Assembly (NCBI GenBank): GCA_963814375.1 | Contig: CAWFCQ010000002.1 | Coordinates: 42,864 to 106,863 of the forward strand | Length of the DNA stretch: 64,000 bases | Direction: 5' to 3' | Source of the DNA: an uncultured Chloroflexia bacterium | Lineage (GTDB): Bacteria > Chloroflexota > Limnocylindria > QHBO01 | Shown here: piece after piece, positions 1 through 64,000 of the stretch | Layout: the number at the start of each line of letters is the position of its first letter | Numbering within the stretch: position 1 is the first letter of the stretch | Notes under the pieces: generated by a model | What the model saw: the letters and a program-made list of their open reading frames with translations, nothing else | Told to the model about the DNA's origin: nothing | Databases searched by the model: none | Made by a program: the position numbers and the translations under genes

Positions 1-147
1 GAATGTCGCCAGCGGCGGGCGCGTCTCCTGCGTTGCGTCGGTGGCGCTCGCCGCCTCCTCGCCGCTGGATCCGGGAGCTGCACACGCAGCAACCGCGAGG
101 GCGAGCAGCGGAGCTGCGAGCGAGCGTCGGCGGCCGAGCGTTCTCAT
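1..147 (-). CDS. Putative lipoprotein, N-terminal part (runs off window start)
   Basis: Manual translation from ATG at 147: MRTLGRRRSLAAPLLALAVAACAAPGSSGEE...; basic N-region, hydrophobic stretch, lipobox LAVAAC; open to position 1. Confidence 0.55.
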   Translation of the reverse strand, partial: MRTLGRRRSLAAPLLALAVAACAAPGSSGEEAASATDATQETRPPLATF

Positions 148-165
148 CGGCTCACCCAGACGAGC

Positions 166-369
166 TCAGACGCGGTCGGGTTCCATCGGCTCGTGGCCGG
201 CGCACACCAGCACGGGCAGGGCCGGGTAGCGCGGGTAGGACGGATCGGTCTCGGATCGGCGGCAGCGCCAGAAGGTGCTCCGCGCGGCCTGGATGCGATG
301 GGCATGGCGGCAGGTGCTGCACAGTCCGGGCCAGTCGGGTCGGGATTGCGGTGGTGACGGTTGTTTCAT
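166..369 (-). CDS. Small Cys-rich hypothetical protein (67 aa)
   Basis: GLCSTCRH...FWRCRRS..DPSYPRYPALPVLVCAGHE, four Cys; AAGGA RBS-like element upstream. Confidence 0.6.
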   Translation of the reverse strand: MKQPSPPQSRPDWPGLCSTCRHAHRIQAARSTFWRCRRSETDPSYPRYPALPVLVCAGHEPMEPDRV

Positions 370-489
370 CGATCCTTACCGAAGTGGTCATTGTCGCGCC
401 ATTTGCAGGCCCGATATGCTTGACGCCTACCACTTCGCCTCGTCGTTCGAGCCGACCGGGGAATCGCTCAGCAGGAGGCCCCCACCATC

Positions 490-3318
490 GTGTCCACTGC
501 TCTTCCGTCGCCGATTCAGCGCGGCCTGGTCCTTCTGGTGGCGCTCGCCCTCGCGCTCGCCGCCTTCTTGCCACTCGTCCTCCCATCTCGCGCCGATGCC
601 ATCTCGGCCGACGTCGTCATCAGCGAGTTCCGGACCCGCGGTCCGAACGGCGGAAACGACGAATTCGTCGAGCTCTACAACGGCTCCGCGGCGCCCGTCG
701 ACGTCGGCGGGTGGTCTGTCCGCCGGTCGAACAACATGGGCACGGTCAACACGCAGGTCACGATCCCCGCAGGCACCTTGATCGGGCCCGGCTGCTTCTA
801 TCTCATCACGAACTCGACGGGATACACAGGCCCGACGACGGCCGACCAGAGCTATGGCGTCGGGATCGGCGACGACGGCGGCATTGGCGTCCTTTCCGCC
901 GTCCCGGCAGTCGTCGACGCGGCCGGCATGAGCGTCCTCTCCGCCTTCCAGGAGGGCACGCTGCTCACCCCGCTGGCAACGAACGTCGACCGCGGCTACG
1001 AGCGGTTGCCGGGCGGGACGGCCGGGCACCTCGACACCGACAACAACGCCGCCGACTTCGCGGTGCTGGCACCCAGCAACCCGCAGAACAGCGCCTCGCC
1101 ATGCATCGGCAGCGGCGAGTCGACCGATCCGTTCGGCACCGGCTCGGCGGACCCGGCCAGCGTGCTGCCGGGAGCAAACACCACCCTCAGCGTGACGGTC
1201 ACGCCGGGCACGAACCCGGCCAGCACCGGGGTCACCGTGGTCGCCGACCTGACCGCCATCGGCGGGTCGGCCGCCCAGGCCTTCGCCGATGCCGATGCGG
1301 ATGGGACCTTCACCCATCTCGCAACAGTCGCGGCGGGAACCACGCCGGGGACGAAGTCGCTGCCGGTGACGGTCGGGGATGCCGAGGGTCGCAGCACCAC
1401 CACGAGCATCGGCCTCACGGTGGAGGCTCCCCCGACCGAGATCTGGGAGATCCAGGGCTCGTCGCACCTCTCATCCTTTGACGGCCAGCAGGTGTTCGGC
1501 GTGGAGGGCGTCGTCACCGCGCGTTCCAGCAACGGCTTCTGGATGACCGATCCGACGCCGGATGCCGATCCCGGCACCTCGGACGGGATCTTCGTCTTCC
1601 GTGGCGTCGCCACGGTCGGTGACCTGGTGACGGTCAACGGCACCGTCGACGAGTTCCGCTCCGGCGGTTCCGGCGGATTCGAGAACCTCACGACCACCGA
1701 GATCGTCTCGCCCACGGTGACGCTCGTTAGCGGTGGCAACGCGGTCCCGCGCACCGTCATCGGCGTCGATCGGCTGCCGCCGACGCTCGTCATCGACGAT
1801 GACTCGACCTCCTCGGTCGAGGCCGGCAACGCGGTGTACGACCCGGCCAACGACGGTATCGACTTCTGGGAGAGCCTGGAGGGCATGCTGCTGGAGGTCG
1901 CCGACGCCGTTGCTGTCGGGCCGCGGGCATGCTTCGGCGCCACGTGCAGCTCGAAGGAGATCGCGGTCATCAGCCAGCGCCAGACCGGGGCCGGGGTCCG
2001 CACGTCACGCGGCGGCATCCTGGTTCGCCAGCTCGGGCCGGCCGGTGACTACCGGCCCGGCGACTTCAATCCGGAGCGCCTCATCCTGGCCAGCACGCTG
2101 GCACCGCTGCCCGATGTCAACGTGGGCGATGAGTTCGCCAGCGATCCGGTCGGGGTGCTCGACTACAGCTTCGGCAACTTCAAGCTGTTGGTGACGGCCG
2201 ATCCCGGGCGGGTCGACAACGGGCTGCCGCGCGAGGTGACCGGGCCGGCGGGGTCGCACGACCTCGCCGTGGCCACCTTCAACGTCGAGAACCTCTCGGC
2301 CATCGACGACGATGCCAAGGTCAACCAGCTTGCGGGCCAGATCGTCAACAACCTGCGCTCCCCCGATCTCATCGCGATCGAGGAGATGCAGGACAACAGC
2401 GGCCCGGCCAATGACGGTGTGGTTGCCGCCGACCTGAGCTGGCAGCGCCTCATCGATGCCATCGTGGCGGCCGGCGGACCGTTGTACGACTACCGCCAGA
2501 TCGACCCGGTCAACAACGCCGATGGCGGCCAGCCGGGCGGCAACATCCGGGTCGGCTTCCTCTTCCACTCCGAGCGCGGTCTCAACTTCGTCGACCGACC
2601 GGGCGGCGACGCCGCCACCGACACCGACGTGGTGAGCACGCCGAACGGGAAGGGCGCCCGCCTGACGATCAGCCCGGGACGCGTCCTCGACGCCTCGCTC
2701 GGTGGCGATGCGGCCTTCGAGAACACGCGCAAGTCGCTGGCAGGCGAGTTCCGATTCCGCGGCGAGACGATCTTCGTCGTCGTCAACCACTTCAGCTCGA
2801 AGGGAGACGATCGGCCGCTGTACGGCCACTTCCAGCCGCCGTTCCGCCTGACCGAGTTCGAGTCGGACGTGCCCGAGGACGGGTGGCGTCATGCCCAGGC
2901 GCAGGCGATCAACGACTTCGTCGACGAGGTCCTGGCGGTTGACTCGCGCGCGCACGTGATCGTGCTGGGCGACATCAACGACTTCGACTTCAGCGAGACC
3001 GTCGACATCCTGAGCGGCGAGCGCGTCGCCCTCGACCCGGGTCCGTTCATGCCCGACGCCGATGGCAGCGGGCAGACCGGGCCGGGAGGCGCGGCAGTGC
3101 TCGGGACGCTGTTCGACCTTCTGCCTGCCAACGAGCGCTACTCGTACGTGTTCGACGGCAACAGCCAGGTGCTCGACCAGATCCTGGTGAGCACCTCGAT
3201 CCTGGCACGGACACCGAAGTACGACGTCGTCCACGTCAACGCCGAGTTCTTCGCCCAGGCGAGCGACCACGACCCGTCGGTCATGCTCGTCGCGTTCCAG
3301 CCCAAGAAGGGCAAGTAG
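490..3318 (+). CDS. Secreted lamin-tail-domain / OB-fold / endonuclease-exonuclease-phosphatase (ExeM/YhcR-like) extracellular nuclease
   Basis: Signal peptide; LTD motif VVISEFRTRGPNGGNDEFVELYN; IWEIQG OB-fold start; EEP motifs TFNVENL, IEEMQD, VNHFSSK, LGDIND, SDHDP; AGGAGG RBS before GTG. Confidence 0.9.
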   Translation: MSTALPSPIQRGLVLLVALALALAAFLPLVLPSRADAISADVVISEFRTRGPNGGNDEFVELYNGSAAPVDVGGWSVRRSNNMGTVNTQVTIPAGTLIGPGCFYLITNSTGYTGPTTADQSYGVGIGDDGGIGVLSAVPAVVDAAGMSVLSAFQEGTLLTPLATNVDRGYERLPGGTAGHLDTDNNAADFAVLAPSNPQNSASPCIGSGESTDPFGTGSADPASVLPGANTTLSVTVTPGTNPASTGVTVVADLTAIGGSAAQAFADADADGTFTHLATVAAGTTPGTKSLPVTVGDAEGRSTTTSIGLTVEAPPTEIWEIQGSSHLSSFDGQQVFGVEGVVTARSSNGFWMTDPTPDADPGTSDGIFVFRGVATVGDLVTVNGTVDEFRSGGSGGFENLTTTEIVSPTVTLVSGGNAVPRTVIGVDRLPPTLVIDDDSTSSVEAGNAVYDPANDGIDFWESLEGMLLEVADAVAVGPRACFGATCSSKEIAVISQRQTGAGVRTSRGGILVRQLGPAGDYRPGDFNPERLILASTLAPLPDVNVGDEFASDPVGVLDYSFGNFKLLVTADPGRVDNGLPREVTGPAGSHDLAVATFNVENLSAIDDDAKVNQLAGQIVNNLRSPDLIAIEEMQDNSGPANDGVVAADLSWQRLIDAIVAAGGPLYDYRQIDPVNNADGGQPGGNIRVGFLFHSERGLNFVDRPGGDAATDTDVVSTPNGKGARLTISPGRVLDASLGGDAAFENTRKSLAGEFRFRGETIFVVVNHFSSKGDDRPLYGHFQPPFRLTEFESDVPEDGWRHAQAQAINDFVDEVLAVDSRAHVIVLGDINDFDFSETVDILSGERVALDPGPFMPDADGSGQTGPGGAAVLGTLFDLLPANERYSYVFDGNSQVLDQILVSTSILARTPKYDVVHVNAEFFAQASDHDPSVMLVAFQPKKGK

Positions 3319-3330
3319 GACTGAACCGAG

Positions 3331-3360
3331 AGAGGGCCCGGCCTCAGGACCGGGCCCTCT
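3331..3360 (+). terminator. Hairpin, probable intrinsic terminator after the nuclease gene
   Basis: AGAGGGCCCGG-cctcagga-CCGGGCCCTCT perfect 11-bp stem 12 nt after the stop. Confidence 0.6.
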
Positions 3361-3389
3361 TCATGCCCCCCTGTTGAAGGTCGAGATGA

Positions 3390-3557
3390 TCAGGGCATCC
3401 CCGGGTCCGGCTCATCGCGCGGGGCACCGAGCGGGGGCTGGTCGGCGCCGGGCGCACGCTGCTCGGGCTCATCCGGCACGTCAGTCGGTGCCGGGTCGGG
3501 GTCGCCGTCAGGAGGCATCGGCGGGGCCTCGTCGTCGGGCGGTGGGGTGATGGTCAT
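3390..3557 (-). CDS. Small Pro/Asp/Glu-rich, likely disordered peptide (55 aa)
   Basis: MTITPPPDDEAPPMPPDGDPDPAPTDVPDEPEQ...; fills gap downstream of corA with GC3-rich codons. Confidence 0.4.
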   Translation of the reverse strand: MTITPPPDDEAPPMPPDGDPDPAPTDVPDEPEQRAPGADQPPLGAPRDEPDPGMP

Positions 3558-3558
3558 G

Positions 3559-3579
3559 GGCGCATGCCCTGCATGCGCC
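3559..3579. other. Perfect inverted repeat between corA stop and small peptide start
   Basis: GGCGCATGC-cct-GCATGCGCC. Confidence 0.4.
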
Positions 3580-3586
3580 GTGCCGG

Positions 3587-4573
3587 TCAGAACCAGCCAT
3601 TGCGTCGGAACCACGTGACGGCGGCAACCATCGCGAAGGCCATGAGTGCGAGGGCGAACGGATAGCCGAGCGGCCATGACAGCTCGGGCATGAACATGAA
3701 ATTCATCCCGTAGATCCCGGCGATCAGGGTCGGGACCATGAGCACCACGGTGAAGGCGGTGAGCCGCCTCATGATCACGTTGAGCCCGTTGCTCGCGACG
3801 GTCAGGCGGGCGTCGAGGACGGCCGCCAGGAGCTCGCGATAGACGTCCAGCTGGTCGAGCACCCGCACGAGGTGGTCGTAGAGGTCCTGGTAGTAGGGAA
3901 GCGTCGCCTGATCGACGATGTCGAGGTCGCGCCGCAGAAGCGCGTTCGCCACGTCACGCATCGGCGCCAGGACCCGGCGCAGCTCGAGAAGGCGCCGCTT
4001 CAGATGGAGGATCTCCTCCAGCGTGTCGCGGTCGCCTCGGCCGGCCAGGATGCGATCCTCGAGCGTATCGATGCGATCCGACATCCGGTCGAGCTCGGGG
4101 AAGTAGGAGTCCACTACCGCGTCGAGCAGCGCGTAGAGCAGCTCGCTGACCGTGTCCATGCCGCCGTTGCGTCGCTCGATGAAGCGTCCCCGGACGGCAT
4201 CCAGCATCGGCGTGGCCGCCCAGCACACGCTGAGGATCCAGCCGGGACCAACGAAGAAGTGGATCTCCGAGACACCCGATGGGGCGTCCGGCACAGCCTC
4301 GTAGGCCACGACCATGTGCTGCGTGGCGTACGTGTCGACCTTCGGGCGCTGTCGGCGGCGATGGATGTCCTCGACGGCGAGCGGGTGGAGCTCGAACTCT
4401 CGGCCGAGTGCGGCGATGGTCGCCTCATCCGGCGCGATCGCGCTCACCCACACCAGGGCGCCGGGGCCGCTCCGCAGCTGATCGACGTCATCCACCCGCC
4501 CCGCCGGCAACCGCTCGACGCGGCCGTCGGAGTGACGGGCCAGGATGACGAGCGAGGCGTCGTCCGCGGTCAT
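3587..4573 (-). CDS. corA: CorA family Mg2+/Co2+ transporter
   Basis: ELHPLAVED, RPKVD, GIYGMNF signature, MPEL loop, two C-terminal TM helices; ATG 4573 preceded by TACACT -10 at 7 nt. Confidence 0.92.
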   Translation of the reverse strand: MTADDASLVILARHSDGRVERLPAGRVDDVDQLRSGPGALVWVSAIAPDEATIAALGREFELHPLAVEDIHRRRQRPKVDTYATQHMVVAYEAVPDAPSGVSEIHFFVGPGWILSVCWAATPMLDAVRGRFIERRNGGMDTVSELLYALLDAVVDSYFPELDRMSDRIDTLEDRILAGRGDRDTLEEILHLKRRLLELRRVLAPMRDVANALLRRDLDIVDQATLPYYQDLYDHLVRVLDQLDVYRELLAAVLDARLTVASNGLNVIMRRLTAFTVVLMVPTLIAGIYGMNFMFMPELSWPLGYPFALALMAFAMVAAVTWFRRNGWF

Positions 4574-4607
4574 GGCCGGGAGTGTACGGCCTGTGCCGAC
4601 GGCTGAA

Positions 4608-5027
4608 TCAACCCGCCCAGGACCAGGCGCCGCCCTCGAACCAGCCGTGCAGGAGGTCGCCCTCCGGGCCCCTCGCGAAGACGTCGATTCGCCCCGGCCC
4701 CCAGCTGCAGGCGGTCGGATCCGAGGCCAGCTCGCCGCCGAGCGATTCCCACGCGCTCCAGCCGGCCGGCTCGTACCAACAATGCTGCAGCGAGCCGTCG
4801 CGACCGCGCGCGAAGAGGTCGATCCGATCGGCCCCCCAGCTGCTGGCCGCCGGATCGCCGACGAGCTCGCCGCCCAGCGGCTCCCACCCGTGCCACGCCT
4901 CACCGTCCCAGTAGCGGTTCCAGAGCGAGCCATCGGGCCGGATGGCGAAGACCTGCATCTCGTTCGGCGCCCAGCTCGTGACGGCCGGTGCCGATGCGAG
5001 CTCACCCCCCAACGACTCCCAGACCAT
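4608..5027 (-). CDS. Three-repeat beta-propeller-blade protein, PLL/fucose-lectin-like
   Basis: Three ~45-aa repeats W(E)SLGGEL...P...SW....I.(V/L)FARG.DG.L.H.W; GGAGGT RBS before ATG 5027. Confidence 0.75.
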   Translation of the reverse strand: MVWESLGGELASAPAVTSWAPNEMQVFAIRPDGSLWNRYWDGEAWHGWEPLGGELVGDPAASSWGADRIDLFARGRDGSLQHCWYEPAGWSAWESLGGELASDPTACSWGPGRIDVFARGPEGDLLHGWFEGGAWSWAG

Positions 5028-5096
5028 GTGGCGACCTCCGTCAGCGTTGCTCGTCGGGGACATCATCACCGACGCGTGCGCTCCGCGGCAGCTTCC

Positions 5097-6086
5097 TCAG
5101 CGCTCGACCGACACCAGCGCCGCGACGCGGTCGCGCTCCGAGGTGCGTGCGAAGAGAAAGATGGCGTCGACCACCTCGGACCGGATGGTGAGGGCGGGGA
5201 CGCTCTCCGAAACGGTATGGACGTAGCCGATGCGACCGCTGGTCCAACCTCCCCCGATCGTCACCGGCTGCGGCGCGACGCCACCGTCGTCGGCGAGCGG
5301 CTGGGCGGTGAGGATGTTGCCCTTGGGTCCGTGCCGCACGAGCAGCAGCGCTCCCCCCGGGTCGGCGAGGTCGCGAACGTTGGGTCCGACCCTGCCGCCG
5401 AATGCCGCGGGCAGTCGCTCACCTGGGCCGAGAGGAGCGGTCAGGACGTCGACCTCGCTCGTGGGGCGGAAGATCGGGTAGCCGACTGCCGCCCCGATCA
5501 GGAGCGCGACGCCGAGAAGCGCGGGGAGGATCGAGAGCGGCCAGAGGACGACTCGCTCAGGCTTCGGCGCCTCGTCGAGCTCGACCACCCGGTCCGGCAC
5601 GATTCGCGGTGGCGCGCCGAACACCGTCGCCTCCTGGGGGATCTCCTCCTCCACCGCGACGCCTGCCGCCACGAGGTGGCCGGTGAGGATGGCCTCCTCG
5701 CTCGCTTCGGGCCGATCGGCGGCGGTGATCACGATGGCCCGCAGCGGGTTGGCGGCGTCGACGAACAGCGCGTAATGCCCGGCCACCCCGGTCGGCGACT
5801 CGGTGAGCCGCGCAATGCGACCGCGCAGCCGGACCCAGCCGGCCGGGTCATCGACGGCGCCGTCGAAGACGTTCTGGACCGTCACGTCCTGTGGCTGGGC
5901 GTTCAGCAGCGGCACCGCGATCGGCGACACGGCAACGAGCAGCAGGACAACCCCGAGCGCGACCGGTGCCAGTCGTGCGATCCGGGACGAGGTGCCGCCG
6001 AACGGCCGCCTCATCTGCCAGGCGAGCCAGCCGCATGCTGCCGCGAGACGCCCGCTCATCCGGCGAATCATGCGCGACCCCACCAC
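5097..6086 (-). CDS. Hypothetical membrane protein with two TM segments (start uncertain)
   Basis: Long ORF with biased codons, hydrophobic LAPVALGVVLLLVAV and LWPLSILPALLGVALLIG segments. Confidence 0.65.
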   Translation of the reverse strand: MVGSRMIRRMSGRLAAACGWLAWQMRRPFGGTSSRIARLAPVALGVVLLLVAVSPIAVPLLNAQPQDVTVQNVFDGAVDDPAGWVRLRGRIARLTESPTGVAGHYALFVDAANPLRAIVITAADRPEASEEAILTGHLVAAGVAVEEEIPQEATVFGAPPRIVPDRVVELDEAPKPERVVLWPLSILPALLGVALLIGAAVGYPIFRPTSEVDVLTAPLGPGERLPAAFGGRVGPNVRDLADPGGALLLVRHGPKGNILTAQPLADDGGVAPQPVTIGGGWTSGRIGYVHTVSESVPALTIRSEVVDAIFLFARTSERDRVAALVSVER

Positions 6087-6142
6087 GATTGGCGACCCAC
6101 CTGAAGGTCCCCGCTCGTCCCCCGACCGCCTAACATCGCCGG

Positions 6143-7522
6143 ATGGACCGCTGGCGCACGATCATCGAGCCGTTTCGGATCAAGAGCGTCGAGCCCATCC
6201 GGATGACCAGCGTGTCCGAGCGGGACGAGAAGCTGCGCGAAGCCGGCTACAACCTCTTCAACCTCCACGCCGCCGACGTGCTGATCGACCTGCTCACCGA
6301 CTCGGGGACCGGCGCGATGAGCGCCGAGCAGTGGGCCGGCATCCAGCGCGGTGACGAGTCGTATGCCGGATCGCCCTCGTGGTTCCGGTTCCTCGAGGCA
6401 GTGACCGAGCTGTTCCCGTTCCGGCACGTGATCCCCACCCACCAGGGCCGGGCGGCCGAGAAGATCCTCTTCAGCGTCGTCGCCGGCCCGGGCAAGGTCG
6501 TGCCGTCGAACACCCACTTCGACACGACCCGCGCCAACGTCGAGTTCACCGGCGCCGAGGCGATCGACCTCGTCATCCCGGAGGGCCGCGACCCCGCCGC
6601 CGACCACCCGTTCAAGGGCAACATGGACATCGAGGCCCTCGACACGCTCCTCCGCGAGCGTGGCGCGGAGAGCGTGCCGGTCGTGTTCGTCACGATCACG
6701 AACAACTCCGGCGGCGGCCAGCCCGTGAGCCTGGCCAACCTCCGCGCGGTGCGCGAGGTGTGTGACCGACACGGCGTGCCGCTCTTCCTCGACGCCTGCC
6801 GGTTCGCCGAGAACGCGTGGTTCATCAAGCAGCGCGAGGATGGCTACGCCGATGCATCGGTCACCGCGATCGTGCGCGAGATGGCCGCTCTCGCGGACGG
6901 CATGACGATGTCCGGCAAGAAGGACGCGCTGGCCAACATCGGCGGCTGGCTGGCCATGAACGACGACGGATGGGCGGAGCAATGCCGGAACATGCTCATC
7001 CTGACCGAGGGGTTTCCCACCTACGGCGGACTCGCCGGGCGCGACCTCGAGGCGATGGCGGCCGGCCTGCGGGAGGTGGTCCAGGACGACTACCTGCGCT
7101 ATCGGATCAGGTCCACCGCCTATCTCGGAGAGGCGCTGCTCGAGGCGGGAGTTCCGTGCGTTCGCCCGATCGGCGGGCACGCGGTCTACCTGAACGCGGC
7201 CGCGCTGCTCCCGCACATCCCCGCCCTCGAGTATCCAGGGCAGGCGCTGGCGTGCGCCCTCTACCGCGAGGGAGGCATCCGGGGCTGCGAGATCGGGACC
7301 GTCATGTTCGGGCAGCGCCCCGACGGCACGGAGTCACCCGCGGCGATGGAGCTCGTGCGCCTCGCCATCCCGCGACGCGTCTACACCCAGTCGCACATCG
7401 ACTACGTGATCGAGGTCATCCGCTCGGTGGCGGAGCAGGCGGGCAATCTGCGCGGGATGCGCATCGTCGAGCAACCATCCGCCCTGCGGCACTTCACCGC
7501 GCGCTTCGAACCGATGCAGTAG
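6143..7522 (+). CDS. tnaA: Tryptophanase (tryptophan indole-lyase)
   Basis: EPFRIKSVE, DLLTDSGT, DESYAGS, PTHQGRAAE, PLP Lys in MSGKKD; Trp-type specificity residues Asp in HFDTT and His in LRHFTARF rather than the TPL Thr/Phe. Confidence 0.92.
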   Translation: MDRWRTIIEPFRIKSVEPIRMTSVSERDEKLREAGYNLFNLHAADVLIDLLTDSGTGAMSAEQWAGIQRGDESYAGSPSWFRFLEAVTELFPFRHVIPTHQGRAAEKILFSVVAGPGKVVPSNTHFDTTRANVEFTGAEAIDLVIPEGRDPAADHPFKGNMDIEALDTLLRERGAESVPVVFVTITNNSGGGQPVSLANLRAVREVCDRHGVPLFLDACRFAENAWFIKQREDGYADASVTAIVREMAALADGMTMSGKKDALANIGGWLAMNDDGWAEQCRNMLILTEGFPTYGGLAGRDLEAMAAGLREVVQDDYLRYRIRSTAYLGEALLEAGVPCVRPIGGHAVYLNAAALLPHIPALEYPGQALACALYREGGIRGCEIGTVMFGQRPDGTESPAAMELVRLAIPRRVYTQSHIDYVIEVIRSVAEQAGNLRGMRIVEQPSALRHFTARFEPMQ

Positions 7523-7532
7523 GCGTCGACCC

Positions 7533-8525
7533 TCAGGTCACCCGGATCTCGGCCACCCACTTGATCCAGTCGAGCCCGCGGCGGGTGGGAATCACGAGCC
7601 GGCAGGGGGCGCCATTCGCTGAAGGCAACGGCGCTCCGGCCACGTGGGTCGCGAGCAGGCAATCCGCCAGCTCGTCGCGCCCGAGTGAGACGCTCCAGCC
7701 GGTCACGCTGCGAATGACGACGTACGGCGCGCCGGCATCGGCCCCGGCCGCCGATAGAACCGAGGCGAGTGGCGTGCCCTGCCATCTCGTGCGCAGCGCC
7801 CAGCCGGAGGTGCAGTCGAGCACCTCGTCGCGGTCAATAGCGCCCAGGCCTTCGAGTCCGACGAGGTCCAGCGTCAGAGGGCGCTCGACCCGTCCTGTGA
7901 CCTCCAGCCTCCAGGCAGCCGGATCGAGCGAAGGCGTGCCCTCGCCGTAGAACGTCGTCGGCGGCGGGATGCCGCCGGCGGGCAGCCAGCGCGAGCCGGT
8001 GAACCGCCGCGCGCCGCCCTGAACGGCGTCGAGGAGGTTCGCCGTACCCCACGCGACGGCGCCGAGCGTCGCGATGAGGCCGGTGGCAAGCAGCGTGCGT
8101 CGGCTCATCGTGGGGCCGCCGCGTGGTGCGCGCAGCACCCGCCAGCGCCGAGGGACGAGGTGCAGCAGCACGACCGGAACGGCGGCCAGCGCGGCCCAGA
8201 CGTGCAGTGTCAGGATCGTCCACGGGCCGACCGAGAGGAGGCGCCCGCTCGCCACCCAGCCGAAGCCCCCGACGAGGGCGGCCGCCACCAGCAGCGAGAG
8301 GACGGCGCCGAGGGCCAGTCGCCTCCAGCGGCGATGGCGCACGGCGGGACCGACACTGCGGCGCAGCTTCTCGATCGCCGCCACCAGGAGCGCGCCGCCG
8401 AGGAGGCCGTGGAGCCAGAACAGCGGCGCCGTGGCCGGGACGCCGGCCGACAGCGTCAGGAGGCCGCTCGCCAGCTGCGCGGCGAGCAGGATCGCCAGCA
8501 GCCGATCGAGCGCGGCACCGCTCAC
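7533..8525 (-). CDS. Molybdopterin-dependent (sulfite-oxidase-family) oxidoreductase with N-terminal His-containing membrane domain
   Basis: C-terminal W.LEVTG.V, LDCTSGW (Mo ligand Cys), GAPCRLVIP...WIKWV; four N-terminal TM helices with His; GTG start 6 nt after TAGGCT. Confidence 0.8.
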   Translation of the reverse strand: MSGAALDRLLAILLAAQLASGLLTLSAGVPATAPLFWLHGLLGGALLVAAIEKLRRSVGPAVRHRRWRRLALGAVLSLLVAAALVGGFGWVASGRLLSVGPWTILTLHVWAALAAVPVVLLHLVPRRWRVLRAPRGGPTMSRRTLLATGLIATLGAVAWGTANLLDAVQGGARRFTGSRWLPAGGIPPPTTFYGEGTPSLDPAAWRLEVTGRVERPLTLDLVGLEGLGAIDRDEVLDCTSGWALRTRWQGTPLASVLSAAGADAGAPYVVIRSVTGWSVSLGRDELADCLLATHVAGAPLPSANGAPCRLVIPTRRGLDWIKWVAEIRVT

Positions 8526-8569
8526 CCGGCGAGCCTACGCGCGCGTCGTCCGCGCGGCAACGCCGCGGC

Positions 8570-10417
8570 TCATCCGGCGGGAGTCAGCTCGACCAGCGAG
8601 ATGGACGGCATCGGCAGATCGAAGGAGAGGCCGAGGCTGCCGTCATCGGGTCGGACCTCGCGCTCCGGCTCGAGGTGCTCGAGCTCATCGGCCTCGCGAA
8701 GGGCGGCCCATCCGGCCTCGTCGGGCCAGTCGCTGTCGCCACCGATCGAGCCCCATCGAGCCACGAGATTCGAGTGATCGGCGTCGAGGCGGCGGTGCCG
8801 GAGCCGATAGGCCCGCGCATCCAGGCCGGCGAAGCTCAGCCGCGCCGAGCGGTCCAGCAGTAGGGAGCCGTCGGCCTTCGTCACGTCCACGGTCCCGTTC
8901 CACGCCACGACCGCGATCCGCCCATCGGCCGCGCGCGAGGCGATGGCCTGGACCATGTCGCCCGCGCCGTCACCGGTGACGTGGGTTGCCAGGCGCTGGT
9001 CGAGGAGCTGCTCGAGCATCCACAGGCCCCACCATCGCGGCTTGCGGAGGTTGCCGACCGCCAGCAGGCCGAAGCCGCCGTGGAGAAGGCTCGGCGGCCT
9101 GCCGAGCTCCTCGAAGTGATCCGAGACGGTCCAGTACGCGAGCGCCTCGATGCGGCCCATCGCCGACACCATGCCGCGCACGAGGTACGCCGCGCTCCAC
9201 GGCGAGTCGTGGACTCGATTGAAGTGGCTCGCGTGGGCGCCCCACTCGGTCCACCACTGCGGCAGGCCGTCGAAGCCATAGCGAGTAGCGACCGGCCGCA
9301 GGTCGAGTGGCGCGTTGCCGTAGGTATGCGTCGAGACGAAGTCGATCGGCACGCCGGTCGATCGACAGTGGGCGAGCATCTCGTCGACCCACTTGCCCGC
9401 GGCCGATGCAGGGCCGCCGACCGGGAAGGTGGCGTCGACCGACTTCACGGCCCTCGCGCTGAGGTCGTACAGGCGAAGGTACTCGTCGCGCGTGCCGGAC
9501 CAGAAGACATCCAGGTTCGCCTCGTTCCAGACCTCGAAGCCCCATCGCCGGACCTCGTCGCGTCCGTATCGGTCCACGAGGTGAGCAACGAGCTCGCGAA
9601 CGAGGTCCTCCCATCGCTGCCAGTCGCGGGGCGGGCTGACGATGGCGCGGTAGTCGAAGACGGTCTTGCTCGGGTCGCTGGCCAGGTCGTGCGGCATGAA
9701 GCTGAGCTCGACGATCGGTCGCAGGTCGAGGGCGAGGAGATGGTCGTAGACGCGGTCGATGCCGGCGAAGTCGTGGACCGGCGCCCCGTCGACCTCCCGA
9801 TAGGTGCCGAGGTCGTCGCCGAGGATGGCGTGGGCGCGGACAGCCTCGACGCCCAGTTCGGTTCGCGCCAGGCGCAGGGCCTCGCTGAACTCGGTGCCGA
9901 TATGGCGCCCGCCGGGGCCGACGCCCGCTTCGACCTGGCTGAGGTGCTCCGATCCGATCATCGGCCGCCACGGCCGGTGGATGGGCCCGGCCGACGCGGC
10001 GGCGTCGACGCCGATCTCGACCGCGCCGGGCCCGGTCGCGGTCGGGTTGGCCTCGACCGCCTCGGAACGAGCCTGGCCCACGTCCTTGACGGCTGCCGCC
10101 GCCGCGACCCGGTACCACGCCGCCTCGCCGGCCACGCCGGCCGTGTCGGCGTACGGCGGATGGGGCACCGGCCGCACCTCCGGCTCGCCGATCTGGAGCA
10201 GCTCCCACGGCCCGTCGGCGGACGGTGCGCGCTCGATGACGTACCCCGCCGCGCCGTCGACGGCATCCCAGGCCAGCGTGACCTGCCCCCGACCCGCGGT
10301 CGCTCGCAGGCCGCCGGGTGCGGGCAGCGTCGGCAGCTCGACGCTGCCCTCCGCGTCGCTGCGCCGGCCGATGCGCGACTCCCAGTCGGCCCGGGCCGTC
10401 GGCGGCGGCTCGGTCAC
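8570..10417 (-). CDS. Glycoside hydrolase family 39 with N-terminal FN3-like domain
   Basis: FN3-like PGGLRATAGRGQVTLAWDAVDGAAGYVIER; GH39 motifs PIVELSFMP, EVWNEAN (acid/base), TEWG (nucleophile), GGFGLL. Confidence 0.85.
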   Translation of the reverse strand: MTEPPPTARADWESRIGRRSDAEGSVELPTLPAPGGLRATAGRGQVTLAWDAVDGAAGYVIERAPSADGPWELLQIGEPEVRPVPHPPYADTAGVAGEAAWYRVAAAAAVKDVGQARSEAVEANPTATGPGAVEIGVDAAASAGPIHRPWRPMIGSEHLSQVEAGVGPGGRHIGTEFSEALRLARTELGVEAVRAHAILGDDLGTYREVDGAPVHDFAGIDRVYDHLLALDLRPIVELSFMPHDLASDPSKTVFDYRAIVSPPRDWQRWEDLVRELVAHLVDRYGRDEVRRWGFEVWNEANLDVFWSGTRDEYLRLYDLSARAVKSVDATFPVGGPASAAGKWVDEMLAHCRSTGVPIDFVSTHTYGNAPLDLRPVATRYGFDGLPQWWTEWGAHASHFNRVHDSPWSAAYLVRGMVSAMGRIEALAYWTVSDHFEELGRPPSLLHGGFGLLAVGNLRKPRWWGLWMLEQLLDQRLATHVTGDGAGDMVQAIASRAADGRIAVVAWNGTVDVTKADGSLLLDRSARLSFAGLDARAYRLRHRRLDADHSNLVARWGSIGGDSDWPDEAGWAALREADELEHLEPEREVRPDDGSLGLSFDLPMPSISLVELTPAG

Positions 10418-10433
10418 CGCCCGCGGTCCGGCG

Positions 10434-11982
10434 TCACGGAGCGATACGTCCCGCGCCGAACTCCTCGATCGCCATCAACGGCTCGAGCGCACGCTGGACC
10501 TCGCCATGGCTGAACAGCCGCTGAAGCCGATCGTGCCGCAGCTCGTTGGCGATGGCGGCGATCACCATCCCCTGGTCGAGACTGAGGTAGCGATCCGCCA
10601 CCTGGCCGGTCGCAACGTTGACCGCGTCCTTGAAGCCGCCCGGACCGTACAGCCCGTCGAAATCGGCCTCGAGGCTGGCCAGGTTCTCCAGGGCCGCATC
10701 CCGGTCGAAGTCGAGGGCCAGGAAGGCCGCGTGCGGCGTCACCACGCCCTGCCCGTAGTTCGGCGATCGTCGATGGCGCGCGCGGGCAGGCCGGGTCGTC
10801 CCAACCCGCATCGGTCAGGGTCAGGCGCCCGACGTCGGCGGTATAGCCGTTCGGCTCCATGCCGATGGCGTCGACGCCGTACTCGCGGTACCCGCCGGCG
10901 GGATCGCTCGACGGGCTGAAGCCCCAGTAGCCGTAGCCGGCCTCGTCGAGCCCGAACTCGATCTGCGACTCGACGAAGAGGGGATGCGTGACGCCCCAGC
11001 TGCGGGGGCCCCACTCCTCCTCGGGCACGACGAGCGGCACCATCAGCGCCTCGAACATGCTGCCGCCCCAGGTCGGGACGACGAGCTGGTCGTCGTAGGG
11101 ATAGGCGCCCTCGAAGACCTCGACGCCGAGGTACTCGCGCCATTCGCCGATCGGCTTCGTCTCGGGCCAGCTCCAGTCGCAGGTATCGGGGAAGGTGCGC
11201 CAGCCGCCGAAGTAGTGCTCGGCCGGGATGTCTCCCATGGCGATCCCGATGTAGCTCGCGATGCGCGGCTCGGTGTTGAAGGCGCCGTAGTGGTGCCCGG
11301 TGTACTGGACGTTCTCCCCCATGCCGCAGTAGTCGCCGGCGACCGAGGCCGGTTGCGGGACGAGCCAGAAGCCGCCCCGGATGAGGCCGACGTCCGCCTT
11401 TGCATTGGGGTCGTAGTAGCAGCCGAAGTTCATCGACTCGAGCAGTCCGCGCGCCTGCGATCGCAGCTGCGGCACGCCGCCGTTGGCGACCATCAGCAGC
11501 GCCGATGCGAGCCAGCCGTTGTCGACGCTCGACGCGAAGGGCGTGACCGGGTTGTTGGGCGGCTCGGGCCAGGTCGTGATGATCTCGAGCGTCGCCGGGT
11601 CATACCAGTTCCAGAACTGACCGGACGGCTCGTGCCGCTCCAGGCTCGCGATGCTCGTCAGCGTCTGGGAGATCCGCGCGCGGGCCTCGGTCGGGAGGAT
11701 CAAACCCAGGTCTCGCGCGGCGAGCGTGGCCCAGATGTACATGCCGATGTTCGTGGGCGACGTATAGCCCGCCCTGGTGGCCGGGTCGAGGCTCCCGCCG
11801 ATGTGATCCGACGGCAGCCCGGTGGTCTCATCGGTCATCGCCACGAAGGAGGCCCAGGTGTCCTGGGCATAGCGCTCGAGGTCGTCGCGGCCGGCGTGGT
11901 CGGCGGCCGTCACCGGACCCACGAGGGAGACGGATACCAGCGCCGCAAAAATGGCGGGAAGAAGGCGTCGATGTCGGGTCAT
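10434..11982 (-). pseudogene. Secreted DUF3131/glucoamylase-family (alpha/alpha)6 hydrolase, putative beta-1,2-glucanase-like; split by apparent +1 frameshift at ~10764 (possible sequencing error)
   Basis: Signal peptide MTRHRRLLPAIF...; TSPTNIG, FWNWYD, SVDNGWLA, WGGSMFEALM; C-terminus PNYGQGVVTPHAAFLAL...YLSLDQGM continues in the adjacent frame (ORF 10434..10811); span 1549 nt = 3n+1. Confidence 0.8.
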
Positions 11983-12046
11983 GAGGTGTGCCCCCTGAGT
12001 GCGGCGCTCGGGTGCCGCATGCGTGGGATCGGAGATCGCCATCGGC

Positions 12047-12937
12047 TCACTTAATGCCGGTCATGGCGATGCCCTGGGTGAAGTGCCGCTGGAGCAGGAT
12101 GAAGACGACAAGGATCGGCACGATCACTACGACGGATCCGGCCATGAGCAGCGCCACGTTCGTCTCCTGCTGACCCGTGGCGAGGAACGCGACGGCCACC
12201 GGCAGGGTGAACATGTCCTCGCCCGTTGCGACCACCAAGGGCCACAGGAAGCTGTTCCAGCTGGCGAGGAAAGTCAGGATGGTGAGCGTCGCCAGCGCGG
12301 GTCCGCACAGCGGCATGATGATGCGCCAGAAGATGTAGTGCTCCCCCGCCCCGTCGACGCGTGCCGCATCGAGCAGCTCATCGGGAAGGCCCATGATGAA
12401 CTGGCGCATCAGGAATACGCCGAAGGCCCCCACCATGAAGGGAAGGATCATGCCGGCGTGGGTGTTCACCAGGCCGAAATTGGCCACGAGGACGAACAGC
12501 GGCATGAACGTAACGACCGCGGGGACCATCAGCGTGGCCAGCACGACCACGAACAGGATCCGCTTGCCGGGGAAGTTCAGCTTGGCCAGCGCGTAGCCGA
12601 GCATCGAGCAGAACACGACGTTGCCAGCGGTGACGAAGAAGGCCACCACTGACGAGTTGAGGAAGAAGCGCACGAAGTTCTGCCTGCCGAACAGATCCTG
12701 ATAGTTCTGAAGGGTCCACTGCTCGGGGAGCCACGTCGGCGGGACCTGCCGTAGCTCACCGGTCGTCTTGAAGGACCCCAGGATCATCCAGATGAACGGC
12801 CCGACCAGCAGCAGGAGGCCGATGCCCAGCAGAATGTAGATCCACCATGCTCCGCCACCGCCGGACTGTCGCGTTCGTCCGGCTCGCTCCACCGGGATCG
12901 CCGCTGGAGCCTCACGTCCGGGTGCAAGGGTGCTCAT
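12047..12937 (-). CDS. Carbohydrate ABC transporter permease (MalG-like)
   Basis: EAA loop ELLDAARVDGAGE, WNSFLWPL, six TM helices. Confidence 0.92.
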   Translation of the reverse strand: MSTLAPGREAPAAIPVERAGRTRQSGGGGAWWIYILLGIGLLLLVGPFIWMILGSFKTTGELRQVPPTWLPEQWTLQNYQDLFGRQNFVRFFLNSSVVAFFVTAGNVVFCSMLGYALAKLNFPGKRILFVVVLATLMVPAVVTFMPLFVLVANFGLVNTHAGMILPFMVGAFGVFLMRQFIMGLPDELLDAARVDGAGEHYIFWRIIMPLCGPALATLTILTFLASWNSFLWPLVVATGEDMFTLPVAVAFLATGQQETNVALLMAGSVVVIVPILVVFILLQRHFTQGIAMTGIK

Positions 12938-12947
12938 GGCTGCCTCC

Positions 12948-13880
12948 TCACGTCTCGTCCCGCAGGAGCCGGAACTGCACGAACGTCACCGTGGCGATGG
13001 CGATGAACAGCACGAAGGACGCCGCCGCCGTATAGCCGTAGTTGCCGAAGCCGAACTGGTTGTAGCTGTAGAGCGCCATCGACAGCGTCGCGTTGAGCGG
13101 GCCGCCCTCGGTCATGACGTACGGCTCCTCGAAGAACTGCACGTACCCGATACCGGTGATGACGAATGCGAAAAGCAGCGTGGGTCGCAGCAGGGGAAGC
13201 GTGATGCCCAGGAAGCGCTGCCACGCGCTGGCCCCGTCGACTTCGGCCGCCTCGTACAGGTCCTTCGGGATCGTCTGCAGGCCGGCCAGGAAGATGACCA
13301 TCAGGAACCCGAGGTTCCGCCATGCCGCCACGCCGATGATCGACCAAAGGGCATAGCGCTCGTCATTGAGCCACCCCGGGCCGTCGATGCCGAAGCTCTC
13401 AAGGACACCGTTGACGAAGCCGACTTCCGTCCCGAGAAGGAGTCGCCACACCACCGCGATCGCCACGATGCTGGTGACCACCGGCAGGTAGAAGCCCACC
13501 CGGAACAGGGTGCGGAACTTCACGACGGCCTGGTTCAGCAGGACGGCCGCCCCCAGCCCCAGGGTGACCGTCAGCGGCACGCCGACCAGCACGAACACCG
13601 CCGTGTTCGCCGCGGCCTTTTGGAACCGCGCGTCGGTCAGGACCGCCACGTAGTTCTCGATGCCGATGAAGTTGATATCGAGCGGGTTGCGGATGTCCGT
13701 CACCCGCATGTCGGTGAAGCTCGTGACCAGGGCGACCAGGATCGGACCGGCCATGAACACCATGAACAGCAGGAGATAGGGGAGCGCGAAGCTCCATGCC
13801 ACAAGGTGCTCGCGCAAGTGGGATCGGGGAGCCGTGGGCGCGGGGTGGCCCGCGCCCACGGTCTGGCTCTGCGCCGTCAT
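12948..13880 (-). CDS. Carbohydrate ABC transporter permease (MalF-like)
   Basis: FIGIENY, DLYEAAEVDGAS.WQRF..ITLPLL. Confidence 0.92.
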   Translation of the reverse strand: MTAQSQTVGAGHPAPTAPRSHLREHLVAWSFALPYLLLFMVFMAGPILVALVTSFTDMRVTDIRNPLDINFIGIENYVAVLTDARFQKAAANTAVFVLVGVPLTVTLGLGAAVLLNQAVVKFRTLFRVGFYLPVVTSIVAIAVVWRLLLGTEVGFVNGVLESFGIDGPGWLNDERYALWSIIGVAAWRNLGFLMVIFLAGLQTIPKDLYEAAEVDGASAWQRFLGITLPLLRPTLLFAFVITGIGYVQFFEEPYVMTEGGPLNATLSMALYSYNQFGFGNYGYTAAASFVLFIAIATVTFVQFRLLRDET

Positions 13881-13884
13881 CGGA

Positions 13885-15159
13885 CTACTGCCCGGTGCCG
13901 ATGCTCGTAGCGGCATCCTGCATGGCCGGGCAGCCCTCCTCCGGCGTCATGTCGCCGACGGTGACCTGCTCGATGATGCCGTCGATCTCGGCCGCGATCT
14001 GCTCCCACGTCGCGATCGACGGAGGCGCCTTCGCATCGGACAGCTGCTCGCCGAAGGCGGCCAGCTTCTCATCGGCGGAGAGTGCTTCGTCGTCCCACGC
14101 AGACTGGACGGCAGGAAGCGCGCTGACCTCCTCGTACCACGCGACCTGGACCTCAGGTCGAGACAGGTACTCGAGGAATGCCCAGCCGGCCACCTTGTTG
14201 TCCGCGTCCGCCAGGACGGCCATGTTGCTGCCGCCGACGAACGATGTGCCGGCCTCCTCACTCGGCTGATGGGCGACCGTGTACGTTGCCGGATCGGTCC
14301 CGGCGTCCTCAACGATGCTCATCATCCACGGGCCGCTGATGAACGACGCGATCTCGCCATTGGCGAAACGGCCCTCGACTGGCACGTCCTCGGCCGCCGG
14401 CGGCGTCAGGCCGTCGGTGAAGTACGAGTCGTAGTACGTCAGCGCTTCCACGCACGGCTCGCCGTCGAGCGTGAAGGAGCCGTCCTCGCCCATGATCTCC
14501 CCGCCGGCCTGCCAGAAGAAGGGCATCCATGTCTGCCACGAACCCGTCCCACCGGGCTGGAGGCTGATCCCGTACTCGGCGCCTGCTTCCTGCATGGCCG
14601 CGGTCATGGCCTTCAGGTCGTCCCACGTGGCTGGCGCGGCGGCCTCACCGGCCAGGTCGGTTCGGTAGTAGATCAGCCGGGTCTCCACGTACCACGGGAC
14701 CGCGTAGCTCGTGCCGTCGACGACGGTGGTGTTCCAGGCGCCCTCGAAGAACTGCGAGCCGTCGATGTTGCCGGGAGTCGGATCGAGGCCGCCGAGCGTG
14801 GCGAACTCGCCCATCCACGTCGTGCCGACCATCGTGACGTCGGGGACCTCACCGCCGGCGATCGCGCTCACGATCCGATCATGCGCGGCATCCCAGGGGA
14901 CCGGCGTGACGTTGACTGTCACGTCCGGGAACTCGTCCATGAAGCTCTCGACGAAGGCGCCAAGTGCCTCGCCCTCGGCTCCCATGGCCCATACGTCGAT
15001 GTCACCGGAGGCGGCCGAGGTGTCGATCTCTGGTGCCTGCGAGGCGACTTCGCTGCTCGCTGCGCTGCTCTCCCCCTCCTCGCTTCGGCCGCACGCAACT
15101 GCCACCAGGCTCAGCACCACGGCGGCGATGGACCATCTCATTGATCGTCGAGCGGTCAC
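13885..15159 (-). CDS. Sugar ABC transporter extracellular solute-binding lipoprotein
   Basis: Lipobox LVAVACG, family-1 SBP motifs (PDVTMVG, YAVPWYVETRLIYYRTDL, GGSNMAV); GGAGG RBS 7 nt before GTG 15159. Confidence 0.9.
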   Translation of the reverse strand: MTARRSMRWSIAAVVLSLVAVACGRSEEGESSAASSEVASQAPEIDTSAASGDIDVWAMGAEGEALGAFVESFMDEFPDVTVNVTPVPWDAAHDRIVSAIAGGEVPDVTMVGTTWMGEFATLGGLDPTPGNIDGSQFFEGAWNTTVVDGTSYAVPWYVETRLIYYRTDLAGEAAAPATWDDLKAMTAAMQEAGAEYGISLQPGGTGSWQTWMPFFWQAGGEIMGEDGSFTLDGEPCVEALTYYDSYFTDGLTPPAAEDVPVEGRFANGEIASFISGPWMMSIVEDAGTDPATYTVAHQPSEEAGTSFVGGSNMAVLADADNKVAGWAFLEYLSRPEVQVAWYEEVSALPAVQSAWDDEALSADEKLAAFGEQLSDAKAPPSIATWEQIAAEIDGIIEQVTVGDMTPEEGCPAMQDAATSIGTGQ

Positions 15160-15309
15160 TTGGAATCCTCCCATTAACTCGTCTGCTATTCCGCAGATGA
15201 GCCCGTGACCAGCTCGGATGGTGGAGCTCGCGCGGCGCGCTCGGTTGAGCCGCTGGCATGCATGGACCGTGCCGGGGAATGGACCCGGGACGCCGATGTG
15301 CTCCGCCGC

Positions 15310-16530
15310 TCAGAAGACCCGAGGGCACCAGGGAGCGATATCGGTCCGGAACAGCGAGTCGGCGCGGGCAACGCCATCGGGCTGGAGCTCACGCACGCGA
15401 CCGGCTGCCGCGAGCTGCGCGAAGGTGAACGCTCCGAGGTAGGCGGCGCCGAGGTCGGTGACGTCGCAGGCGATGTCCGGCGCATCGGTGGTCGGCGCGA
15501 CCAGCGGCACGCCCGCCTCGACCGTCAGCGCCCAGCGTCCGTCGTTCCACGGGCAGAATTCGTCGCTCACCTCGAACGCGACGGCGCCATCGCGGCGGTA
15601 GCGGCGCCCGGCGAGGGCCGGCGCGACGTCCACGATGCGCAGCCAGAGCGCGTCCCGGATGGTGAACTCGAGGCGGCGAGGCTCGGCCACGGCGAGGAAG
15701 ATCGGATCGTCGGCGGCGACGTTCCACGCGTCGATGTTCGCCATGAGATCGATGTCGATCAGGTAGCGCCACAGGTCCAGGTGGGCCGACGGGTTGGTGG
15801 CCATCATCTCGGCCACGACGACCGACGACTTCGGCCCCGAGGACTCCCACTTGTCGCGGATCCGGTACCGCGCGTAGCCGTCCGGCTCGCCGGCCACCTC
15901 GTGCACGACATGGAATGCCGCGGAGGCTCCGTGGCGCCAGTGCTCCGGATCGGGGAAGACGTCGGCTTCCCAGTACGCGGGGCTCCGCGCGAAGAAGCCC
16001 GGCCGCGATAGCCGGATGGCGTCGTGGATCGGCGGAAAGATCCGCGCAGCCTCGTCCACTTCGACGAAGCGCACGGTGCCGGCCGGGACGTGCGGCAGGC
16101 GGTATGCGCCCCGGTCGCGCGGCAGATTCAGCGAGGCGTGGGTCGAGCCCAGCCCGTAGCCGAAGCGCTGATAGATGTTGCTCTCCGACGCCCACAGGAT
16201 GGCGAGCGGCTCGCCGCGCTCGTGCACGTCGTCGAGCTGGAGCCGCATCATGCGACGCAGGATCCCGCGCCGCCGGTGCGTCGGGTGGACACCGACGATC
16301 GTCACGCCGGCAGCGGGGAGAACGCCACCCGGAATCGTCAGCTCGAAGCTGAAGGCGCCCGCGGTGCCGACGACGCGATCGCCGTCGTAGGCGCCGATGG
16401 CCCGCTCGGTCTCGAAGATGCGCTCCCAGTTGGCGAGGTCCTCGGCGCGCGGCCGCTCCCCGAAGGCGAGCTCGCCGGCCTCGAAGAACGCCTTCGGCGT
16501 GCCCTCGTACGGCCGGACGTCAACTTCCAT
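15310..16530 (-). CDS. eis: Eis-family GNAT N-acetyltransferase with SCP2-like C-terminal domain
   Basis: VGVHPTHRRRGIL, LWASESNIYQRFGYG, LWLRIVDV..AL..R, C-terminal PWCPRVF. Confidence 0.9.
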   Translation of the reverse strand: MEVDVRPYEGTPKAFFEAGELAFGERPRAEDLANWERIFETERAIGAYDGDRVVGTAGAFSFELTIPGGVLPAAGVTIVGVHPTHRRRGILRRMMRLQLDDVHERGEPLAILWASESNIYQRFGYGLGSTHASLNLPRDRGAYRLPHVPAGTVRFVEVDEAARIFPPIHDAIRLSRPGFFARSPAYWEADVFPDPEHWRHGASAAFHVVHEVAGEPDGYARYRIRDKWESSGPKSSVVVAEMMATNPSAHLDLWRYLIDIDLMANIDAWNVAADDPIFLAVAEPRRLEFTIRDALWLRIVDVAPALAGRRYRRDGAVAFEVSDEFCPWNDGRWALTVEAGVPLVAPTTDAPDIACDVTDLGAAYLGAFTFAQLAAAGRVRELQPDGVARADSLFRTDIAPWCPRVF

Positions 16531-16571
16531 GCCCGGCGATTATGCCGTGGGCGCTGCCCTATGATCGGCCG

Positions 16572-17422
16572 ATGTCTCCCCCGGCCGACGCGTACGAGGC
16601 CGCCGGCCTGTTCGGGCCTGGGAGCGTGTCGTGGCGGATCGATCGCGAGATCGTCGTCCTCGCCGGTGGGTCGTGCGCGCTGCTCCTGCAGGCCGCCCAT
16701 CCGGTCGTGGCGGCCGGGGTCGCCGAGCACTCCACCTACGCCACCGATCCATTCGGGCGCCTGTGGCGAACGCTCGAGAGCAGCTTCGACGTCGTCTTCG
16801 GCACGCGCACCCGGGCCGAGGCGGCCATTCGGCGCGTGAACGCGATCCACGCGCGGGTCCGTGGCCGCCGTCCCGACGACGGAGCCGAGTATTCCGCCCG
16901 TGATCCGGAGGCGCTGCTGTGGGTGCACGCCACCCTCATCGACACGGCGCTGCGCGTCTACGACCGCTTCGTCGCGCCGCTGTCAGCCGCGGATGAGCAG
17001 GGCTATCACGCGGAGGCCGCGCAGGTGGCGCATCTCCTGGGCGTTCCCGACGAGGTCCTGCCCCCGACCATCACCGAGCTTCGGGCGTGGATGGCGTGGA
17101 TGATCGCGTCGCGCCGGGTTCGCGTCACGCCCGCAGCGCGCCAGATCGCCCGCACCGTGCTGTACCCCGTGCCGCTCGTGCCCCGCATTGCCTGGGATGG
17201 CGCTCACCTCATCTCGTTGGCGACGCTGCCCGACGCGATCAGGCGCCAGTACAACCTCGCCTGGTCGCCGGCCCGCGAGCGCGGCGTCGATCGGCTGGCT
17301 ACCGCCACGCAGCGTCTGCTGCCGCTTCTACCCGCGCCGGTGCGACACGTTCCGCAGGCCCGCGCCGCGGATCGCCGGGTGAGACTCGCCCGTGGCCGGC
17401 GGGCGACCGGTACGATGCGCGC

Positions 17423-17426
<4 letters not shown>
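16572..17426 (+). CDS. Oxygenase MpaB family (DUF2236) protein
   Basis: GLFGPGSVSWRI, LLLQAAHPVVAAGVAEHS, VNAIHARVRG, YSARDPEALLWVHATL. Confidence 0.85.
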
Positions 17427-19230
<1,804 letters not shown>

Positions 19231-19234
<4 letters not shown>

Positions 19235-20172
19235 CCGCGGGCCGCACGCTCCGCCGCCAATCTCGCGTCAAGCCGAGCCGTCTTCCGGTCCTCGTGCCGC
19301 ATCCACAGCACGACGACAAGCATCATCGCGGCGAGGAACGCGAGGTCACCGACGACCCACATGATCACCCCGCCGAGCTGCTGGTCCTCCAGGGGCGACA
19401 GGCCCCAGGTGCGCTCGTTCGTCAGGTAGTGCGGATAGAGGACGCCCGATGCCTGGAGCAGCGCGACGCCCAGGAACGAGTTCTGCGGCATCGCCAGGAA
19501 GAGGTAGAGGATGCGCACCGGGTGGGGCAGGCGCCACGGCGATGGATCGGCGCCGATGGCCGGCCACCAGAAGAGGAGCGCGGCCCCGAGCATCGTGACG
19601 TGCTGGAGGTGGTGCAGCAGCGGATTCTCCAGCGCGTCGTTGTAGAGCGCGCTGAAATGCCATCCCCAGTTCGTCGCGGCGAAGAGGAGCCAGGCGATCA
19701 CCGGGAACGAGAGCACGTGGACGATCCGACTCTGGAGCACCGTCAGCAGCGCGCGCCGCACCCGCGGGCTCGATGCGCGGAGCGCGAGCGTGATCGGCGC
19801 GCCGGCCAGCAGAAGTGGAGCGGCCACCAGCTGCAGGAGCATGTGCTGGACCATGTGCACGCTGAAGAGCGATCCCTCGTAGGCCTCGATCGGCGAGAGA
19901 AGCGCGAGCGCGATCGCCGCAAGGCCGGCCCCGAACAGCCATGGCCGATGCGCCGGCACCCGGTTCGACGGATGCCCCCGGTTCACGGTCCGAACCGCCA
20001 GCGCGTAGACGACGCCGGTGGCGACGATCGCCATGAGCGGGAGGATGTCGAAACGCCATTCGAGCAGCACGCCCGGGAATGACGGCGCCGTCGACGTCTC
20101 TCCGTGCGCGGCGACCGGACCGGCCAGTGCGACGAGCGCCAAGACGGCGAGGAGGGGAGGCAGCGGGCGCAT
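19231..20172 (-). CDS. ctaG: Cytochrome c oxidase assembly protein CtaG (caa3-type CtaG family)
   Basis: LFSVHMVQHMLL...APLLL, WH...Y..AL....H..QH, EDQQLGGVIMWV. Confidence 0.88.
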
Positions 20173-20225
20173 CGGCGCACATTCTCGTCTCATTTCGGCG
20201 GAACCGTGCACGCGCGTGCGGCGTC

Positions 20226-21198
20226 ATGGCGCGCATGAGACGAACCGTGCCGGGCTTCTTTGTCGTGCTCCTCGCCATGGCGGCCTGCGCCTCACCCGGC
20301 GCGACGCCGGGCAGTACCGCACCAGAGGCCAGTCCGGGTGCGTCGGGGGAGTCGCCCGCGCCGACTGGCGAAAACGATGGCGCGATCGAGCACCCCACCG
20401 GAGCGGACGAAGCGGTGTTGGTGATGGAGGAGACCGGCGGGATGATCGCCGGCGGAGATGCCACGCAGGTGCCGACGTTCGTCATGCTCGGCGACGGGCG
20501 AGTGATCATGCAGGGCGCCCAGACCCTCGAGTTCCCCGGTCCGGCGCTGCCGCCGCTCATCGAGCGGACCCTCACCGAAGACGGCATCCAGGAAGTGCTC
20601 GAGGCGGTCGAGGAGACGAACCTGTTCACCACCGATACGGCCCTGACCGCCGCGCAGAACATCATCACCGACGTCACCGACACGGTGTTCACGCTCAACG
20701 CCAACGGCACCGAGGTGACCGTGAGCGCCTATGGGCTCTGCTGCCTCGACGCCACGATGCTGGACAACGACATGATCGACCCGGCCGAGCGCGAGGCGTA
20801 CGAGGTGCTCGCCCAGCTGCGCGACGCCCTGATGACGATCGACACCTCGGTCTCGGCCGACGCGTGGGAGGCGGAGGGCTGGCAGCCGTACGAGCCTGAG
20901 GCATTCCGGCTGTACGTGCGCGACGTGACCGGGGAGCCAACCCAGGGCGACGTGCCCGAGCAGGTCCGCGAGTGGCCGACCGACGAGGACCCTGCCGGCT
21001 TCGGCGAGGATGCGGGCTTCGGCGATGGCACGACCTGCGGCGTCGTCGAGGGCGAAGCTGGGCCAGGCGTGGCTCGCGGACCTCAACGCGGCGAACCAGG
21101 TGACGGTCTGGACCAGTGACGGCGACGACCGCTGGTCCGTCCGCGCCCGCCCACTCCTTCCGCACGAAGAGGCGACCTGCCCGGATCCCGCCGGCTGA
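20226..21198 (+). pseudogene. Hypothetical lipoprotein split by apparent +1 frameshift (GGG run at 21060-21062; possible sequencing error)
   Basis: Lipobox LAMAAC; C-terminus GQAWLADLNAANQVTVWTSDGDDRWSVRARPLLPHEEATCPDPAG continues in the next frame; span 973 nt = 3n+1. Confidence 0.7.
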
Positions 21199-21360
21199 GC
21201 ATCCTGTCTCCGGCGCGCTGATGGCGCCCGACGCGGTCGCGCCGCGCGGGCGCCCTTCGCTACAATGCGGGGCGTGTCGCCGTCAGCCCACGAGCGTGTG
21301 CGTGCCTGACGCCCGTGTCGCCCACCTCCGGTGTTCCGTAGGAGCCTCGAGAACGAGCTG

Positions 21361-22404
21361 ATGCCACGAACGGCGCCCGCCAGCCGGCTGCGGTCGATCC
21401 TCAGGATCGGCGCCCCGCTGCTGCTCGTCGTCCTGCTGGCCGGATGCCTCCTGCCACCAGAGCCGAAGACCGAGAGCGGCCAGGACGTCTTTAACCTCTA
21501 CCTGCTCGTCCTGGGACTCGCCGCCATCGTCTTCGTCGGCGTCGAGGGCTTCATCATCTATGCGGTCATCCGCTATCGGCGCCAGCCCGGCGACGACGTC
21601 CTCCCGCCGCAGCTGCACGGCAACAACACGGTCGAGATCATCTGGACCGCCATCCCGACCGTCATCGTGTTCGTCCTCTTCATCTTCAGCATGATCACCC
21701 TCGGCGAGGTCGAGGCCCGCTCGGAAGACCCCGTGACGATCGAGGTCGAGGGCTTCCAGTGGCAGTGGATCTTCCGCTACGAAGAGGGCGCCGAGGTCAT
21801 CGGCAACGCGGAGGAGCCGGCGGTCATGGCCGTGCCGGTGGGCGAGCCGGTTCGGCTCGTGCTCGCCTCGACCGACGTCAACCACGCCTTCTACGTCCCG
21901 CAGTTCCTCATCAAACGCGACGTCATCGATCCCGGCGAGAACGGCCGGCCGAACGAGCTCGAGTTCACCGTCACCGAGGCGGGCACGTACTCCGGGCAGT
22001 GCGCCGAGTTCTGCGGGTCGCAGCACGCCGAGATGACATTCACGGTCGAGGCCATGCCGCGCGCCGAGTACGACGCCTACATCGCGGCCCTGGCCGCCGG
22101 GGAGACCCCTCCGCCGCCGCCGACGGGCGAGTGCGGCACGACGATCCAGGTCGCCGCGATCCCGTCCATCCAGTTCGATACCGACTCGATCGAGGCGCCC
22201 GCGAACGAGGACTTCTGCATCGAGTTCACGAACAACGACAGCGCGGTGCACGATATCGGAATTGAGGAGATCGACTTCAATGGCGACGACGTCCAGCCCG
22301 GCGAGTCGATCACGTACGTCATCCCGGCCATGGAGGCCGGCGACTTCACCTTCTATTGCACGTTGCACCCGACCATGACGGGTGACCTGACCGTGACGGA
22401 GTAG
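21361..22404 (+). CDS. ctaC: Cytochrome c oxidase subunit II with C-terminal fused type-1 copper (cupredoxin) domain
   Basis: LAGC lipobox, two TM helices, FQWQW, CuA ligands HAF...[12 protein letters not shown]; Pro linker then HDIG...YCTLHPTM. Confidence 0.93.
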
Positions 22405-22414
22405 CGAGAGAGCC

Positions 22415-24103
22415 ATGGCAACCACCACGCTCGAGCCCCGCGCCGGCGCCTATCGGCGTTCCTGGGTGCTCGACTGGCTGACGACCGTCGACCACAAGAA
22501 GATCGGGATCCTGTACATCGTCAACAGCTTCCTCTTCTTCTTCGCCGCCGGGATTCTCGCGCTGGTCGTCCGCTCCGAGCTGGCCGTGCCGGGCCTCCAG
22601 TTCCTGGACCAGGACACGTTCAACCAGGCCTTCACGATGCACGGGACGATCATGCTGTTCCTGTTCATCATCCCGGCGCTGTCGGGCTTCGCGAACTACA
22701 TCGTTCCGCTCCAGCTCGGCGCGCCGGACATGGCCTTCCCGCGCATCAACGCCCTCAGCTTCTGGCTTCTCCCGCTCGGCGGGCTGCTGATCTTCTCCGG
22801 CTATCTCTTCGGCGGTGCCGCCGCCGAGGGCTGGACCGGCTATGCGCCGCTCACCGACGACCGCTTCGCACCGGGTGTTGGCACCGACCTGTGGATCATC
22901 GGCCTGACACTCGTCGGCACGGCCTCGATCCTGGGCGCCGTCAATTTCATCGCCACCGTATTCAAGATGCGCGCGCCGGGGATGACGCTGTTCCGGATGC
23001 CGATCTTCGTCTGGACCGTGCTTGTCACGGCGACGCTGATCCTGCTCGCCACCCCGGTGCTGACCGCCGGGCTGATCGCGCTGTTCATCGACCGCAACTA
23101 CGGCGGCTCCTTCTTCGACCCGAGCGTCGGCGGCAACCCGATCCTGTGGCAGCACATCTTCTGGTTCTTCGGCCACCCCGAGGTGTACATCGTCATCCTG
23201 CCGGCGATGGGGGTGGTCAGCGAGGTGCTGCCGGTCTTCAGCCGCAAGCCGCTGTTCGGCTACCGCGCGTTCGTGTTCGCCACCATCGCCATCGGCCTGC
23301 TCAGCTTCAGCGTCTGGGCGCACCACATGTTCACGACCGGCGCGGTCTTCCTGCCGTTCTTCAGCTTCATGACCGCCCTCATCGCGATCCCGACCGGGAT
23401 CAAGATGTTCAACTGGCTCGGCACCCTGTGGCGCGGGAAGCTGATGCTGACGACCGCGATGCTCTTCGCGCTCGGGTTCATCAGCATGTTCCTGATCGGT
23501 GGCATCAGCGGCGTCATGCTCGCCTCGCCCCCGATCGACTTCCACGTCCAGGACACGTACTTCGTGGTCGCCCACCTGCACTACGTCTTCTTCGGCGGGT
23601 CGGTATTCGGCGTCTTCGCCGCGACCTACTACTGGTTCCCGAAGATGAGCGGGCGTCGCCTGAACGAGCCGCTCGGCAAGGTCCACTTCTGGATCCACTT
23701 CATCGGCTTCAACCTCGCGTTCTTCCCGATGCACCAGCTCGGCCTCTCGGGCATGCCGCGACGCATCAGCGACTACAGCCCCGACGCCGGGTGGACGATC
23801 CTGAACTTCGCCTCGACGATCGGCGCCTTCATGATCGCGATCAGCATCCTGCCCTTCCTGGTCAACGTCGTCGCCTCGCTGATCAACGGCGAGCCGGCGG
23901 GTGACGACCCGTGGGAGGGCAACACGCTGGAGTGGGCGACGACCTCGCCGCCGCCGCCCTACAACTTCGACAAGCTCCCGCCGATCCACTCCGAGCGCCC
24001 GCTCTTCTTCCTGACCCACGGCCACGGGCATGCCGCCGAGCGGCCGGACGACCTCGAGGAGTCGCCCGAGGACGACGTGGAGCGCCGGGGAGGTGTCGTG
24101 TGA
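22415..24103 (+). CDS. ctaD: Cytochrome c oxidase subunit I (A-type heme-copper oxidase)
   Basis: [45 protein letters not shown]. Confidence 0.97.
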
Positions 24104-24720
24104 CGGCCGAGACGATGAGGGCGGAGTCAGCGGGCACGGAGCGTCACGAGCCGATCGTGACCCACGCGACCGGCATGCCGACCGCGCTGGTCGGGATGCT
24201 CCTCTTCATCGCGTCCGAGGTGATGTTCTTCGGCGGCCTCTTCGCCACCTATTTCAACGCGCGGGCCAGCGTGGCGCCGGAGCCGTGGGAGCCGCCGCCC
24301 GGCGGCGAGCTGGACCTGCCGCTCGCGGCAGTTCTCACCGCGGTCCTGATCGCGTCCAGCTTCACGATGCAGTTCGGAGTCTGGGCGGTCCGTCGCGGCG
24401 ACACGGGCAAGCTCAAGATGTGGACCGGGATCACGCTGGCGCTCGGCATCCTCTTCCTCGCTGGCCAGCTGTACGACTACAGCCAGCTCGGCTTCGGGAT
24501 CAGCGACGGCGTCTTCGGGACGGTCTTCTACACCCTCACCGGGTTCCACGGCGCGCACGTCTTCGGGGGAGCCGTCGGGCTGACGATCGTTCTCGCCAGG
24601 GCCCTGAGCGGCCAGTTCAGCGCGCGCAACCACGTCGCCGTCGAGGCAGTGAGCATGTACTGGCACTTCGTGGATGTCGTGTGGATCTTCGTCTTCTCGA
24701 CGATCTACCTGCTGCGCTAG
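24100..24720 (+). CDS. ctaE: Cytochrome c oxidase subunit III
   Basis: [31 protein letters not shown]; GTGA overlap with ctaD, GGAGGT RBS. Confidence 0.93.
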
Positions 24721-24732
24721 GGAAGGGGCAAC

Positions 24733-25080
24733 ATGTCGGACACGGCCGTGGGGTTCCTGCTCGTCGGCAGCGCCATGCTCGTCGTGCTCGGCATGGTTTT
24801 CGCCATCTCGTCGCGCTCGGGGCGCACGGGCGCGCGGCCGAAGCCACCGCGCGGTGTGCACCTCCCGCCGCCCAGCTTCCTGCCGGCGATCCTCTCGCTC
24901 GGTGCGGCGCTCATCGGCGCCGGCCTCGCCTTCCGCGGCGACGATCAGCTGGCAAACCCGTTTCTCGCCATCCCGGGACTGATCATCATGGTCCTCGGCT
25001 GCGTGTGGTGGGTTCGGGCCGCGGACCACGAGTGGCGCGAGACCGAGCATGGCTCACACGACGACGGCGCCGGTCACTGA
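24733..25080 (+). CDS. Cytochrome c oxidase subunit IV-like (CtaF-like) membrane protein
   Basis: Three TM helices, HLPPPSFLP motif, position directly after ctaE. Confidence 0.65.
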   Translation: MSDTAVGFLLVGSAMLVVLGMVFAISSRSGRTGARPKPPRGVHLPPPSFLPAILSLGAALIGAGLAFRGDDQLANPFLAIPGLIIMVLGCVWWVRAADHEWRETEHGSHDDGAGH

Positions 25081-25630
25081 TCGTCCGGCGACCACGCCGG
25101 ACTTCCAGCGCCTCCCGCGCCATTACCTCGTGATCGCCGCGATCCTCCCGATCGTGCTGCTCACGGTGCTCGGCGCGGTGCTGCTCCTCCGCTCACCGGC
25201 GCCGCTTGCGACGATCGGGAGCGACGCGCCGGACATCACCCTGGCGGACCTGGACGGCAACCCGGTGCGGCTCGCCGATCTGCGTGGGCGCCCGGTGATC
25301 GTCAACTTCTGGGCCAGCTGGTGCGGGCCGTGCGTCGAGGAGTTCCCGCTGCTGCGCGATGCCGCGGAACGGCATGCCGGCGACCTGGCGGTGATCGGGG
25401 TCGTCTACCAGGATCGCTCGGAGGCGGCACGCGCCTTCATGGAGCGCAACGACGCGGCGTGGACCGCCGCGATGGATCCGGGTGATCGCACCGCGACCGC
25501 GTATGGCATCGTTGGCGTGCCGGAGACCTTCTTCATCGGGCGGGACGGTACGATCGTGGCTCGCCAGATCGGGCAGCTCTCGGCGGCCTCCTTCGAGGAG
25601 AAGCTGGCCACGATCACCGAGGAGGAGTGA
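25049..25630 (+). CDS. TlpA/ResA-family membrane-anchored thiol-disulfide oxidoreductase (start uncertain)
   Basis: [26 protein letters not shown]-terminal TM anchor. Confidence 0.9.
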
Positions 25631-25632
25631 GC

Positions 25633-25809
25633 ATGGAGCCGAACCTTCCCGCCACGACAACCGAGACCGGCCTGGTCGAGGCCGAGGAGCCGGCGGCCCC
25701 GCTCCCTCCGCGTCAGCCGCTCAGCGTCGCCTTCCTGCCGCTGGCGCTCGTCGCCTTCGTCATCGTCGCGTTCGCGATCGCCGCCTGGACGTTCCTCGCC
25801 GCGGCCTGA
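25633..25809 (+). CDS. Small single-TM membrane protein (58 aa)
   Basis: GGAGGAG RBS, C-terminal hydrophobic helix, end of cox operon. Confidence 0.55.
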   Translation: MEPNLPATTTETGLVEAEEPAAPLPPRQPLSVAFLPLALVAFVIVAFAIAAWTFLAAA

Positions 25810-25819
25810 CCTGGCCGGA

Positions 25820-26248
25820 TCAGGCCGGGGAGGCCGGCCGCGCGCCTCGCAGGGTGTCCCGGGCTGCCTGGGCAACGCGTGCGGGCGATCCGTAGACGCG
25901 AACGAGGTCGCCGACGACGAGGGCGATCAGCGCAACCTCGATGGCCTTCGCCACCCAGCCGAGGCTGAAGTACGGGCCCATCACGAGATAGGCGAGGATG
26001 GTGGTGGCCGCGTAGCCGGCAAGCCCGAGCCGCGGCAGCCAGCCGAAGCGATGGACGACCGGATGCGGGACGAGGCACACCGCGTAGGCGGCGGCGAGGG
26101 CTGCGTAGCCGGCGGCGTTGAGCGTGAAGAGGGGACCGCCGAGGCTGAGATGGATGTACGCCGTCGTCAGCGCGAGGTCGACGATGGCGACGGTCAGTGC
26201 GATCCCCACGAACGTCGCGCCGCGGGTTACTGGTGTCGTGCTGGGCAC
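25820..26248 (-). CDS. Hypothetical 4-TM membrane protein
   Basis: Four hydrophobic segments; GGAGG RBS before GTG; TATACT upstream. Confidence 0.65.
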   Translation of the reverse strand: MPSTTPVTRGATFVGIALTVAIVDLALTTAYIHLSLGGPLFTLNAAGYAALAAAYAVCLVPHPVVHRFGWLPRLGLAGYAATTILAYLVMGPYFSLGWVAKAIEVALIALVVGDLVRVYGSPARVAQAARDTLRGARPASPA

Positions 26249-26329
26249 GTGGTGCCTCCGCTCATAACGTGCTACCTATGTGGAGCAAGTATAGGGCGGG
26301 ATCGAGAGCCGCGCAAGGGGCAGATGTCC

Positions 26330-27559
26330 CTAGGAGGCGCGGCCCGGCGCGGGATATCTGCGGTCGACGTACGCGTCGAGGATGGCGAGGAAGCGCGGGA
26401 CGATGTCGTCGCCGCGCAGGGTTTCGGTCTTGGCCCCGTCGACGAACACCGGCGCGACCGGCTCCTCGAAGGTTCCCGGCAGCGAGATCCCGATGTCGGC
26501 GTGCTTCGACTCGCCGGGCCCGTTGACGACGCAGCCCATGACCGCGACGCGCATCTCCTCGACGCCCGGATGCGTCTCGCGCCAGCCAGGCATCTGCTCG
26601 ACGAGGTAGGCCTGGATGTCCCGCGCCATCTCCTGGAAGAAGGTCGAGGTCGTGCGACCGCAGCCGGGGCAGGCCGAAACCTGGGGCAGGAACGAGCGCA
26701 TGCCCATCGACTGGAGGACCTGCTGCGCCACCTGGACTTCCTGGGTCCGGTCGCCACCCGGCTCCGGCGTCAGCGAGACGCGGATGGTGTCGCCGATGCC
26801 GCGCTGGAGGAGGATCGCGAGCCCGGCGGTGGAGGTGATGATGCCCTTCGATCCCATGCCCGCCTCGGTCAGGCCGAGGTGAAGCGGATAGTCACACCGG
26901 TCCGCCAGGCGGTCGTAGACCTCGACGAGATCCTGGACGCCGGAGACCTTGGCGGAGAGGATGATCCGATCGTGGCCAAGCCCGGTCTCCTCGGCCAGGC
27001 GCGCCGAGCGCAGGGCGGACTCGATCATGGCCTCGATCATCACCTCGCGGCTGTCGCGCGGATCGGGCAAGGCGGCATTGGCGTCCATCATCTCGGTCAG
27101 CAGCTGCTGGTCGAGGGAGCCCCAGTTCACGCCGATGCGAACGGGCTTGTCGTTGGAGATGGCGACGTCGATGATCTGGACGAACTGCTCGTCGCGACGC
27201 TTCGTCCCGACGTTGCCAGGGTTGATGCGGTACTTCGCCAGCGCAGCGGCGGCGGCCGGGTACCGCGTGAGGAGCAGATGCCCGTTGTAGTGGAAGTCCC
27301 CGATCAGCGGAACGCCGACGCCGAGCGCGTCGAGCTTGGCGCGGATGACCGGGACGGCCTCGGCCGCCGCGTCGTTGTTGACGGTGATGCGGACGAGCTC
27401 CGAGCCGGCGTGCGCGAGCTGAGCGACCTGGATTGCGGTGGCGTCGGCATCGGCGGTGTCGGTGTTCGTCATCGACTGGACGACGACCGGATGGTCCGAG
27501 CCGACCGGGACCCCGCCGACCTCGACGGTCACGGTGCGGCGTCGGGCCTGGGTGCTCAT
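26330..27559 (-). CDS. ispG: (E)-4-hydroxy-3-methylbut-2-enyl-diphosphate synthase
   Basis: [68 protein letters not shown]. Confidence 0.96.
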
Positions 27560-27618
27560 GGCAGCCATGGTAGAACCTGGCTTCGGCTGCGGCATGGGGC
27601 CTGCAGGCGGCGCGACGC

Positions 27619-28038
27619 ATGACCGGTGGCGCCACGAGCGACCGGGGAGGGCGCTGGGCGCTCTGGGTCGTCGAGGACGAGCCGGCATCCGCGCGACTGG
27701 TCGCCGAGCTGTGCCTGGCGGCCGGCGGTGACGCATCGGTCTTTCCGGCACCGACGCCGTTCCTGGCAGCCCTGCGCGACGGGTCGCCACCGCGGGCGGT
27801 GGTGCTCGACTGGCGGCTCGGCCACGAGGTCAGCGCCGCGCTCTTCCTCGCCACCCGGCACCGCCATCCCGGGCTGCCGGTCATCTACTGGACCGCCACC
27901 GATGCGCGCAACCTGCCGGCCATGATCCGGGAGGATGGCTTCACGATCATCGTCGACAAGGCGGGTGGGGCAGCCTCGCTGGAACGAGCACTGGCGTGGG
28001 CGGTCACCGAGCGCCGTGTCGACTGGGCGTCGGACTAG
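27619..28038 (+). CDS. Stand-alone response regulator receiver domain
   Basis: LWVVEDE, VVLDW (phospho-Asp), YWT, VDK. Confidence 0.75.
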
Positions 28039-29267
28039 GCGCGGCCGATGACGAGGGCGGCATTCATGCCGCCGAACCCGAAGGAGTTGGAGACCGCGGC
28101 CTCGACGGGGGTGGCCCGTGCCTCCATCAGGAGCTCGAGGTCGATCTCCGGATCGGGGTCGCGCAGGTTGCAGGTGCCCGGCAGCACGCCACGTTCGAGG
28201 GCGAGTGCCGTGATCGCGGCCTCGACGGCGCCGGATGCTCCGAGAGCGTGGCCGTAGAGGCCCTTCGTGCTCGAGACGGGAATCTCATCGGTGCGGGCGC
28301 CGAAGGCGAGGCGGATGGCACGAGCCTCGGCCGGCTCGTTGAGCTGGGTGCTCGAGCCGTGAGCATTGACATAGCCGATGCGCTCCGGCGCGACCTCGCC
28401 GTCGGCGAGCGCCGTGGTGATCGCGCGCGCGGCATCCCGCCCGTCGGGCCGCGGCGCGGTCATGTGGTAGGCGTCGTTGCTCGAGCCGAAGCCGAGGATC
28501 TCGGCAATCACGCGCGCGCCGCGGGCCCGAGCCGACGAAAGATCCTCGAGGACGAGGATCGCCGCCGCCTCGCCCATCACGAACCCGTCGCGCTCACGAT
28601 CGAACGGCCGTGAGGCCGTGGCGGGATCGTCATTGCGCGCAGAGAGGACCCGGATGAGGGCGAAGGCGCCGAAGGTCAGCGGAGCCAGCGGCGCCTCGGC
28701 GCCACCGGCGAGGGCGACGTCGACGGTCCCGTCGCGGATCGCCCCGAAAGCCTGGCCGATCGCCATCGCGCCAGACGCGCAGGAGTTGGCGTTTCCGACC
28801 GCCGGTCCGGTCAGCCCGAGGTCGAGCGCCACGTTGCTCGCCCCGGCGCCGCCGAAGACCGCCAGGGCGAGCGTCGGCGAGACGCCACGCGCGCCGCGCG
28901 CCACGAAGCCGGCGTGCTGCTCCTCGCCGTAGGCGACGCCCCCCAGCGCCGACCCGACCCAGACGCCGGTGCGAGCCGCCGCCCCGTCGTTGAGCTTGAG
29001 GCCGGCGTCCTCGACCGCCTGGCGGGCGGTGGCGACGGAAAGAGCACTGAATCGGTCGAGGCGCCGTGCCCGGCGCACGTCGAGATGCGCCGCGGGATCG
29101 AAATCGTCGATCTGGGCTGCGATCCGCGACGGGAAGGCGGAAGCGTCGAACCGATCGATCGGCCGTACCGCCGATTTGTCGGCGAGGACGCCGGCCCACA
29201 GTCCCTCGGCGCCGGACCCGATCGGGGTGATGGCACCGATGCCCGTGATCGCGACGCGGCGGCTCAC
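28035..29267 (-). CDS. fabF: Beta-ketoacyl-ACP synthase II-like ketosynthase
   Basis: VAITGIGAITPIG, catalytic NSCASG, NAHGSST, GHALGASG, SNSFGFGG; GTG start overlapping upstream stop. Confidence 0.92.
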   Translation of the reverse strand: MSRRVAITGIGAITPIGSGAEGLWAGVLADKSAVRPIDRFDASAFPSRIAAQIDDFDPAAHLDVRRARRLDRFSALSVATARQAVEDAGLKLNDGAAARTGVWVGSALGGVAYGEEQHAGFVARGARGVSPTLALAVFGGAGASNVALDLGLTGPAVGNANSCASGAMAIGQAFGAIRDGTVDVALAGGAEAPLAPLTFGAFALIRVLSARNDDPATASRPFDRERDGFVMGEAAAILVLEDLSSARARGARVIAEILGFGSSNDAYHMTAPRPDGRDAARAITTALADGEVAPERIGYVNAHGSSTQLNEPAEARAIRLAFGARTDEIPVSSTKGLYGHALGASGAVEAAITALALERGVLPGTCNLRDPDPEIDLELLMEARATPVEAAVSNSFGFGGMNAALVIGRA

Positions 29268-29707
29268 CCGCCCGCCTCCGCCAGCTCCCGCACCCGTCGC
29301 AGGGTGCGTCGAGCGATGGCCTCGATGAACTGCGGCCCGACAACCCGCTCCGCCGCGAAGGTGCCGATGATCGGCCAGTCCAGCTCGAGCCGATGCTCGA
29401 TGCTTACGTCGACGCTGTCGGCCTGCTCCTCGAAGTGCCAAGCCACCCACATGCCGCGCGTCACGCCGCCCACGTGGACGAACTCGATGCGACGCTCCTC
29501 GCGCAACGGGCGCTGGAGCGCCTCCCAGCGCACCGGCAGCGGGCCGCGCCGGGCGCCCATCGCGAAGCGGCGCCAGCCGGCAGGGGCAGGGAGGGGCCGC
29601 ACGTAGCGGTAGTGCGGGAGGATGGCCGGCCAGCGCTCGACGTCGGCGGCGAGATCGAAGATGCGATCGAACGGCGCCCGCATCGGCTCGTGCATCTCGC
29701 TTCTCAC
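29264..29707 (-). CDS. SRPBCC / polyketide cyclase-aromatase family protein
   Basis: APFDRIFDLAADVERWPAILPHY, IEFVHVGGVTRGMWVAWHF; GTGA overlaps on both sides. Confidence 0.82.
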   Translation of the reverse strand: MRSEMHEPMRAPFDRIFDLAADVERWPAILPHYRYVRPLPAPAGWRRFAMGARRGPLPVRWEALQRPLREERRIEFVHVGGVTRGMWVAWHFEEQADSVDVSIEHRLELDWPIIGTFAAERVVGPQFIEAIARRTLRRVRELAEAGG

Positions 29708-30876
29708 GGCGACAGCACGTCGAACAGGGCCGATGGGGCCAGGGCATCGGTTGCCGGCCGGCAGTCGCCGAGCGCGGACCCGAGCCGCAGGGCCGCGGCA
29801 GGGCGGTCGGACAGGCGCTCGACGACGTGCTCGAGGAGCACCGGGACCGCGAGGAAGCCCTGCACCAGCCAGCTCAGCGTTGCCTTGGCGGCGAAGGCGC
29901 TCCGTCGCTCGCGCCGGTAGCGCCGGGCCGCGTCGCCGCCGGGCCGAATGGCGTCGACGGCCGCTCGCGCCGAGCGCAGGGCGCGATGGATCCCCTCGCC
30001 CGTGAACGGGTCGACGAACCCGGCGGCGTCGCCGATCAGGAGCCAGCCCGGGCCGGCCGCATCGCTGACCCGGTGGCCGATCGGCGCCGCCCCGCGGATC
30101 GGTGTGAGGCGCTCCGCTCCAGCGAGCCGGCGTGCGACGGCCGGAAGTCCCTCGATAGCGGCCCCGAACCGCGCGCGCGCTGTGCCGGCGCCGTCCATCG
30201 GGAGCGCCATCCCGACGTTCAGCTCGCCGCCCGGTGTCGGGGCCAGGCCGACGTAGTAGCCCGGCCCGACGTGCATCTCGCCGTGATCGGTCAATGCGTC
30301 GAGCCCGGACACGTGAGCGACGAGGCCGAGCCTGCGCGGGAAGCGCACCGGGCGCTCGACGCCGGCGAGCCGCGCGATCGTGGATCGCGCCCCATCGGCG
30401 CCGATGACGACGTCGGCGCGGACGACCTCTTCCGTGCCGCGCTCGCGGTCGCGGATCCTGACGCCGTCCACCCGGCCCCGATCCTCGACAAGGGCGACCG
30501 CGCGCGCCCCCTCGCGCAGCTCGGCGCCGCACGCCGCCGCGTGGGACGCCAGCATCGCGTCGAAGGTCCGGCGGTCCACGCCCCACGCGGATCTCGGTCC
30601 ACGACCATCGGCGTAGCCGATCCTTACGGCGTGCGAGCCGGCATGCAGCTCCATTCCGGTCAGCGGCACCGCATCGCCGCGCCATGAGGCGGGCGGCAGC
30701 CCGATGCGGATGAGCTCCTCCACGATCCGCGGGCTGGCGTACTCGGCGCAAGCCTTCGGCCGTGGGTGATGCGCGGCCTCGAGGAGGAGGACGCGCGCGC
30801 CATCGCGCGCCAGCGCCGCCGCGGCAGCCGCTCCCGCGGGTCCGGCCCCGACGACGACGGCATCGAGCCGGCTCAT
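29704..30876 (-). CDS. Geranylgeranyl-reductase-like NAD(P)/FAD-dependent oxidoreductase
   Basis: VVVGAGPAG, KACAEY, VIGADGARS, LLIGDAAGFVDPFTGEGI. Confidence 0.88.
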   Translation of the reverse strand: MSRLDAVVVGAGPAGAAAAAALARDGARVLLLEAAHHPRPKACAEYASPRIVEELIRIGLPPASWRGDAVPLTGMELHAGSHAVRIGYADGRGPRSAWGVDRRTFDAMLASHAAACGAELREGARAVALVEDRGRVDGVRIRDRERGTEEVVRADVVIGADGARSTIARLAGVERPVRFPRRLGLVAHVSGLDALTDHGEMHVGPGYYVGLAPTPGGELNVGMALPMDGAGTARARFGAAIEGLPAVARRLAGAERLTPIRGAAPIGHRVSDAAGPGWLLIGDAAGFVDPFTGEGIHRALRSARAAVDAIRPGGDAARRYRRERRSAFAAKATLSWLVQGFLAVPVLLEHVVERLSDRPAAALRLGSALGDCRPATDALAPSALFDVLSP

Positions 30877-31565
30877 GGCGCCGATGCCGCCGTCACCACG
30901 CGCGGCAGCCACCGGGCAGACTGCCAGCGCCGCGTCAGGCCGGCGGCGGAGACGAGCTCGTCGAGCTCGTCGAGCGAGTAGGCCCGGCGCGCGGAGATCA
31001 TGCCGTCGGTGCGCGTGACCCGGCTTCTGCCGAAGGCCGTGACCGTGACCGCCGTCGCGACGAGCGGAAAGAATCCGCGACGGAGATCGTTGATGACGAC
31101 CCCGTGCCGCGCGACTCGAGCCATCTCGCGCAGTGCATCGACGACGTCGGACGGGTCGAGATGGTGGACCAGGAGCGAGGAGTGCGCCACGTCGAAGGCA
31201 CCATCGTCGAAGGGCAGCGCCCGGACATCGGCCTCCATCACCTCGACCAGGGACGTTCGGGCGGTGGCGCGGCGCGCGACGGCGAGCACCTGGTGATTCG
31301 TATCGACGGCGACGGTCGACCAGCCACGCCGCGCGAAGGCGATCGGCACATCGGCCCTGCCGGTTCCGACGTCGAGCACGCGCGTCCCCGCCCCGCTGCC
31401 CGAGAGGTGCTCGATGGCGGCGATGCTGGTTGCGGCGCCGCCCGGCAGCCGGTTCATGCGCGCCAGGTCGGCAAGGTTGGCCTCGACCTCGGTTGGCGAG
31501 AGGACGCCGGCTTCCAGCAGCTCGACCTCATCCGCCCTCGCGCCGACCGCGAGCCGGCGGCGCAT
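30873..31565 (-). CDS. Class I SAM-dependent methyltransferase (start 31565 or 31577)
   Basis: ELLE...NLADLARMNRLPGG, VLDVGTGRAD, LPFDDGAFDVAHSSLLVHH, VINDLRR. Confidence 0.85.
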   Translation of the reverse strand: MRRRLAVGARADEVELLEAGVLSPTEVEANLADLARMNRLPGGAATSIAAIEHLSGSGAGTRVLDVGTGRADVPIAFARRGWSTVAVDTNHQVLAVARRATARTSLVEVMEADVRALPFDDGAFDVAHSSLLVHHLDPSDVVDALREMARVARHGVVINDLRRGFFPLVATAVTVTAFGRSRVTRTDGMISARRAYSLDELDELVSAAGLTRRWQSARWLPRVVTAASAP

Positions 31566-31644
31566 GCTGCTCAGCATCTGACCGTCACGCGCTCGATGAT
31601 AGGGGTCGGCCGAGGCCGACGCTCTTGGGTACACTTGGCCGACG

Positions 31645-32649
31645 ATGACCGCCACCGTGCCGCCGGGCACCGACCTGCCCGACGAGAGCCAGACGCAGGT
31701 CATTCGCCGCAAGGTCGCCATCATCGGATCGGGCCCCGCCGGCCTGACGGCGGCGATCTACGCCGGGCGCGCCAACCTCGAGCCGATCGTGATCGCCGGC
31801 AACGTCCCCATGGGCCAGCTCATGATCACGTCGGACGTCGAGAACTACCCCGCCTTCCCGGACGGCATCCAGGGGCCGGAGCTGATGCAGCTGTTCCGCC
31901 AGCAGGCGGAGCGATTCGGCGCCACCCTGCTCGAGCGCGACGCGACCCGCGTGGACCTCGGCTCGCGACCCTTCGGGATCTGGGCCGGCGAGACGGAGAT
32001 CCGCGCCGATGCGGTGATCGTCGCCACCGGCGCATCGGCCCTCTGGCTCGGCCTTCCATCGGAGGAGGAGTTCCGCGGGCGGGGAGTCTCCGCCTGCGCC
32101 ACCTGCGACGGCTTCTTCTTCCGAGGTCGCGAGATCGCCGTGGTCGGCGGCGGCGACACCGCGCTCGAGGAGGCGACCTTCCTGACCCGCTTCGCCGACA
32201 AGGTCACCATGCTCGTCCGCCGCGAGGAGTTCCGCGGCAGCAAGATCATGCAGGACCGCGCGATGGCCAACGACAAGATCGACGTCGTGTGGAACACCGA
32301 GGTCATCGAGGTGCGTGGCGACATGACCGTCAGCTCGCTCATGCTCCGCGACACCGTGACCGGCGAGGAGCGCGAGATGGCCACCCAGGGCCTCTTCATC
32401 GCGATCGGCTACAAGCCGAACACCGACCTCTTCGCCGGGCAGCTCGAGATCGGGCCGGGCGGCTACCTCGAGGTGGTCGGCGAGACCGGCTCGAAGGTCG
32501 AGGGCGTCTTCATCGCCGGCGACGTGCACGACCACCACTACCGCCAGGCGGTGACGGCCGCCGGCGACGGCTGCAAGGCAGCCATCGATGCTGAGCGCTG
32601 GCTGGCATCGGTCGGCGAGATCGAGGCCTCGACCGCCACGAACTGGTGA
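31645..32649 (+). CDS. trxB: Thioredoxin-disulfide reductase
   Basis: IIGSGPAG, VSACATCDG, VVGGGDTALEEA, AGDVHD..YRQAVTAAG. Confidence 0.96.
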   Translation: MTATVPPGTDLPDESQTQVIRRKVAIIGSGPAGLTAAIYAGRANLEPIVIAGNVPMGQLMITSDVENYPAFPDGIQGPELMQLFRQQAERFGATLLERDATRVDLGSRPFGIWAGETEIRADAVIVATGASALWLGLPSEEEFRGRGVSACATCDGFFFRGREIAVVGGGDTALEEATFLTRFADKVTMLVRREEFRGSKIMQDRAMANDKIDVVWNTEVIEVRGDMTVSSLMLRDTVTGEEREMATQGLFIAIGYKPNTDLFAGQLEIGPGGYLEVVGETGSKVEGVFIAGDVHDHHYRQAVTAAGDGCKAAIDAERWLASVGEIEASTATNW

Positions 32650-32678
32650 TGCGCCCGCTCTGATCGGCGCGCCCGCAG

Positions 32679-32705
32679 GGGGTCGTTGACTACACTAACG
32701 ACCCC
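32679..32705. promoter_or_regulatory. Inverted repeat between trxB and S9 peptidase (terminator or operator)
   Basis: GGGGTCGTT-gactacact-AACGACCCC; loop contains TACACT. Confidence 0.4.
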
Positions 32706-32728
32706 ACCAGCAGGAGACCGATCGACCG

Positions 32729-34861
32729 ATGGCCGCCCGCGCCCCGCGCCCCGAGGACCTCTACGACCTCCGCGTCCCGACCGACATCGCGCTCTCGCCC
32801 GACGGCCGCTTCGTCGCCTTCAGCGTCAAGAGCGTGGCGCCCGGCAAGGACGGCTACCGCACCTCGCTCTGGCTCGCGCCATCCGACGGCAGCGCCCCTG
32901 CGCGGCAGCTGACGGTTGGAAGCAAGAACGACGCGAGCCCACGCTGGAGCCCGGACAGCCGCCAGATCGCGTTCCTCTCCGATCGTGGATCCGTGCTCCA
33001 GGCCGGCGGCGGCGGTGCCAAGCCCGGCAAGGCCGAGGCGCCCAAGGAGGGCGGCAACCAGGTCTGGCTCCTTCCCTTCGCCGATGGCGGGGAGGCGCGC
33101 CAGCTCACCGACCTGCCGAAGGACGTCGAGGGGATCTCGTGGTCGCCCGACGGCCGACGGCTCGCGATCGTCAGCACCGCCGACTCGCTCGAGCCCGCCA
33201 GCAAGCCAGAGCGGAAGCCCGGGGACCCGCCCGCACCCGACACGCGCCTGATCGACACGCTCGCCTACGAGTTCAACGGCATGGGCTTCGTCAACGAGCG
33301 CTTCACGCGCCTGTGGACCGTCGAGGTGGCGAGTGGCACCACCGAGCTGCTGACGCGCGGCGACCACCACGACGGCGATCCGCAGTGGTCGCCCGATGGC
33401 CGGCAGGTCGCGTTCGTCTCCGACCGTCACCCGAACCCGGACCTCGGCTGGCGCAGCGACATCTATCTCGTCGACATGAGGACGAAGGCGGTCCGGCAGC
33501 TGTCTCCCGGTCGAGGTCGCCAGGCGTGGGGAGCCCCGGCCTGGTCGCCGGACGGCCGCTGGATCGCCGCGATCGGCAGCCGGGACTGGCGGCGCGGTGA
33601 GCTGAACCAGCCATCGGTCTGGCGTATCCGCGTGCGCGATGGGACTGCGGAAGACCTCATCGGGGCCGCGGACCTCGAGGCTGCGCCCGGCATGAACAGC
33701 GACCTGGTGGGTGGCGCGGTCAGCCGTCCGGGCTGGATGGCAGATGGCCGCTGGGTCGTGTTCGGCGCGCCCGTGGACGGCTCGCTCGAGCTCTGGCGCG
33801 TCGAGGTCGACGGTGGACGCGTCGAGCGCCTCACTCGCGATCGGCATTACCTGAGCCGCACCGACCTCGTGGCACTCCCGCGCGGCGGCGCGCGGATCGC
33901 CACGTCGCGCGCGACGGCGACGCGGGCTCCGGACGTGGTCGTCGGCGACGTGCCGCCGGGTCGCATCGCGGCGGATGCCAGCATCGGCCTCCGCCAGGTG
34001 AGCGACCTGATGGGGGATACGTGGGGAGACGTCCGCCTGGTGACGCCGGTCGAGCGCTGGCACGAGGTGGACGGTCGCCGGATCCAGGGCTGGTTCTACG
34101 AGGCTCCGTCGAGCACGCGCCGCCGGCCCGCCCCGGTCGTGCTCCAGATCCACGGCGGCCCGGCCACGCTGTACGGCTGGTCGCTGATGTGGGAGTGGCA
34201 GCAGCTGGCGGCATCCGGGATCAGCGTCTACGCCTGCAATCCACGCGGCTCGCAGGGCTATGGGCAGTCCTTCCTCACCGCGAACGTGCGAGATTGGGGC
34301 GACGGCCCGATGGACGACGTCATGGCCGGGCTCGACTCGCTCATCGCCGACGGGCTGGTCGACGGCGACCGCATGGGAGTCACCGGCGGCTCGTACGGCG
34401 GCTACCTCACCTCCTGGATCGTCGGTCACACGGATCGATTCAAGGCGGCGGTGACATGCCGGTCGGTGAACGATCTCATCAGCCAGATGCTCTCCGGCGA
34501 CATCGGCGGGCCGACGTTCGGCCTGTACGAGTACGGCGTCCATCCGTGGGAGGACTGGGACCTGTACCACCGGCACTCGCCGCTCACATACGCGACGCAG
34601 GTGACCACGCCGCTGCTCATCCAACATGCGGAGAAGGACCTGCGCTGCACGATCACCCAGGCGGAGGAGCTGTTCGCCGTCCTCCGCTCGCTGCGCAAGA
34701 CGGTTCGCCTGATGCGGACGCCGGACGAGTCGCACGAGCTCACCCGATCCGGGACGCCGTTCCGTCGGGTCGACAACCTGCGCCTCATCGACGAGTGGTT
34801 CCGCCACTTCCTGGTCGAGGGCAAGACCCGGCTGCCGAAGGTGGATCCGAAGCGCGGATGA
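32729..34861 (+). CDS. S9 family (acylaminoacyl/prolyl oligo) peptidase with PD40/TolB-like propeller
   Basis: Repeated P.WSPDG, QIHGGP, GGSYGG nucleophile, EKDLRC (Asp), ESHEL (His). Confidence 0.93.
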   Translation: MAARAPRPEDLYDLRVPTDIALSPDGRFVAFSVKSVAPGKDGYRTSLWLAPSDGSAPARQLTVGSKNDASPRWSPDSRQIAFLSDRGSVLQAGGGGAKPGKAEAPKEGGNQVWLLPFADGGEARQLTDLPKDVEGISWSPDGRRLAIVSTADSLEPASKPERKPGDPPAPDTRLIDTLAYEFNGMGFVNERFTRLWTVEVASGTTELLTRGDHHDGDPQWSPDGRQVAFVSDRHPNPDLGWRSDIYLVDMRTKAVRQLSPGRGRQAWGAPAWSPDGRWIAAIGSRDWRRGELNQPSVWRIRVRDGTAEDLIGAADLEAAPGMNSDLVGGAVSRPGWMADGRWVVFGAPVDGSLELWRVEVDGGRVERLTRDRHYLSRTDLVALPRGGARIATSRATATRAPDVVVGDVPPGRIAADASIGLRQVSDLMGDTWGDVRLVTPVERWHEVDGRRIQGWFYEAPSSTRRRPAPVVLQIHGGPATLYGWSLMWEWQQLAASGISVYACNPRGSQGYGQSFLTANVRDWGDGPMDDVMAGLDSLIADGLVDGDRMGVTGGSYGGYLTSWIVGHTDRFKAAVTCRSVNDLISQMLSGDIGGPTFGLYEYGVHPWEDWDLYHRHSPLTYATQVTTPLLIQHAEKDLRCTITQAEELFAVLRSLRKTVRLMRTPDESHELTRSGTPFRRVDNLRLIDEWFRHFLVEGKTRLPKVDPKRG

Positions 34862-36417
34862 CGTCGCCTGACTTCGTCGCGACCCTGAACGAGGCATACG
34901 CGTTCGAAGAGCCGTCCGTCACCTTCGGCTCGGCCATGCGGGGCGACGAGGCCGTGCCGGCGGTCCAGGTCCGCGCGCCCTTGGCCATGCTCAACCGCCA
35001 TGGGCTGGTGGCCGGCGCGACCGGCACCGGCAAGACGAAGACGCTCCAGGTCCTCGCCGAGCAGCTGAGCGACGCAGGCGTGCCGGTCTTCATCAGCGAC
35101 ATCAAGGGCGATATCAGCGGCCTCGTCGCACCTGCCGAGCTCAACGACAAGATCAGCGGTCGTGCCACGGCCATCGGTTTCGCCGACTATGCGCCGAAGG
35201 CGTTCCCGGTCGAATTCCTGACCCTGGATCGCGAGGGGAAGGGGGTGCGCCTGCGCGCATCGGTCAGCAGCTTCGGGCCGATCCTGCTGGCCAAGGTGCT
35301 CGACCTGAACGAGACACAGCAGTCGGTGCTGTCGCTCGTCTTCAAGTACAGCGACGACAAGCAGCTGCCACTCGTGAATCTCGAGGACCTGCGGGCGCTG
35401 CTCAACCACCTGAGCTCGGACGAGGGCAAGGCCGAGATGGCCGAGTACGGCGGGGTCGCCACGGCCACCGCCGGGGTCATCATCCGCAAGATCGTCGAGC
35501 TCGAGCAGCAGGAGGCCGATGCGTTCTTCGGCTCGCCTGAGTTCGACGTCGACGACTTCCTGCGCCTGACCGACGACGGCCGCGGCGTCATCAGCGTGCT
35601 CGAGCTGGCCGAGATGCAGGATCGGCCCGCGCTGTTCAGCACGTTCATGATGTGGCTCCTCGCGTCGCTGTACGAGTCGCTGCCCGAGGTCGGGGATCCG
35701 GAGAAGCCGAAGCTCGTCTTCTTCTTCGACGAGGCGCACCTGCTGTTCCGCGACGCGAGCAAGACATTCATGCAGCAGGTCGAGCTCGTGGCGCGGCTCA
35801 TCCGATCGAAGGGGGTCGGCGTCTTCTTCGTCACGCACTCGCCATCGGACGTCCCGGCCGAAGTGCTCGGCCAGCTCGGCAACCGCGTGCAGCACGCGCT
35901 GCGCGCCTTCACGCCGAAGGACCTCGAGACGGTGCGTGCCACCGCCGACACGTTCCCGACCACCGAGCTGTACGACGTCGCCGAGGAGCTGACCGCCCTC
36001 GGCACGGGCGAGGCGCTCATCACCGCGCTCGATCTCAAGGGCAGGCCGATGCCGACGGTGCGGACCATGATGCGACCGCCCATGTCGCTCATGGCGCAGG
36101 TCGAGCCGGCCGCCTTCGACGCCGCCGTGGCCGAGTCCAAGATCGCGGCGACCTACGCCGCCGACACCGACCCCGAATCGGCCAAGGAGCTGCTCGCCGC
36201 GCGCATGACCCGCGCAACCGAGGCCGCGAAGGAGCCGATGGAGGGCGTCCGCGATCCCGAGACGCCCGACGAGCGACGGATGCGGCCGACGCGTGCCCCG
36301 GAGCGCGGTACCGATTGGGGCAAGGTCGCCACCGAGGGATCGCGCGTGCTGCGCTCCGGGACGTTCAACACCATCCTGCGCACGATCTTCGGCATCCTCG
36401 GCGGCAAGTCCCGGTAA
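34858..36417 (+). CDS. HerA-like ATPase (DUF853/YjgR family)
   Basis: NRHGLVAGATGTGKTKTLQ, FFFDEAHLLF, LIRSKGVGVFFVT, QLGNRVQHALRAFTP; ATGA overlap with peptidase. Confidence 0.92.
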   Translation: MTSPDFVATLNEAYAFEEPSVTFGSAMRGDEAVPAVQVRAPLAMLNRHGLVAGATGTGKTKTLQVLAEQLSDAGVPVFISDIKGDISGLVAPAELNDKISGRATAIGFADYAPKAFPVEFLTLDREGKGVRLRASVSSFGPILLAKVLDLNETQQSVLSLVFKYSDDKQLPLVNLEDLRALLNHLSSDEGKAEMAEYGGVATATAGVIIRKIVELEQQEADAFFGSPEFDVDDFLRLTDDGRGVISVLELAEMQDRPALFSTFMMWLLASLYESLPEVGDPEKPKLVFFFDEAHLLFRDASKTFMQQVELVARLIRSKGVGVFFVTHSPSDVPAEVLGQLGNRVQHALRAFTPKDLETVRATADTFPTTELYDVAEELTALGTGEALITALDLKGRPMPTVRTMMRPPMSLMAQVEPAAFDAAVAESKIAATYAADTDPESAKELLAARMTRATEAAKEPMEGVRDPETPDERRMRPTRAPERGTDWGKVATEGSRVLRSGTFNTILRTIFGILGGKSR

Positions 36418-36536
36418 GCCATCGGTCTTCCATGCGAGGACGGGCGGGCGTAGACTCGACGCCCGGGCCGCCCGGAACGCGCCGGTCACTCCTCCGGACC
36501 GGCGGCTGGGCGGCACGACGGATCGGGAGGTGTCCC

Positions 36537-36944
36537 ATGCGCGCGTTCATCGTTGAGCTCGAAGACAAGCCGGGCCAGCTGGCCGATCTCGGGGATGCGC
36601 TCGGCGAGCGCGGGATCAACATCAGCGGGGTAGCCGGCTCCACCTGGGACGGCAATGGCGCCATCGCCATCATCACCAACGACGACGCCGGGACGCGATC
36701 GGTGCTCGAGGATCGCGACGCCGACTACCGCGACGTCGAGGTGGTTTCCGTGGGTCTCGAGGACAAGCCCGGCGCGCTCGGCGCGGCGGCGCGTCGCCTC
36801 GCCGACCGCGGGATCAACATCGCGCTGATCATGCCGACGGGCATGCAGGGCTCGCGGATCACGGTAGCCCTCGGTGTCGACGACGCGGCCGGCGCGCGCG
36901 AGGCGCTCGGCGATCTCGCCGCCACCGGCGCGCAGGCGCTCTAG
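36537..36944 (+). CDS. Tandem ACT-domain protein
   Basis: Two repeats LEDKPG.L......L...GINI; GGGAGG RBS. Confidence 0.85.
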   Translation: MRAFIVELEDKPGQLADLGDALGERGINISGVAGSTWDGNGAIAIITNDDAGTRSVLEDRDADYRDVEVVSVGLEDKPGALGAAARRLADRGINIALIMPTGMQGSRITVALGVDDAAGAREALGDLAATGAQAL

Positions 36945-37693
36945 GCCCGGCCCAGCGCCTCTCTCGCGATTCGGGGCACGTCGGTGACGAAGCCCCACAG
37001 GCCGAGCGCCGCCAGGTGCTGCATCCGCTCGGGGTCGTTGATGACGTAGCAGCCGATCTCGCGGCCGAAGGCCTGCGCCTTGGCGATGATCGGGAGGGGA
37101 TCGATTCCGAGATCACCCTCCCACGGAAGCACGCCGGTGTGCCCGTGCTCGGTGGCCCAGACCAGCGCAGGCTCGATCGGCTGGGATGGGACGAGCAGAT
37201 ACCCGGTCTTGATGTCGGGCTCGCGCTCTCGGACGCGCTCGATGGCGGCCTCGTCGAAGCTGATCACGCTGAGCCTGCCGTCGGAGCGAACGGCGTGGGA
37301 AGCCACCGCATCCACGACCGCGTCGGCCGCGGCCCGCGCCTTGATCTCGACCACCAGCCCCGCGGTCGCGGGTAGCCAGTCGAGCACCTCGTCCAGCGTC
37401 GGGACGGTCAGGCCGCGTCCGGCAAACGGATGGCCCGAGTCATCCGGGCGCGAGAAGGTCGCGCCCGCATCGGCCTCGCGAATCTCCGCCATGGTGAGAT
37501 CGGCGATCCGCCCGGTGCGATCGGTGGTGCGGTCGAGCGTCTCGTCGTGGATGACGGCGAGCTGGCCGTCGGCGGTGAGATGGACGTCGAGCTCGATCGC
37601 ATCGGCGCCGGCCTCCAGCCCGAGCCGGAAGGACTCCATCGTGTTCTCCGGCGCCTCGGCGGCCGCCCCGCGATGCCCGACGATGATCGTCAT
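36941..37693 (-). CDS. Glycerophosphodiester phosphodiesterase
   Basis: IVGHRGAAAEAPENT, IELDVHLTADG, IHDETLDRTT, VEIK. Confidence 0.92.
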   Translation of the reverse strand: MTIIVGHRGAAAEAPENTMESFRLGLEAGADAIELDVHLTADGQLAVIHDETLDRTTDRTGRIADLTMAEIREADAGATFSRPDDSGHPFAGRGLTVPTLDEVLDWLPATAGLVVEIKARAAADAVVDAVASHAVRSDGRLSVISFDEAAIERVREREPDIKTGYLLVPSQPIEPALVWATEHGHTGVLPWEGDLGIDPLPIIAKAQAFGREIGCYVINDPERMQHLAALGLWGFVTDVPRIAREALGRA

Positions 37694-39018
37694 GCGGCCA
37701 TCCCCTCGACCAGCGCCTCGGCGGCGCGCTCCTCGTTGTCGGCCTCGCCCTCGGGCACGCCACGCAGGATCCAGACGCCGACGAGGAGGAGGACGAAGAG
37801 CGAGGCGATCGCGATCTGGTAGGCGGCCGTGTCGAGCGAACCGACCAGCGTCGAGACGATGACGCCGTAGAGGATCGGCCCGACGACCGCGCTGAACTTC
37901 CCGACCAGCCCGTAGAGACCGAACATCTCGCCCACCCGCTCGGGCGGTGTGAGCCGGAGCAGCATGAGCCGATCCACGACGCCGACTCCTCCGAGGCCCG
38001 CCCCGCACAGCGCCCCTCCGATGAGGAACGGCACGGTCGACAGGAAGAGGGCGAGGACGGTGAGACCGGCTGCCCACGCGGCAAGGACGGCGAAGAGGGT
38101 GCGACGCGGGCCCCAGCGGTCGGCGAGGTAGCCCCAGCCGAAGCTGGCGAACACCGCCACGACGGTCAGGAGCAGGAGCACCTGGAGCGCCTCGCCCTCG
38201 GTGAAGCCGACGGCGAAGACCGCGAAAGCGCTCATCACAGCGATCGCCGTGTTGACCGGGTCGGAGTAGAAGAAGCGGGCAACGATGAACCGTAAGAGCC
38301 CGGGCGACTCCCGCGCATGCCGGACGGTCGTGCCCAGCTGTGCCCAGGAACGAGCGGCATCGGCGGCGCTGAACGGCGTTCCGGGGCGGTCGCGCTCGCT
38401 GACGAGGAGAAACAGCGGGGCGGCGAAGAGGAGGAAGAGCCCGCCGACGAGCGCGAACGTCGCGGCGGTCGTCTCGCCATCGGCGTCGGCGCTGACCCCG
38501 GCGAGGAGGAGCGCGCCGACGAGAAGGGTGCCGCAGTAGCCGAGCCCGACCCCGATGCCGGAGAGGCGTCCACGCGCGATCGGCCGCGCGACGTCGGGCA
38601 GGAGGGCGTCGTAGTAGATGAGCGCCGCCTGGTAGGCGAAGTTGGCGATCGCGAAGGCAACCAGCCCCAGCCGGATGTCGACGAAGCCGATAACGACCGT
38701 CCCGACGATGCACAGCGCGGTGAAGAAGGCGAGAAACGGCTTGCGGCGGCCAACCCGGTCGCTCATCGCGCCGAGGATCGGCGAGACGGCCGCATTGATG
38801 AGGACCGATACGCTCAACGCCGCGGTGAACCAGAAGGTGCCGTCGGCCTCGCCCAGGAATCGAATCGCCCACAGGCTCATGGCGAAGCTCACGACCGCGA
38901 AGCTGAAGATCGTGTTGGCGAGGTCGTAAAGCGCCCACGCCAGCGCCTCGATCGCCGATCCGGTCCGCGTCAGGGCGCCGAGACCGCGCCACCAGCCGGC
39001 CGGGGCGAGGACGGTCAT
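37690..39018 (-). CDS. MFS transporter (UMF1/Atg22-like)
   Basis: WALYDLANTIF, GAMSDRVGRRK, YYDALLPDV, GEMFGLY; about 12 TM. Confidence 0.9.
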   Translation of the reverse strand: MTVLAPAGWWRGLGALTRTGSAIEALAWALYDLANTIFSFAVVSFAMSLWAIRFLGEADGTFWFTAALSVSVLINAAVSPILGAMSDRVGRRKPFLAFFTALCIVGTVVIGFVDIRLGLVAFAIANFAYQAALIYYDALLPDVARPIARGRLSGIGVGLGYCGTLLVGALLLAGVSADADGETTAATFALVGGLFLLFAAPLFLLVSERDRPGTPFSAADAARSWAQLGTTVRHARESPGLLRFIVARFFYSDPVNTAIAVMSAFAVFAVGFTEGEALQVLLLLTVVAVFASFGWGYLADRWGPRRTLFAVLAAWAAGLTVLALFLSTVPFLIGGALCGAGLGGVGVVDRLMLLRLTPPERVGEMFGLYGLVGKFSAVVGPILYGVIVSTLVGSLDTAAYQIAIASLFVLLLVGVWILRGVPEGEADNEERAAEALVEGMAA

Positions 39019-39312
39019 CGGCTCGATATGCGGCGCTTCACGCTCGCGATCATAGCGGTGGCGCTCGAGGCGTCGCGATTCATCGCGGCCGATGCACCAG
39101 AGGGCGGATGGAGGTGCGGTTCTCGTGATCTTTCGCGGCCCGACCCGCACGAGCGGCGCCTCCGGGTGTACCTCAGGCGTGCCAGCTCGCGATCGATCGC
39201 GGGAACGCAACCCAACGACACGTTCTGGTGATGATGGCGCGAAAAATCGCGAAGTCCGTGGTCGCGGTAAAGTCTCGGAAACGACCCGCCACCCGAGCGA
39301 AGAACTCCACCA

Positions 39313-41808
39313 ATGCGCCGCCCCCTCATCCTCACCGCTTTCCTCGCCATGCTCGCCGCCACGTGGCTCGCGCTGCGCGGGGGCGGCGGCTCCGACGCGC
39401 CACCGTATCCGGCCGATCCGCCCGTTGAGCCGGAGCCGCAGCTGTCCACCGTCCACAACGGAGGTTTCGCCGCTCTGGGCCGGGCGACCTATCGGCATCG
39501 GCGCTGGTTGCCGGTCGCCGGGCTGGCCGTCGTCATCGGGCTAAACGTCTGGGCAGCCACCGCGGGAAGCCGTCTCAGCCAGGGCGGCTGGCAGATCGCC
39601 GGATCGGAGGCGGTCCGCGCCGAGGCGCTCCTGGCCGATCGATTCGGAGAGCAGGCCACCAGCCTCATCGTCATCCTCACCGACCCCGACGGCGATGCGG
39701 CCTCAGCCGAGTTCCAGGGGACGGTCGCGGACGCGGTCGCGCCGCTGGCGGATGAAGCGATCGTCGACGAGATCCTCACCTACGCCGACGTCGGCGACAC
39801 CTCGTTCATCAGCACCGATGGCTCTCGGACCTTCGCGGTCATCCGGCTCAACGAGGACGTGGAGGAGTCGGTCGACGATGCCGAGCATCTCGCGAGCCTT
39901 GTCGCCGCACCCGATGGCGTCGAGACGATCGTGACCGGCATCCCGCTCGTGCAGCACGAATTCAACGAGGCGGTGGAGCGGGACCTGTTCCGGGCCGAGC
40001 TCATCAGCCTGCCGGTCGCCATGCTCATCCTGTTGGCGGTGTTCGGCACGGTGGTCGGTGCGATCCTGCCGATCGTGGTTGCAGGGATCGCCCTCCCGAG
40101 CGCGATGGCCATGATCACGCTCCTCGCCGGCGTCACCGAGATGAGCATCTTCGTCACCAACGTGGCGACCATGATCGGCCTTGCATTGGCGATCGACTAC
40201 TCGCTCTTCATGGTCAGCCGGTTCCGCGAGGAGCTGCGGCATCGGTCAGTGGCCGACGCGGTCGAGCACACCATGGGGACCGTCGGCAAGGCGGTGGCCA
40301 TCAGCGGGATCGCCGTGGCGATCGGCCTGGCGAGCCTCACCGTCTTCGAATCGCCGGCGCTGCGCAGCATGGGGATCGGCGGCGTCGTGACCGTCCTCTC
40401 CACCCTCGTCTTCGGCCTCACCGTGCTGCCGGCGCTGCTCGGGATGCTCGGGCCTCGGGTCAACCGCCTGCGAGTGCCGATGCCCCGCGCGCTGCGGCTC
40501 ATGGACGAGACCGGCGCGGCCGGCGAGGCACGCCACGGGCACGGGCTGTGGAGCCGGATCGCGCGCGCCGTGATGCGTCGGCCGATCCTCATCGCCACGC
40601 CGGTGCTCGTCATCCTGATCCTGGCCGGGCTGCCGTTCCTCCGGATCCAGCTCTCGACCGGCGGCAACCTGGACGATCTCCCGCCGTCGGAGAGCGTGAG
40701 CGGCTTCGAGATCCTCGCCGACGAGTTCCCCGGCGGTGGCGCCGACCCGATCGAGGTCGCCGTGCTGGACGACGAGCCGATCCTCGTCGACGGCGCCCTG
40801 CCGCCTGAGCAGGCGGAGGCGCTCCAGGCCTACGTCGACGAGCTGGCGCAGATCACTGACGTGACCGAGATCGAGTCGGTCCTCAGCCCGCCGGCCGGGC
40901 TTGACGAGGCGACCTACCTTGCGCTGGCCGCGACGCCGGAGGACCAGCGGCCGCCGGAGGCGGCGGGCGTGGGCATCTATCTCGATCAGTGGATCGCCGA
41001 CGACGTCGTCCGCGTCGACGTGTTCAGCTCGGCGCTCCCGGACTCGAGCGCCGGCCGTGAAGTGGTGGCCGACGTCCGGGCGGTGCCCCCGCCGGACGGG
41101 TTCGCCGAAACCTTCACCGCCGGGCTCTCGTCGCGCTCGGCCGACTTCATGGCCAGCTTCGCCGAGTCGGTGCCGTCCGCCGTCGCCGTGGTGGTCGGCG
41201 TGACGATGATCGTCCTCTTCCTGAGCTTCGGATCGGTGCTGCTGCCGATCAAGGCGGTCCTCATGAGCCTCCTCAGCATCACGGCCAGCTTCGGTGCGCT
41301 GGTCTGGATCTTCCAGGAGGGCAACATGTCGGGGGTGCTGAACTTCGAGGCCTCGGGGACGATCATCGCCTCCACGCCGATCCTCATGTTCGCGGTGCTC
41401 TTCGGCCTGAGCATGGACTACGAGATCCTGCTCCTCTCTCGGATCCGGGAGCGCTACCTGATCACCGGCGACAACACGCGAGCCGTGGCCGAGGGCATCG
41501 GTATCACCGGCGGGATCATCACCGGGGCGGCGCTCATCATGGTCGCTGTCTTCGGCGCGTTCGCGATGTCATCGGTGATGGTGATCAAGTCGCTCGGCTT
41601 CGCCATGGCGCTCGCCGTGCTCATCGACGCCACGGTCGTGCGCGGGATCCTGGTCCCGGCCTTCATGCGCGTTATGGGCGACCTCAACTGGTGGGCGCCG
41701 CGCTGGATGCAGCGTGCCGTTGCCCGGTTGGGGCTGTACGAGGGACCCTCGCCCGGGAACGTGCCGGCAGCTGAGGCATGGACGGGCGCCGCTCCTCAAC
41801 CCGACTAG
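39313..41808 (+). CDS. MMPL (RND superfamily) transporter with extra N-terminal TM segment
   Basis: GLALAIDYSLF..SRFREEL, FGLSMDYE.LL.SRIRE, two-fold internal repeat. Confidence 0.92.
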   Translation: MRRPLILTAFLAMLAATWLALRGGGGSDAPPYPADPPVEPEPQLSTVHNGGFAALGRATYRHRRWLPVAGLAVVIGLNVWAATAGSRLSQGGWQIAGSEAVRAEALLADRFGEQATSLIVILTDPDGDAASAEFQGTVADAVAPLADEAIVDEILTYADVGDTSFISTDGSRTFAVIRLNEDVEESVDDAEHLASLVAAPDGVETIVTGIPLVQHEFNEAVERDLFRAELISLPVAMLILLAVFGTVVGAILPIVVAGIALPSAMAMITLLAGVTEMSIFVTNVATMIGLALAIDYSLFMVSRFREELRHRSVADAVEHTMGTVGKAVAISGIAVAIGLASLTVFESPALRSMGIGGVVTVLSTLVFGLTVLPALLGMLGPRVNRLRVPMPRALRLMDETGAAGEARHGHGLWSRIARAVMRRPILIATPVLVILILAGLPFLRIQLSTGGNLDDLPPSESVSGFEILADEFPGGGADPIEVAVLDDEPILVDGALPPEQAEALQAYVDELAQITDVTEIESVLSPPAGLDEATYLALAATPEDQRPPEAAGVGIYLDQWIADDVVRVDVFSSALPDSSAGREVVADVRAVPPPDGFAETFTAGLSSRSADFMASFAESVPSAVAVVVGVTMIVLFLSFGSVLLPIKAVLMSLLSITASFGALVWIFQEGNMSGVLNFEASGTIIASTPILMFAVLFGLSMDYEILLLSRIRERYLITGDNTRAVAEGIGITGGIITGAALIMVAVFGAFAMSSVMVIKSLGFAMALAVLIDATVVRGILVPAFMRVMGDLNWWAPRWMQRAVARLGLYEGPSPGNVPAAEAWTGAAPQPD

Positions 41809-41822
41809 GCTAGGCTCGCGCG

Positions 41823-42089
41823 GTGACCCGCGAACGCCTGGAAGCGCTGACGGACCGATGGCGCGCTCGCCACGACGCGCGAGCCGCGGGTCCCCGCCCG
41901 GTCGCCGACCCCGAGCGAGAGGCGTTGGCGGCACGGTCGTTTCCATACCGATCCGTGCGGCCTCACGAGTACGTGGCGATGCACGGCGCGGACATGATCG
42001 GCTTCACGTACGACGAGGCCCGATACGCCGATCCGGAGCTCGACGCCTGGCTGGTCGAGGTTGGACGCCTCCTGCGGGATAGCAGGTGA
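41823..42089 (+). CDS. Hypothetical protein (88 aa)
   Basis: GTG 6 nt after TAGGCT; GTGA overlap with next gene. Confidence 0.65.
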   Translation: MTRERLEALTDRWRARHDARAAGPRPVADPEREALAARSFPYRSVRPHEYVAMHGADMIGFTYDEARYADPELDAWLVEVGRLLRDSR

Positions 42090-42689
42090 AGCTTCCGGGC
42101 TGGGCGATCGCGCTCGTCGCGGAAGTCTGCGCCGCTGCCGGCACCCAGCCGCCACGGCTCACGTGGCGGGCACGGAGAGGGGAGCATTCCACCGGGGTGA
42201 CCCGCCGGGACGCTCGGCGTGGTCTCGGTCCGTGCCGGAACCGATACGCTCGACCAGCGGCTCACCCTGCTGCACGAGCTCGCCCACTGGCTCTCGCCGT
42301 CACCGCGCCGCCATCGTGGCCGGGCGACACACCATGGGCGCGCCTTCTACACGATGGCATTCGACCTCTACCGCCGTCACGGCATTCCCGATGCGGATGC
42401 GCTGCGGCTGGAGTCGGGCCGCTATCGCAGCTCGCTCCGCCACGCTGCCGCCCTCGAGGTCTCGGGGGCCCTCGAGGCTCTGGCCGAGCATCGCGCATCT
42501 CTCCGCGCCCGTCCGCGGCGGCGCTGGCGCGTCCTGGTCGCGGAGCATGTCATCCGTCTCGAGCGCTCCGGGCGGTGGACCGTCTGCTCGCGCTGCGGTC
42601 AGCGCGTCGTTGGCCAGAACCTCGCCCGGCTGCGGCGCACGCGCCGTCCCGTGTCGCACGTCCTGATGACGAGCGCCGAGGCGTCCTGA
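42086..42689 (+). pseudogene. SprT-like zinc metallopeptidase with C-terminal CxxC; split by apparent +1 frameshift at ~42215 (possible sequencing error)
   Basis: MKLPGW...GVTRRDA joins GVVSVRAGTD...LLHELAHW...HHGRAF...CSRC; span 604 nt = 3n+1. Confidence 0.7.
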
Positions 42690-42703
42690 GCGGGCCGCTC
42701 AGG
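42685..42703. terminator. Hairpin between convergent genes
   Basis: CCTGAGCG-ggc-CGCTCAGG spanning both stop codons. Confidence 0.4.
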
Positions 42704-43595
42704 CGGGCGCGCCGACCAAGTCCCTCGCGCGCGCTGCCGCTTCGGCGAGCGCATTCACCGATGCCACCGAGCGCGGGAAGACATGCGTGATGAGGTGGTC
42801 GATTCCGAGCTCGGCGTAACCGGCCAGCCCGGCAGCCATCTCGTCGACCGTGCCGCGCATGGCGTGCTCCGGCGTGTCGGCGTCGGCGCCCTCGAAGGCG
42901 GCGTGGATGCCGGCGGTCAGCGTCAGCGTCGTCGGATCCCTGCCGGCCGCATCGATCGCCGCCCGGAGGTTCGTGAGCCTCGTGCGCAGCTCGTCGGCGG
43001 CTTCCGGGAAGCCGAACCAGGCGCCGTTCCACTGGTCGGCGTGCCGCGCGACGAGGTCGAGCATGCGCGGCTGCTTGCCGGCGATGAGGATCGGCGGCCC
43101 GCCGGGGCGCACGGGACGCGGCAGGAGCTCGGTCTCGGCGCGGTGCCATCGGCCGCTGAAGCTGACCTTCCCGTCGCGCAGCAGTGACGCGATGATGGTC
43201 AGCGCCTCCTCGAACCGGCCGACGCGATGGTCGAACGGGTAGTCGTAGTCGTCGAACTCGGGCTGATGCCAGCCGCAGCCGAGGCCGAGGATGAGCCTGC
43301 CTCCGCTGACGTCGTCGAGCTCGGCGGCCATCTTGGCGGTGAGCGCCGGGTTGCGGAACGGCGTCGCCAGCACGAGCGGTCCGATCTCGACGCGGCTCGT
43401 CACCGCGGCGACTGCCGTGAGCACGGTCCAGGCCTCGTGGATCCCGACGACCTCCTCGCCGTCGCGGAAGATGAGGTGGTCGGGCAACCAGACGGAGTCG
43501 AGTCCGCCGGCCTCGGCGGCCAGTGCCATCTGCTTGATGTCGTCGTAGCCGGCCACGTCATCGTCGCCGAGGGGGAGCATCAGTCCGATCTTCAT
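42699..43595 (-). CDS. LLM class flavin-dependent oxidoreductase
   Basis: MKIGLMLP, SVWLPDH, RNPALTAKMAAELDDVSGGRLILGLGCGW, PILIAG. Confidence 0.9.
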   Translation of the reverse strand: MKIGLMLPLGDDDVAGYDDIKQMALAAEAGGLDSVWLPDHLIFRDGEEVVGIHEAWTVLTAVAAVTSRVEIGPLVLATPFRNPALTAKMAAELDDVSGGRLILGLGCGWHQPEFDDYDYPFDHRVGRFEEALTIIASLLRDGKVSFSGRWHRAETELLPRPVRPGGPPILIAGKQPRMLDLVARHADQWNGAWFGFPEAADELRTRLTNLRAAIDAAGRDPTTLTLTAGIHAAFEGADADTPEHAMRGTVDEMAAGLAGYAELGIDHLITHVFPRSVASVNALAEAAARARDLVGAPA

Positions 43596-43645
43596 GGTGC
43601 TCATGCTAGCGTCGCGCCTCGGACGCATCGGTCTACCGTAGGCCG

Positions 43646-44764
43646 ATGTCCGATCTGCCCCTCACCGGGATCCGCGTCGCAGACCTGAGCCGGGTTTTGG
43701 CCGGGCCGTTCGCGACGATGCTGCTGGGCGATCTCGGCGCGGACGTCATCAAGGTCGAGCCGCCGGATGGTGACGAGACCCGGACATGGGGACCGCCGTG
43801 GTGGGGGGATCCGTCAGATCGGCGTAGCGCCTATTTCGCATCGGTCAATCGCAACAAGCGCAGCATCGTGCTCGACCTGCGCACCGATGAAGGTCGCGTC
43901 ACCCTGGACCGCCTCCTGGCGCGCAGCGATCTGCTCGTCCACAACTACCGGCCGTCGACCGCCCTTCGCCTGGGCCTCGAGACCGATGCGCTCCGCGAGC
44001 GCCACCCTGACCTCGTTGTCGCCACCGTGGGTGGCTTTCCCGGCGCCGATGCCGAACGTCCCGCCTACGACCTGCTGGCGCAGGCGGTCTCCGGGCTGAT
44101 GTCGGTGACCGGGGAGGCCGATGGTCCGCCGATGAAGGTCGGCGTGGCGCTGCTCGACCTCATCGCCGGGCTCGAGTGCGCCGTCGGGGCGCTCGCCGCG
44201 CTCGTCGGTCGCGGTCGCGGTTCGGGCGTCGCCACCGTGCAGGTGAACCTCGTCGAGGCAGGCGTCACCTCGCTGATCAACGTCCTCGGCAACTACCTCG
44301 CGACCGGCGTCGAGCCTGGGCGACATGGCAATGCGCATCCGAACATCGCGCCGTATCAGGCGTTCTCGGCGCGCGACGGCCATCTCGTGATCGCCGTTGG
44401 TAACGACGCGCAGTTCGGTCGGCTCCTCGCCGCACTCGGGCTCGAGGATCCCGACGGGCGTTTCGCGACGAACGCGCTGCGGGTGGCCGCGCGCGAGGAG
44501 CTGTCGGCGTGGCTCGGCGGAGCGATCGGACGATGGGAGCGTGGTCAGCTCGTGGCCGCGCTGTCCGAGGCCGACGTGCCCGCGGGGCCGGTCAACAATG
44601 TGCCCGACGCACTTTCGGCTATGGGCGACGGATGGGTTAAGGAGCTCGACGGTGTGCGCGTGGCGCCCGGTCCGATGCGCATCGACGATCAGCTCACGCC
44701 GCTGCGACGACCATCCCCACGCCTGGGCGAGCACACCGACGAGGTGCTCGCGGAACTCGAATGA
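43646..44764 (+). CDS. CaiB/BaiF (class III) CoA transferase
   Basis: PLTGIRVADLSRVLAGPF, LGDLGADVIKVE, NRNKRSI, YDLLAQAVSGLM, PRLGEHT. Confidence 0.93.
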   Translation: MSDLPLTGIRVADLSRVLAGPFATMLLGDLGADVIKVEPPDGDETRTWGPPWWGDPSDRRSAYFASVNRNKRSIVLDLRTDEGRVTLDRLLARSDLLVHNYRPSTALRLGLETDALRERHPDLVVATVGGFPGADAERPAYDLLAQAVSGLMSVTGEADGPPMKVGVALLDLIAGLECAVGALAALVGRGRGSGVATVQVNLVEAGVTSLINVLGNYLATGVEPGRHGNAHPNIAPYQAFSARDGHLVIAVGNDAQFGRLLAALGLEDPDGRFATNALRVAAREELSAWLGGAIGRWERGQLVAALSEADVPAGPVNNVPDALSAMGDGWVKELDGVRVAPGPMRIDDQLTPLRRPSPRLGEHTDEVLAELE

Positions 44765-44768
44765 GGAA

Positions 44769-44844
44769 TGGAGCGGGAGACGGGATTCGAACCCGCGACA
44801 GCCGGCTTGGAAGGCCGGTACTCTTCCAACTGAGTTACTCCCGC
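44769..44844 (-). tRNA. tRNA-Gly(TCC), 76 nt, CCA encoded
   Basis: Reverse complement GCGGGAGTAACTCAGTTGGAAGAGTACCGGCCTTCCAAGCCGGCTGTCGCGGGTTCGAATCCCGTCTCCCGCTCCA; acceptor stem GCGGGAG/CTCCCGC, anticodon arm CCGGC-CTTCCAA-GCCGG, GGTTCGAATCC T-arm. Confidence 0.97.
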
Positions 44845-45461
44845 GCGGAGCGCGCTACCCACGTCCTCAGACGGTGGCAGTTCGCGCAGACGATATCGCA
44901 TTTCGCGACCTCGCCCAAGATTGTCGCAGTGGACTGCCGGCCGACCATTCGCGTAACCGTATAGAGCTTGTCGGCAGGATCGCGGTGATCGAAGTCCATC
45001 GAGCATGCCTCGAAGCGTCCGCTGCAGTCTGCGCACGGCACGTCGCGAAGCCCGTCCAGGAGTCTGACCTGCTCTCTCCATTTCCGGAGCCTCAGGACCT
45101 GCGAAGGCGCCTTCGACGCATCCCTTCTCGGTCGCCTGCGCTCTGTGTCGCGAGTCCGGAGTCGGTGGCAGTTGACGCAGACGATGTCGCATTTCGCTAC
45201 TTCCGCGAGAACCCGCTGCGTGGACATGAGCATCGCGCGGCCGGTCATCACGTTGAATGACTTCGTCGACGGATCTCGATGGTCGAAGTCCATCTGGTGA
45301 GGCTTGAGCTGCCTGCCGCAATCCGTGCACGGGACGCGTCGCAGGTCGCGGAGGAGCTCGACCATGCCCGCCTGCCGAACTCGCACGCGCTGGAGCTCGA
45401 GCTCGCGATTCCGCGCGTAGTACTCGACGTTGTATGGGCGTTGGCTGCGTCTGCGCGACAT
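44835..45461 (-). CDS. Tandem double HNH (betabetaalpha-Me) zinc-finger endonuclease-like protein (208 aa)
   Basis: Two internal repeats each with CxxC...MDFDHRDP...EVAKCDIVC(V/A)NCHRLRT; basic N-terminal helix; consensus promoter immediately upstream. Confidence 0.85.
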   Translation of the reverse strand: MSRRRSQRPYNVEYYARNRELELQRVRVRQAGMVELLRDLRRVPCTDCGRQLKPHQMDFDHRDPSTKSFNVMTGRAMLMSTQRVLAEVAKCDIVCVNCHRLRTRDTERRRPRRDASKAPSQVLRLRKWREQVRLLDGLRDVPCADCSGRFEACSMDFDHRDPADKLYTVTRMVGRQSTATILGEVAKCDIVCANCHRLRTWVARSARE

Positions 45462-45466
45462 GCACG

Positions 45467-45485
45467 ATTATAGCACAGATGTTCT
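45467..45485 (-). promoter_or_regulatory. Extended -10 promoter (TGcTATAAT) overlapped by a putative LexA/SOS box (AGAAC-ATCT-GTGCT)
   Basis: Minus strand reads TAGAACATCTGTGCTATAATCGTGC-ATG; TATAAT ends 5 nt before ATG 45461; box differs by one base from AGAAC-N4-GTTCT. Confidence 0.75.
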
Positions 45486-45637
45486 ATTTACCCTCACAAA
45501 GGTGGCGCGGACGGCCATGCAATCCACCGAACTCCTCTTGACCGCACACCTAGACTTACGCCGCGGCCCGGCAACATGAGCCAGGCGGGAGGCTCCTGAC
45601 CGGACCGTTCGGGGGGCACACCGAGGAGGATTGGCAC

Positions 45638-47224
45638 GTGACAGCTACTGCGCAGTCCCCGGACCCAGCGTCCCCGACCCTCGCGCGCAACGCCATCGGC
45701 CTTACCGAGGTCCTGTTCCAGTCGATCACGCACATGGCGCCGGCCGTCGCCACTGCGATCTCGATCGGCGCCGCGACCGCCTTCGCCGGCGGGATCACGC
45801 CGCTCGCCCTTGTGTTCGCCATGATCGCGGTGCTCTTCACCGCATATTCGATGAGCGAGCTGGCGCGTCACCTGCCCTCGGCGGGTGGGATGTACACCTA
45901 TGTCGGGCGCGGGCTCGGCTCGTTCTTCGGCTGGCTGGTCGCCTGGTCGTTCGCCTTCGCCGAGCCCCTGATCATGCCGATTCTGCTCGGCGGCTTCGGC
46001 TTCTACGGGGCGATCTTCCTGTCGACCTACCTCGGCATCGAGTTCGAGATGGCCTGGATCGTCCTGGCGCTCGTGTGTGCGGCGCTCGTGTGGTTCCTCA
46101 ACTACCGCGGCATCGCGCTCTCGACTCGAACGGGAGTGGCCCTCGGCCTGATCGAGATCGGGATCTTCCTGCTCATCTCGACGCTCCTGATCGTCAACGC
46201 CGAGGAGAACACGCTGAGTGTCTTCGTCCCCGGGGAGGCGGGCCTGCTTCCGGCGTTCCAGGGGATGATCTTCTGCCTCCTGGCATTCATCGGCTTCGAG
46301 GCCGCCGCCCCGCTCGGCGAGGAGACGGAGGAACCGCGGCGCACGATCCCGAAGGCGGTGATCTACTCGGCGGTCCTCGTCGGCGTCTTCTATGTCTTCA
46401 ACATGTACGCCGCGACGGTGTACTTCGGTCCCGACAACATGACCGACTTCCTGGCTGCCAATGACGGCGACCCGTGGGGTGGGATGGCGACCGAGGTGAT
46501 GGGCACGCTCGGCGGCCTGCTCGTGATCTTCGCGATCCTCAACAGCTGCATCGCGAACGCGAACTCGAGCGCAACGGCGGCCACGCGTTCACTGTTCGCG
46601 ATGGGCCGGGCCACCCTGATCACGCGCTGGTTCGCAACGATCCACCCGACATACAGGTCACCGGTGAACGCGGTCCACTTCCAGACGATTCTGGCGGTCA
46701 TCGTCGCCATCGGGATCGGGCTCGCCCTCCCTGACGACCCGATTCCGGGAGCACCCGGGCTCAACGTCTACATCTGGCTCGGGACCGCCGTCGGGCTGCT
46801 GTTTGCCGGGATGTACATCCTGGTGAATCTCGCCTGCATCGGCTACTTCCTGCGCGAGGGCAGGAGCGAGTTCAACCCGCTGAAGCACGTGGTGGTGCCG
46901 ATCCTCGGCGTGATCGCGATGATCCCGGCGGTATTGGCCGTGATCGGCGGCGTCACCATCCCGATCCTCGATGTCGAGCTCGCCCCGTACGAGAACTCGC
47001 TGCGCTGGACGGCACCGGTCGTCGGCGTGTGGGTCCTGCTCGGGATCGTCTTCTACTTCGTGCTCCGGGCCAGGAACCCGGAGGCGCTGGAGCGCGTGGA
47101 CGATGTCTACGGCGGCGAGGATGCACCCGGTCGAGCAGCCCGCCAGCTCCTGACCGATGCGGGCCGGCGGACGACCGCCGGCCCGTTCGCTACGCGAAGA
47201 TCCCGAGGGGGCAGTGGGCGGTGA
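45638..47224 (+). CDS. APC-family amino acid permease (native stop probably 47153; apparent +1 in CCC run 47126-47128)
   Basis: SITHMAPA, PSAGGMYTY, FIGFEAAAPLGEE; GAGGAGG RBS; removing one C gives DAPVEQPASS-stop just before the hairpin at 47160. Confidence 0.9.
   Translation: MTATAQSPDPASPTLARNAIGLTEVLFQSITHMAPAVATAISIGAATAFAGGITPLALVFAMIAVLFTAYSMSELARHLPSAGGMYTYVGRGLGSFFGWLVAWSFAFAEPLIMPILLGGFGFYGAIFLSTYLGIEFEMAWIVLALVCAALVWFLNYRGIALSTRTGVALGLIEIGIFLLISTLLIVNAEENTLSVFVPGEAGLLPAFQGMIFCLLAFIGFEAAAPLGEETEEPRRTIPKAVIYSAVLVGVFYVFNMYAATVYFGPDNMTDFLAANDGDPWGGMATEVMGTLGGLLVIFAILNSCIANANSSATAATRSLFAMGRATLITRWFATIHPTYRSPVNAVHFQTILAVIVAIGIGLALPDDPIPGAPGLNVYIWLGTAVGLLFAGMYILVNLACIGYFLREGRSEFNPLKHVVVPILGVIAMIPAVLAVIGGVTIPILDVELAPYENSLRWTAPVVGVWVLLGIVFYFVLRARNPEALERVDDVYGGEDAPGRAARQLLTDAGRRTTAGPFATRRSRGGSGR
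47160..47185. terminator. Hairpin between convergent permease and amidase genes
   Basis: CGGGCCGGCGG-acga-CCGCCGGCCCG perfect 11-bp stem. Confidence 0.6.
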
Positions 47225-48131
47225 CGACGAAGTTCGGCACGTCCACGATCTCGCTGATGCGCAGGTCCACCGCGACCGAGCACAGCAGGTAGGCCTGGAT
47301 CGGGTCGAGGTCGTGCTCGCGACCCAGCCACTCGATCATGCGCGAGATCGCGTCGCGCGAGGCGGTCATCAGGTCCGGCCCGATGCCGTCGGTGGCGTAC
47401 CTCGCGCCGTTGCGCAGCGCGGCATGCGGGTCGGGTGCGGCGACGAACTCGGGCCCGGTGACGTGGAGGTCCTTGCGCACGCTGAGGCGGACGAGCGCGC
47501 GCATCGGCGTCTCGATGGCCGTGCCCGAGACCTCGCCGTCGCCCTGGGTTGCATGCCCATCGCCTATCGAGAAGCGAGCTCCCGCATGGAATACCGGCAG
47601 GAAGAGGCTCGAGCCGGCGACGAGGTGGCGGGTGTCCATGTTGCCACCGTGCAGGTCGGGCGGAATGGTCGAGAGCGGCCCGGTCTCTGGCGCGACCCCG
47701 AGCTCTCCGCAGAAGGGCGCGAGGGGCAGCCGGATGCCCGGCCAGAACTCGACGCGGTCGGCGCCCGGGTCGAGGCGCGTGATCTTGAGCGAGGCGTTCG
47801 GGAAGTCGTCCGCCATGAGCCCGAAGCCGGGGATCGAGGCGGTCCAGCCCCAGTCCGCGGGCTCGAACTCGAGGAGGTCGACCTGGAGGGTGTCGCCCGG
47901 CTCGGCGCCGGCGACCTCGACCGGACCGGTGACCTGGTCGACGCTCGCGAAGTCGAGGGTCGCCAGCGCGTCGGTCGTCGAGTCCGCGGTGATCTGGCCG
48001 TTGGAGGCATCGAGGCAGTCGAACTCGACCACGTCGCCCGACCCGACTGTCGCCACCGGTTCGATGGCCGGATCCCAGGCCAGGTGGTTCTGATCGGCGC
48101 CGATGCGTGTCGCCGGACCAGCAGAGCCCAT
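47190..48131 (-). CDS. Acetamidase/formamidase family protein
   Basis: TGPVEVAGAEPGDTL, HGGNMDTRHL, GDGHATQGDGEVSGTAIE, AYLLCSVAVDLRISEIVD. Confidence 0.92.
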   Translation of the reverse strand: MGSAGPATRIGADQNHLAWDPAIEPVATVGSGDVVEFDCLDASNGQITADSTTDALATLDFASVDQVTGPVEVAGAEPGDTLQVDLLEFEPADWGWTASIPGFGLMADDFPNASLKITRLDPGADRVEFWPGIRLPLAPFCGELGVAPETGPLSTIPPDLHGGNMDTRHLVAGSSLFLPVFHAGARFSIGDGHATQGDGEVSGTAIETPMRALVRLSVRKDLHVTGPEFVAAPDPHAALRNGARYATDGIGPDLMTASRDAISRMIEWLGREHDLDPIQAYLLCSVAVDLRISEIVDVPNFVVTAHCPLGIFA

Positions 48132-48142
48132 GGGTCGACCTC

Positions 48143-48439
48143 CTACTCGATCTTGATCTCTTCGTGCTGGCTGCCGGTCTTCTCCTTGGCCTCGGCCTCG
48201 TCGAGGCGCTCGATCCAGCGATCGAGGTACACCCGCGCGGCGAGCAGCTGCTCGCGGCCCGCGGTCTTGAGGTGCTTCCGGGCCTCTTCGGGGAAGACGG
48301 CATGCATCACGGCCCAGAAGGCGCTCTCCATCCCGCTGCGGCTGTCGTCCACGGTGGATCGCCAGGTGCTCCGCTTCTCGAGCTCGGCGATGCGCGACTC
48401 GAGCTGTGCGGTTCGGTCGGTGGGCTGTTCATCGGTCAC
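48143..48439 (-). CDS. Small helical/coiled-coil hypothetical protein coupled to the ArsA/Get3 ATPase
   Basis: GTGA overlap with upstream stop; QLESRIAELEKR, HLKTAGREQLLAARVYLDRWIERL, C-terminal HEEIKIE. Confidence 0.7.
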   Translation of the reverse strand: MTDEQPTDRTAQLESRIAELEKRSTWRSTVDDSRSGMESAFWAVMHAVFPEEARKHLKTAGREQLLAARVYLDRWIERLDEAEAKEKTGSQHEEIKIE

Positions 48440-49629
48440 GACGGTGTCTCCTGTTCGCGGGCGGTCCCGCTGCCGAATCGGATCCTGAGGGTGCCGTCCT
48501 CGAACTTCGCGCCGCTCGTCGGCGCGTCCACGAGGAGCCGAGGAAGGATGAGCGTCCGTCGCCACGTGCCGAGGTCGATGATGAGCTCGTCGCCATGGCG
48601 TGAGAGATGGATCTGCTGCTTCTCGGTGAAGGGTAGATCGACCGACAGCAGGAAGGTGCCGTTGTCGCGGACGACCTCGTAGGGACGCCCTCGGTAGAAG
48701 AAGGCGGTCGGGTCGGCATCGGCGTACAGCGCGTTGGACAGCTCGCGGAGCAGATCGACGCCGACCATCTCGCGGTCGAAGAAGGGCGCCTTCTTGACCG
48801 GGATCGGATGGAACGTCTTCTCCACGAGCGGGCCGTAGCGCTGCTGGGCCTCGTACCAGCCGCGGAAGTACTCGCCGACCTCGTCGGGCAGCACGCGGTT
48901 CGCGACGACGAGGTCGGTGGGGTAGCCGTAGAGGTGGAAGTAGGTGAACGAGCGCTGTGCCTCGGCGATGACGACCTGCTCGAGCGTCAGCACCACGCGG
49001 ACGGACGTGGTGTCGCGATCCGTCAGGAGCGTATGCATGTGCTCGAGGCGCGCGAACAGCTCCTCGCCGGCGTCGAAGACGTCGTCGCCGGGCATCGGCA
49101 TGCCGACCACACGCTGGATCAGCGGGCCGGTGAGCTTGGTGATGCGCCGGGTGAGCGGCTCGATGCGCTGCATCCACCAGCGCGCCGCGTCGGGCAGCGA
49201 CAGCAGGCGCAGCGTCTCGCCGGTGGGGGCGGAGTCGACGACCACGACGTCGTAGGCGCCCGAGTCGTGATGGTCCGCGATCCACAGCAGGGCTCCGACC
49301 TCGTCCATGCCGGGCAGGACGGTCATCTCCTCCGCCATCACGTCATCCAGCCCTCTCCAGCGCAGGACCGATGCGGCGTACTGCTGGATGCGACCCCAGT
49401 AGCGCGTGACGTTGAAGAAGACGTCCGACTCCTGCGCCCACAGGTTCGGCACGATCTCGCGCGGGGTTGGACCGAGCTCGAGGTCGAAGGCGTCGCCCAG
49501 GCTGTGGGCGATGTCGGTCGACATCACGATCGTGCGGTAGCCACGATCGGCGCATGCCAGGGCAGTCGCGGCGGCGACGCTTGTCTTGCCGACGCCGCCC
49601 TTACCGGTGTAGAGGAGGATGCGCGTCAC
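48436..49629 (-). CDS. ArsA/Get3-family ATPase with C-terminal HSP20-like domain
   Basis: GKGGVGKT, STDIAHSLGD, LPGMDE, VDSAPTGET, single ATPase domain, C-terminal DELII.LG..RR.L.LP alpha-crystallin-like segment. Confidence 0.9.
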   Translation of the reverse strand: MTRILLYTGKGGVGKTSVAAATALACADRGYRTIVMSTDIAHSLGDAFDLELGPTPREIVPNLWAQESDVFFNVTRYWGRIQQYAASVLRWRGLDDVMAEEMTVLPGMDEVGALLWIADHHDSGAYDVVVVDSAPTGETLRLLSLPDAARWWMQRIEPLTRRITKLTGPLIQRVVGMPMPGDDVFDAGEELFARLEHMHTLLTDRDTTSVRVVLTLEQVVIAEAQRSFTYFHLYGYPTDLVVANRVLPDEVGEYFRGWYEAQQRYGPLVEKTFHPIPVKKAPFFDREMVGVDLLRELSNALYADADPTAFFYRGRPYEVVRDNGTFLLSVDLPFTEKQQIHLSRHGDELIIDLGTWRRTLILPRLLVDAPTSGAKFEDGTLRIRFGSGTAREQETPS

Positions 49630-49695
49630 GGCGCGGGAACGCCTCCGATGCGAGCGTCGATTCTACCGACGTCCGAGGCTCAGGAACGTCCGTCG

Positions 49696-50640
49696 TCAGG
49701 TTCCGGCCAGCTGCTCGACGACGGCATCGAGCTCGCCGACCTCGCCGACCATGATCGACGTGATCCCGAGCTCATCCCGGAGCCTTCGGAACTTCTCGAC
49801 GAAGCCGTCCGCGGTGTTGATGAAGATGTGCGGCGAGTCGAGCAGCTCCTCCGCCGTGATCGGCACGCCGCTCCGCTCGGTGAGGCGCTCGGCGACCTCG
49901 CCGGCCTCGCGCAGCGGTGCATCGGTGACGCTGATGCCGGTCATTGACGGGTAGATGTTGAGCTCGAGGGTCTCGAACCGATCGCCCGCCGCCTGCCGCA
50001 CCCAGTCGATCTTCTCGCGGGTGCCCTCGATGGTCACCGAAGACGGATCGGCGGCTCCGACGGGCAGGATTCTTGGCGCCATCCCGACGATCTGCGCCTC
50101 GCGTGCCGCGAGCTCGAGGGTCCGCCTCCCGCCGCCGCCGATGAGGATCGGCGGATGTGGCTTCTGGATCGGCTTTGGCTGAGCGTCGTACTCGCGGATC
50201 GTGTAGTGCTCGCCGGCGAAGCTGAACGGCTCGTCCGCGAAGCAACGCTTGAGGATGGTGACGGCCTCCGCCAGGCGCGCCTGACGCACGGGCGTCGGAT
50301 CGAACGGCAGGCCGATCGCCTCGTACTCTGGGCGGTTCCAGCCGGCGCCGATGGCGACGTCGAGCCGCCCCTCGCTGAGGATGTCGAGGCTCGCCAGGTC
50401 CTGCGCCAGCACGGCGGGATGGCGGAGGTCGTTGTTCAGGACGAATGCGCTGATGCGCAGGGTCTCGCTGATCGCGGCGATGGCCGCCATCGTCGGCGCC
50501 GGCGAGAGCTGCGGGATGAGGTGATCGGGCACGACCAGCGTGTCGATCCCGATGGCCTCGGCGCGGCGGACCGTCTCGGTCAGCTCTCGGATGCTGGCGA
50601 TGCCCCGCGCATCGGCGAGGAAGCGGAACGGACGAGCCAT
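49696..50640 (-). CDS. LLM class, probable F420-dependent oxidoreductase (TIGR03621-like)
   Basis: MARPFRF, VLNNDLRHPAVLAQDLASLDILSEGRLDVAIGAGW, PILIGGGGRRTLELAAREA. Confidence 0.88.
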   Translation of the reverse strand: MARPFRFLADARGIASIRELTETVRRAEAIGIDTLVVPDHLIPQLSPAPTMAAIAAISETLRISAFVLNNDLRHPAVLAQDLASLDILSEGRLDVAIGAGWNRPEYEAIGLPFDPTPVRQARLAEAVTILKRCFADEPFSFAGEHYTIREYDAQPKPIQKPHPPILIGGGGRRTLELAAREAQIVGMAPRILPVGAADPSSVTIEGTREKIDWVRQAAGDRFETLELNIYPSMTGISVTDAPLREAGEVAERLTERSGVPITAEELLDSPHIFINTADGFVEKFRRLRDELGITSIMVGEVGELDAVVEQLAGT

Positions 50641-50768
50641 GTGGTCATTGTGACTGAACACGAGCCTCCGCGGGATTGCGGTGCACCCGCGCCACGGCGT
50701 GATGCGGTGCGGTGCGGTCCGGTGAGATGCCGCGAGTTGTGGCATGCATGCTGCCATGTTCCACTCCG

Positions 50769-51455
50769 ATGATGACCGCCGACCGAGCACGGAGTCGCCG
50801 ATCCCGGCGCCGCGACCGCTTCGCCACCTTCTCGGTCGCGGTCGACCTGGCCCGGCGCGGCGAGACGGTGCTCACGCTGATCGACCCTGAGGCGCGCGAC
50901 CGCGACCCCGATGGCTACGGGGAGTGGCTGCGCGCGCGCCTGACGATCGCCGAGCTGCCCCGCCTCATCGTTCCCGGATGCGACGCCCGCTGCGACGGCG
51001 CCACCCACGACCCGGATGCGCTCGTCACGCTGAGTGCGATCGCTCTCGATCCGACCGAGCCGCGGGGTCCGGACTGGTGGTCCGGCTGGAACGACAGCCT
51101 CGAGCTCGCCCATCAGTACGGCCGCACGTGGTACGCCGGCGCACCGGCCATGCCGGTCACGCCGAACCGGAGACGCCTCGCGGCGGGGACGAGCCTTCGA
51201 CGCATCGCCAGCACCGATCCGGCACGGATCGCCCACGACCGCACCGCGGAGGAGAGCCTGTACGAGATCGGTGCCGGCCCCTTCGCGGGCGACTCGCTCG
51301 TGGCGGTGAGCTTCGGCCCATCGCCCCTTCTTCCCGGGCTGGCCGGCGCCCTGATCGCGCCGGATCATCCGCCGGCCCGGGATCCCCAGGTGGCGATCCG
51401 TCTCCTGGCGGCCGGCTGGTCGGCGGTGGAGCGAGGGCTTCCGTTCGAGGAATAG
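50769..51455 (+). CDS. Hypothetical protein
   Basis: ORF with GC3-biased codons filling the gap between divergent and convergent neighbours; no motif recognised. Confidence 0.6.
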   Translation: MMTADRARSRRSRRRDRFATFSVAVDLARRGETVLTLIDPEARDRDPDGYGEWLRARLTIAELPRLIVPGCDARCDGATHDPDALVTLSAIALDPTEPRGPDWWSGWNDSLELAHQYGRTWYAGAPAMPVTPNRRRLAAGTSLRRIASTDPARIAHDRTAEESLYEIGAGPFAGDSLVAVSFGPSPLLPGLAGALIAPDHPPARDPQVAIRLLAAGWSAVERGLPFEE

Positions 51456-51461
51456 CGCTCG

Positions 51462-53486
51462 TCAGCCGCGGTCAGGCTCGGAACGCTGGCGCGGCTTGGC
51501 CCGGGCCGGCTCGGCCACCGGTCCGGCGCCGTCATGCTTCATGGTCTGCGGTGAAAGGGGCGCGTCGGACCGCATCGGTGCCGTATCGCGCTCGGCGTGG
51601 ATCACGTGCATCACGGCGTTGATCAGGGCGAGGTGCGTGAAGGCCTGGGGGAAGTTGCCGAGGTGGCGGCCGGTGTCGGGGTCGAGCTCCTCCCCGTAGA
51701 GGCCGAGCGAGCTCGCGTAGGAGAGGAGCTTCTCGCACAGGCGGCGGGCGCGATGAACCTCGCCGATCTCGACCAGCGCCGAGACGAGCCAGAAGGAGCA
51801 GATCGTGAAGCTGCCCTCGGCGCCCGAGAGGCCGTCGTCGGTGAGCTCGGTGCGATAGCGCAGGACGAGCCCGTCATCGGTCAGCTCATCCGCGATGGCG
51901 AGGACCGTGCGGCGGATGCGCTCGTCGGTCGGTGGCAGGAAGCGCACGAGCGGCATGAGCAGAAGGGAGGCGTCGAGCGCATCGGTCTCGTAGTGCTGGG
52001 TGAAGACGCCGCGCTCGTCGAGGCCGTTCTCGCAGATGTCGGCGTGGATCTCGTCCGCCGCCGCCTGCCAGCGTTCGACCAGCTCGGTTTCGTCACGCAG
52101 CCGCGCGAGGCGGGCGCCGCGATCGGCGGCCACCCAGCACATGAGCTTCGAGCTGGTGAAGTGCTTGGGATCGCCGCGCACCTCCCAGATCCCGCGGTCG
52201 CGCTCACGCCACGCCGCCAGGGCGGCCTCGACCTGGCGGACCATCAGCGGCCAGATGCGTTCATCGAGGTGGTCGCGCGACTTGGTGTGGAGATAGACCG
52301 AGTCCAGCACCGCCCCCCACACGTCGTGCTGGCGCTGCCCGTAGGCGTCGTTCCCGACGCGCACCGGGCGGGCGCCCTCGTACCCGTCGAGGTGGTCGAG
52401 GATTCGCTCCGGCAGCGCACGCTCGCCGTCGACGCCGTACATGATCTGGAGCTGCTCGTCGCGCTCTGCGACGTCGGCGATGAAGTGGAGATAGTCGTTC
52501 GCCTCCCACTCGAAACCGAGGGTGTAGAGGCCCCACAGCGCGAAGGTCGAGTCCCTGATCCAGCTGTAGCGGTAGTCCCAGTTCCGTTCGCCGCCCGGCG
52601 TCTCGGGCAGCGAGGTCGTGGGCGCAGCCACGATCGCCCCGCTCGGCGCATAGGTCAGGCCCTTGAGCGTCAGCGCCGAGCGCTCGAGGTGCGAGCGCCA
52701 GGGATGATCGGGGAACGTGCCGCGCGCCAGCCAGTGCTGCCAGTGGTGGGCGGTCCACACCAGTCGCCGGTAGGCATCGTCCGCGGTGCGGGGTCCCGCG
52801 GCTCCATTCCAGGCGAGAGCGACGAAGCGCTGCTCGCCCTCCTTGATCATCGTCCGGCCGACAGCGCGGTTGCGCTCGAAGCCGATGTTGATATCGCTGC
52901 TGAGGACGAGCTCGACGTCGCTGGCGTCCGATCGACACACGCCCTGCTGGTAGGCGTCCTCGGTGTAGCTCCACGTGCCGCGATGGAGGCCGTACTCGAA
53001 GACCGGCTCGCAATCGAGCGTCAGCTGCATCTCGCCGTTCACGCAGCGCACCATGCGCAGCAGGACATGGCTGGCGTCGTAGTCCGTCGGCGGGCGCCGA
53101 TGCGTGTGCGACCGCTCCTCGGTATGCCGCCACGGGCCGATCAGGAGGACGTCGCGCACGATCACCCAGCCGGTCGGCGAGCCCCAGCTCGTCTCGAGGA
53201 CCATGGTCCCCGGCAGGTAGCGGCGGGCAGCCGGGACGAGGATGTCGGACGGGCCGAAGCGGAAGCTGCCCGCGTCGCGGTCGAGGATCGCGCCGAAGAC
53301 GCTGGGCGAGTCGAGCCGCGGTAGGCACAGCCACTCGACATTGCCGGACGGGGCGACCAGCGCGGTGCTCTCGCAATCGGAGAGGAAGCCGTACTCGCCG
53401 ATCGGCGCGAACGGTGATGCGCCGAATGGTCGGTCGGCATCGGGCAGGCTGCGCTCGTGGCGTCCGACCAGACCCTCGCTTGCCAT
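51462..53486 (-). CDS. Glycoside hydrolase family 15 (trehalase-like)
   Basis: PIGEYGFLSDC, APTTSLPE.PGG.RNWDYRYSWIRDS, GIWEVRG, CSFWL, LGNFPQAFTHLALI. Confidence 0.93.
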   Translation of the reverse strand: MASEGLVGRHERSLPDADRPFGASPFAPIGEYGFLSDCESTALVAPSGNVEWLCLPRLDSPSVFGAILDRDAGSFRFGPSDILVPAARRYLPGTMVLETSWGSPTGWVIVRDVLLIGPWRHTEERSHTHRRPPTDYDASHVLLRMVRCVNGEMQLTLDCEPVFEYGLHRGTWSYTEDAYQQGVCRSDASDVELVLSSDINIGFERNRAVGRTMIKEGEQRFVALAWNGAAGPRTADDAYRRLVWTAHHWQHWLARGTFPDHPWRSHLERSALTLKGLTYAPSGAIVAAPTTSLPETPGGERNWDYRYSWIRDSTFALWGLYTLGFEWEANDYLHFIADVAERDEQLQIMYGVDGERALPERILDHLDGYEGARPVRVGNDAYGQRQHDVWGAVLDSVYLHTKSRDHLDERIWPLMVRQVEAALAAWRERDRGIWEVRGDPKHFTSSKLMCWVAADRGARLARLRDETELVERWQAAADEIHADICENGLDERGVFTQHYETDALDASLLLMPLVRFLPPTDERIRRTVLAIADELTDDGLVLRYRTELTDDGLSGAEGSFTICSFWLVSALVEIGEVHRARRLCEKLLSYASSLGLYGEELDPDTGRHLGNFPQAFTHLALINAVMHVIHAERDTAPMRSDAPLSPQTMKHDGAGPVAEPARAKPRQRSEPDRG

Positions 53487-53545
53487 CTTCACCTCCCGCC
53501 GATTGGGGGCGACAGTCTCACACGGAGGTGCAAGCCCCGCCAAGC

Positions 53546-54406
53546 CTACAGATCGGCCTCGAAGGTGTTGCAGCCGTTCGCCGAGCCGGATTCCATCCCG
53601 TTCGTGAACCATTCCTGGCGCTGCTCGGACGAGCCGTGGGTCCACGTCTCCGGGGTGACCTGGCCCTGGGTCTGCTCCTGGATGCGATCGTCGCCGATGA
53701 CCGATGCCGCATCGAGCGCCTGCGCGATCTGCTCCCGGCTGAGCGGCTCGAGGAAGCCGGTCTCGACCGCGTTCGCGCCCCAGACGCCGGCGAAGCAGTC
53801 GGCCATCAGCTCGACACGGACGGCGCCGCCCTCGGCCCCAGCATCGCGGCCCTGCTCGAGGAAGCCGAGCAGGTTCTCCATGTGGTGCCCGTATTCGTGG
53901 GCGATCACGTACATCTCCGCGAAGGGCCCGCCCTCCGCGCCGAACCTCGACTCGAGCTCGTCGTAGAAGCCGAGATCGATGTAGATCGTCTGGTCCAGCG
54001 GGCAGTAGAACGGCCCGACCGCGCTCGTGGCGCCGCCGCAGGCGGTGTTGACTGCTTCGCTGAAGACCTCGACACCCGGCTGCTGGAACTCACCCTGGTT
54101 GGCGTAGGCTTCGGCCCAGTAGGCGTCCAGGCTCTGGATCGCCCCGAGCAGACGGCAGTCCTGCCGCGTGTTCGCGTCCGCGCCGGTCTCGCACTCGCTG
54201 ATCGCCTGGCTGCCGACCGGACCCTCGCTCAGTCCGCCTCCCAAGCCGGCCAGGTCGCCGAGATCGCCGCCGAACAGGAGGACGACGGCGACGAGGATCA
54301 GGCTGCCAAGCCCGCCGCCCACCGCGAGGCCGCCACCGCTGACGCGGCGTCCACGGCTGTCGCGGACCCGGCCCGGATCGAGGTCAACATCCCGTCGAAA
54401 GGTCAT
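53546..54406 (-). CDS. Neutral zinc metallopeptidase (YpfJ family)
   Basis: MTFRRDVDLD...GGGLG N-terminus, GPFYCPLD..IYIDLGF, YVIAHEYGHH, ELMADCFAG, THGSSEQR. Confidence 0.92.
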   Translation of the reverse strand: MTFRRDVDLDPGRVRDSRGRRVSGGGLAVGGGLGSLILVAVVLLFGGDLGDLAGLGGGLSEGPVGSQAISECETGADANTRQDCRLLGAIQSLDAYWAEAYANQGEFQQPGVEVFSEAVNTACGGATSAVGPFYCPLDQTIYIDLGFYDELESRFGAEGGPFAEMYVIAHEYGHHMENLLGFLEQGRDAGAEGGAVRVELMADCFAGVWGANAVETGFLEPLSREQIAQALDAASVIGDDRIQEQTQGQVTPETWTHGSSEQRQEWFTNGMESGSANGCNTFEADL

Positions 54407-54513
54407 GTGGTGCGCTCTCCGAGTCGATTGATCATTCGCTTGGTCGCTGAGCGACCACTGCCGCATCCATAGCGTCCGGCGTGCCAGCGCCGGTCGGATG
54501 CGTGATTCCGCGC

Positions 54514-55553
54514 TCACGGCGCCAGCCGTCTCGGCCAGCCAGCCGATGGCCTCCGGATACCGCCACTCGATGCCCGCGTGGGTCCCGTCGAAGAGCTCGT
54601 AATGCACGATCGGCTCCCCGATGCCGATCGACTCCAGCTCGGCGCGAAACGCGTCGGCGCCCAGGTCGAGGTAGAAGTCGTCGCTGCGCCCGGCGTCGAT
54701 CCAGATCGCGCGAAGCGAGCGCAGCGCGTCGGCGTGGCGGGCGACCATCCGCACCGGGTCCCACGCGAGCCAGCGTTCCCAGACGTCAGGGCGCAGCCGG
54801 CCGGTGGTCGGCTCGAACGGGACCTGGACCGTGCCGTCGGCATCGGCGGAGTAGCAGGCGGCCATGCACCATGTGTTCAGGAGAGCGTCGTCCGACCGCT
54901 TCGGACGGCCGGGACGGTCGCGGACGTCCGCCCAGAACGCGTCGAACGAGCCGTCGTACATGTCGCGCAGGGAACGGGCCGCGTCACGGAAGTCCGGCAG
55001 ATAGCACGCCTCGAAGAGGGCGTCGCCCGCATGCGTGGCGAGGCCCCCGAAGAGGTCGGGGCGCAGCATCGGCGTGACCATGGCGCCGTAGCCGCCGCTG
55101 CTCTTGCCGGCGATGCCGCGGTGCGCCGCCGCGGCCAGCGTGCGGTAGCGATCGTCGACGAATGGCACGACCTCGTCGCAGAGGTACGTGTGGTAGCGCC
55201 CGGTCGCCGCCGAGTCGAGGAACTGGGACCCGCCGATGCTGGTCCAGGCGTCGACGAAGACGACGAGCGCGGGTGTCGCCGCGGAGGCGAACCAGGCGTC
55301 GATCGTCTCGATCGGCGACGCCACGAACGCCTTGCGGTTGCGCCACATGTCGAGCTGGCCGGTCAGCCCCTGGATGACGTACACGGTCGGGTATCGGCGA
55401 TCCGCGTCCTCGTCGTAGCCGGGCGGCGTGTAGACGTACAGGGGCCGCACATGCGGGTCGCCCAGCGGATTGCCGGTGAGTGCCTGGCTGTCGATCGTGA
55501 TGCTCGTCGAGCCGGCCCGCCCAGCGGTGGCCCCAGGGTGGCGGTAGCTCCAT
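54514..55553 (-). pseudogene. Putative esterase (alpha/beta hydrolase) with two apparent +1 frameshifts (~55499 and ~54529; possible sequencing errors)
   Basis: MELPPPWGHRWAGRLDEH joins TIDSQALTGNPLGDPHVRPLYVYTPPGY; GKSSGG nucleophile; C-terminus WLAE joins RLAP-stop at 54514; span 1040 nt = 3n+2. Confidence 0.8.
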
Positions 55554-55601
55554 CGGCGGAGCGTAGCAGGCGTGAGCGGTCACCGGCCCCCTGGGTGTCC
55601 C

Positions 55602-56327
55602 TCAGGTCTCCCCGCGCAGCTCGACGGTCTCGAGACGTCTCACGGCCAGGATCGCGGCACCGGCGGTCACCACCACGATCGCGCCGATCGCGACCTGCAG
55701 GCCGATCTCCGCGACTCCGGTCGCGTTCTCCCCGCCGAGCGCCTCCGCGACCGCCAGCACGTGCTGGCGGACGCTGAACGTGCGGGTGCCGGCGAAGAGC
55801 CCGGCCACGACGCCCTCCCAGATGACGACGTATGCCAGCCCGACGATCAGCGCGCGCGACGTGACGAGCGACAGCGCGACGAAGATCGCGGTGTACTCGA
55901 GGGCCCCCACGGTCGCCGCCACCGCGAAGGCGATGGCGAGCGCCGGATCGTCCAGGCCGATGAGCCCGGCAACGAGCGTCGCGGGAACCACGAGGAGCGC
56001 GACGACGACCCAGGCCACGAGGAGCTTCACGATCACGATCCGCCACCTCGGGACGGGCCGGGCCAGGAGGTAGACGATCGTCCCGTCGTCGAGCTCGGAA
56101 CCGATCGCCGCGGTCCCGACGATCACGGCGACGAGTGGCAGGAGGACGCCGATGGCGAGGTCGCTGAGCAGGGTCCGCGTGACCTCCCGCGCCTGCTCGG
56201 GCGTCGGCTCGCTGAGAAGGAAGAGGCCGACGATCGCGATCAGCATGACCCCGAGCAGCGCCAGCAGCAGCGTGCGCCGACGGTTCAGGAGCGAGCGGAG
56301 GGTGATCGAGACGAGCGCTCCGGTCAT
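55602..56327 (-). CDS. ABC-2 type transporter permease
   Basis: SELDDGTIVYLLARPVPRWRIV..K; six TM helices. Confidence 0.88.
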   Translation of the reverse strand: MTGALVSITLRSLLNRRRTLLLALLGVMLIAIVGLFLLSEPTPEQAREVTRTLLSDLAIGVLLPLVAVIVGTAAIGSELDDGTIVYLLARPVPRWRIVIVKLLVAWVVVALLVVPATLVAGLIGLDDPALAIAFAVAATVGALEYTAIFVALSLVTSRALIVGLAYVVIWEGVVAGLFAGTRTFSVRQHVLAVAEALGGENATGVAEIGLQVAIGAIVVVTAGAAILAVRRLETVELRGET

Positions 56328-57235
56328 CGGCGAACGAGGTAGCTGAAGACCGATTCGAGCGACTCGTCTGCCGGCCGCAGCTCGAGGAGCGACACCCCCG
56401 CGCGCTGTGCGGCCGGGCCGACGTTCCGCGTCAGCGCGCCGTAGTCGCGGGTGCTGACGGTGAGGACGCCCTCGTGCAGGTTGACGGCATCGACCTCCGG
56501 CGTGGCGAGGAGCTCGCGCGCGAGCCGCCGATCGTCGCTCGAGCGGAGCGTGAAGCTGTGCGGTCGATCGGTCATCAGGCGGCGGATCCGCCGGAAGTCG
56601 CCCGACGCGGCCAGCCGTCCGGCGACCACGACGAGGACCTGGTCCGAGAGCCGCTCGACCTCCTCGAGGATGTGGCTGCTGAACAGGATGGTCCGACCCT
56701 CGGCCGCCATCGAGCGGAGCAGGCCCATCATGTGAAGCCGCTGACGCGGATCCATGCCATTGAAGGGCTCGTCGAGGATGAGGACCGACGGATCGTGGAC
56801 GAGCGCGGCCGCGACCTTCACCCGCTGGCGCATGCCCTTCGAGTAGCCGCCGATCGCGCGCCCGGCGGCGTCATGCAGGTCGACCAGGCCGATGGCTCGC
56901 TCTGCCGCACCGCCCGGATCGTCGAGCTCCTGGAGCCTGGCGGCGGCGGTCACGAACTGGAGCCCGGTCAGGAAGCCGTACACAGCCTCGCGCTCGGGGA
57001 CGAGGCCCACCCGCCGGTACAGCTCGGGATGCCGCCAGGTCGGAGTCTCATCGAGCTGTACGGTGCCGGCGCTCGGGCGGAGGAAGCCGGCCATCATGTG
57101 CAGCAGGGTCGTCTTGCCGGCTCCGTTCGGGCCGAGCAGGCCGGTGATGCCAGCCCCCACTTCGAAGGTCACATCGTTGACCGCGACGACGTTGCCATAC
57201 CAGCGCGACGCGGCCTCGAGGCGCAGGACGCTCAT
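56324..57235 (-). CDS. ABC transporter ATP-binding protein
   Basis: GPNGAGKTT, YSKGMRQR, ILDEP, SSH. Confidence 0.93.
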   Translation of the reverse strand: MSVLRLEAASRWYGNVVAVNDVTFEVGAGITGLLGPNGAGKTTLLHMMAGFLRPSAGTVQLDETPTWRHPELYRRVGLVPEREAVYGFLTGLQFVTAAARLQELDDPGGAAERAIGLVDLHDAAGRAIGGYSKGMRQRVKVAAALVHDPSVLILDEPFNGMDPRQRLHMMGLLRSMAAEGRTILFSSHILEEVERLSDQVLVVVAGRLAASGDFRRIRRLMTDRPHSFTLRSSDDRRLARELLATPEVDAVNLHEGVLTVSTRDYGALTRNVGPAAQRAGVSLLELRPADESLESVFSYLVRR

Positions 57236-58119
57236 ACCGTGATGCGCCGATAGCGCACGAAGAGCACGAGCCACGATCCCAGCAGGAGAACGGCAGTCGC
57301 GAGCCCATACACGGGGAGCGGAACGCTGCTCGACCCGACCGGCGACTGGGCAACTTCGCCGCCGAACACCCATTGTCGAGCGCCGTCGATGATGCTCAGC
57401 GGGTTGAGGAACGGCGCCCAGTCGTCGAACGCCCCGCCCGCCTCTCTGAGCACCTCGCTGATCACTCCGCCGATGAGGAACACGGCCAGGACCGCGCCGG
57501 CGGCGTATGCGCGGCGCGAGGCGAGGGAGCAGATCGCGATTCCGACGCTCGCCAGCACGACCGCGTGAAGCACCCCGCTGCCGACGATGGCGGGAAGGGA
57601 GCCGATCTCGTCACCCAGCGCCCCAAGCAGGTCGTCGGCGGCGAGGACCTTGCCGACGAAGAGGATGAGCAGCGGCAGGAGCGTCAGCGACAGGAGGCCC
57701 AGCGTGAGGGCCACGAGCTTGGCGCTGACGTAGTCGAAGCGGCTCATCGGCCGGCTGAAGTAGAGCGGCAGCACGCGGTAGCGGATGTCGTTGACGACGA
57801 GCTCCGGCGCCTGGGCGGCGAGGAAGATCCCGAAGAGCCCGCCGATCTGCCAGAGGTAGTTGTCGTAGTCGTAGAGGTCCGGGATGATGTCGCCCGCCAG
57901 GACCCGAACGGCGACCGCCACGATTGCCGGCAGGATGGCGAGGATCACGGCTCCCCACGGGATGATCTTCGAGCGCCCCGAGCGCCCGAACCCGAAGACG
58001 GCGCGCACGCCGGCCCGCACGACGGCGCCGACCGCACCGCCACGACCGAGGCGCGGGCCGTCATAGCGGCGGTAGCCGATGTCGTAGATCGTCCCCCCGG
58101 CGTCGGCCTGGGCGGTCAT
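57232..58119 (-). CDS. ABC-2 type transporter permease
   Basis: IYDIGYRRYDGPRLG, DIRYRVLPLYFSRP.SRFDY..AK; multiple TM helices. Confidence 0.88.
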   Translation of the reverse strand: MTAQADAGGTIYDIGYRRYDGPRLGRGGAVGAVVRAGVRAVFGFGRSGRSKIIPWGAVILAILPAIVAVAVRVLAGDIIPDLYDYDNYLWQIGGLFGIFLAAQAPELVVNDIRYRVLPLYFSRPMSRFDYVSAKLVALTLGLLSLTLLPLLILFVGKVLAADDLLGALGDEIGSLPAIVGSGVLHAVVLASVGIAICSLASRRAYAAGAVLAVFLIGGVISEVLREAGGAFDDWAPFLNPLSIIDGARQWVFGGEVAQSPVGSSSVPLPVYGLATAVLLLGSWLVLFVRYRRITV

Positions 58120-59039
58120 GCGGCGCTCTCGTCGCGGAAGAGGTCCTCGAGCTGGTGGCGCCGATGCTCGATCCTCACGAGCGGCATACCGAGCGCGACC
58201 GCCTCGTCGCGCACGGCGTCGTAGACGTCGAACTCGCCGCCGCCGGCCGAAGCGATCTCGACGAGCACCGTGCGTCCGGTCGCCGTCGCCGTCAGCCCGC
58301 GGCCCGTGAGCCGCTCCGCGAGCGGACCGGCCGCCTCCTCGGTCTCGACCACCAGCTGGCCGGTGCGCTCGGTGAAGCTCGTCAGCGGCGCGGTTCGCAG
58401 CAGCCGCCCGGCGTCGATCGCGACGAGCCAGTCGGCGACGCGCTCGATCTCGCCCAGGAGGTGGCTTGCGACGACCACGGTCATCCCGAAGTCGCGCCCG
58501 ATCCGTTCGATCAGGCCGAGCATCTCGTCGCGGCCCGCCGGGTCGAGCCCGTTGGTCGGCTCGTCCAGGAAGAGCAGGCGCGGGTCGTGGACGATGGCCT
58601 GGGCGAGCTTGACGCGCTGCTTCATGCCGGTCGAGTAGCCCCCGATCGGCCGATACCGCTCCTCGTAGAGGCCGACATGGCGAAGCACGTCCGCCGTCCG
58701 CTCGCGTGCCGCGCCTCCCGGCAGTCCGGAGACGCGGGCCATGTGGCTCACGAACTCGGTGGCGCTGACGTCCGTCGGCAGGCAGTCGTGCTCGGGCATG
58801 TAGCCGACCAGCTCGCGGATCCGTGCTCCCTGGCTCCGCGTGTCCAGGTCGAGGACGGTGGCGTCGCCCTCGGTCGGCTCGAGCAGACCCAGCAGGATCT
58901 TGATCAGCGTGCTCTTGCCGGCCCCGTTGGCGCCCACGAGGCCGATGACGCCTTCGCCGATCTCGACACTGAGGCCGGCGAGCGCGGTGACGCCGCCGGG
59001 GTAGCGCTTCGTGAGCGCCCGGGTGCTGATGAGGGACAT
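58116..59039 (-). CDS. ABC transporter ATP-binding protein
   Basis: GANGAGKST, YSTGMKQR, FLDEPTNGLDP, ASH. Confidence 0.93.
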   Translation of the reverse strand: MSLISTRALTKRYPGGVTALAGLSVEIGEGVIGLVGANGAGKSTLIKILLGLLEPTEGDATVLDLDTRSQGARIRELVGYMPEHDCLPTDVSATEFVSHMARVSGLPGGAARERTADVLRHVGLYEERYRPIGGYSTGMKQRVKLAQAIVHDPRLLFLDEPTNGLDPAGRDEMLGLIERIGRDFGMTVVVASHLLGEIERVADWLVAIDAGRLLRTAPLTSFTERTGQLVVETEEAAGPLAERLTGRGLTATATGRTVLVEIASAGGGEFDVYDAVRDEAVALGMPLVRIEHRRHQLEDLFRDESAA

Positions 59040-59062
59040 GCGCCCCTCAGTCTAGAGGGCGG

Positions 59063-59260
59063 CTACATGTGCGGTTCGTACGACGGGTCGAGGAATTTCG
59101 CGGGGTCCTCCTCGAAGTCCAGCTTGCAGCCTCGACCGCAGAAGTAGTACGTCGCCCCGTCATGTTCCGCGCTGAGTCCCCCTGCGCCGGCGATCTCCTC
59201 GTTGACCTTCATGCCGCACACGGGATCGGTTGCCGTCGGTGTCGTCGGTAGCTCGTTCAT
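59063..59260 (-). CDS. YHS/TRASH-domain metal-binding protein
   Basis: DPVCGMKV...[20 protein letters not shown]; ATGA overlap with copA stop. Confidence 0.88.
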
Positions 59261-61535
59261 CGGATCTCCATGGAGTTCTGACCGGTCATGCGGAAGGCGC
59301 GAAGCCGCAGCGAGTTGCCGACGACGCTCACGCTCGAGAGGGCCATGGCGGCGGCCGCCAGCGCCGGGTTCAGCAGCAGCCCTGCCACCGGGTAGAGGAT
59401 CCCGGCCGCGACCGGGATGAGGAGGACGTTGTATCCGAAGGCCCAGCCCAGGTTCTGCCGGATCGTTCGCATCGTGGCGCGCGACAGGCGCACGGTGGTC
59501 GGCACACCGCCGAGGTCGTCTCGAACCAGGGTGATGTCCGATGCCTGGAGCGCGACGTCGGCGCCGGTGCCGATCGAGATCCCGACATCGGCCCGTGCCA
59601 GCGCCGGGGCGTCATTGATCCCGTCGCCGACCATCGCGACGACGGCGCCGGATGCCGCCAGCTCTTCGACGAACGCGGCCTTGTCGCCCGGCAGGACCTC
59701 GGCCCGGATGCGTTCCGGTCCGATGCCGACGAGCTCGCCGACGGCTTCCGCCGTCGTCCGCCGATCGCCGGTCACCATCCAGACATCGATGCCGAGCCCG
59801 CGAAGCGCGGCGACCGCATCGGCCGCCCTCGGCTTGACGGTGTCGGCCAGGCCGACCTCGCCGATGAGCTCGCCGTCGCGCGCCACGTGAACCAGGGACA
59901 TGCCGGGATCGCCTCCTTCGTCGGGCGGGGAGGCATCGATCCCTGCGTCGGAGAGGAACCGAGCGGTCCCGACCAGGATCTCGGCGCCTTCGACCGTGGC
60001 GCGAACGCCCATCCCGGCGACGGCGGCGAACGACGTCGCCTCGAGCGGCTCGATGCCGAGGAGGTCGGCGTGGCGAACGATCGCCTCGCCAAGCGGGTGC
60101 TCGCTGCCACGCTCTGCGGTCGCGGCGAGACGCAGGAGCGCGCGCTCATCGACTCCCGCAGCCGGCCGCACCACGGTCACCGATGGCTCTCCGCGCGTGA
60201 TGGTGCCCGTCTTGTCCAGGACGACGGCGTCGATGCGCTCCGCGTGCTCGAGCGCGGCGCCGTCGCGGACGAGGACCCCGTTCTCGGCCCCCTTGCCGGT
60301 GCCGACCATGATCGCGGTAGGGGTGGCGAGACCCATGGCACAGGGGCAGGCGATGATGAGGACGGCGATCGCCGAGCTCAATGCCAGCGGCAGGCGAGGT
60401 TCCGGACCGAGCAGCATCCAACCGGCGAAGGTCACAGCGGCGATGACCATGACGGCGGGGACGAACCATCCGGTGACGCGATCGGCGACCCGCTGGATCG
60501 GCGCCTTGGACCCCTGGGCACGCTCGACGAGCGCGACGATCTGCGCGAGCGCGGTCTCGCTCCCGACGCGCTCGGCCCGCATGACGAACGACCCGCTCGC
60601 GTTGATGGTGGCGCCGATGGCCCGGTCGCCGCTGCGCTTCTCGACGGGGAGGGCCTCGCCGGTCAACATCGACTCGTCGACGGCCGAGGCACCGTCGACG
60701 ATCACGCCGTCGACGGGGATGCGGTCACCCGGGCGCACCCGCAGCAGGTCGCCGATCGCGACCTGCTCGACGGGGACCTCTCGCTCACCGCCGTCGCGCA
60801 GGACGCGCGCCGTTGGAGGCTGAAGATTGAGGAGCGCCTTGACGGCCCCGGCCGCGCGTCCCTTGGCGCGCGCCTCGAGCCATCGACCGAAGAGGACGAG
60901 TCCGATGATGACCGCGGCGGTGTCGAAGTAGGTCTCGTGGGACAGTCCGGCCGCCATCACCGCCTCGGGCATGAGGGTGATGAACAGCGAGTAGCCGTAC
61001 GCGGCCATCGTCCCGAGGGCGACGAGCGTGTTCATGTTCGCCTCGCCGTGCCGCGCGCCGCGCAGGGCGGCCACGAGGAACCGGCGCCCGAACACGAACT
61101 GGACGATCGTTGCCGGCACGAGGAGCCAGCGATTGATCTGCTCCATCGGCCACGGCGCGCCGCCGGGCCAGAACATGATCGCCATCATCACCACACCGAT
61201 GCCCAGCGACGCGAGTGCCTGGAACAACAGCTCCCGCTGCTCGGTAACGTGTGCCGCCTCCTCGGCATGCTCGGCTCCCATCGAGGCGCCGGAGCTTTGG
61301 CGGCGACGTCATATCCGGCGGCCTCGATCGCGGCCACGATCCCAGTGCGGTCGATGCGCGCCGGGTCGAAGCGCACCGTGGCCCGCTCGGTGGCGAGGTT
61401 CACGGTCGCCTCGTCGACGCCCTCCGCGCGGTTCACGAACCGCTCGATCCGGTTGACGCAGCTGGCGCAGGTCATGCCGAGCACGCTGATCGAGATCTCG
61501 GACGTCGGCGGCGACGTGGGGGAAGCGTTTGTCAT
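59257..61535 (-). pseudogene. copA: Cu(+)-translocating P1B-type ATPase with N-terminal HMA domain; apparent -1 frameshift at ~61287 (possible sequencing error)
   Basis: GMTCASC HMA in one frame; [35 protein letters not shown] in the other; span 2279 nt = 3n+2. Confidence 0.9.
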
Positions 61536-61546
61536 CGGCTGACAGG

Positions 61547-61563
61547 ATACTACAGGGGAGTAT
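61547..61563. promoter_or_regulatory. CsoR-like copper operator overlapping the copA -10 (TATACT, minus strand, 61559-61564)
   Basis: ATACT-acagggg-AGTAT inverted repeat with G-tract, immediately upstream of copA. Confidence 0.6.
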
Positions 61564-61600
61564 ATGAGCCTAGCGGCGCGGCAGGCCAATTCGGTGGCCA

Positions 61601-62086
61601 GTGCACATCGCGGCACGCGCATTGCTGAACGCGGCCACAACACTCACGCAAAGGGGGACCGTGGTCGCCCAGCAGCATCAGCCCCGCCGAGGTGTCGCAC
61701 CGATCGTGTTCGTCGTCGACGACGACGCGTCGACGCTGGCGTTGCTGTGCGACGTGGCGGAGGCGGCCGGGTGGACTGCGCGCGGGTTCAGGCGCCTGCA
61801 CGAGGTCCGCGCGCAGATCGGCGCCCATCCGCCCTCGCTCGTCATCGTCGACGACGAGCTGCCCGATGGGCGCGGAGGAGACCTCGCGCGTGATCTTCAG
61901 GATGACGGGCAGGCCAGCGTTCCCATCGTGGTGTGCACGGCGGCGCATCCGCGGCGCCAGGCCGAGATCGGGGCCTGGGCACCGGTCATCTCCAAGCCAT
62001 TCGACCTCGTGGACATCGAGCGGCTGCTTCTGTCGGTCGGTGACGGAGGAACTTCGGGAGCGGTGGGCACGCCGCGCGGCGGTTAG
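61601..62086 (+). CDS. Stand-alone response regulator receiver domain (true start probably further downstream)
   Basis: FVVDDD, VIVDDELPDGRG, VCTA, SKPFD. Confidence 0.78.
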   Translation: MHIAARALLNAATTLTQRGTVVAQQHQPRRGVAPIVFVVDDDASTLALLCDVAEAAGWTARGFRRLHEVRAQIGAHPPSLVIVDDELPDGRGGDLARDLQDDGQASVPIVVCTAAHPRRQAEIGAWAPVISKPFDLVDIERLLLSVGDGGTSGAVGTPRGG

Positions 62087-62095
62087 GCTGAGGGC

Positions 62096-63295
62096 GTGCG
62101 TGCGCTCATCCTCACGAACGAGTATCCGCCCGAGATCTACGGTGGCGCGGGCGTCCATGTCGACGAGCTGACCAGGCACCTGCGCGAGCTGGTCGAGCTC
62201 GATATCCGGACCTTCGGCTCGCGGGCCGAGGCCGCAGACGGCTGGCGTGTGCAGGGCTATCCGCCGGCCCACGACCTGGCGAGTGCCGAGGAGCCGCTGC
62301 GACCGATGCTATCGGCCCTGTCGCGGGACCTCGCGATGGTCGCCGATCCGGTGAAGGCGGACGTCGTGCACGTGCACACGTGGTACACGCACCTGGCGGG
62401 GATGCTCGTCCGGCTCGCCTACGGCATCCCGCTCGTGCTGACCGTCCACTCGCTCGAGCCGCTCCGGCCATGGAAGCGCGAGCAGCTCGGCGGCGGCTAC
62501 GAGGTCAGCAGCTGGGTCGAGCGCATCGCCATCGAATCTGCCGATGCGGTCATCGCGGTCAGCGAGGGGACCCGCGCCGACGTGCTGCGCCACTTTGGGG
62601 CGCGCGAGGAGCGCGTCCACGTCATCCACAACGGGATCGACCCGGACTTCTATCGGCCCGACGCCGCAACCGATGCGCTCGCGCGTCACGGCGTCGACCC
62701 GGCGGTACCCTACGTCCTCTTCGTCGGGCGGATCACGCGCCAGAAGGGGATCGTTCATCTCGTCCGCGCGATCAGCCACCTCGTTCCCGGCATCGGCGTC
62801 GTGCTCTGCGCCGGACAGCCCGACACGCCGGAGATCGCTCGCGAGATGGAGGACGGGGTGCGGGCAGCACAGGCCGAGCGCCCAAACGTGGTCTGGATTC
62901 CCGAGATGGTGAGCCGGGAGGATGCGCGCCAGCTGTACTCGCACGCCGCCGTCTTCTGCTGCCCTTCGGTCTACGAGCCGTTCGGGATCATCAACCTCGA
63001 GGCTGCGGCCTGCGAGACGCCTGTGGTGGCGAGCGACGTCGGCGGAATCCCCGAGGTGGTGGTGGACGGCGAGACCGGCCTGCTCGTCCCGGTCGAGCTC
63101 TCGCTCGAGGACCCCATGCGCCCGGTCGATGCCGACCGCTTCGAGCTCAACCTCGCCGGGGCCATCAACGCGCTGATGGCCGATGCGGCAACGCGGGAGG
63201 TCATGGGCCGTGCCGCGCGCCGGCGCGCGATCGAGCAGTTCGGCTGGCCCACCATCGCCCGTCAGACCGCCGCCCTCTACAGCACCCTGTTCTAG
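62096..63295 (+). CDS. glgA: GT4 glycogen synthase / alpha-maltose-1-phosphate synthase (GlgA/GlgM actinobacterial type)
   Basis: TNEYPPEIYGGAGVHV, HSLEPLRPWKREQLGGGY, FVGRITRQKG, CPSVYEPFGIINLEA. Confidence 0.92.
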   Translation: MRALILTNEYPPEIYGGAGVHVDELTRHLRELVELDIRTFGSRAEAADGWRVQGYPPAHDLASAEEPLRPMLSALSRDLAMVADPVKADVVHVHTWYTHLAGMLVRLAYGIPLVLTVHSLEPLRPWKREQLGGGYEVSSWVERIAIESADAVIAVSEGTRADVLRHFGAREERVHVIHNGIDPDFYRPDAATDALARHGVDPAVPYVLFVGRITRQKGIVHLVRAISHLVPGIGVVLCAGQPDTPEIAREMEDGVRAAQAERPNVVWIPEMVSREDARQLYSHAAVFCCPSVYEPFGIINLEAAACETPVVASDVGGIPEVVVDGETGLLVPVELSLEDPMRPVDADRFELNLAGAINALMADAATREVMGRAARRRAIEQFGWPTIARQTAALYSTLF

Positions 63296-63937
63296 GCCGG
63301 CGAAACGCGAGCCATGAGGGCCAGCGTGTTGCCCTCGCCGTCCTCGAAGAAGGTCATCCATTCCTCGGTGCCGTCGTCGTGGGTGTGGATGATGTGCGGC
63401 GCCCCGCTGAAGTGGACTCCCTTCGCGACCAGCGACTCCTGGGCGGCATGGATGTCGTCGACTGAGGAAGTAGAGGACCGAGCTCGGGCGCCACTCGGAC
63501 TCGTCCTTGCGGTGGAGGTAGAGGCGGGTCCCGTCGGCGTCGAAGAAGGCGAGATCCCCGAACGTGAAGAGATGCGGCAGGCCGAGGATCTCGCCGTAGA
63601 AGCGCCCGGCGCGCGCCGTGTCGCGGATCGAGAGCGAGACCTGGCCGATCGACCCGAGCCGGGTGGTGGTGGACGTCGTCATGCGATTCGTTCGTCTCCT
63701 GGCTGTGAGTGGGCTGGTGGCGGGGACGCCCGGCCATCGGCGCAGCTGTCGCGCCCCGACGCCGAGCTTGTCGCCGATGTTGGCGAGGTGGTACTTCACG
63801 GCATCGACGCTCGTGCCGCGGCGCCGCGCGATCTCCGCGCGCCGCATGCCGTGCCGCACGAGATCGAGGACTTCCCACTCGGCCGGGGTCAGCACGTCCG
63901 GGTGCGGAGGCCGCCCCCGGCCGCGGCGCGTGGTCAT
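63292..63937 (-). pseudogene. LuxR-type HTH fused to VOC/glyoxalase domain; apparent +1 frameshift at ~63463 (possible sequencing error)
   Basis: LTPAEWEVLDLVRHG...VKYHLANI..KLG; IGQVSLSIRD...FYGEILGL; YFL joins VDDIHAA...WMTFFEDGEGNTLALM-stop at 63292; span 646 nt = 3n+1. Confidence 0.8.
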
Positions 63938-64000
63938 ATGGACAGCGTACCCGGCGGCCAAGCGAATTTCCCTACCCGTCGATCGATACCCAGCGCCCGT

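Follow-up and report, generated by a model that had tools for sequence, protein, structure and literature searches.

What occupies the position of the tethered cytochrome c when the subunit II of a haem-copper oxidase ends in a blue-copper domain? The caa3 oxidases are the textbook example of a carrier fused to its own acceptor. A subunit II (CoxB) encoded in a 64,000-nucleotide stretch of DNA, hereafter the window, ends in a predicted cupredoxin, which would place a type-1 (T1) Cu and CuA in series in one polypeptide. The source organism is a soil bacterium of the class Candidatus Limnocylindria, family f1, in line with the phylum Chloroflexota named in the initial annotation, which had been made from the sequence alone.

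Architecture of the fused CoxB and its operon

The open reading frame 21331–22404 translates into a 357-residue oxidase subunit II with a C-terminal cupredoxin. The database copy of this protein on the same contig (P0272) begins with M11 and is 347 residues long; M11, at 21361, is probably the start, as opposed to that of the longest reading frame. In this order, the matches to the Pfam domains COX2_TM (PF02790, residues 53–121, E 1e-10), COX2 (PF00116, residues 166–241, E 3e-17), and Cupredoxin_1 (PF13473, residues 279–355, E 2e-17, 63.5 bits with a cut-off of 27) are far beyond chance, and the 104-residue tail taken alone matches Cupredoxin_1 with an E of 3e-13. The initial annotation described the segment 22090–22404, which corresponds to residues 254–357 and the stop codon. 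The intact CuA domain, TPPPPPT linker, and N-D-x3-H and Y-C-T-L-H-P-T-M motifs that it listed are all present in the translated reading frame, and a motif scan of the translation found no CxxCH anywhere in the protein, as stated there. A nearly identical gene copy (P0002), located on another contig, is frameshifted within the cupredoxin domain; the window copy is intact and agrees with all homologues. The parts of the protein are:

21361–21447, + strand: lipoprotein-type signal peptide with the lipobox L-A-G-C39 at its end (G38 and C39 nearly invariant in 35 homologues)
21487–21693, + strand: two transmembrane helices, COX2_TM (PF02790, residues 53–121; AlphaFold2 helices 48–81 and 99–128)
21718–22089, + strand: periplasmic CuA domain with H185, C224, E226, C228, H232, and M235 (PF00116; best Foldseek match 2YEV_B)
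22099–22128, + strand: proline-rich linker G257-ETPPPPPT-G266 (sequence; low pLDDT at residues 264–266)
22126–22401, + strand: predicted 92-residue type-1 cupredoxin domain (PF13473; ligand invariance; AlphaFold2; cupredoxin folds with TM 0.7–0.87)

CtaC of Bacillus subtilis is a lipoprotein. The CuA motif, with C224 to M235 encoded at 22000–22035, follows the pattern H...C-x-E-x-C-x3-H-x2-M. The predicted T1 ligands are H307 (22249–22251), located in N-D-S-A-V-H, and the three residues of the loop C343-x2-H346-x2-M349 (22357–22377), located in Y-C-T-L-H-P-T-M. In an alignment of 35 CoxB homologues with identities of 45–80% and a mean column identity of 61%, H307, C343, H346, and M349 are invariant in all 35 sequences, and the same holds for the six ligand positions of CuA. 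Some homologues have three residues instead of two before the loop methionine. The linker differs in length and composition between homologues, and the cupredoxin domain is as conserved as the remainder of CoxB. Cysteines 268 and 296 are conserved in at least 90% of the sequences and may form a disulfide in the cupredoxin domain.

The isolated domain was predicted using AlphaFold2 with a pLDDT of 95.9 and a pTM of 0.86, and the predicted fold is confidently that of a minimal cupredoxin. Foldseek comparisons of the model gave TM scores of 0.82 to the copper-bound Cupredoxin_1 protein of Bacillus anthracis (PDB: 4HCF), 0.86 to FtrB, 0.83–0.87 to auracyanins, and approximately 0.70 to amicyanin and plastocyanin. 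Among PDB sequences, the domain best matches the cupredoxin that is tethered at the C-terminus of a Nitrosopumilus multicopper oxidase (PDB: 9CCK, 8.5e-11), and further matches are an engineered CuA/amicyanin-loop chimera and, weakly, amicyanin (1e-3). The term amicyanin-type, used in the initial annotation, holds for the C-x2-H-x2-M spacing of the loop, but not for the family: the domain belongs to Cupredoxin_1, its nearest folds are 4HCF, FtrB, and the auracyanins, and PF00127 (Copper-bind) stays below its threshold (14.6–17.8 bits versus 21.2). Amicyanin is a partner of methylamine dehydrogenase (mau cluster); the CoxB domain, being fused to an oxidase subunit, is found in another setting. 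The family Cupredoxin_1 also includes non-carrier members, such as FtrB/EfeO-type domains. The description of the domain as acidic and about 90 residues long was accurate, since its 92 residues have a pI of 4.05, with 19 Asp and Glu and no Lys or Arg.

The full-length protein was predicted with a pLDDT of 81 and a pTM of only 0.56, and therefore the model does not fix the interdomain geometry or the distance between the T1 site and CuA. Apart from the cupredoxin, CoxB is most similar to subunit II of the Thermus caa3 oxidase (PDB: 2YEV_B; E 9e-20, 36% identity), followed in the Foldseek ranking by the CtaC chains of actinobacterial bcc-aa3 supercomplexes.

The fused gene belongs to an oxidase operon with the following genes:

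17087–19234, + strand: CtaA-CtaB fusion, haem A synthase and haem O synthase (PF02628 and PF01040; syntenic); translation probably starts downstream of 17087
19231–20211, − strand: caa3-type CtaG assembly factor (PF09678, E 2e-77; syntenic)
20226–21119, + strand: acidic lipoprotein directly upstream of coxB (same place in f1 loci, 39–65% identical)
21331–22404, + strand: coxB/ctaC, subunit II with C-terminal cupredoxin fusion (translation; COX2_TM, COX2, and Cupredoxin_1; P0272)
22415–24103, + strand: coxA, haem-copper oxidase subunit I (PF00115, E 4e-167; FFGHPEVY read in the sequence)
24115–24720, + strand: coxC, subunit III (PF00510, E 1e-38)
24733–25080, + strand: small membrane protein of 115 residues in the subunit IV position (synteny; 61–75% identity in all f1 loci)
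25049–25630, + strand: membrane-anchored thioredoxin-like protein, TlpA/ResA-like (AhpC-TSA/Redoxin, E 1e-25; syntenic)

This gene order, in which only ctaG lies on the opposite strand, is fully syntenic throughout family f1. The FFGHPEVY segment of CoxA contains the helix VI motif GHPEV with the D-channel glutamate, which we take to mark an A1-type oxidase by the A1/A2 rule. The TlpA/ResA-like protein is a candidate reductant for the cysteines of CuA and of the T1 site during assembly. Pfam searches gave no match for the acidic lipoprotein and none above the cut-off for the 115-residue protein.

Distribution and origin of the fusion

In a survey of the class, 121 genomes were searched, and the C-terminal tails of 14 CoxB copies from all five families were inspected. 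The cupredoxin fusion is present in all 12 genera of family f1 and in most genera of family f3. In families f2 and f5, CoxB ends at the same position in a cytochrome c domain with CxxCH, which makes the cupredoxin its positional equivalent. The CuA motif is absent from the two copies of family f4 inspected. Two of the five sampled families thus have the cupredoxin and two the cytochrome c. The relatives from Ktedonobacteria, 35–40% identical, are of the caa3 type, with CxxCH after the CuA domain. These cytochrome c-bearing proteins, together with 2YEV_B as the best structural match, bear out the proposal of the initial annotation that the cupredoxin sits where caa3 oxidases carry cytochrome c.

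More than 900 database proteins match the fused CoxB, and PF13473, PF00116, and PF02790 occur together in all of the 120 best matches. The related loci are almost all from metagenome-assembled genomes (MAGs) labelled Candidatus Limnocylindria, Chloroflexota, or "Chloroflexia". A representative-library search with the domain found no further phyla among the top 150 matches: most of these are tandem multi-cupredoxin proteins, and the COX2 fusions in the set are all Limnocylindria-like. Automated annotation has already registered the fused domains.

In a FastTree phylogeny of the CoxB core, the cupredoxin-bearing sequences of f1 and f3 are placed in one clade, with the cytochrome c-bearing sequences as its sister group. 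A short CoxB paralogue that lacks the extension is present as well in many genomes of f1 and f3. The short paralogues, which come from genomes other than that of the window, nest within the cupredoxin clade, which indicates that an oxidase can do without the extension.

In a sample of 301 genomes from the whole phylum, the single fusion outside Limnocylindria was found in genome G244. The cupredoxin at the C-terminus of this protein is of another, plastocyanin-like kind, with the loop C-T-F-H-K-S-V-G-M, and the oxidase genes form a cluster with those of a Rieske/cytochrome b6 complex that includes a three-haem cytochrome c. More than 500 matches to the G244 protein are annotated as Candidatus Dormibacteraeota, and the fusion is present in all of the 120 best; one of these homologues bears the JGI name "cytochrome c oxidase subunit II/plastocyanin". 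Subunit I of the Dormibacteria counterpart has the motif YSHPAV and is presumably A2-type by the A1/A2 rule. The Dormibacteraeota CoxB groups with the cytochrome c clade in the tree of the CoxB core, and therefore the swap of a cupredoxin into CoxB appears to have happened at least twice, apparently independently in Dormibacteraeota. The same solution has evolved recurrently, with an unrelated plastocyanin-type domain at the same position of CoxB. The search for domain architectures suggested in the initial annotation thus located the fusion in f1 and f3, and a separate one in Dormibacteraeota.

The trait marks two widespread soil lineages, Limnocylindria and Dormibacteraeota, with many homologues in metagenomes; in the literature searched, we found no cultured isolate or respiratory biochemistry for either. 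The exchange of modules is a natural experiment on why a carrier is replaced.

Respiratory context and proposed electron path

The source genome (2.5 Mb, 8 contigs, 89% complete) encodes one COX1, which is the coxA of the window, and one CuA subunit. A cytochrome bd signature was not found in it; a single match to the CydA motif GRQPW was rejected, as it lies in an Arg/Ala-rich, probably non-coding frame. The fused oxidase is the sole terminal oxidase found in this 89% complete genome. A CxxCH pattern scan of the genome identified eight reading frames. That in the window, 44835–45461, was dismissed as a cytochrome because of its paired C..C / C..CH repeats, which resemble zinc fingers, and several others are also unlike cytochromes.

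Nevertheless, c-type cytochromes are present, if few, together with a CcsA-type (system-II) maturation gene. An operon on contig C3 encodes an FeS/FAD oxidoreductase, cytochrome b6, subunit IV, a Rieske protein, a membrane-anchored dihaem cytochrome c, and a small membrane protein, and is a b6c-type complex III. The initial annotation had asked whether the genome encodes c-type cytochromes and a bc complex, and the answer is positive on both counts. Loss of haem c maturation is rejected as the cause of the swap, since the genome retains c-type cytochromes, CcsA, and a bc-type complex. The dihaem cytochrome c of complex III, encoded at 37967–38770 of contig C3, is kept in all sampled f1 genomes. 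A lipoprotein cupredoxin with the loop C-E-I-H-S-S-M is encoded at 28234–28770 of the same contig, approximately 9 kb from the complex III operon, and three further cupredoxin genes are located elsewhere in the genome, so that there are at least four besides the coxB fusion. The T1 domain, CuA domain, dihaem cytochrome c, and free cupredoxin all have a pI of about 4, and because all of these periplasmic modules are strongly acidic, there is no evident electrostatic pairing or steering between them.

In family f3, the complex III operon encodes, at the cytochrome c position, a protein in which a cupredoxin follows a single haem c domain (compare P0249). The second haem domain of this subunit appears to have been swapped for the same kind of cupredoxin. 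The oxidase operon of one f3 genome additionally includes a gene for a subunit IV-like membrane protein that ends in a cupredoxin (compare P0263). Judging from these sequences, haem c modules have given way to cupredoxin modules repeatedly, and exactly in the segment between complexes III and IV, which suggests that the cupredoxins act inside the III-to-IV electron path. This recurrence is the strongest comparative argument for the CoxB domain as an electron-transfer module.

It is likely that the domain is a tethered T1 Cu electron-entry module of the aa3 oxidase, in place of the cytochrome c domain of caa3. The cytochrome c domain of a caa3-type subunit II would have been replaced by a T1 cupredoxin on a short proline-rich tether. 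Quinol would be oxidised by the b6c-type complex III, and the electrons would pass to its membrane-anchored dihaem cytochrome c, or possibly to the lipoprotein cupredoxin as a shuttle, and from there to the tethered T1 Cu of CoxB. The T1 Cu would reduce CuA, approximately one domain away, and CuA would pass the electrons to haem a and onwards to the haem a3-CuB site. The architecture, the two invariant ligand sets, and the presence of plausible donors are features of the sequences themselves; we infer that the domain binds copper, that it is competent to transfer electrons and does so in the direction of CuA, and that its donor is one of the two carriers named.

Other roles of the domain were weighed against this one. 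It could be a copper-handling module, involved in the metallation of CuA or CuB or in copper buffering, rather than an electron carrier. Its nearest folds include FtrB and the B. anthracis Cupredoxin_1 protein, the assembly factors CtaG and TlpA-like protein are encoded in the operon, and an apparent copper P-type ATPase gene is also located in the window. However, the invariant residues form a complete His-Cys-His-Met T1 set, unlike the Met/His-rich sites of known CuA chaperones. In sister lineages, this position of CoxB is occupied by a redox cytochrome c, and in complex III, the cytochrome c subunit has the same module in place of a haem domain. We therefore consider copper handling very unlikely. 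Direct oxidation of a periplasmic substrate such as Fe(II), comparable to EfeO/FtrB or rusticyanin, would feed the oxidase while bypassing complex III. Membership in Cupredoxin_1 and the TM score of 0.86 to FtrB are in keeping with such an activity, and the very acidic surface could draw cations, but a full complex III is kept, the cytochrome c subunit of which is found together with the fusion throughout f1. Genes for iron oxidation were not noticed in the operon, and FtrB-type sites, to our knowledge, differ from the classic Cys-His-Met T1 loop. This role is highly improbable.

There is as little probability that the domain is mainly a structural dock for a III-IV supercomplex, or a relic, with little redox role. 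Subunits of actinobacterial bcc-aa3 supercomplexes are among the structural neighbours of the CoxB core, and paralogues without the extension exist, but a relic would not retain four metal ligands unchanged in two families and in more than 900 database homologues. The joining of two genes by a sequencing or assembly error has a practically negligible probability. Frameshifted copies do occur in some long-read MAGs (P0002, L016, L020, L023), but these frameshifts break the fusion and do not create one, and the reading frame is uninterrupted in dozens of genomes of independent origin and in hundreds of contigs from metagenomes; an artefact was rejected on the basis of this conservation. The invariance of the T1 ligands, the location where relatives have cytochrome c, and the wide conservation of the fusion together disfavour the alternatives to the electron-entry module.

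A wider proposal, possible if short of probable, is that the III-to-IV segment was rebuilt in two abundant soil lineages, Limnocylindria (f1 and f3) and Dormibacteraeota, by replacing haem c modules with tethered T1 Cu, giving a largely copper-wired chain and possibly a fixed III-IV supercomplex that needs no diffusible carrier. In f3, the relay would run from the Rieske protein to haem c and T1 Cu of the complex III cytochrome c subunit, and then to the CoxB T1 Cu and CuA. The T1 Cu of the subunit IV-like protein would be an extra relay in some genomes. The fusion bears on the trade of iron for copper in bacterial respiration, and a polypeptide with T1 Cu and CuA is attractive for studies of intramolecular copper-to-copper electron transfer.

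Relation to known tethered and blue-copper systems

The initial annotation did not recall a characterised fusion of this kind, and we found neither a description nor a biochemical study of a COX2-cupredoxin fusion in the literature searched, which excluded most subscription journals. The fused CoxB shares with subunit IIc of the Thermus thermophilus caa3 oxidase (PDB: 2YEV) a lipoprotein-like N-terminus, two transmembrane helices, CuA, a linker, and a tethered one-electron carrier, and the operon includes a caa3-type CtaG gene. The tethered carrier is a predicted T1 cupredoxin here, whereas it is a haem c domain in Thermus. Moreover, subunit I of the Thermus oxidase is A2-type, whereas that of the window appears to be A1-type (GHPEV). 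What is new, as far as the sequence indicates, would be a tethered-donor haem-copper oxidase with a T1 copper carrier instead of haem c.

The CoxB core is structurally close to that of the actinobacterial bcc-aa3 supercomplexes (PDB: 7E1V, 8OVC), in which the dihaem cytochrome c of complex III is a fixed donor to CuA without a soluble carrier; these also share with the source genome a dihaem complex III cytochrome c. Unlike the fused CoxB, actinobacterial CtaC has no redox extension. The Nitrosopumilus multicopper oxidase/NirK-like protein 9CCK and tethered NirK have a domain of the same family as a C-terminal built-in electron donor. The acceptor in these cupredoxin- or cytochrome-tethered enzymes is a T1/T2 site, whereas in CoxB it would be the CuA of an oxidase.

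The auracyanins of Chloroflexus and Roseiflexus are blue-copper carriers from the same phylum and have a similar fold (TM 0.83–0.87), but they are only 17–22% identical to the domain, stand-alone, and membrane-tethered, and work with the alternative complex III. AcoP of Acidithiobacillus ferrooxidans associates with an aa3 oxidase. It is, like the CoxB domain, a cupredoxin attached to the membrane, but it stands alone as a protein, has a green copper site, and belongs to the iron-oxidation chain of an acidophile. The dihaem cytochrome c4 of A. ferrooxidans reduces AcoP in vitro (PMC5982212), which provides a precedent for transfer from haem c to T1 Cu upstream of an oxidase.

Sulfocyanin (SoxE) in the SoxM supercomplex of Sulfolobus and the halocyanin that works with the ba3 oxidase of Natronomonas are blue-copper proteins in the place of cytochrome c, located between a Rieske/cytochrome b module and CuA. 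Unlike the cupredoxin of CoxB, they are separate polypeptides and not fused. The nearest published statement to the fusion is that of the haloarchaeal ba3-type oxidases, in which halocyanin is fused to subunit IIa (PMC3128077). There too, a subunit of a haem-copper oxidase is covalently linked to its blue-copper donor, in a tethered T1-to-CuA arrangement. However, the oxidase is archaeal and of the B-family, the cupredoxin is of another family, and it is fused N-terminally to the small IIa helix, whereas that of CoxB is at the C-terminus of subunit II. If the III-to-IV segment of Limnocylindria and Dormibacteraeota is indeed wired by copper, the copper-based chains of Thaumarchaeota, Sulfolobales, and haloarchaea would have a counterpart in bacteria.

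Cupredoxin domains and neighbouring genes of the oxidase

The fusion of oxidase subunit II to a C-terminal cupredoxin domain, CoxB, is under-counted, since gene callers reduce frameshifted coxB copies to truncated proteins lacking the Cupredoxin_1 domain. Such frameshifts, positioned within or near the cupredoxin domain, were found in copies from long-read metagenome-assembled genomes (database protein P0002 and loci L016, L020 and L023), and are most likely assembly or sequencing errors.

A cupredoxin domain is also present in a second protein encoded next to the oxidase genes in genome G038 of Limnocylindria family f3.

L048 4251-4499, - strand: subunit IV-like membrane protein with a C-terminal cupredoxin domain (compare database protein P0263)

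The gene is located downstream of coxA-coxC. The match of P0263 to the Pfam family Cyt_c_ox_IV is weak, with a score of 26.3 bits, slightly below the cut-off of 26.9 bits. The cupredoxin domain of P0263 is 72% identical to that of CoxB from the same genome. The arrangement points to an oxidase that would have two tethered cupredoxins.

The genes for complexes III and IV are encoded together in the Candidatus Dormibacteraeota-like genome G244, where one cluster contains both oxidase and cytochrome b6/Rieske genes.

L045 2079-10228: complex III and IV gene cluster

The oxidase genes comprise ctaA-ctaB, coxA (A2-type, YSHPAV), and coxB, the product of which is fused to a plastocyanin-like domain. 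The cluster additionally encodes a three-haem cytochrome c, subunit IV, cytochrome b6, and a Rieske protein. A search with the G244 CoxB matched over 500 metagenome homologues, and the fusion is present in every one of the 120 best matches.

An additional gene separates ctaG from coxB in the window.

Window 20226-21119, + strand: very acidic lipoprotein of about 297 aa

A Pfam search with the lipoprotein returned no match. It is kept between ctaG and coxB in loci of f1, the family of the source genome, with 39-65% identity. It may serve the oxidase as a hitherto unrecognised accessory or assembly factor.

Tandem cupredoxins and other metal-related genes

The nearest relatives of the domain outside CoxB, among the top 150 matches from the representative library (P0122-P0271), mostly consist of two to eight tandem cupredoxin repeats and reach 1166 aa. 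The C-x2-H-xn-M loop is retained in most of the repeats, which suggests that these proteins could possibly function as multi-copper "wires".

Other metal-related candidates occur in the source genome, along with an ORF rejected as a cytochrome c.

C4 (contig outside the window) 203356-210302: further cupredoxin gene, TlpA-like thioredoxin gene, and CopC/CopD-like region
Window 59063-61281, - strand: 65-aa C-G-M-K protein and 674-aa P-type ATPase-like ORF
Window 44835-45461, - strand: 208-aa ORF with two CxxCH-like strings

The C4 region is probably a copper-handling island. The thioredoxin gene adjoins the cupredoxin gene. A large protein encoded about 4 kb from them, by appearance a putative CopC/CopD fusion, has a cytochrome c-like CxxCH region at its C-terminus. 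The 65-aa protein with the C-G-M-K metal-binding motif adjoins the 674-aa ORF, which looks like a putative heavy-metal P-type ATPase. The 208-aa ORF was rejected as a cytochrome c, as its CxxCH-like strings lie in duplicated zinc-finger-like repeats.

The complex III operon

In f3 (G029, G041), the cytochrome c subunit of complex III carries a cupredoxin after its single haem c domain.

L046 5260-5976, + strand: haem c-cupredoxin subunit
L047 4113-5000, - strand: haem c-cupredoxin subunit
C3 (contig outside the window) 40802-42775, - strand: 657-aa FeS/FAD oxidoreductase (Fer4_20, Pyr_redox_2, and two [4Fe-4S])

P0249 has the same architecture as the L046 and L047 subunits. Their position in the operon is held by a dihaem cytochrome c in f1. 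The operon at L046 and L047 also encodes an FeS/FAD oxidoreductase, cytochrome b6, subunit IV, and a Rieske protein. The oxidoreductase gene begins the operon in the source genome and is kept at the same position in f3, with 60-63% identity. It is unusual to find an FeS/FAD oxidoreductase partnered with a bc complex.

Follow-up and report, generated by a model that had tools for sequence, protein, structure and literature searches.

To our knowledge, nearly all free-standing homing endonucleases known to date come from phages and organelles. The F-Tfl HNH enzymes of bacteriophage T5 are free-standing homing endonucleases located in the tRNA gene region of the phage. Endonucleases may also act together with introns: F-CphI, a free-standing enzyme found at the psbA intron site of cyanophages, cooperates with a group I intron devoid of an ORF, a process referred to as collaborative homing, and I-SspI is the intron-encoded endonuclease of a tRNA-fMet gene. 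Control by SOS operators has been described for the HNH colicins E7 and E9 and for the mycobacterial REP13E12 family of HNH repeats. The tRNA gene region of bacteriophage T4 harbors SegB, a free-standing homing endonuclease of the GIY-YIG type (PMC2330249), the nuclease fold of which differs from HNH.

The window analyzed here, a stretch of 64,000 nucleotides from an uncultured Chloroflexia bacterium, contains a double-HNH gene adjoining tRNA-Gly(UCC). Like segB and the F-Tfl genes, it is a stand-alone endonuclease gene situated by tRNA genes without an intron or intein, and its presence varies between relatives; by analogy, a tRNA region lacking the gene would be expected to be cleaved, with the neighboring tRNA sequence then being co-converted. 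In contrast to SegB and F-Tfl, the gene resides on cellular chromosomes beside an essential single-copy tRNA, encodes two HNH units in one chain, overlaps the tRNA gene and is preceded by a putative leaderless promoter with a LexA box, both read from the sequence. The reading that we favor, with a probability of roughly 0.55, is that of a selfish, free-standing endonuclease of the homing type, which targets, or lives at, tRNA genes. The preliminary description had presented the locus as a new system, which is too strong since single-unit homologs occur in actinophage tRNA clusters and tandem-HNH folds in giant viruses. Its view of a selfish, tRNA-associated homing element is supported in part: the comparative data bear out the tie to tRNA genes, presence and absence at a single slot and decay in situ, but not recent spread, which is not evident.

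Anatomy of the locus

Both the ORF and the ARAGORN coordinates confirm that a two-unit HNH ORF lies upstream of, and co-oriented with, the tRNA gene (Table 1). A whole-genome tRNA scan revealed no other canonical tRNA-Gly(UCC) gene in the assembly, and sequence comparison reveals an unusual A10:U25 pair in its D-stem. The stop codon of the ORF is formed by U8-A9-A10 of the tRNA, and the acceptor stem encodes the conserved C-terminal "..ERE" of the protein. An identical junction is found in 39 of 78 orthologs, and the stop codon falls inside or past the tRNA in 65 of the 78. The ORF is located between its own promoter and tRNA-Gly(UCC). Since Rfam matched the tRNA alone at the locus, the gene is regarded as stand-alone, outside any intron or intein.

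Table 1. Features of the double-HNH/tRNA-Gly(UCC) locus (window coordinates)
Feature	Position	Strand	Basis or remarks
tRNA-Gly(UCC)	44769..44844	-	ARAGORN; Rfam tRNA, 70 bits; whole-genome tRNA scan; sequence comparison
ORF/tRNA overlap, 10 nt	44835..44844	-	ORF end ..G CGG GAG TAA equals tRNA nucleotides 1-10
Double-HNH ORF P0001, 208 aa	44835..45461	-	ATG 45459-45461, TAA 44835-44837
Segment without counterpart in the syntenic HNH-less G022 allele	44845..45537	.	Three-way alignment; ORF synteny
HNH unit 2 (C143-H196): CxxC, DFDH, KCDIVCANCH	44874..45035	-	Near-invariant residues; unit comparison; AF2 model
Candidate internal -10 (TATCGT) in TGCGATATCGT, codons C-D-I-V of unit 2	44890..44900	-	Codon bias; HNH-less alleles
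HNH unit 1 (C45-H99): CxxC, DFDH, KCDIVCVNCH	45165..45329	-	Near-invariant residues; AF2 beta-beta-alpha elements
N-terminal basic helix, residues 8-40 (NVxYYxRNR..RVRVRQ)	45342..45440	-	AF2 helix; conserved columns
Extended -10 promoter TGcTATAAT	45467..45475	-	Read from sequence; spacing recurs in orthologs
LexA (SOS) box-like palindrome GAACATCTGTGC	45473..45484	-	One mismatch from GAAC-N4-GTTC; overlaps the -10

In the HNH-less allele of G022, the segment specific to the occupied allele is replaced by an unrelated spacer of about 200 bp. The neighbors are ordinary metabolic genes, coding for a luciferase-like oxidoreductase, a family III CoA-transferase, an amino-acid permease, an acetamidase and an ArsA ATPase. 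The compositional dip noted in the preliminary description is real but smaller than its line counts implied: the ORF has a GC content of 63.9% vs 69.7% genome-wide and a GC3 of 79% vs 82-92% in neighboring genes.

tRNA genes are classic insertion sites of genomic islands, and it might be asked whether the gene is cargo of an integrase-type island or of a prophage remnant, the more so as the GC content of the ORF is somewhat lowered and its homologs are phage genes. This reading is very improbable and is effectively refuted by the anatomy of the locus. As had already been noted and is confirmed here, the genes around the ORF include neither an integrase nor a transposase, and the locus bears no duplicated tRNA end or direct repeat of the tRNA 3' end that could represent an att site. 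Other phage genes were not found either. Furthermore, the gene lies on the 5' side of the tRNA, the wrong side for such an element, and overlaps it, the differential segment measures merely ~690 bp, and the same arrangement recurs in 77 species.

A protein with two HNH units

Both units share the pattern CxxC..DFDHRDP..KCDIVCxNCHRLRT. They had been called near-identical, which holds for the motif blocks but overstates the overall likeness, the identity being 58% over 72 aa; at the DNA level, a block of 50 nt is 84% identical between the units. The CxxC pairs (C45/C48 and C95/C98 in unit 1, C143/C146 and C192/C195 in unit 2) occupy columns that show little or no variation in two alignments, one of 16 and one of 81 sequences, and are predicted to form a structural zinc site around each motif. 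The catalytic-type residues D60-H61, N97 and H99 of unit 1 and D158-H159, N194 and H196 of unit 2 are conserved and map to strands and helix of the AF2 model, which has a pLDDT of 94.4. The N-terminal basic helix of the model presumably contacts DNA. A two-unit architecture is kept in every tRNA-specific subfamily, either fused or as two adjacent ORFs, which fits a cutter with two active sites. If this holds true, the protein would be a natural single-chain, two-site HNH cutter with specificity for tRNA genes and a possible scaffold for engineering. A single ancient duplication of the units did not emerge from the unit tree, which groups sequences by tRNA class before it groups them by unit, a topology for which independent duplications and concerted evolution are indistinguishable over the 72 columns used.

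Searches with the protein in Pfam, including its HNH models, and in NCBIfam returned no significant match, and the same was true for a sequence search of the PDB. In a PDB fold search, the HNH domain of Cas9, Gme HNH and Cap5 all scored at a non-significant E > 0.5. The PHROG HNH families 3106 and 2255 match both units with E-values of 1.9e-47 and 6.2e-41. Phage HNH proteins also match the predicted fold unit by unit, and HNH models of BFVD match it at E-values down to 5e-13. The closest phage homologs, which are true sequence homologs, include gp106 of the Streptomyces phage StarPlatinum and gp144 of the Mycobacterium phage Myrna, which are 39-47% identical per unit and located within tRNA clusters. 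These actinophage HNH genes, of the PHROG 3106/2255 type, lie within 10-55 nt of tRNA genes. They differ from the gene described here in that their products comprise one unit of ~115 aa, in their phage context and in the lack of a tRNA fusion. Tandem-HNH proteins of the giant viruses Medusavirus, Clandestinovirus, Pithovirus and Marseillevirus (BFVD) match over the full length with both units, at a TM(query) of 0.65-0.73 over ~200 columns in a comparison of predicted with predicted structures. Unlike the present protein, they measure 277-545 aa, belong to eukaryotic viruses and have no known link to tRNA genes, and their identity to it is 18-32%. Among metagenomic proteins, 2975 homologs of ~210 aa were found. 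The family is large and seemingly undescribed, occupying both soil bacteria of the Limnocylindria and tRNA clusters of actinophages; it counts ~3000 metagenomic proteins and, throughout this class of bacteria, is seated at essential tRNA genes of the chromosome.

Linkage to tRNA genes across the family

All 77 orthologs that could be evaluated, which represent as many species of Limnocylindria, adjoin tRNA-Gly(UCC), and all paralog loci surveyed adjoin genes for Gly-CCC, Pro-UGG, Arg-ACG/UCG/UCU or Asn-like tRNAs, so that the tRNA association reported for one locus extends to its homologs. Among distant homologs in other Chloroflexota classes, seven of eight adjoin tRNAs. Adjacency to tRNA genes is far beyond chance. 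The placement on the 5' side, emphasized in the preliminary description, applies to the Gly(UCC) copy in the window but not to the family as a whole, as paralogs are found in part at tRNA 3' ends or downstream of intron-bearing tRNAs.

In one paralog class, the gene follows an Asn-like tRNA gene at a distance of 100-500 nt; the identity calls of ARAGORN vary for the intron-bearing tRNAs. In many genomes this tRNA gene carries a group I intron in the anticodon loop, and in others it carries none. The arrangement resembles collaborative homing, and intron and nuclease may cooperate in this class; in contrast, no intron lies near the double-HNH copy of the window. Endonucleases of phage tRNA clusters, tRNA loci of cells and group I introns of tRNAs are thereby connected within one evolutionary family.

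A predicted leaderless promoter overlapping a LexA box

The extended -10 element ends 5 nt before the ATG, which implies a leaderless mRNA. A consensus promoter/terminator scan of positions 44600-45700 found nothing, and the extended -10 was missed by the scanner because it has no -35 element. Box, -10 and start codon recur with this spacing in orthologs. Of 76 orthologs, 38 have a LexA box without mismatch and a further 29 have one with a single mismatch. The loci, 443 kb in all, contain 46 perfect boxes, 40 of which lie just upstream of an HNH start, a local enrichment of roughly 260-fold by our own estimate. In the source genome, lexA, an imuA-like gene, dnaE2 and a helicase gene have this box upstream as well. 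The mismatched half-site of the window's copy, GTGC, is a variant of this clade and creates the extended -10 TGcTATAAT; judged by its sequence, the promoter with this variant looks active. Taken as a whole, the gene is probably switched on by DNA damage via LexA. If so, and if the homing-type reading holds, it would be a selfish gene wired to the host SOS response and firing at a time when the cell can repair breaks by recombination. Colicins E7/E9 and REP13E12 likewise combine an HNH nuclease gene of repeated or mobile character with an SOS operator. Unlike the present gene, these belong to unrelated HNH subfamilies, lack a tRNA association and serve bacteriocin release or constitute repeat elements.

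Patchy presence, decay and selection

The double-HNH gene is present in 7 of 63 genomes of the genus and in 68 of 401 of the class, i.e., the family is carried by ~17% of the Limnocylindria species sampled. As the genomes are without exception MAGs, assembly gaps may account for some absences, but the key empty alleles are assembled across the locus. The syntenic slot between CoA-transferase, tRNA and permease holds the gene in G000, G398 and G041 and lacks it in G022 and G008. On a CoA-transferase tree, the six HNH-positive taxa are scattered, requiring 6 changes and showing no clustering. In six genomes, pseudogenes lie beside tRNA-Gly(UCC), damaged by a stop codon, a frameshift, an internal deletion or a 5' truncation. 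Comparison of the locus across relatives hence reveals a patchy gene whose single syntenic slot is occupied in some of them and empty in others, and which is decaying in several genomes. A profile search of the translated upstream regions of 43 HNH-less alleles yielded no significant protein-level remnant, and some HNH-less alleles hold short nucleotide scraps exceeding shuffled controls. Intact copies are under purifying selection (dN/dS 0.09-0.23); relative to the closest orthologs, the dN/dS is 0.13-0.18 over the whole length and not confined to the 3' end.

An all-against-all comparison of cassettes and flanks detected no near-identical cassettes in different species, the maximum being 84% at the nucleotide level. 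In pairs with shared flanks, cassette divergence parallels or exceeds flank divergence. With cassettes and flanks diverging at roughly the same pace, there is no evident sign of recent horizontal spread, and recent horizontal transfer was dismissed for the same reasons. HNH identity within the genus roughly follows host divergence, and incongruence at the genus level is only mild. The co-divergence of cassettes and flanks is explained equally well by homing and by a long vertical residence in which the gene was lost repeatedly. Exact-pattern scans of metagenome contigs for alleles of the same population returned zero.

These observations bear on an alternative according to which the gene is a domesticated accessory nuclease of the SOS regulon, derived from tRNA-cluster homing endonucleases, inherited vertically and lost where unneeded; it might, for example, cut incoming phage or other foreign DNA at tRNA genes or process damaged DNA. 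Conservation of the LexA box across most orthologs and many paralogs speaks for such a role, as do the co-divergence of cassettes with flanks, the lack of visible recent transfer and a dN/dS of 0.1-0.2 over deep divergence, which could mean a host-level function. Homologous HNH genes in phage tRNA clusters would moreover provide a plausible foreign target. However, the gene is found in only 11-17% of species, scattered on the tree, and has left several pseudogenes and remnants; PADLOC defence models yielded no match; and a host function leaves the strict fusion to tRNA genes of many identities unexplained. LexA control is, besides, also common in selfish elements, prophages, ICEs and integron integrases being commonly LexA-controlled. 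We consider domestication unlikely, albeit the most serious competitor of a selfish homing-type endonuclease.

A candidate tRNA promoter within unit 2

The candidate internal -10 TATCGT lies 45 nt upstream of tRNA-Gly(UCC). The Asp codon at this site is GAT in 65 of 72 copies of unit 2, and the corresponding codon is GAC in 58 of 72 copies of unit 1. TATCGT or GATATCGT is a common -10 directly upstream of the tRNA in 11 of 43 HNH-less alleles. Judged by these sequence patterns, unit 2 probably contains a promoter of the tRNA. Decayed remnants of the gene all retain its 3' part, and it is proposed that deletions spare this part because the tRNA relies on the unit-2 promoter. If the proposed mechanism holds, the family would thus offer a concrete cause for the capture of an essential gene's promoter function.

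The same evidence could be taken to mean that the gene is a decaying relic, i.e., an inactive nuclease whose 3' part persists as the promoter carrier of an essential tRNA and whose 5' part still awaits deletion. The bias of unit 2 toward the GATATCGT codons, the occurrence of TATCGT as a -10 in HNH-less alleles, the invariable retention of the 3' part in remnants and the mutated LexA half-site of this clade would all be expected of such a relic. On the other hand, the ORF is intact, the catalytic-type residues are complete in both units, purifying selection relative to the closest orthologs acts over the whole length, and the GTGC variant makes an extended -10 resembling an active promoter. 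A relic is therefore an improbable explanation, more so than domestication.

Proposed mechanism and divergence of linked tRNA alleles

Under the favored reading of a homing-type selfish endonuclease, the following course of events can be envisaged. DNA damage or DNA entry would lead to cleavage of LexA and to synthesis of the leaderless HNH mRNA. The two-headed enzyme would then cut both strands of a tRNA-Gly allele lacking the gene, at or near the 5' boundary of the tRNA. RecA-dependent repair from the occupied allele would copy the gene, often along with adjacent tRNA sequence, into the broken allele. Insertion would part the tRNA from its own promoter, so that the tRNA would thereafter rely on the promoter inside unit 2. 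In alleles with the stop codon inside the tRNA, processing by RNase P would generate a non-stop mRNA and might thereby keep enzyme levels low.

In its fullest form, the proposal would be that of an SOS-timed, tRNA-gene-specific chromosomal homing system that is hard to delete, as the promoter native to the tRNA is ousted and one from unit 2 takes its place. Nuclease activity or co-conversion would drive an unusually fast, compensated evolution of essential tRNAs, and subfamilies would have changed targets between Gly, Pro, Arg and Asn tRNAs, one of them working with an anticodon-loop group I intron. This extended scheme is put forward tentatively and is considerably more doubtful than the homing-type reading as such.

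The tRNA alleles themselves are in keeping with an effect of the gene on its neighbor. While the majority tRNA allele is 95-100% conserved in 37 HNH-less genomes of the genus, HNH-linked alleles are 84-93% identical to it, and in the sister pair G041 (with the gene) and G008 (without it), 12 of 76 tRNA positions differ. This divergence suggests action on the tRNA gene, with co-conversion, selection for resistance and mutagenic repair being indistinguishable as its causes. If true, it would explain concretely why tRNA genes that are elsewhere nearly invariant diverge so anomalously. A tRNA polymorphism marking immunity was also sought and discarded, as at no site do occupied and empty alleles differ cleanly. 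The hypervariability of linked tRNA alleles, the probable LexA/SOS control and the likely internal tRNA promoter are observations that go beyond the preliminary description.

Gene anatomy at the tRNA junction

The double-HNH gene had been described as lying directly upstream of, and co-oriented with, tRNA-Gly, and on the minus strand it indeed runs into tRNA-Gly(UCC). The 3′ end of the ORF reads ..TCC GCG CGG GAG TAA, its last 10 nt being nucleotides 1-10 of the tRNA and its stop codon being U8-A9-A10. Whole-genome ARAGORN analysis finds this tRNA to be the sole canonical tRNA-Gly(UCC) in the genome, a second call of 87 nt being atypical; it is therefore the housekeeping copy and not cargo. 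Neighbouring genes within the window encode a luciferase-like oxidoreductase, a family III CoA-transferase, an amino-acid permease, an acetamidase, and an ArsA-type ATPase. As claimed in the preliminary description, neither integrase nor transposase is present in the window, nor is an att-like repeat. Base composition, taken alone, says little: the GC content of the ORF is 63.9% versus 69.7% for the genome, and its GC3 is slightly below that of its neighbours.

A separate 156-aa ORF in the window, with a HELAHW (HExxH-type) motif, a C-terminal CxxC, and no Pfam match, could encode an uncharacterised small protein resembling metalloproteases, or be a non-gene in a high-GC region.

Coordinates of features in the window, in loci taken from relatives (L) and on contigs (C) of the window's own genome, G000
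Feature	Location	Strand	Remark
Double-HNH ORF	window 44835-45461	minus	208 aa
tRNA-Gly(UCC)	window 44769-44844	minus	ARAGORN; A10:U25
156-aa ORF	window 42219-42689	plus	
Slot, tRNA-Gly 5′ end to permease gene	window 44845-45637		varies across genus
Slot in G010 (HNH-less)	L061:3678-4600		Crp-family regulator
Slot in G008 (HNH-less)	L241:4000-5554		membrane-protein ORFs
Convergent paralog pairs (tRNA Pro-UGG, Arg-ACG)	L010:1836-1910, L028:1836-1910, L223, L248, L249		ORF end ~9 nt from tRNA 3′ end
Intron-bearing Asn-like tRNA	L021:817-1095	plus	
Intron-bearing Asn-like tRNAs	L015, L027, L029, L181-L183, L185-L187, L189, L191, L224, L229		
Intron-less tRNA-Asn(GUU) beside same HNH class	L180, L184, L228, L232		
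Further HNH-linked A10:U25 alleles	L067, L070, L076, L090, L091, L095, L098, L136, L137 and others		
Candidate SOS boxes of G000, outside window	C6:161612, C2:238180, C5:241460, C5:234276, C4:91240/91266, C6:159621/159654		
Mirrored duplicate, tRNA cluster Leu-Leu-Val..Phe-Gly-Gln-Cys-Leu	C4:430194-438316 vs C8:548447-556222		G000
Mirrored duplicate, Ala-tRNA/imuA-box region	C2:225206-238180 vs C5:241460-253561		G000

A putative nuclease with two active sites

The 208-aa protein is not recognised in Pfam and NCBIfam profile searches and matches none of the anti-phage defence models searched; the PHROG HNH-endonuclease families 3106 (E 1.9e-47) and 2255 (E 6.2e-41) each match it twice. Its two units share 58% identity over 72 aa, and each contains the motifs CxxC, DFDH(R)D, and KCDIVCxNCH, with columns that are invariant or nearly so in alignments of 16 and 81 homologs. 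AlphaFold2, run on the 81-sequence alignment, predicts beta-beta-alpha elements in each unit, preceded by a long helix (pLDDT 94.4, pTM 0.84). Comparison with solved structures returned weak HNH matches only (Cas9 HNH domain, Gme HNH, and Cap5, all E > 0.5); predicted viral structures align better, giant-virus 'HNH endonucleases' across both units (TM 0.65-0.73, E to 5e-13), actinophage HNH proteins unit by unit. From the conserved residues and the modelled fold it follows that the protein is a putative nuclease with two active sites. The pairing of units persists in every subfamily, either as a fused double or as two adjacent single-HNH ORFs, which fits a need for two active sites and hence a predicted double-strand cutter. 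In a tree of units, these cluster by tRNA class, so the pair has been re-created or homogenised within each lineage.

Association with tRNA genes across the family

In the protein database, 2975 homologs of ~210 aa are found, and those that carry a name are labelled Chloroflexota. A scan of one genome per species yielded 359 loci, the best 80 of which come from Limnocylindria/Chloroflexota MAGs almost without exception. Among these 80, the proposed tRNA association is borne out in all 77 evaluable orthologs, which have tRNA-Gly(UCC) directly 3′ of the ORF in the same orientation (the remaining 3 contigs stop short of the tRNA), and all paralog loci surveyed adjoin a tRNA as well. Together with the window's own copy, 78 junctions were evaluable: the stop codon lies inside the tRNA in 52 (at U8-A9-R10 in 39 of them), the ORF runs through the entire tRNA in 13, and the stop is placed 0-14 nt upstream in 12 and 94 nt upstream in one. 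The conserved C-terminal '..ERE' is the acceptor stem in translation. Where the stop is inside the tRNA, RNase P processing would yield a non-stop HNH mRNA, an effect that cannot be essential since 12/78 orthologs terminate ahead of it.

Within one family of the class, paralogs give 3-8 matches per genome, either as two single-HNH ORFs side by side or fused into one. They are found at Gly-CCC, at Pro-UGG (on its upstream side and co-oriented, or converging on the tRNA 3′ end), at Arg-ACG (between Arg-UCG and Arg-ACG), at Arg-UCU, and 100-500 nt downstream of Asn-like tRNAs. Placement on the 5′ side holds for the tRNA-Gly(UCC) orthologs and fails for those paralogs that converge on a tRNA 3′ end. 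Since orientation varies, the common factor is the tRNA gene as a DNA location rather than co-transcription, and the family tracks tRNA genes whichever the orientation. In other Chloroflexota classes, 7/8 loci of distant homologs lie next to a tRNA, and the phage proteins most closely related, StarPlatinum gp106 and Myrna gp144, are encoded within phage tRNA clusters. Full-text literature searches returned examples from phages (SegB, as well as HNH enzymes located in tRNA regions) and reviews on group I introns of tRNAs; a tandem HNH gene that is chromosomal, carries a LexA box and is fused to a tRNA gene was not described in the literature searched.

Many of the Asn-like tRNA genes (U1:A72, G73) that are flanked by a double-HNH member of the family have their anticodon loop interrupted by a group I intron ~205-215 nt long (Rfam RF00028, 66-82 bits). 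Joining the exons gives GUU in one intron class; in the other, ARAGORN calls Thr or Arg. Group I introns are not known to have been reported from bacterial tRNA-Asn genes.

LexA box and predicted leaderless mRNA

On the minus strand, the sequence directly 5′ of the HNH ATG is taaataGAACATCTGTGCtataatcgtgcATG, in which a GAAC-N4-GTTC palindrome, mismatched at one position, is joined to the extended -10 TGcTATAAT. This -10 ends 5 nt 5′ of the start codon, so that a leaderless mRNA is expected. Among orthologs, 38/76 have a perfect box and 29 more a box with one mismatch, always 12-25 nt 5′ of the start and fused to TAnnnT; TTGACA often stands 17-18 nt upstream, and the box recurs in many Gly-CCC paralogs. 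The 443 kb of ortholog loci contain 46 perfect boxes, and 40 of these are situated just 5′ of the HNH start. In the window's genome this box, likewise flanked by ata/tat, precedes lexA, an imuA-like gene, dnaE2, and a helicase gene, and is therefore the organism's LexA operator. LexA binding and induction at the HNH promoter are probable from this sequence evidence, and such control would time HNH expression to induced RecA-mediated repair.

The candidate SOS regulon of G000 comprises ataGAAC-N4-GTTCtat boxes before lexA, the imuA-like gene, dnaE2, and the helicase gene (DEAD/DEAH), and a double box before another ORF. Two mirrored duplicates on different contigs suggest two strains, or contamination, in this MAG (listed contamination 4.5%).

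Distribution, decay and divergence

Among the genomes compared, all of them MAGs, the gene is far from uniformly present: it occurs in 7/63 genomes of the genus and in 68/401 of the class (36/238 among high-quality genomes; 14/66 genera). When 30 members of the genus are placed on a CoA-transferase tree, its six HNH+ taxa require six changes, no fewer than shuffled labels, and HNH+ and HNH- genomes are close sisters (G041 and G008; G000 and G398 beside G022 and G010). HNH-less G022 retains the CoA-transferase/tRNA/permease synteny at ~80% nt identity, its slot being ~200 bp of unrelated spacer versus 693 bp (44845-45537) in the window. Decaying copies adjoin tRNA-Gly(UCC) in six genomes and exhibit in-frame stops plus a frameshift, internal deletion, or stepwise 5′ truncation to the last 48-54 codons.

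The best-fitting reading, to which we assign a probability of roughly 0.55, is a free-standing homing-type endonuclease, because of the anatomy, family-wide tRNA association, phage relatives, intron-associated paralogs, scatter, and decaying copies. Intact copies are under purifying selection (dN/dS 0.09-0.23), and this sustained selection, like the co-divergence of cassette and flanks, favours the main rival, a domesticated accessory SOS nuclease, which is judged less likely; the patchy distribution, decaying copies, and strict fusion to many different tRNAs speak against domestication. For the homing-type endonuclease, no sign of recent transfer between species emerged from the cassette and flank comparison: near-identical cassettes in different species were absent (best pair, 84% nt identity), and at loci with shared flanks cassette divergence equals or exceeds flank divergence, which argues for repeated loss and long residence. 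Within the genus, HNH identities follow host distance in rough outline, with mild incongruence.

Divergent tRNA alleles linked to the HNH gene

Across the phylogenetically non-independent genomes of the genus, one tRNA-Gly(UCC) sequence is common to 21 genomes and 37 are at least 95% identical to it, all HNH-less; in the seven HNH+ genomes the tRNA is 84-93% identical to that majority sequence. Compared with its counterparts in G022 and G010, both close relatives, the window tRNA differs in the D stem (A10:U25), the entire anticodon stem (compensated), and the T loop, and it is also unlike that of the HNH+ relative G398; the sisters G041 (HNH+) and G008 (HNH-) differ at 12/76 positions. Non-majority alleles also occur in some HNH-less genomes, where they are almost the same as alleles linked to HNH in related genera. 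A10:U25 replaces the usual G10:C25 in the window and in many HNH-linked alleles, turning the in-tRNA stop from TAG into TAA; A10 occurs in 0/43 HNH-less genus alleles examined. The divergence of linked alleles would be explained by co-conversion with diverged donors, by selection that favours resistance to self-cleavage, or by error-prone repair, and each implies action on the tRNA gene.

A candidate tRNA promoter inside unit 2

HNH-less alleles have a TAnnnT element ~10-14 nt 5′ of the tRNA (TAGGCT, TACGCT, TATGCT, TATCGT) and no LexA box. With zero spacer between HNH ORF and tRNA, the tRNA may be transcribed from within unit 2, the HNH unit nearer the tRNA, whose K-C-D-I-V codons read AAGTGCGATATCGT. 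The Asp codon of this motif is GAT in 65/72 unit-2 copies versus GAC in 58/72 unit-1 copies, a bias that points to a nucleotide-level constraint ~50 nt 5′ of the tRNA. The -10 of HNH-less alleles is TATCGT or GATATCGT in 11/43, several in the form TGCGATATCGT or AAGTGCGATATC, and three to six of these alleles match HNH 3′ ends at least as well as any of 860 shuffles. A promoter so placed would make the HNH 3′ part difficult to delete; the larger remnants all retain the promoter-candidate part of unit 2.

One HNH-less locus with a majority tRNA (L267, genome G394) has, 70 nt upstream of tRNA-Gly(UCC), an HNH-3′-end-like stretch, aagtgcg...ctgtcatcggcttc..cgaacgttcg, which suggests past HNH occupancy even in alleles that now seem empty.

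Follow-up and report, generated by a model that had tools for sequence, protein, structure and literature searches.

A predicted LexA operator fused to an apparently leaderless promoter ahead of a tandem HNH-like nuclease gene and tRNA-Gly(UCC) in Limnocylindria

In an uncultured soil bacterium of the Limnocylindria (Chloroflexota), a tandem HNH-like nuclease gene that runs into the gene of tRNA-Gly(UCC) is preceded by a predicted 18-bp LexA operator, whose right arm is fused to the extended -10 element of an apparently leaderless promoter, 5 nt before the ATG. We consider it likely, with a probability of roughly 0.68, that LexA truly represses this promoter, probably only in part, both LexA binding and induction by DNA damage being predicted from sequence. 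In the mechanism that we propose, the -10 element and the spacer would be hidden beneath an operator-bound LexA dimer, which would thereby block RNA polymerase, and upon DNA damage the RecA-stimulated self-cleavage of LexA would release the HNH promoter. A T-to-G change in the right arm of the operator would make repression partial and allow a noticeable basal expression. The full-length HNH mRNA would run into tRNA-Gly(UCC), and a promoter-like element in the codons of the second nuclease module (TTGGGC-N17-TATCGT) would supply this essential tRNA independently of LexA.

What stands out is the conserved package, in which a phage-type tandem HNH gene, apparently leaderless and preceded by a LexA box, is joined to an essential tRNA whose putative promoter is hidden in the codons of the nuclease. 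The analysis also yields a LexA motif and a first sketch of the SOS regulon for the Limnocylindria, an abundant uncultured class of soil bacteria, and it reveals a phage-type HNH nuclease gene that is kept under predicted SOS control beside an essential tRNA across the class.

Promoter anatomy and the predicted leaderless start

The window, by which we mean the whole 64-kb stretch of DNA that was analysed, reads AGAACATCTGTGCTATAATCGTGC on the minus strand from 45485 to 45462, followed by the ATG at 45461-45459, while the slightly longer segment from 45487 to 45459 reads ATAGAACATCTGTGCTATAATCGTGCATG. The original prediction of a perfect extended -10 element that ends 5 nt before the ATG and lacks a ribosome binding site agrees with the sequence. 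The TATAAT hexamer (45467-45472) is preceded by TGC, which gives an extended -10 element (TGC-TATAAT, 45467-45475, minus strand), and it is separated from the start codon by the 5-nt discriminator CGTGC (45466-45462; discriminator and ATG together, 45459-45466, minus strand), a gap that contains no Shine-Dalgarno sequence. TATAAT had been described as the only perfect copy ahead of a gene in the window, and indeed it occurs just once in the 64 kb when both strands are counted. A usable -35 element is absent, the hexamer at a spacing of 17 nt being GAGGGT, and a two-hexamer promoter scanner reported no promoter at 45462-45485, a miss that lies with the tool, which cannot pick up a promoter lacking a -35 element such as that of the HNH ORF.

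The promoter is overlapped by a palindrome that was initially read as AGAAC-N4-GTGCT. These letters are correct, but they truncate the element, which together with its flanks (ATAGAACATCTGTGCTAT) extends to ATAGAAC-ATCT-GTGCTAT and occupies 18 bp on the minus strand (45470-45487). Its left arm is GAAC (45484-45481) and its right arm is GTGC (45476-45473), with G45474 replacing the T of the consensus. The right arm and its flank overlap the TGn motif and the first three bases of TATAAT, the TG of the extended -10 element being supplied by the T-to-G variant of the operator, and in this position LexA binding would block RNA polymerase. The assignment of the palindrome as a predicted LexA operator (SOS box) is based on a one-mismatch match to the consensus of the genome, its rank with a position weight matrix and its footprint in the closest clade.

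The ATG at 45461 is the sole start candidate of the ORF, since the conserved residues Q7, R8, N11, V12, Y14 and Y15 place the start upstream of codon 7, and with TATAAT as the promoter the leader can therefore comprise at most a few bases. Leaderless initiation appears to be common in this organism, because TAnnnT hexamers peak 12-13 nt before candidate starts genome-wide (34-35 cases compared to a background of about 5). The HNH hexamer starts at -11, which is one base closer than the 6-7 nt gap of most candidates in the genome, and the resulting 5-nt gap is the commonest spacing inside the HNH family. The leaderless mRNAs of Deinococcus deserti (PMC4007540) and of mycobacteria are similar in that they have the same TAnnnT a few bases before an AUG or GUG and no Shine-Dalgarno sequence, and the genome-wide TAnnnT peak is another feature that is found here as well.

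Transcripts of the gene are present in four rhizosphere metatranscriptomes, in which near-identical contigs (97-99%) extend over 44875-45463, and within 40500-50500 the HNH ORF is the only gene with full-length near-identical RNA contigs. The gene is transcribed without deliberate DNA-damage treatment in these samples, and it seems to be comparatively well expressed in situ. One 247-nt contig (97.5% identity, depth 2.5, from a related strain), which like the others comes from RNA without 5'-end chemistry and from samples untreated for DNA damage, ends at 45463 plus 3 unaligned nucleotides. This end lies 2-5 nt from the ATG and agrees, at low depth and in a related strain, with a start at or beside it, and upstream of the -10 element there is no RNA contig in any of the runs, 45487-45690 being uncovered. 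A leaderless mRNA with a predicted transcription start at or beside A45461 is well supported.

The LexA motif of the genome and of the class

The LexA of Dehalococcoides uses the Gram-positive box. In the assembly studied here (G000; 2.5 Mb, 70% G+C), in which the window occupies C2:42864-106863, there is one lexA gene (G000:C6:161604, minus strand), the product of which has the LexA_DNA_bind and Peptidase_S24 domains (Pfam), and its promoter is TTGACA-ATAGAACATCCGTTCTGC-TAGCGT with the box located between the two hexamers. A perfect GAAC-N4-GTTC is found at the promoter of lexA itself in 30/30 sampled genomes of the class. The core alone is uninformative, as its 23 perfect sites genome-wide compare with about 19.5 expected by composition. 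Those perfect sites that have AT-rich flanks, however, stand directly before an ImuA'-like RecA-fold gene, dnaE2, uvrA, a gene for an Lhr-like DEAD helicase, a radical-SAM gene and lexA, the products of these SOS-box genes being confirmed by Pfam, and the boxes at lexA, dnaE2, the imuA'-like gene, uvrA and the lhr-like helicase gene yield the consensus ATAGAAC-N4-GTTCTAT (ATAGAACNNNNGTTCTAT). Because it occurs at SOS genes and at lexA in 30/30 genomes of the class, GAAC-N4-GTTC is, on comparative grounds, the LexA box of this organism, just as it is in Firmicutes and Actinobacteria (PMC3323433). In the literature, we found no account of LexA boxes in Chloroflexota or of SOS control in Limnocylindria, and nothing on LexA-controlled tRNA-linked HNH genes.

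Both recA and lexA had been named as sources from which the motif could be built. While lexA provides a perfect core, no LexA box could be recognised in the 900 nt that precede recA, where the best matrix score is at most 7.5 bits, and recA may be situated outside of the LexA regulon in this lineage. In the upstream region of recA (G000:C4:344900-345860) the gene is preceded by a small basic ORF. The top matrix matches outside the training set include core variants of the same kind as that of the HNH site at other likely SOS promoters, namely GCAC beside the lhr box and GACC before ruvC, and more degenerate boxes precede ruvB and hflX.

When compared to ATAGAACNNNNGTTCTAT, the HNH site agrees at 13/14 specified positions. 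When two or fewer mismatches are allowed, the window contains this match and no other (0.01 expected from shuffles of the window), and the site is the sole one-mismatch match in the 2.5-Mb genome (about 0.014 expected by chance, estimated from composition), which in addition contains four perfect sites, two of them copies of one locus, and three two-mismatch sites, the one of lexA among them. A weight matrix made from 12 other boxes, with the HNH site excluded, gives the site 25.5-26.5 bits and ranks it 4th to 9th genome-wide, the rank varying with the pseudocount. Scored with the LexA motif of its own genome, the site is thus placed above the boxes of lexA (24.2 bits) and uvrA (18.2 bits), in line with the original prediction. 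Four random sequences of 2.5 Mb contained nothing that scored as high.

The SOS boxes of Bacillus subtilis and Mycobacterium tuberculosis (Cheo box; PMC3323433, PMC3381160) have the same palindromic core overlapping the promoter, and the regulons share lexA, dnaE2/imuA', uvrA, ruvC and lhr. In contrast to these systems, the flanks are ATA/TAT instead of TC/GA and recA is boxless here. Moreover, the right arm of the HNH operator differs from the Cheo box in being fused to a leaderless -10 element and in having a core mismatch which at the same time supplies the TG of the extended -10. A further parallel is that the LexA protein of M. tuberculosis also controls a repeated, selfish-looking gene family, 13E12 (PMC3381160).

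Several other boxes deserve a mention. Next to the perfect box of the ImuA'-like gene there is a divergent promoter, that of tRNA-Ala(CGC) (TATACT), and the box overlaps its -35 position. The ImuA'-like locus is found twice in the assembly, at G000:C2:238177 (the end of contig C2) and at C5:241457, so that either the locus is truly duplicated or the assembly or the binning has made it redundant. A 92-aa Cys/His-rich ORF with no match in Pfam is preceded by a perfect ATAGAACGGGCGTTCTAT box that runs directly into TATGCT (G000:C4:324174), and is a candidate SOS gene. Finally, the start of a 379-aa ORF carries two perfect boxes (G000:C6:159618 and 159651), which are separated by 33 nt and located about 2 kb away from lexA.

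Conservation of the predicted operator and the competing readings

A scan with one genome per species identified 370 relatives of the ORF, nearly all of them in MAGs of Limnocylindria/Chloroflexota, and the distribution of the ORF is patchy among 40 relatives. Loci were compared for the best 80 of these 370 relatives, 78 of which have upstream sequence. The ORF is followed by tRNA-Gly(UCC) in 77/80 loci. The box core is perfect in 40 of the 78 upstream regions, has one mismatch in 28 and more in 10, where composition would yield about 0.1 perfect and about 2 one-mismatch cores by chance. Furthermore, the -10 element begins directly after the box core in 49/51 loci that have a TAnnnT within 12 nt past the box, and between the -10 element and the start, 24 loci have a gap of 5 nt, 13 have one of 6-7 nt and 6 have one of 8-9 nt. 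A TTGACA -35 element is additionally present in a subgroup of the HNH loci, and paralogous two-module units located before tRNA-Gly(CCC) carry perfect ATAGAAC-N4-GTTCTA boxes. Judged from these alignments, the combination of box, -10 element and near-leaderless start is a property of the gene family that goes beyond one locus, and LexA control as the predicted ancestral state of the HNH family in Limnocylindria is well supported.

In the window, the core of the box is not perfect (GAAC-ATCT-GTGC, 7/8), and the mismatch affects the third base of the right arm. The replacement of GTTC by GTGC alters a base of the core that never varies at lexA (30/30 genomes), and it may strongly reduce the affinity of the operator. 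In relatives with perfect boxes the three bases before the -10 element are TTC, while the lineage of the window has TGC; therefore the T-to-G change created the TGn of the extended -10 element at the same time as it broke the core of the palindrome. The change probably lowers the strength of the operator and raises that of the promoter, leading to leaky repression, which is suggested by the core mismatch together with the ORF transcripts in bulk rhizosphere RNA. One base that would both weaken an operator and strengthen a promoter offers a natural example of repression tuning. A single mismatch is compatible with binding, since in vivo the LexA of M. tuberculosis is found on boxes that have as many as three mismatches (PMC3381160). 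All four closest relatives (L025, L026, L027 and L030, 65-80% protein identity) have the GTGC variant, and in a box-anchored alignment of these loci with that of the window only ATAGAAC..TGTGC is conserved, the upstream flanks being unrelated. The left arm has no promoter function, and its conservation therefore favours continued protein binding. The claim of a LexA-repressed promoter is hence supported for the family and likely holds here, with the qualification that repression is probably weakened by the core mismatch.

The same T-to-G change could have abolished useful LexA binding altogether, in which case the decayed operator would now act as a constitutive and strong promoter of the extended -10 type, which serves the nuclease gene and, through read-through, the tRNA. 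Such decay would fit the facts that lexA has an intact core in 30/30 genomes, that the change puts a TGn before a perfect TATAAT, and that core erosion is common in the family, with one mismatch in 28/78 loci and two or more in 10/78. It would likewise be in keeping with the assembled transcripts from four untreated rhizosphere metatranscriptomes, which within 10 kb come from the ORF and from no other gene. We regard it as unlikely, however, given that ATAGAAC, which has no promoter role, remains invariant in the clade down to 65% protein identity although everything upstream has diverged, and given that GCAC/GTGC and GACC variants occur at other likely SOS promoters too.

Another explanation is that the gene is not leaderless and that its promoter is located further upstream (45490-45630), TATAAT being incidental. 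The RNA contig ends 2-5 nt upstream of the ATG and not exactly on it, and the 5-nt gap is below the modal 6-7 nt of the genome, both of which would suit a longer transcript. This explanation is nevertheless very improbable, because about 50 orthologous loci with unrelated upstream sequence have TAnnnT at a fixed place, directly past the box and 5-9 nt ahead of the start, there is no Shine-Dalgarno sequence, RNA contigs over 45487-45690 are missing from every run, and TATAAT occurs only once in 64 kb. It is scarcely credible that a different regulator, and not LexA, recognises the palindrome or that the match arose by chance: the lack of a box at recA, a classic SOS gene, speaks for such a reading, but the motif is present at lexA in 30/30 genomes and also before dnaE2, imuA', uvrA, lhr and ruvC, and chance would produce such a site 0.01 times per window and about 0.014 times per genome. 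Partial repression by LexA is the reading that we prefer and follow below.

The tRNA, its putative embedded promoter and the nuclease gene

The gene of tRNA-Gly(UCC) (44769-44844, minus strand) is the sole credible copy in the assembly. A second tRNA-Gly(TCC) predicted by ARAGORN (G000:C8:404715-404801) is 87 nt long, has a poor structure and lies within a coding region, and it is most likely a false positive. The placement of an essential tRNA behind a repressible gene calls for another promoter. Other tRNAs of the genome have a TAnnnT that starts 13-20 nt upstream, whereas tRNA-Gly(UCC) has none there. A putative internal promoter (44890-44918, minus strand) is found in the codons of HNH module 2, about 45 nt before the +1 of the tRNA, and consists of TTGGGC (44918-44913), a spacer of 17 nt and TATCGT (44895-44890).

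The codons of the two modules differ in this respect across the 67 loci that have both. The Asp codon of the KCD motif is GAC in 53/67 module-1 copies and GAT in 60/67 module-2 copies, a TAnnnT is present inside the KCDIVC codons of module 1 in 1/67 loci and of module 2 in 58/67, and the pattern TTGnnn-N16-18-TAnnnT is found in 0/67 and 23/67, respectively. The choice of TTG as a Leu codon, similarly to that of GAT over GAC, maintains the embedded promoter-like element, and on account of this synonymous-site selection in the module-2 codons an embedded promoter is the best explanation. In addition, ORF-less loci of the same genus, several of which are syntenic on the upstream side, keep a relic, TGCGATATCGT(CTG), 12-17 nt before the tRNA, and over 14 nt this relic does not differ from the KCDIVC codons in the second HNH module.

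Supply of the tRNA is thus probably constitutive via the embedded promoter, and SOS read-through would merely add to it, which would explain how an essential tRNA can be placed behind a repressible gene. The suggestion that the supply of tRNA-Gly might become damage-responsive is not borne out, as the tRNA appears to have its own promoter within the 3' end of the ORF, indicated by the synonymous bias of module 2. Capture of the strong promoter of the tRNA by the element, which had been offered as another possibility, was rejected as well: the LexA-box promoter travels with the ORF family and occurs at several tRNAs, tRNA-Gly(CCC) among them, and where the ORF is absent, the tRNA loci rely on another -10 element, which is proximal.

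The stop codon of the HNH ORF (TAA, 44837-44835) coincides with nucleotides 8-10 of the tRNA. The stop is inside the tRNA in 52/77 loci, in 39 of those at tRNA nucleotides 8-10, the frame is open through the entire tRNA in 14/77, and a stop before the tRNA is found in only 11/77. Since the ORF has no stop before the +1 of the tRNA, any full-length mRNA is necessarily transcribed together with tRNA-Gly(UCC), and processing by RNase P would leave a non-stop HNH mRNA. The embedded promoter and the stop inside the tRNA offer a testable model for restraining a potentially toxic nuclease.

The gene itself (44835-45461, minus strand) encodes a tandem HNH-like protein of 208 aa, which consists of two modules, each carrying CxxC...DFDHRD...KCD(I/V)VCxNCH. 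Among 43 sequences, C45, C48, C95, C143, C146, C192, C195, H61, N97, H99 and H196 are invariant and C98, H159 and N194 are conserved to at least 90%, and the four cysteines, D-H, N and H are kept in both modules. PHROG families annotated as HNH endonuclease match each module separately (E 1.9e-47 and 6.2e-41), and the Pfam HNH family PF01844 matched 1/43 members (E 0.0012). Searches of Pfam, NCBIfam, PADLOC and PDB sequences gave no meaningful match for the ORF itself, which was placed only by the PHROG families and by tblastn against phages. An AF2 model with a pLDDT of 95 had no match below E 0.18 in a Foldseek search against the PDB, and the weak top matches are mostly HNH proteins, including the HNH domain of Cas9, Gme HNH 4H9D, Cap5 and T4 Endo VII. 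These similarities point to a putative nuclease.

Single-module homologues were detected by tblastn in 169 phage records, mainly of Streptomyces and Mycobacterium phages. In 4/5 records inspected they are located inside tRNA arrays, where their ends either fall 10 nt short of the tRNA that follows or overlap with it, as exemplified by Myrna gp144, PegLeg gp102 (10-nt overlap) and Wofford gp171 (38-nt overlap). HNH genes are present in the tRNA arrays of the actinophages Myrna, PegLeg, Wofford and StarPlatinum, and the protein studied here is homologous to the actinophage HNH genes (PHROG 3106/2255; tblastn), which in PegLeg gp102 and Wofford gp171 are likewise directly upstream of a tRNA with overlapping 3' ends. 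Unlike the phage genes, the gene described here is chromosomal, has undergone a tandem module duplication, is fixed at one essential tRNA class-wide and is located under a LexA box. By analogy, the nearest functional counterpart might be SegB of phage T4, a free-standing homing endonuclease of the phage tRNA cluster (PMC2330249), which is a GIY-YIG protein, whereas the protein here is HNH-like.

In the same genus, only three of the genomes with a retrieved tRNA-Gly(UCC) locus keep the ORF, and syntenic ORF-less alleles retain an ORF relic of 14-22 nt. These alleles look like deletion derivatives rather than never-occupied sites. A tentative idea, possible rather than probable, is that the locus is a selfish or domesticated class-wide unit encoding an SOS-timed HNH nuclease for tRNA-gene-directed homing or gene conversion, akin to the HNH genes of actinophage tRNA arrays. 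Such a unit would have three stacked controls, namely a leaderless promoter fused to a LexA operator, a stopless run into the tRNA and a tRNA promoter in the nuclease codons, and if the idea is true, the hidden tRNA promoter would make the nuclease gene hard to delete cleanly.

On the other side of the HNH promoter, the intergenic segment 45538-45565 of the window is 96% identical to that of a same-genus relative (L111). On the plus strand it contains TTGACC...TAGACT about 90 nt before an amino-acid permease gene (45638-47224), and this element is probably the promoter or leader of the permease.
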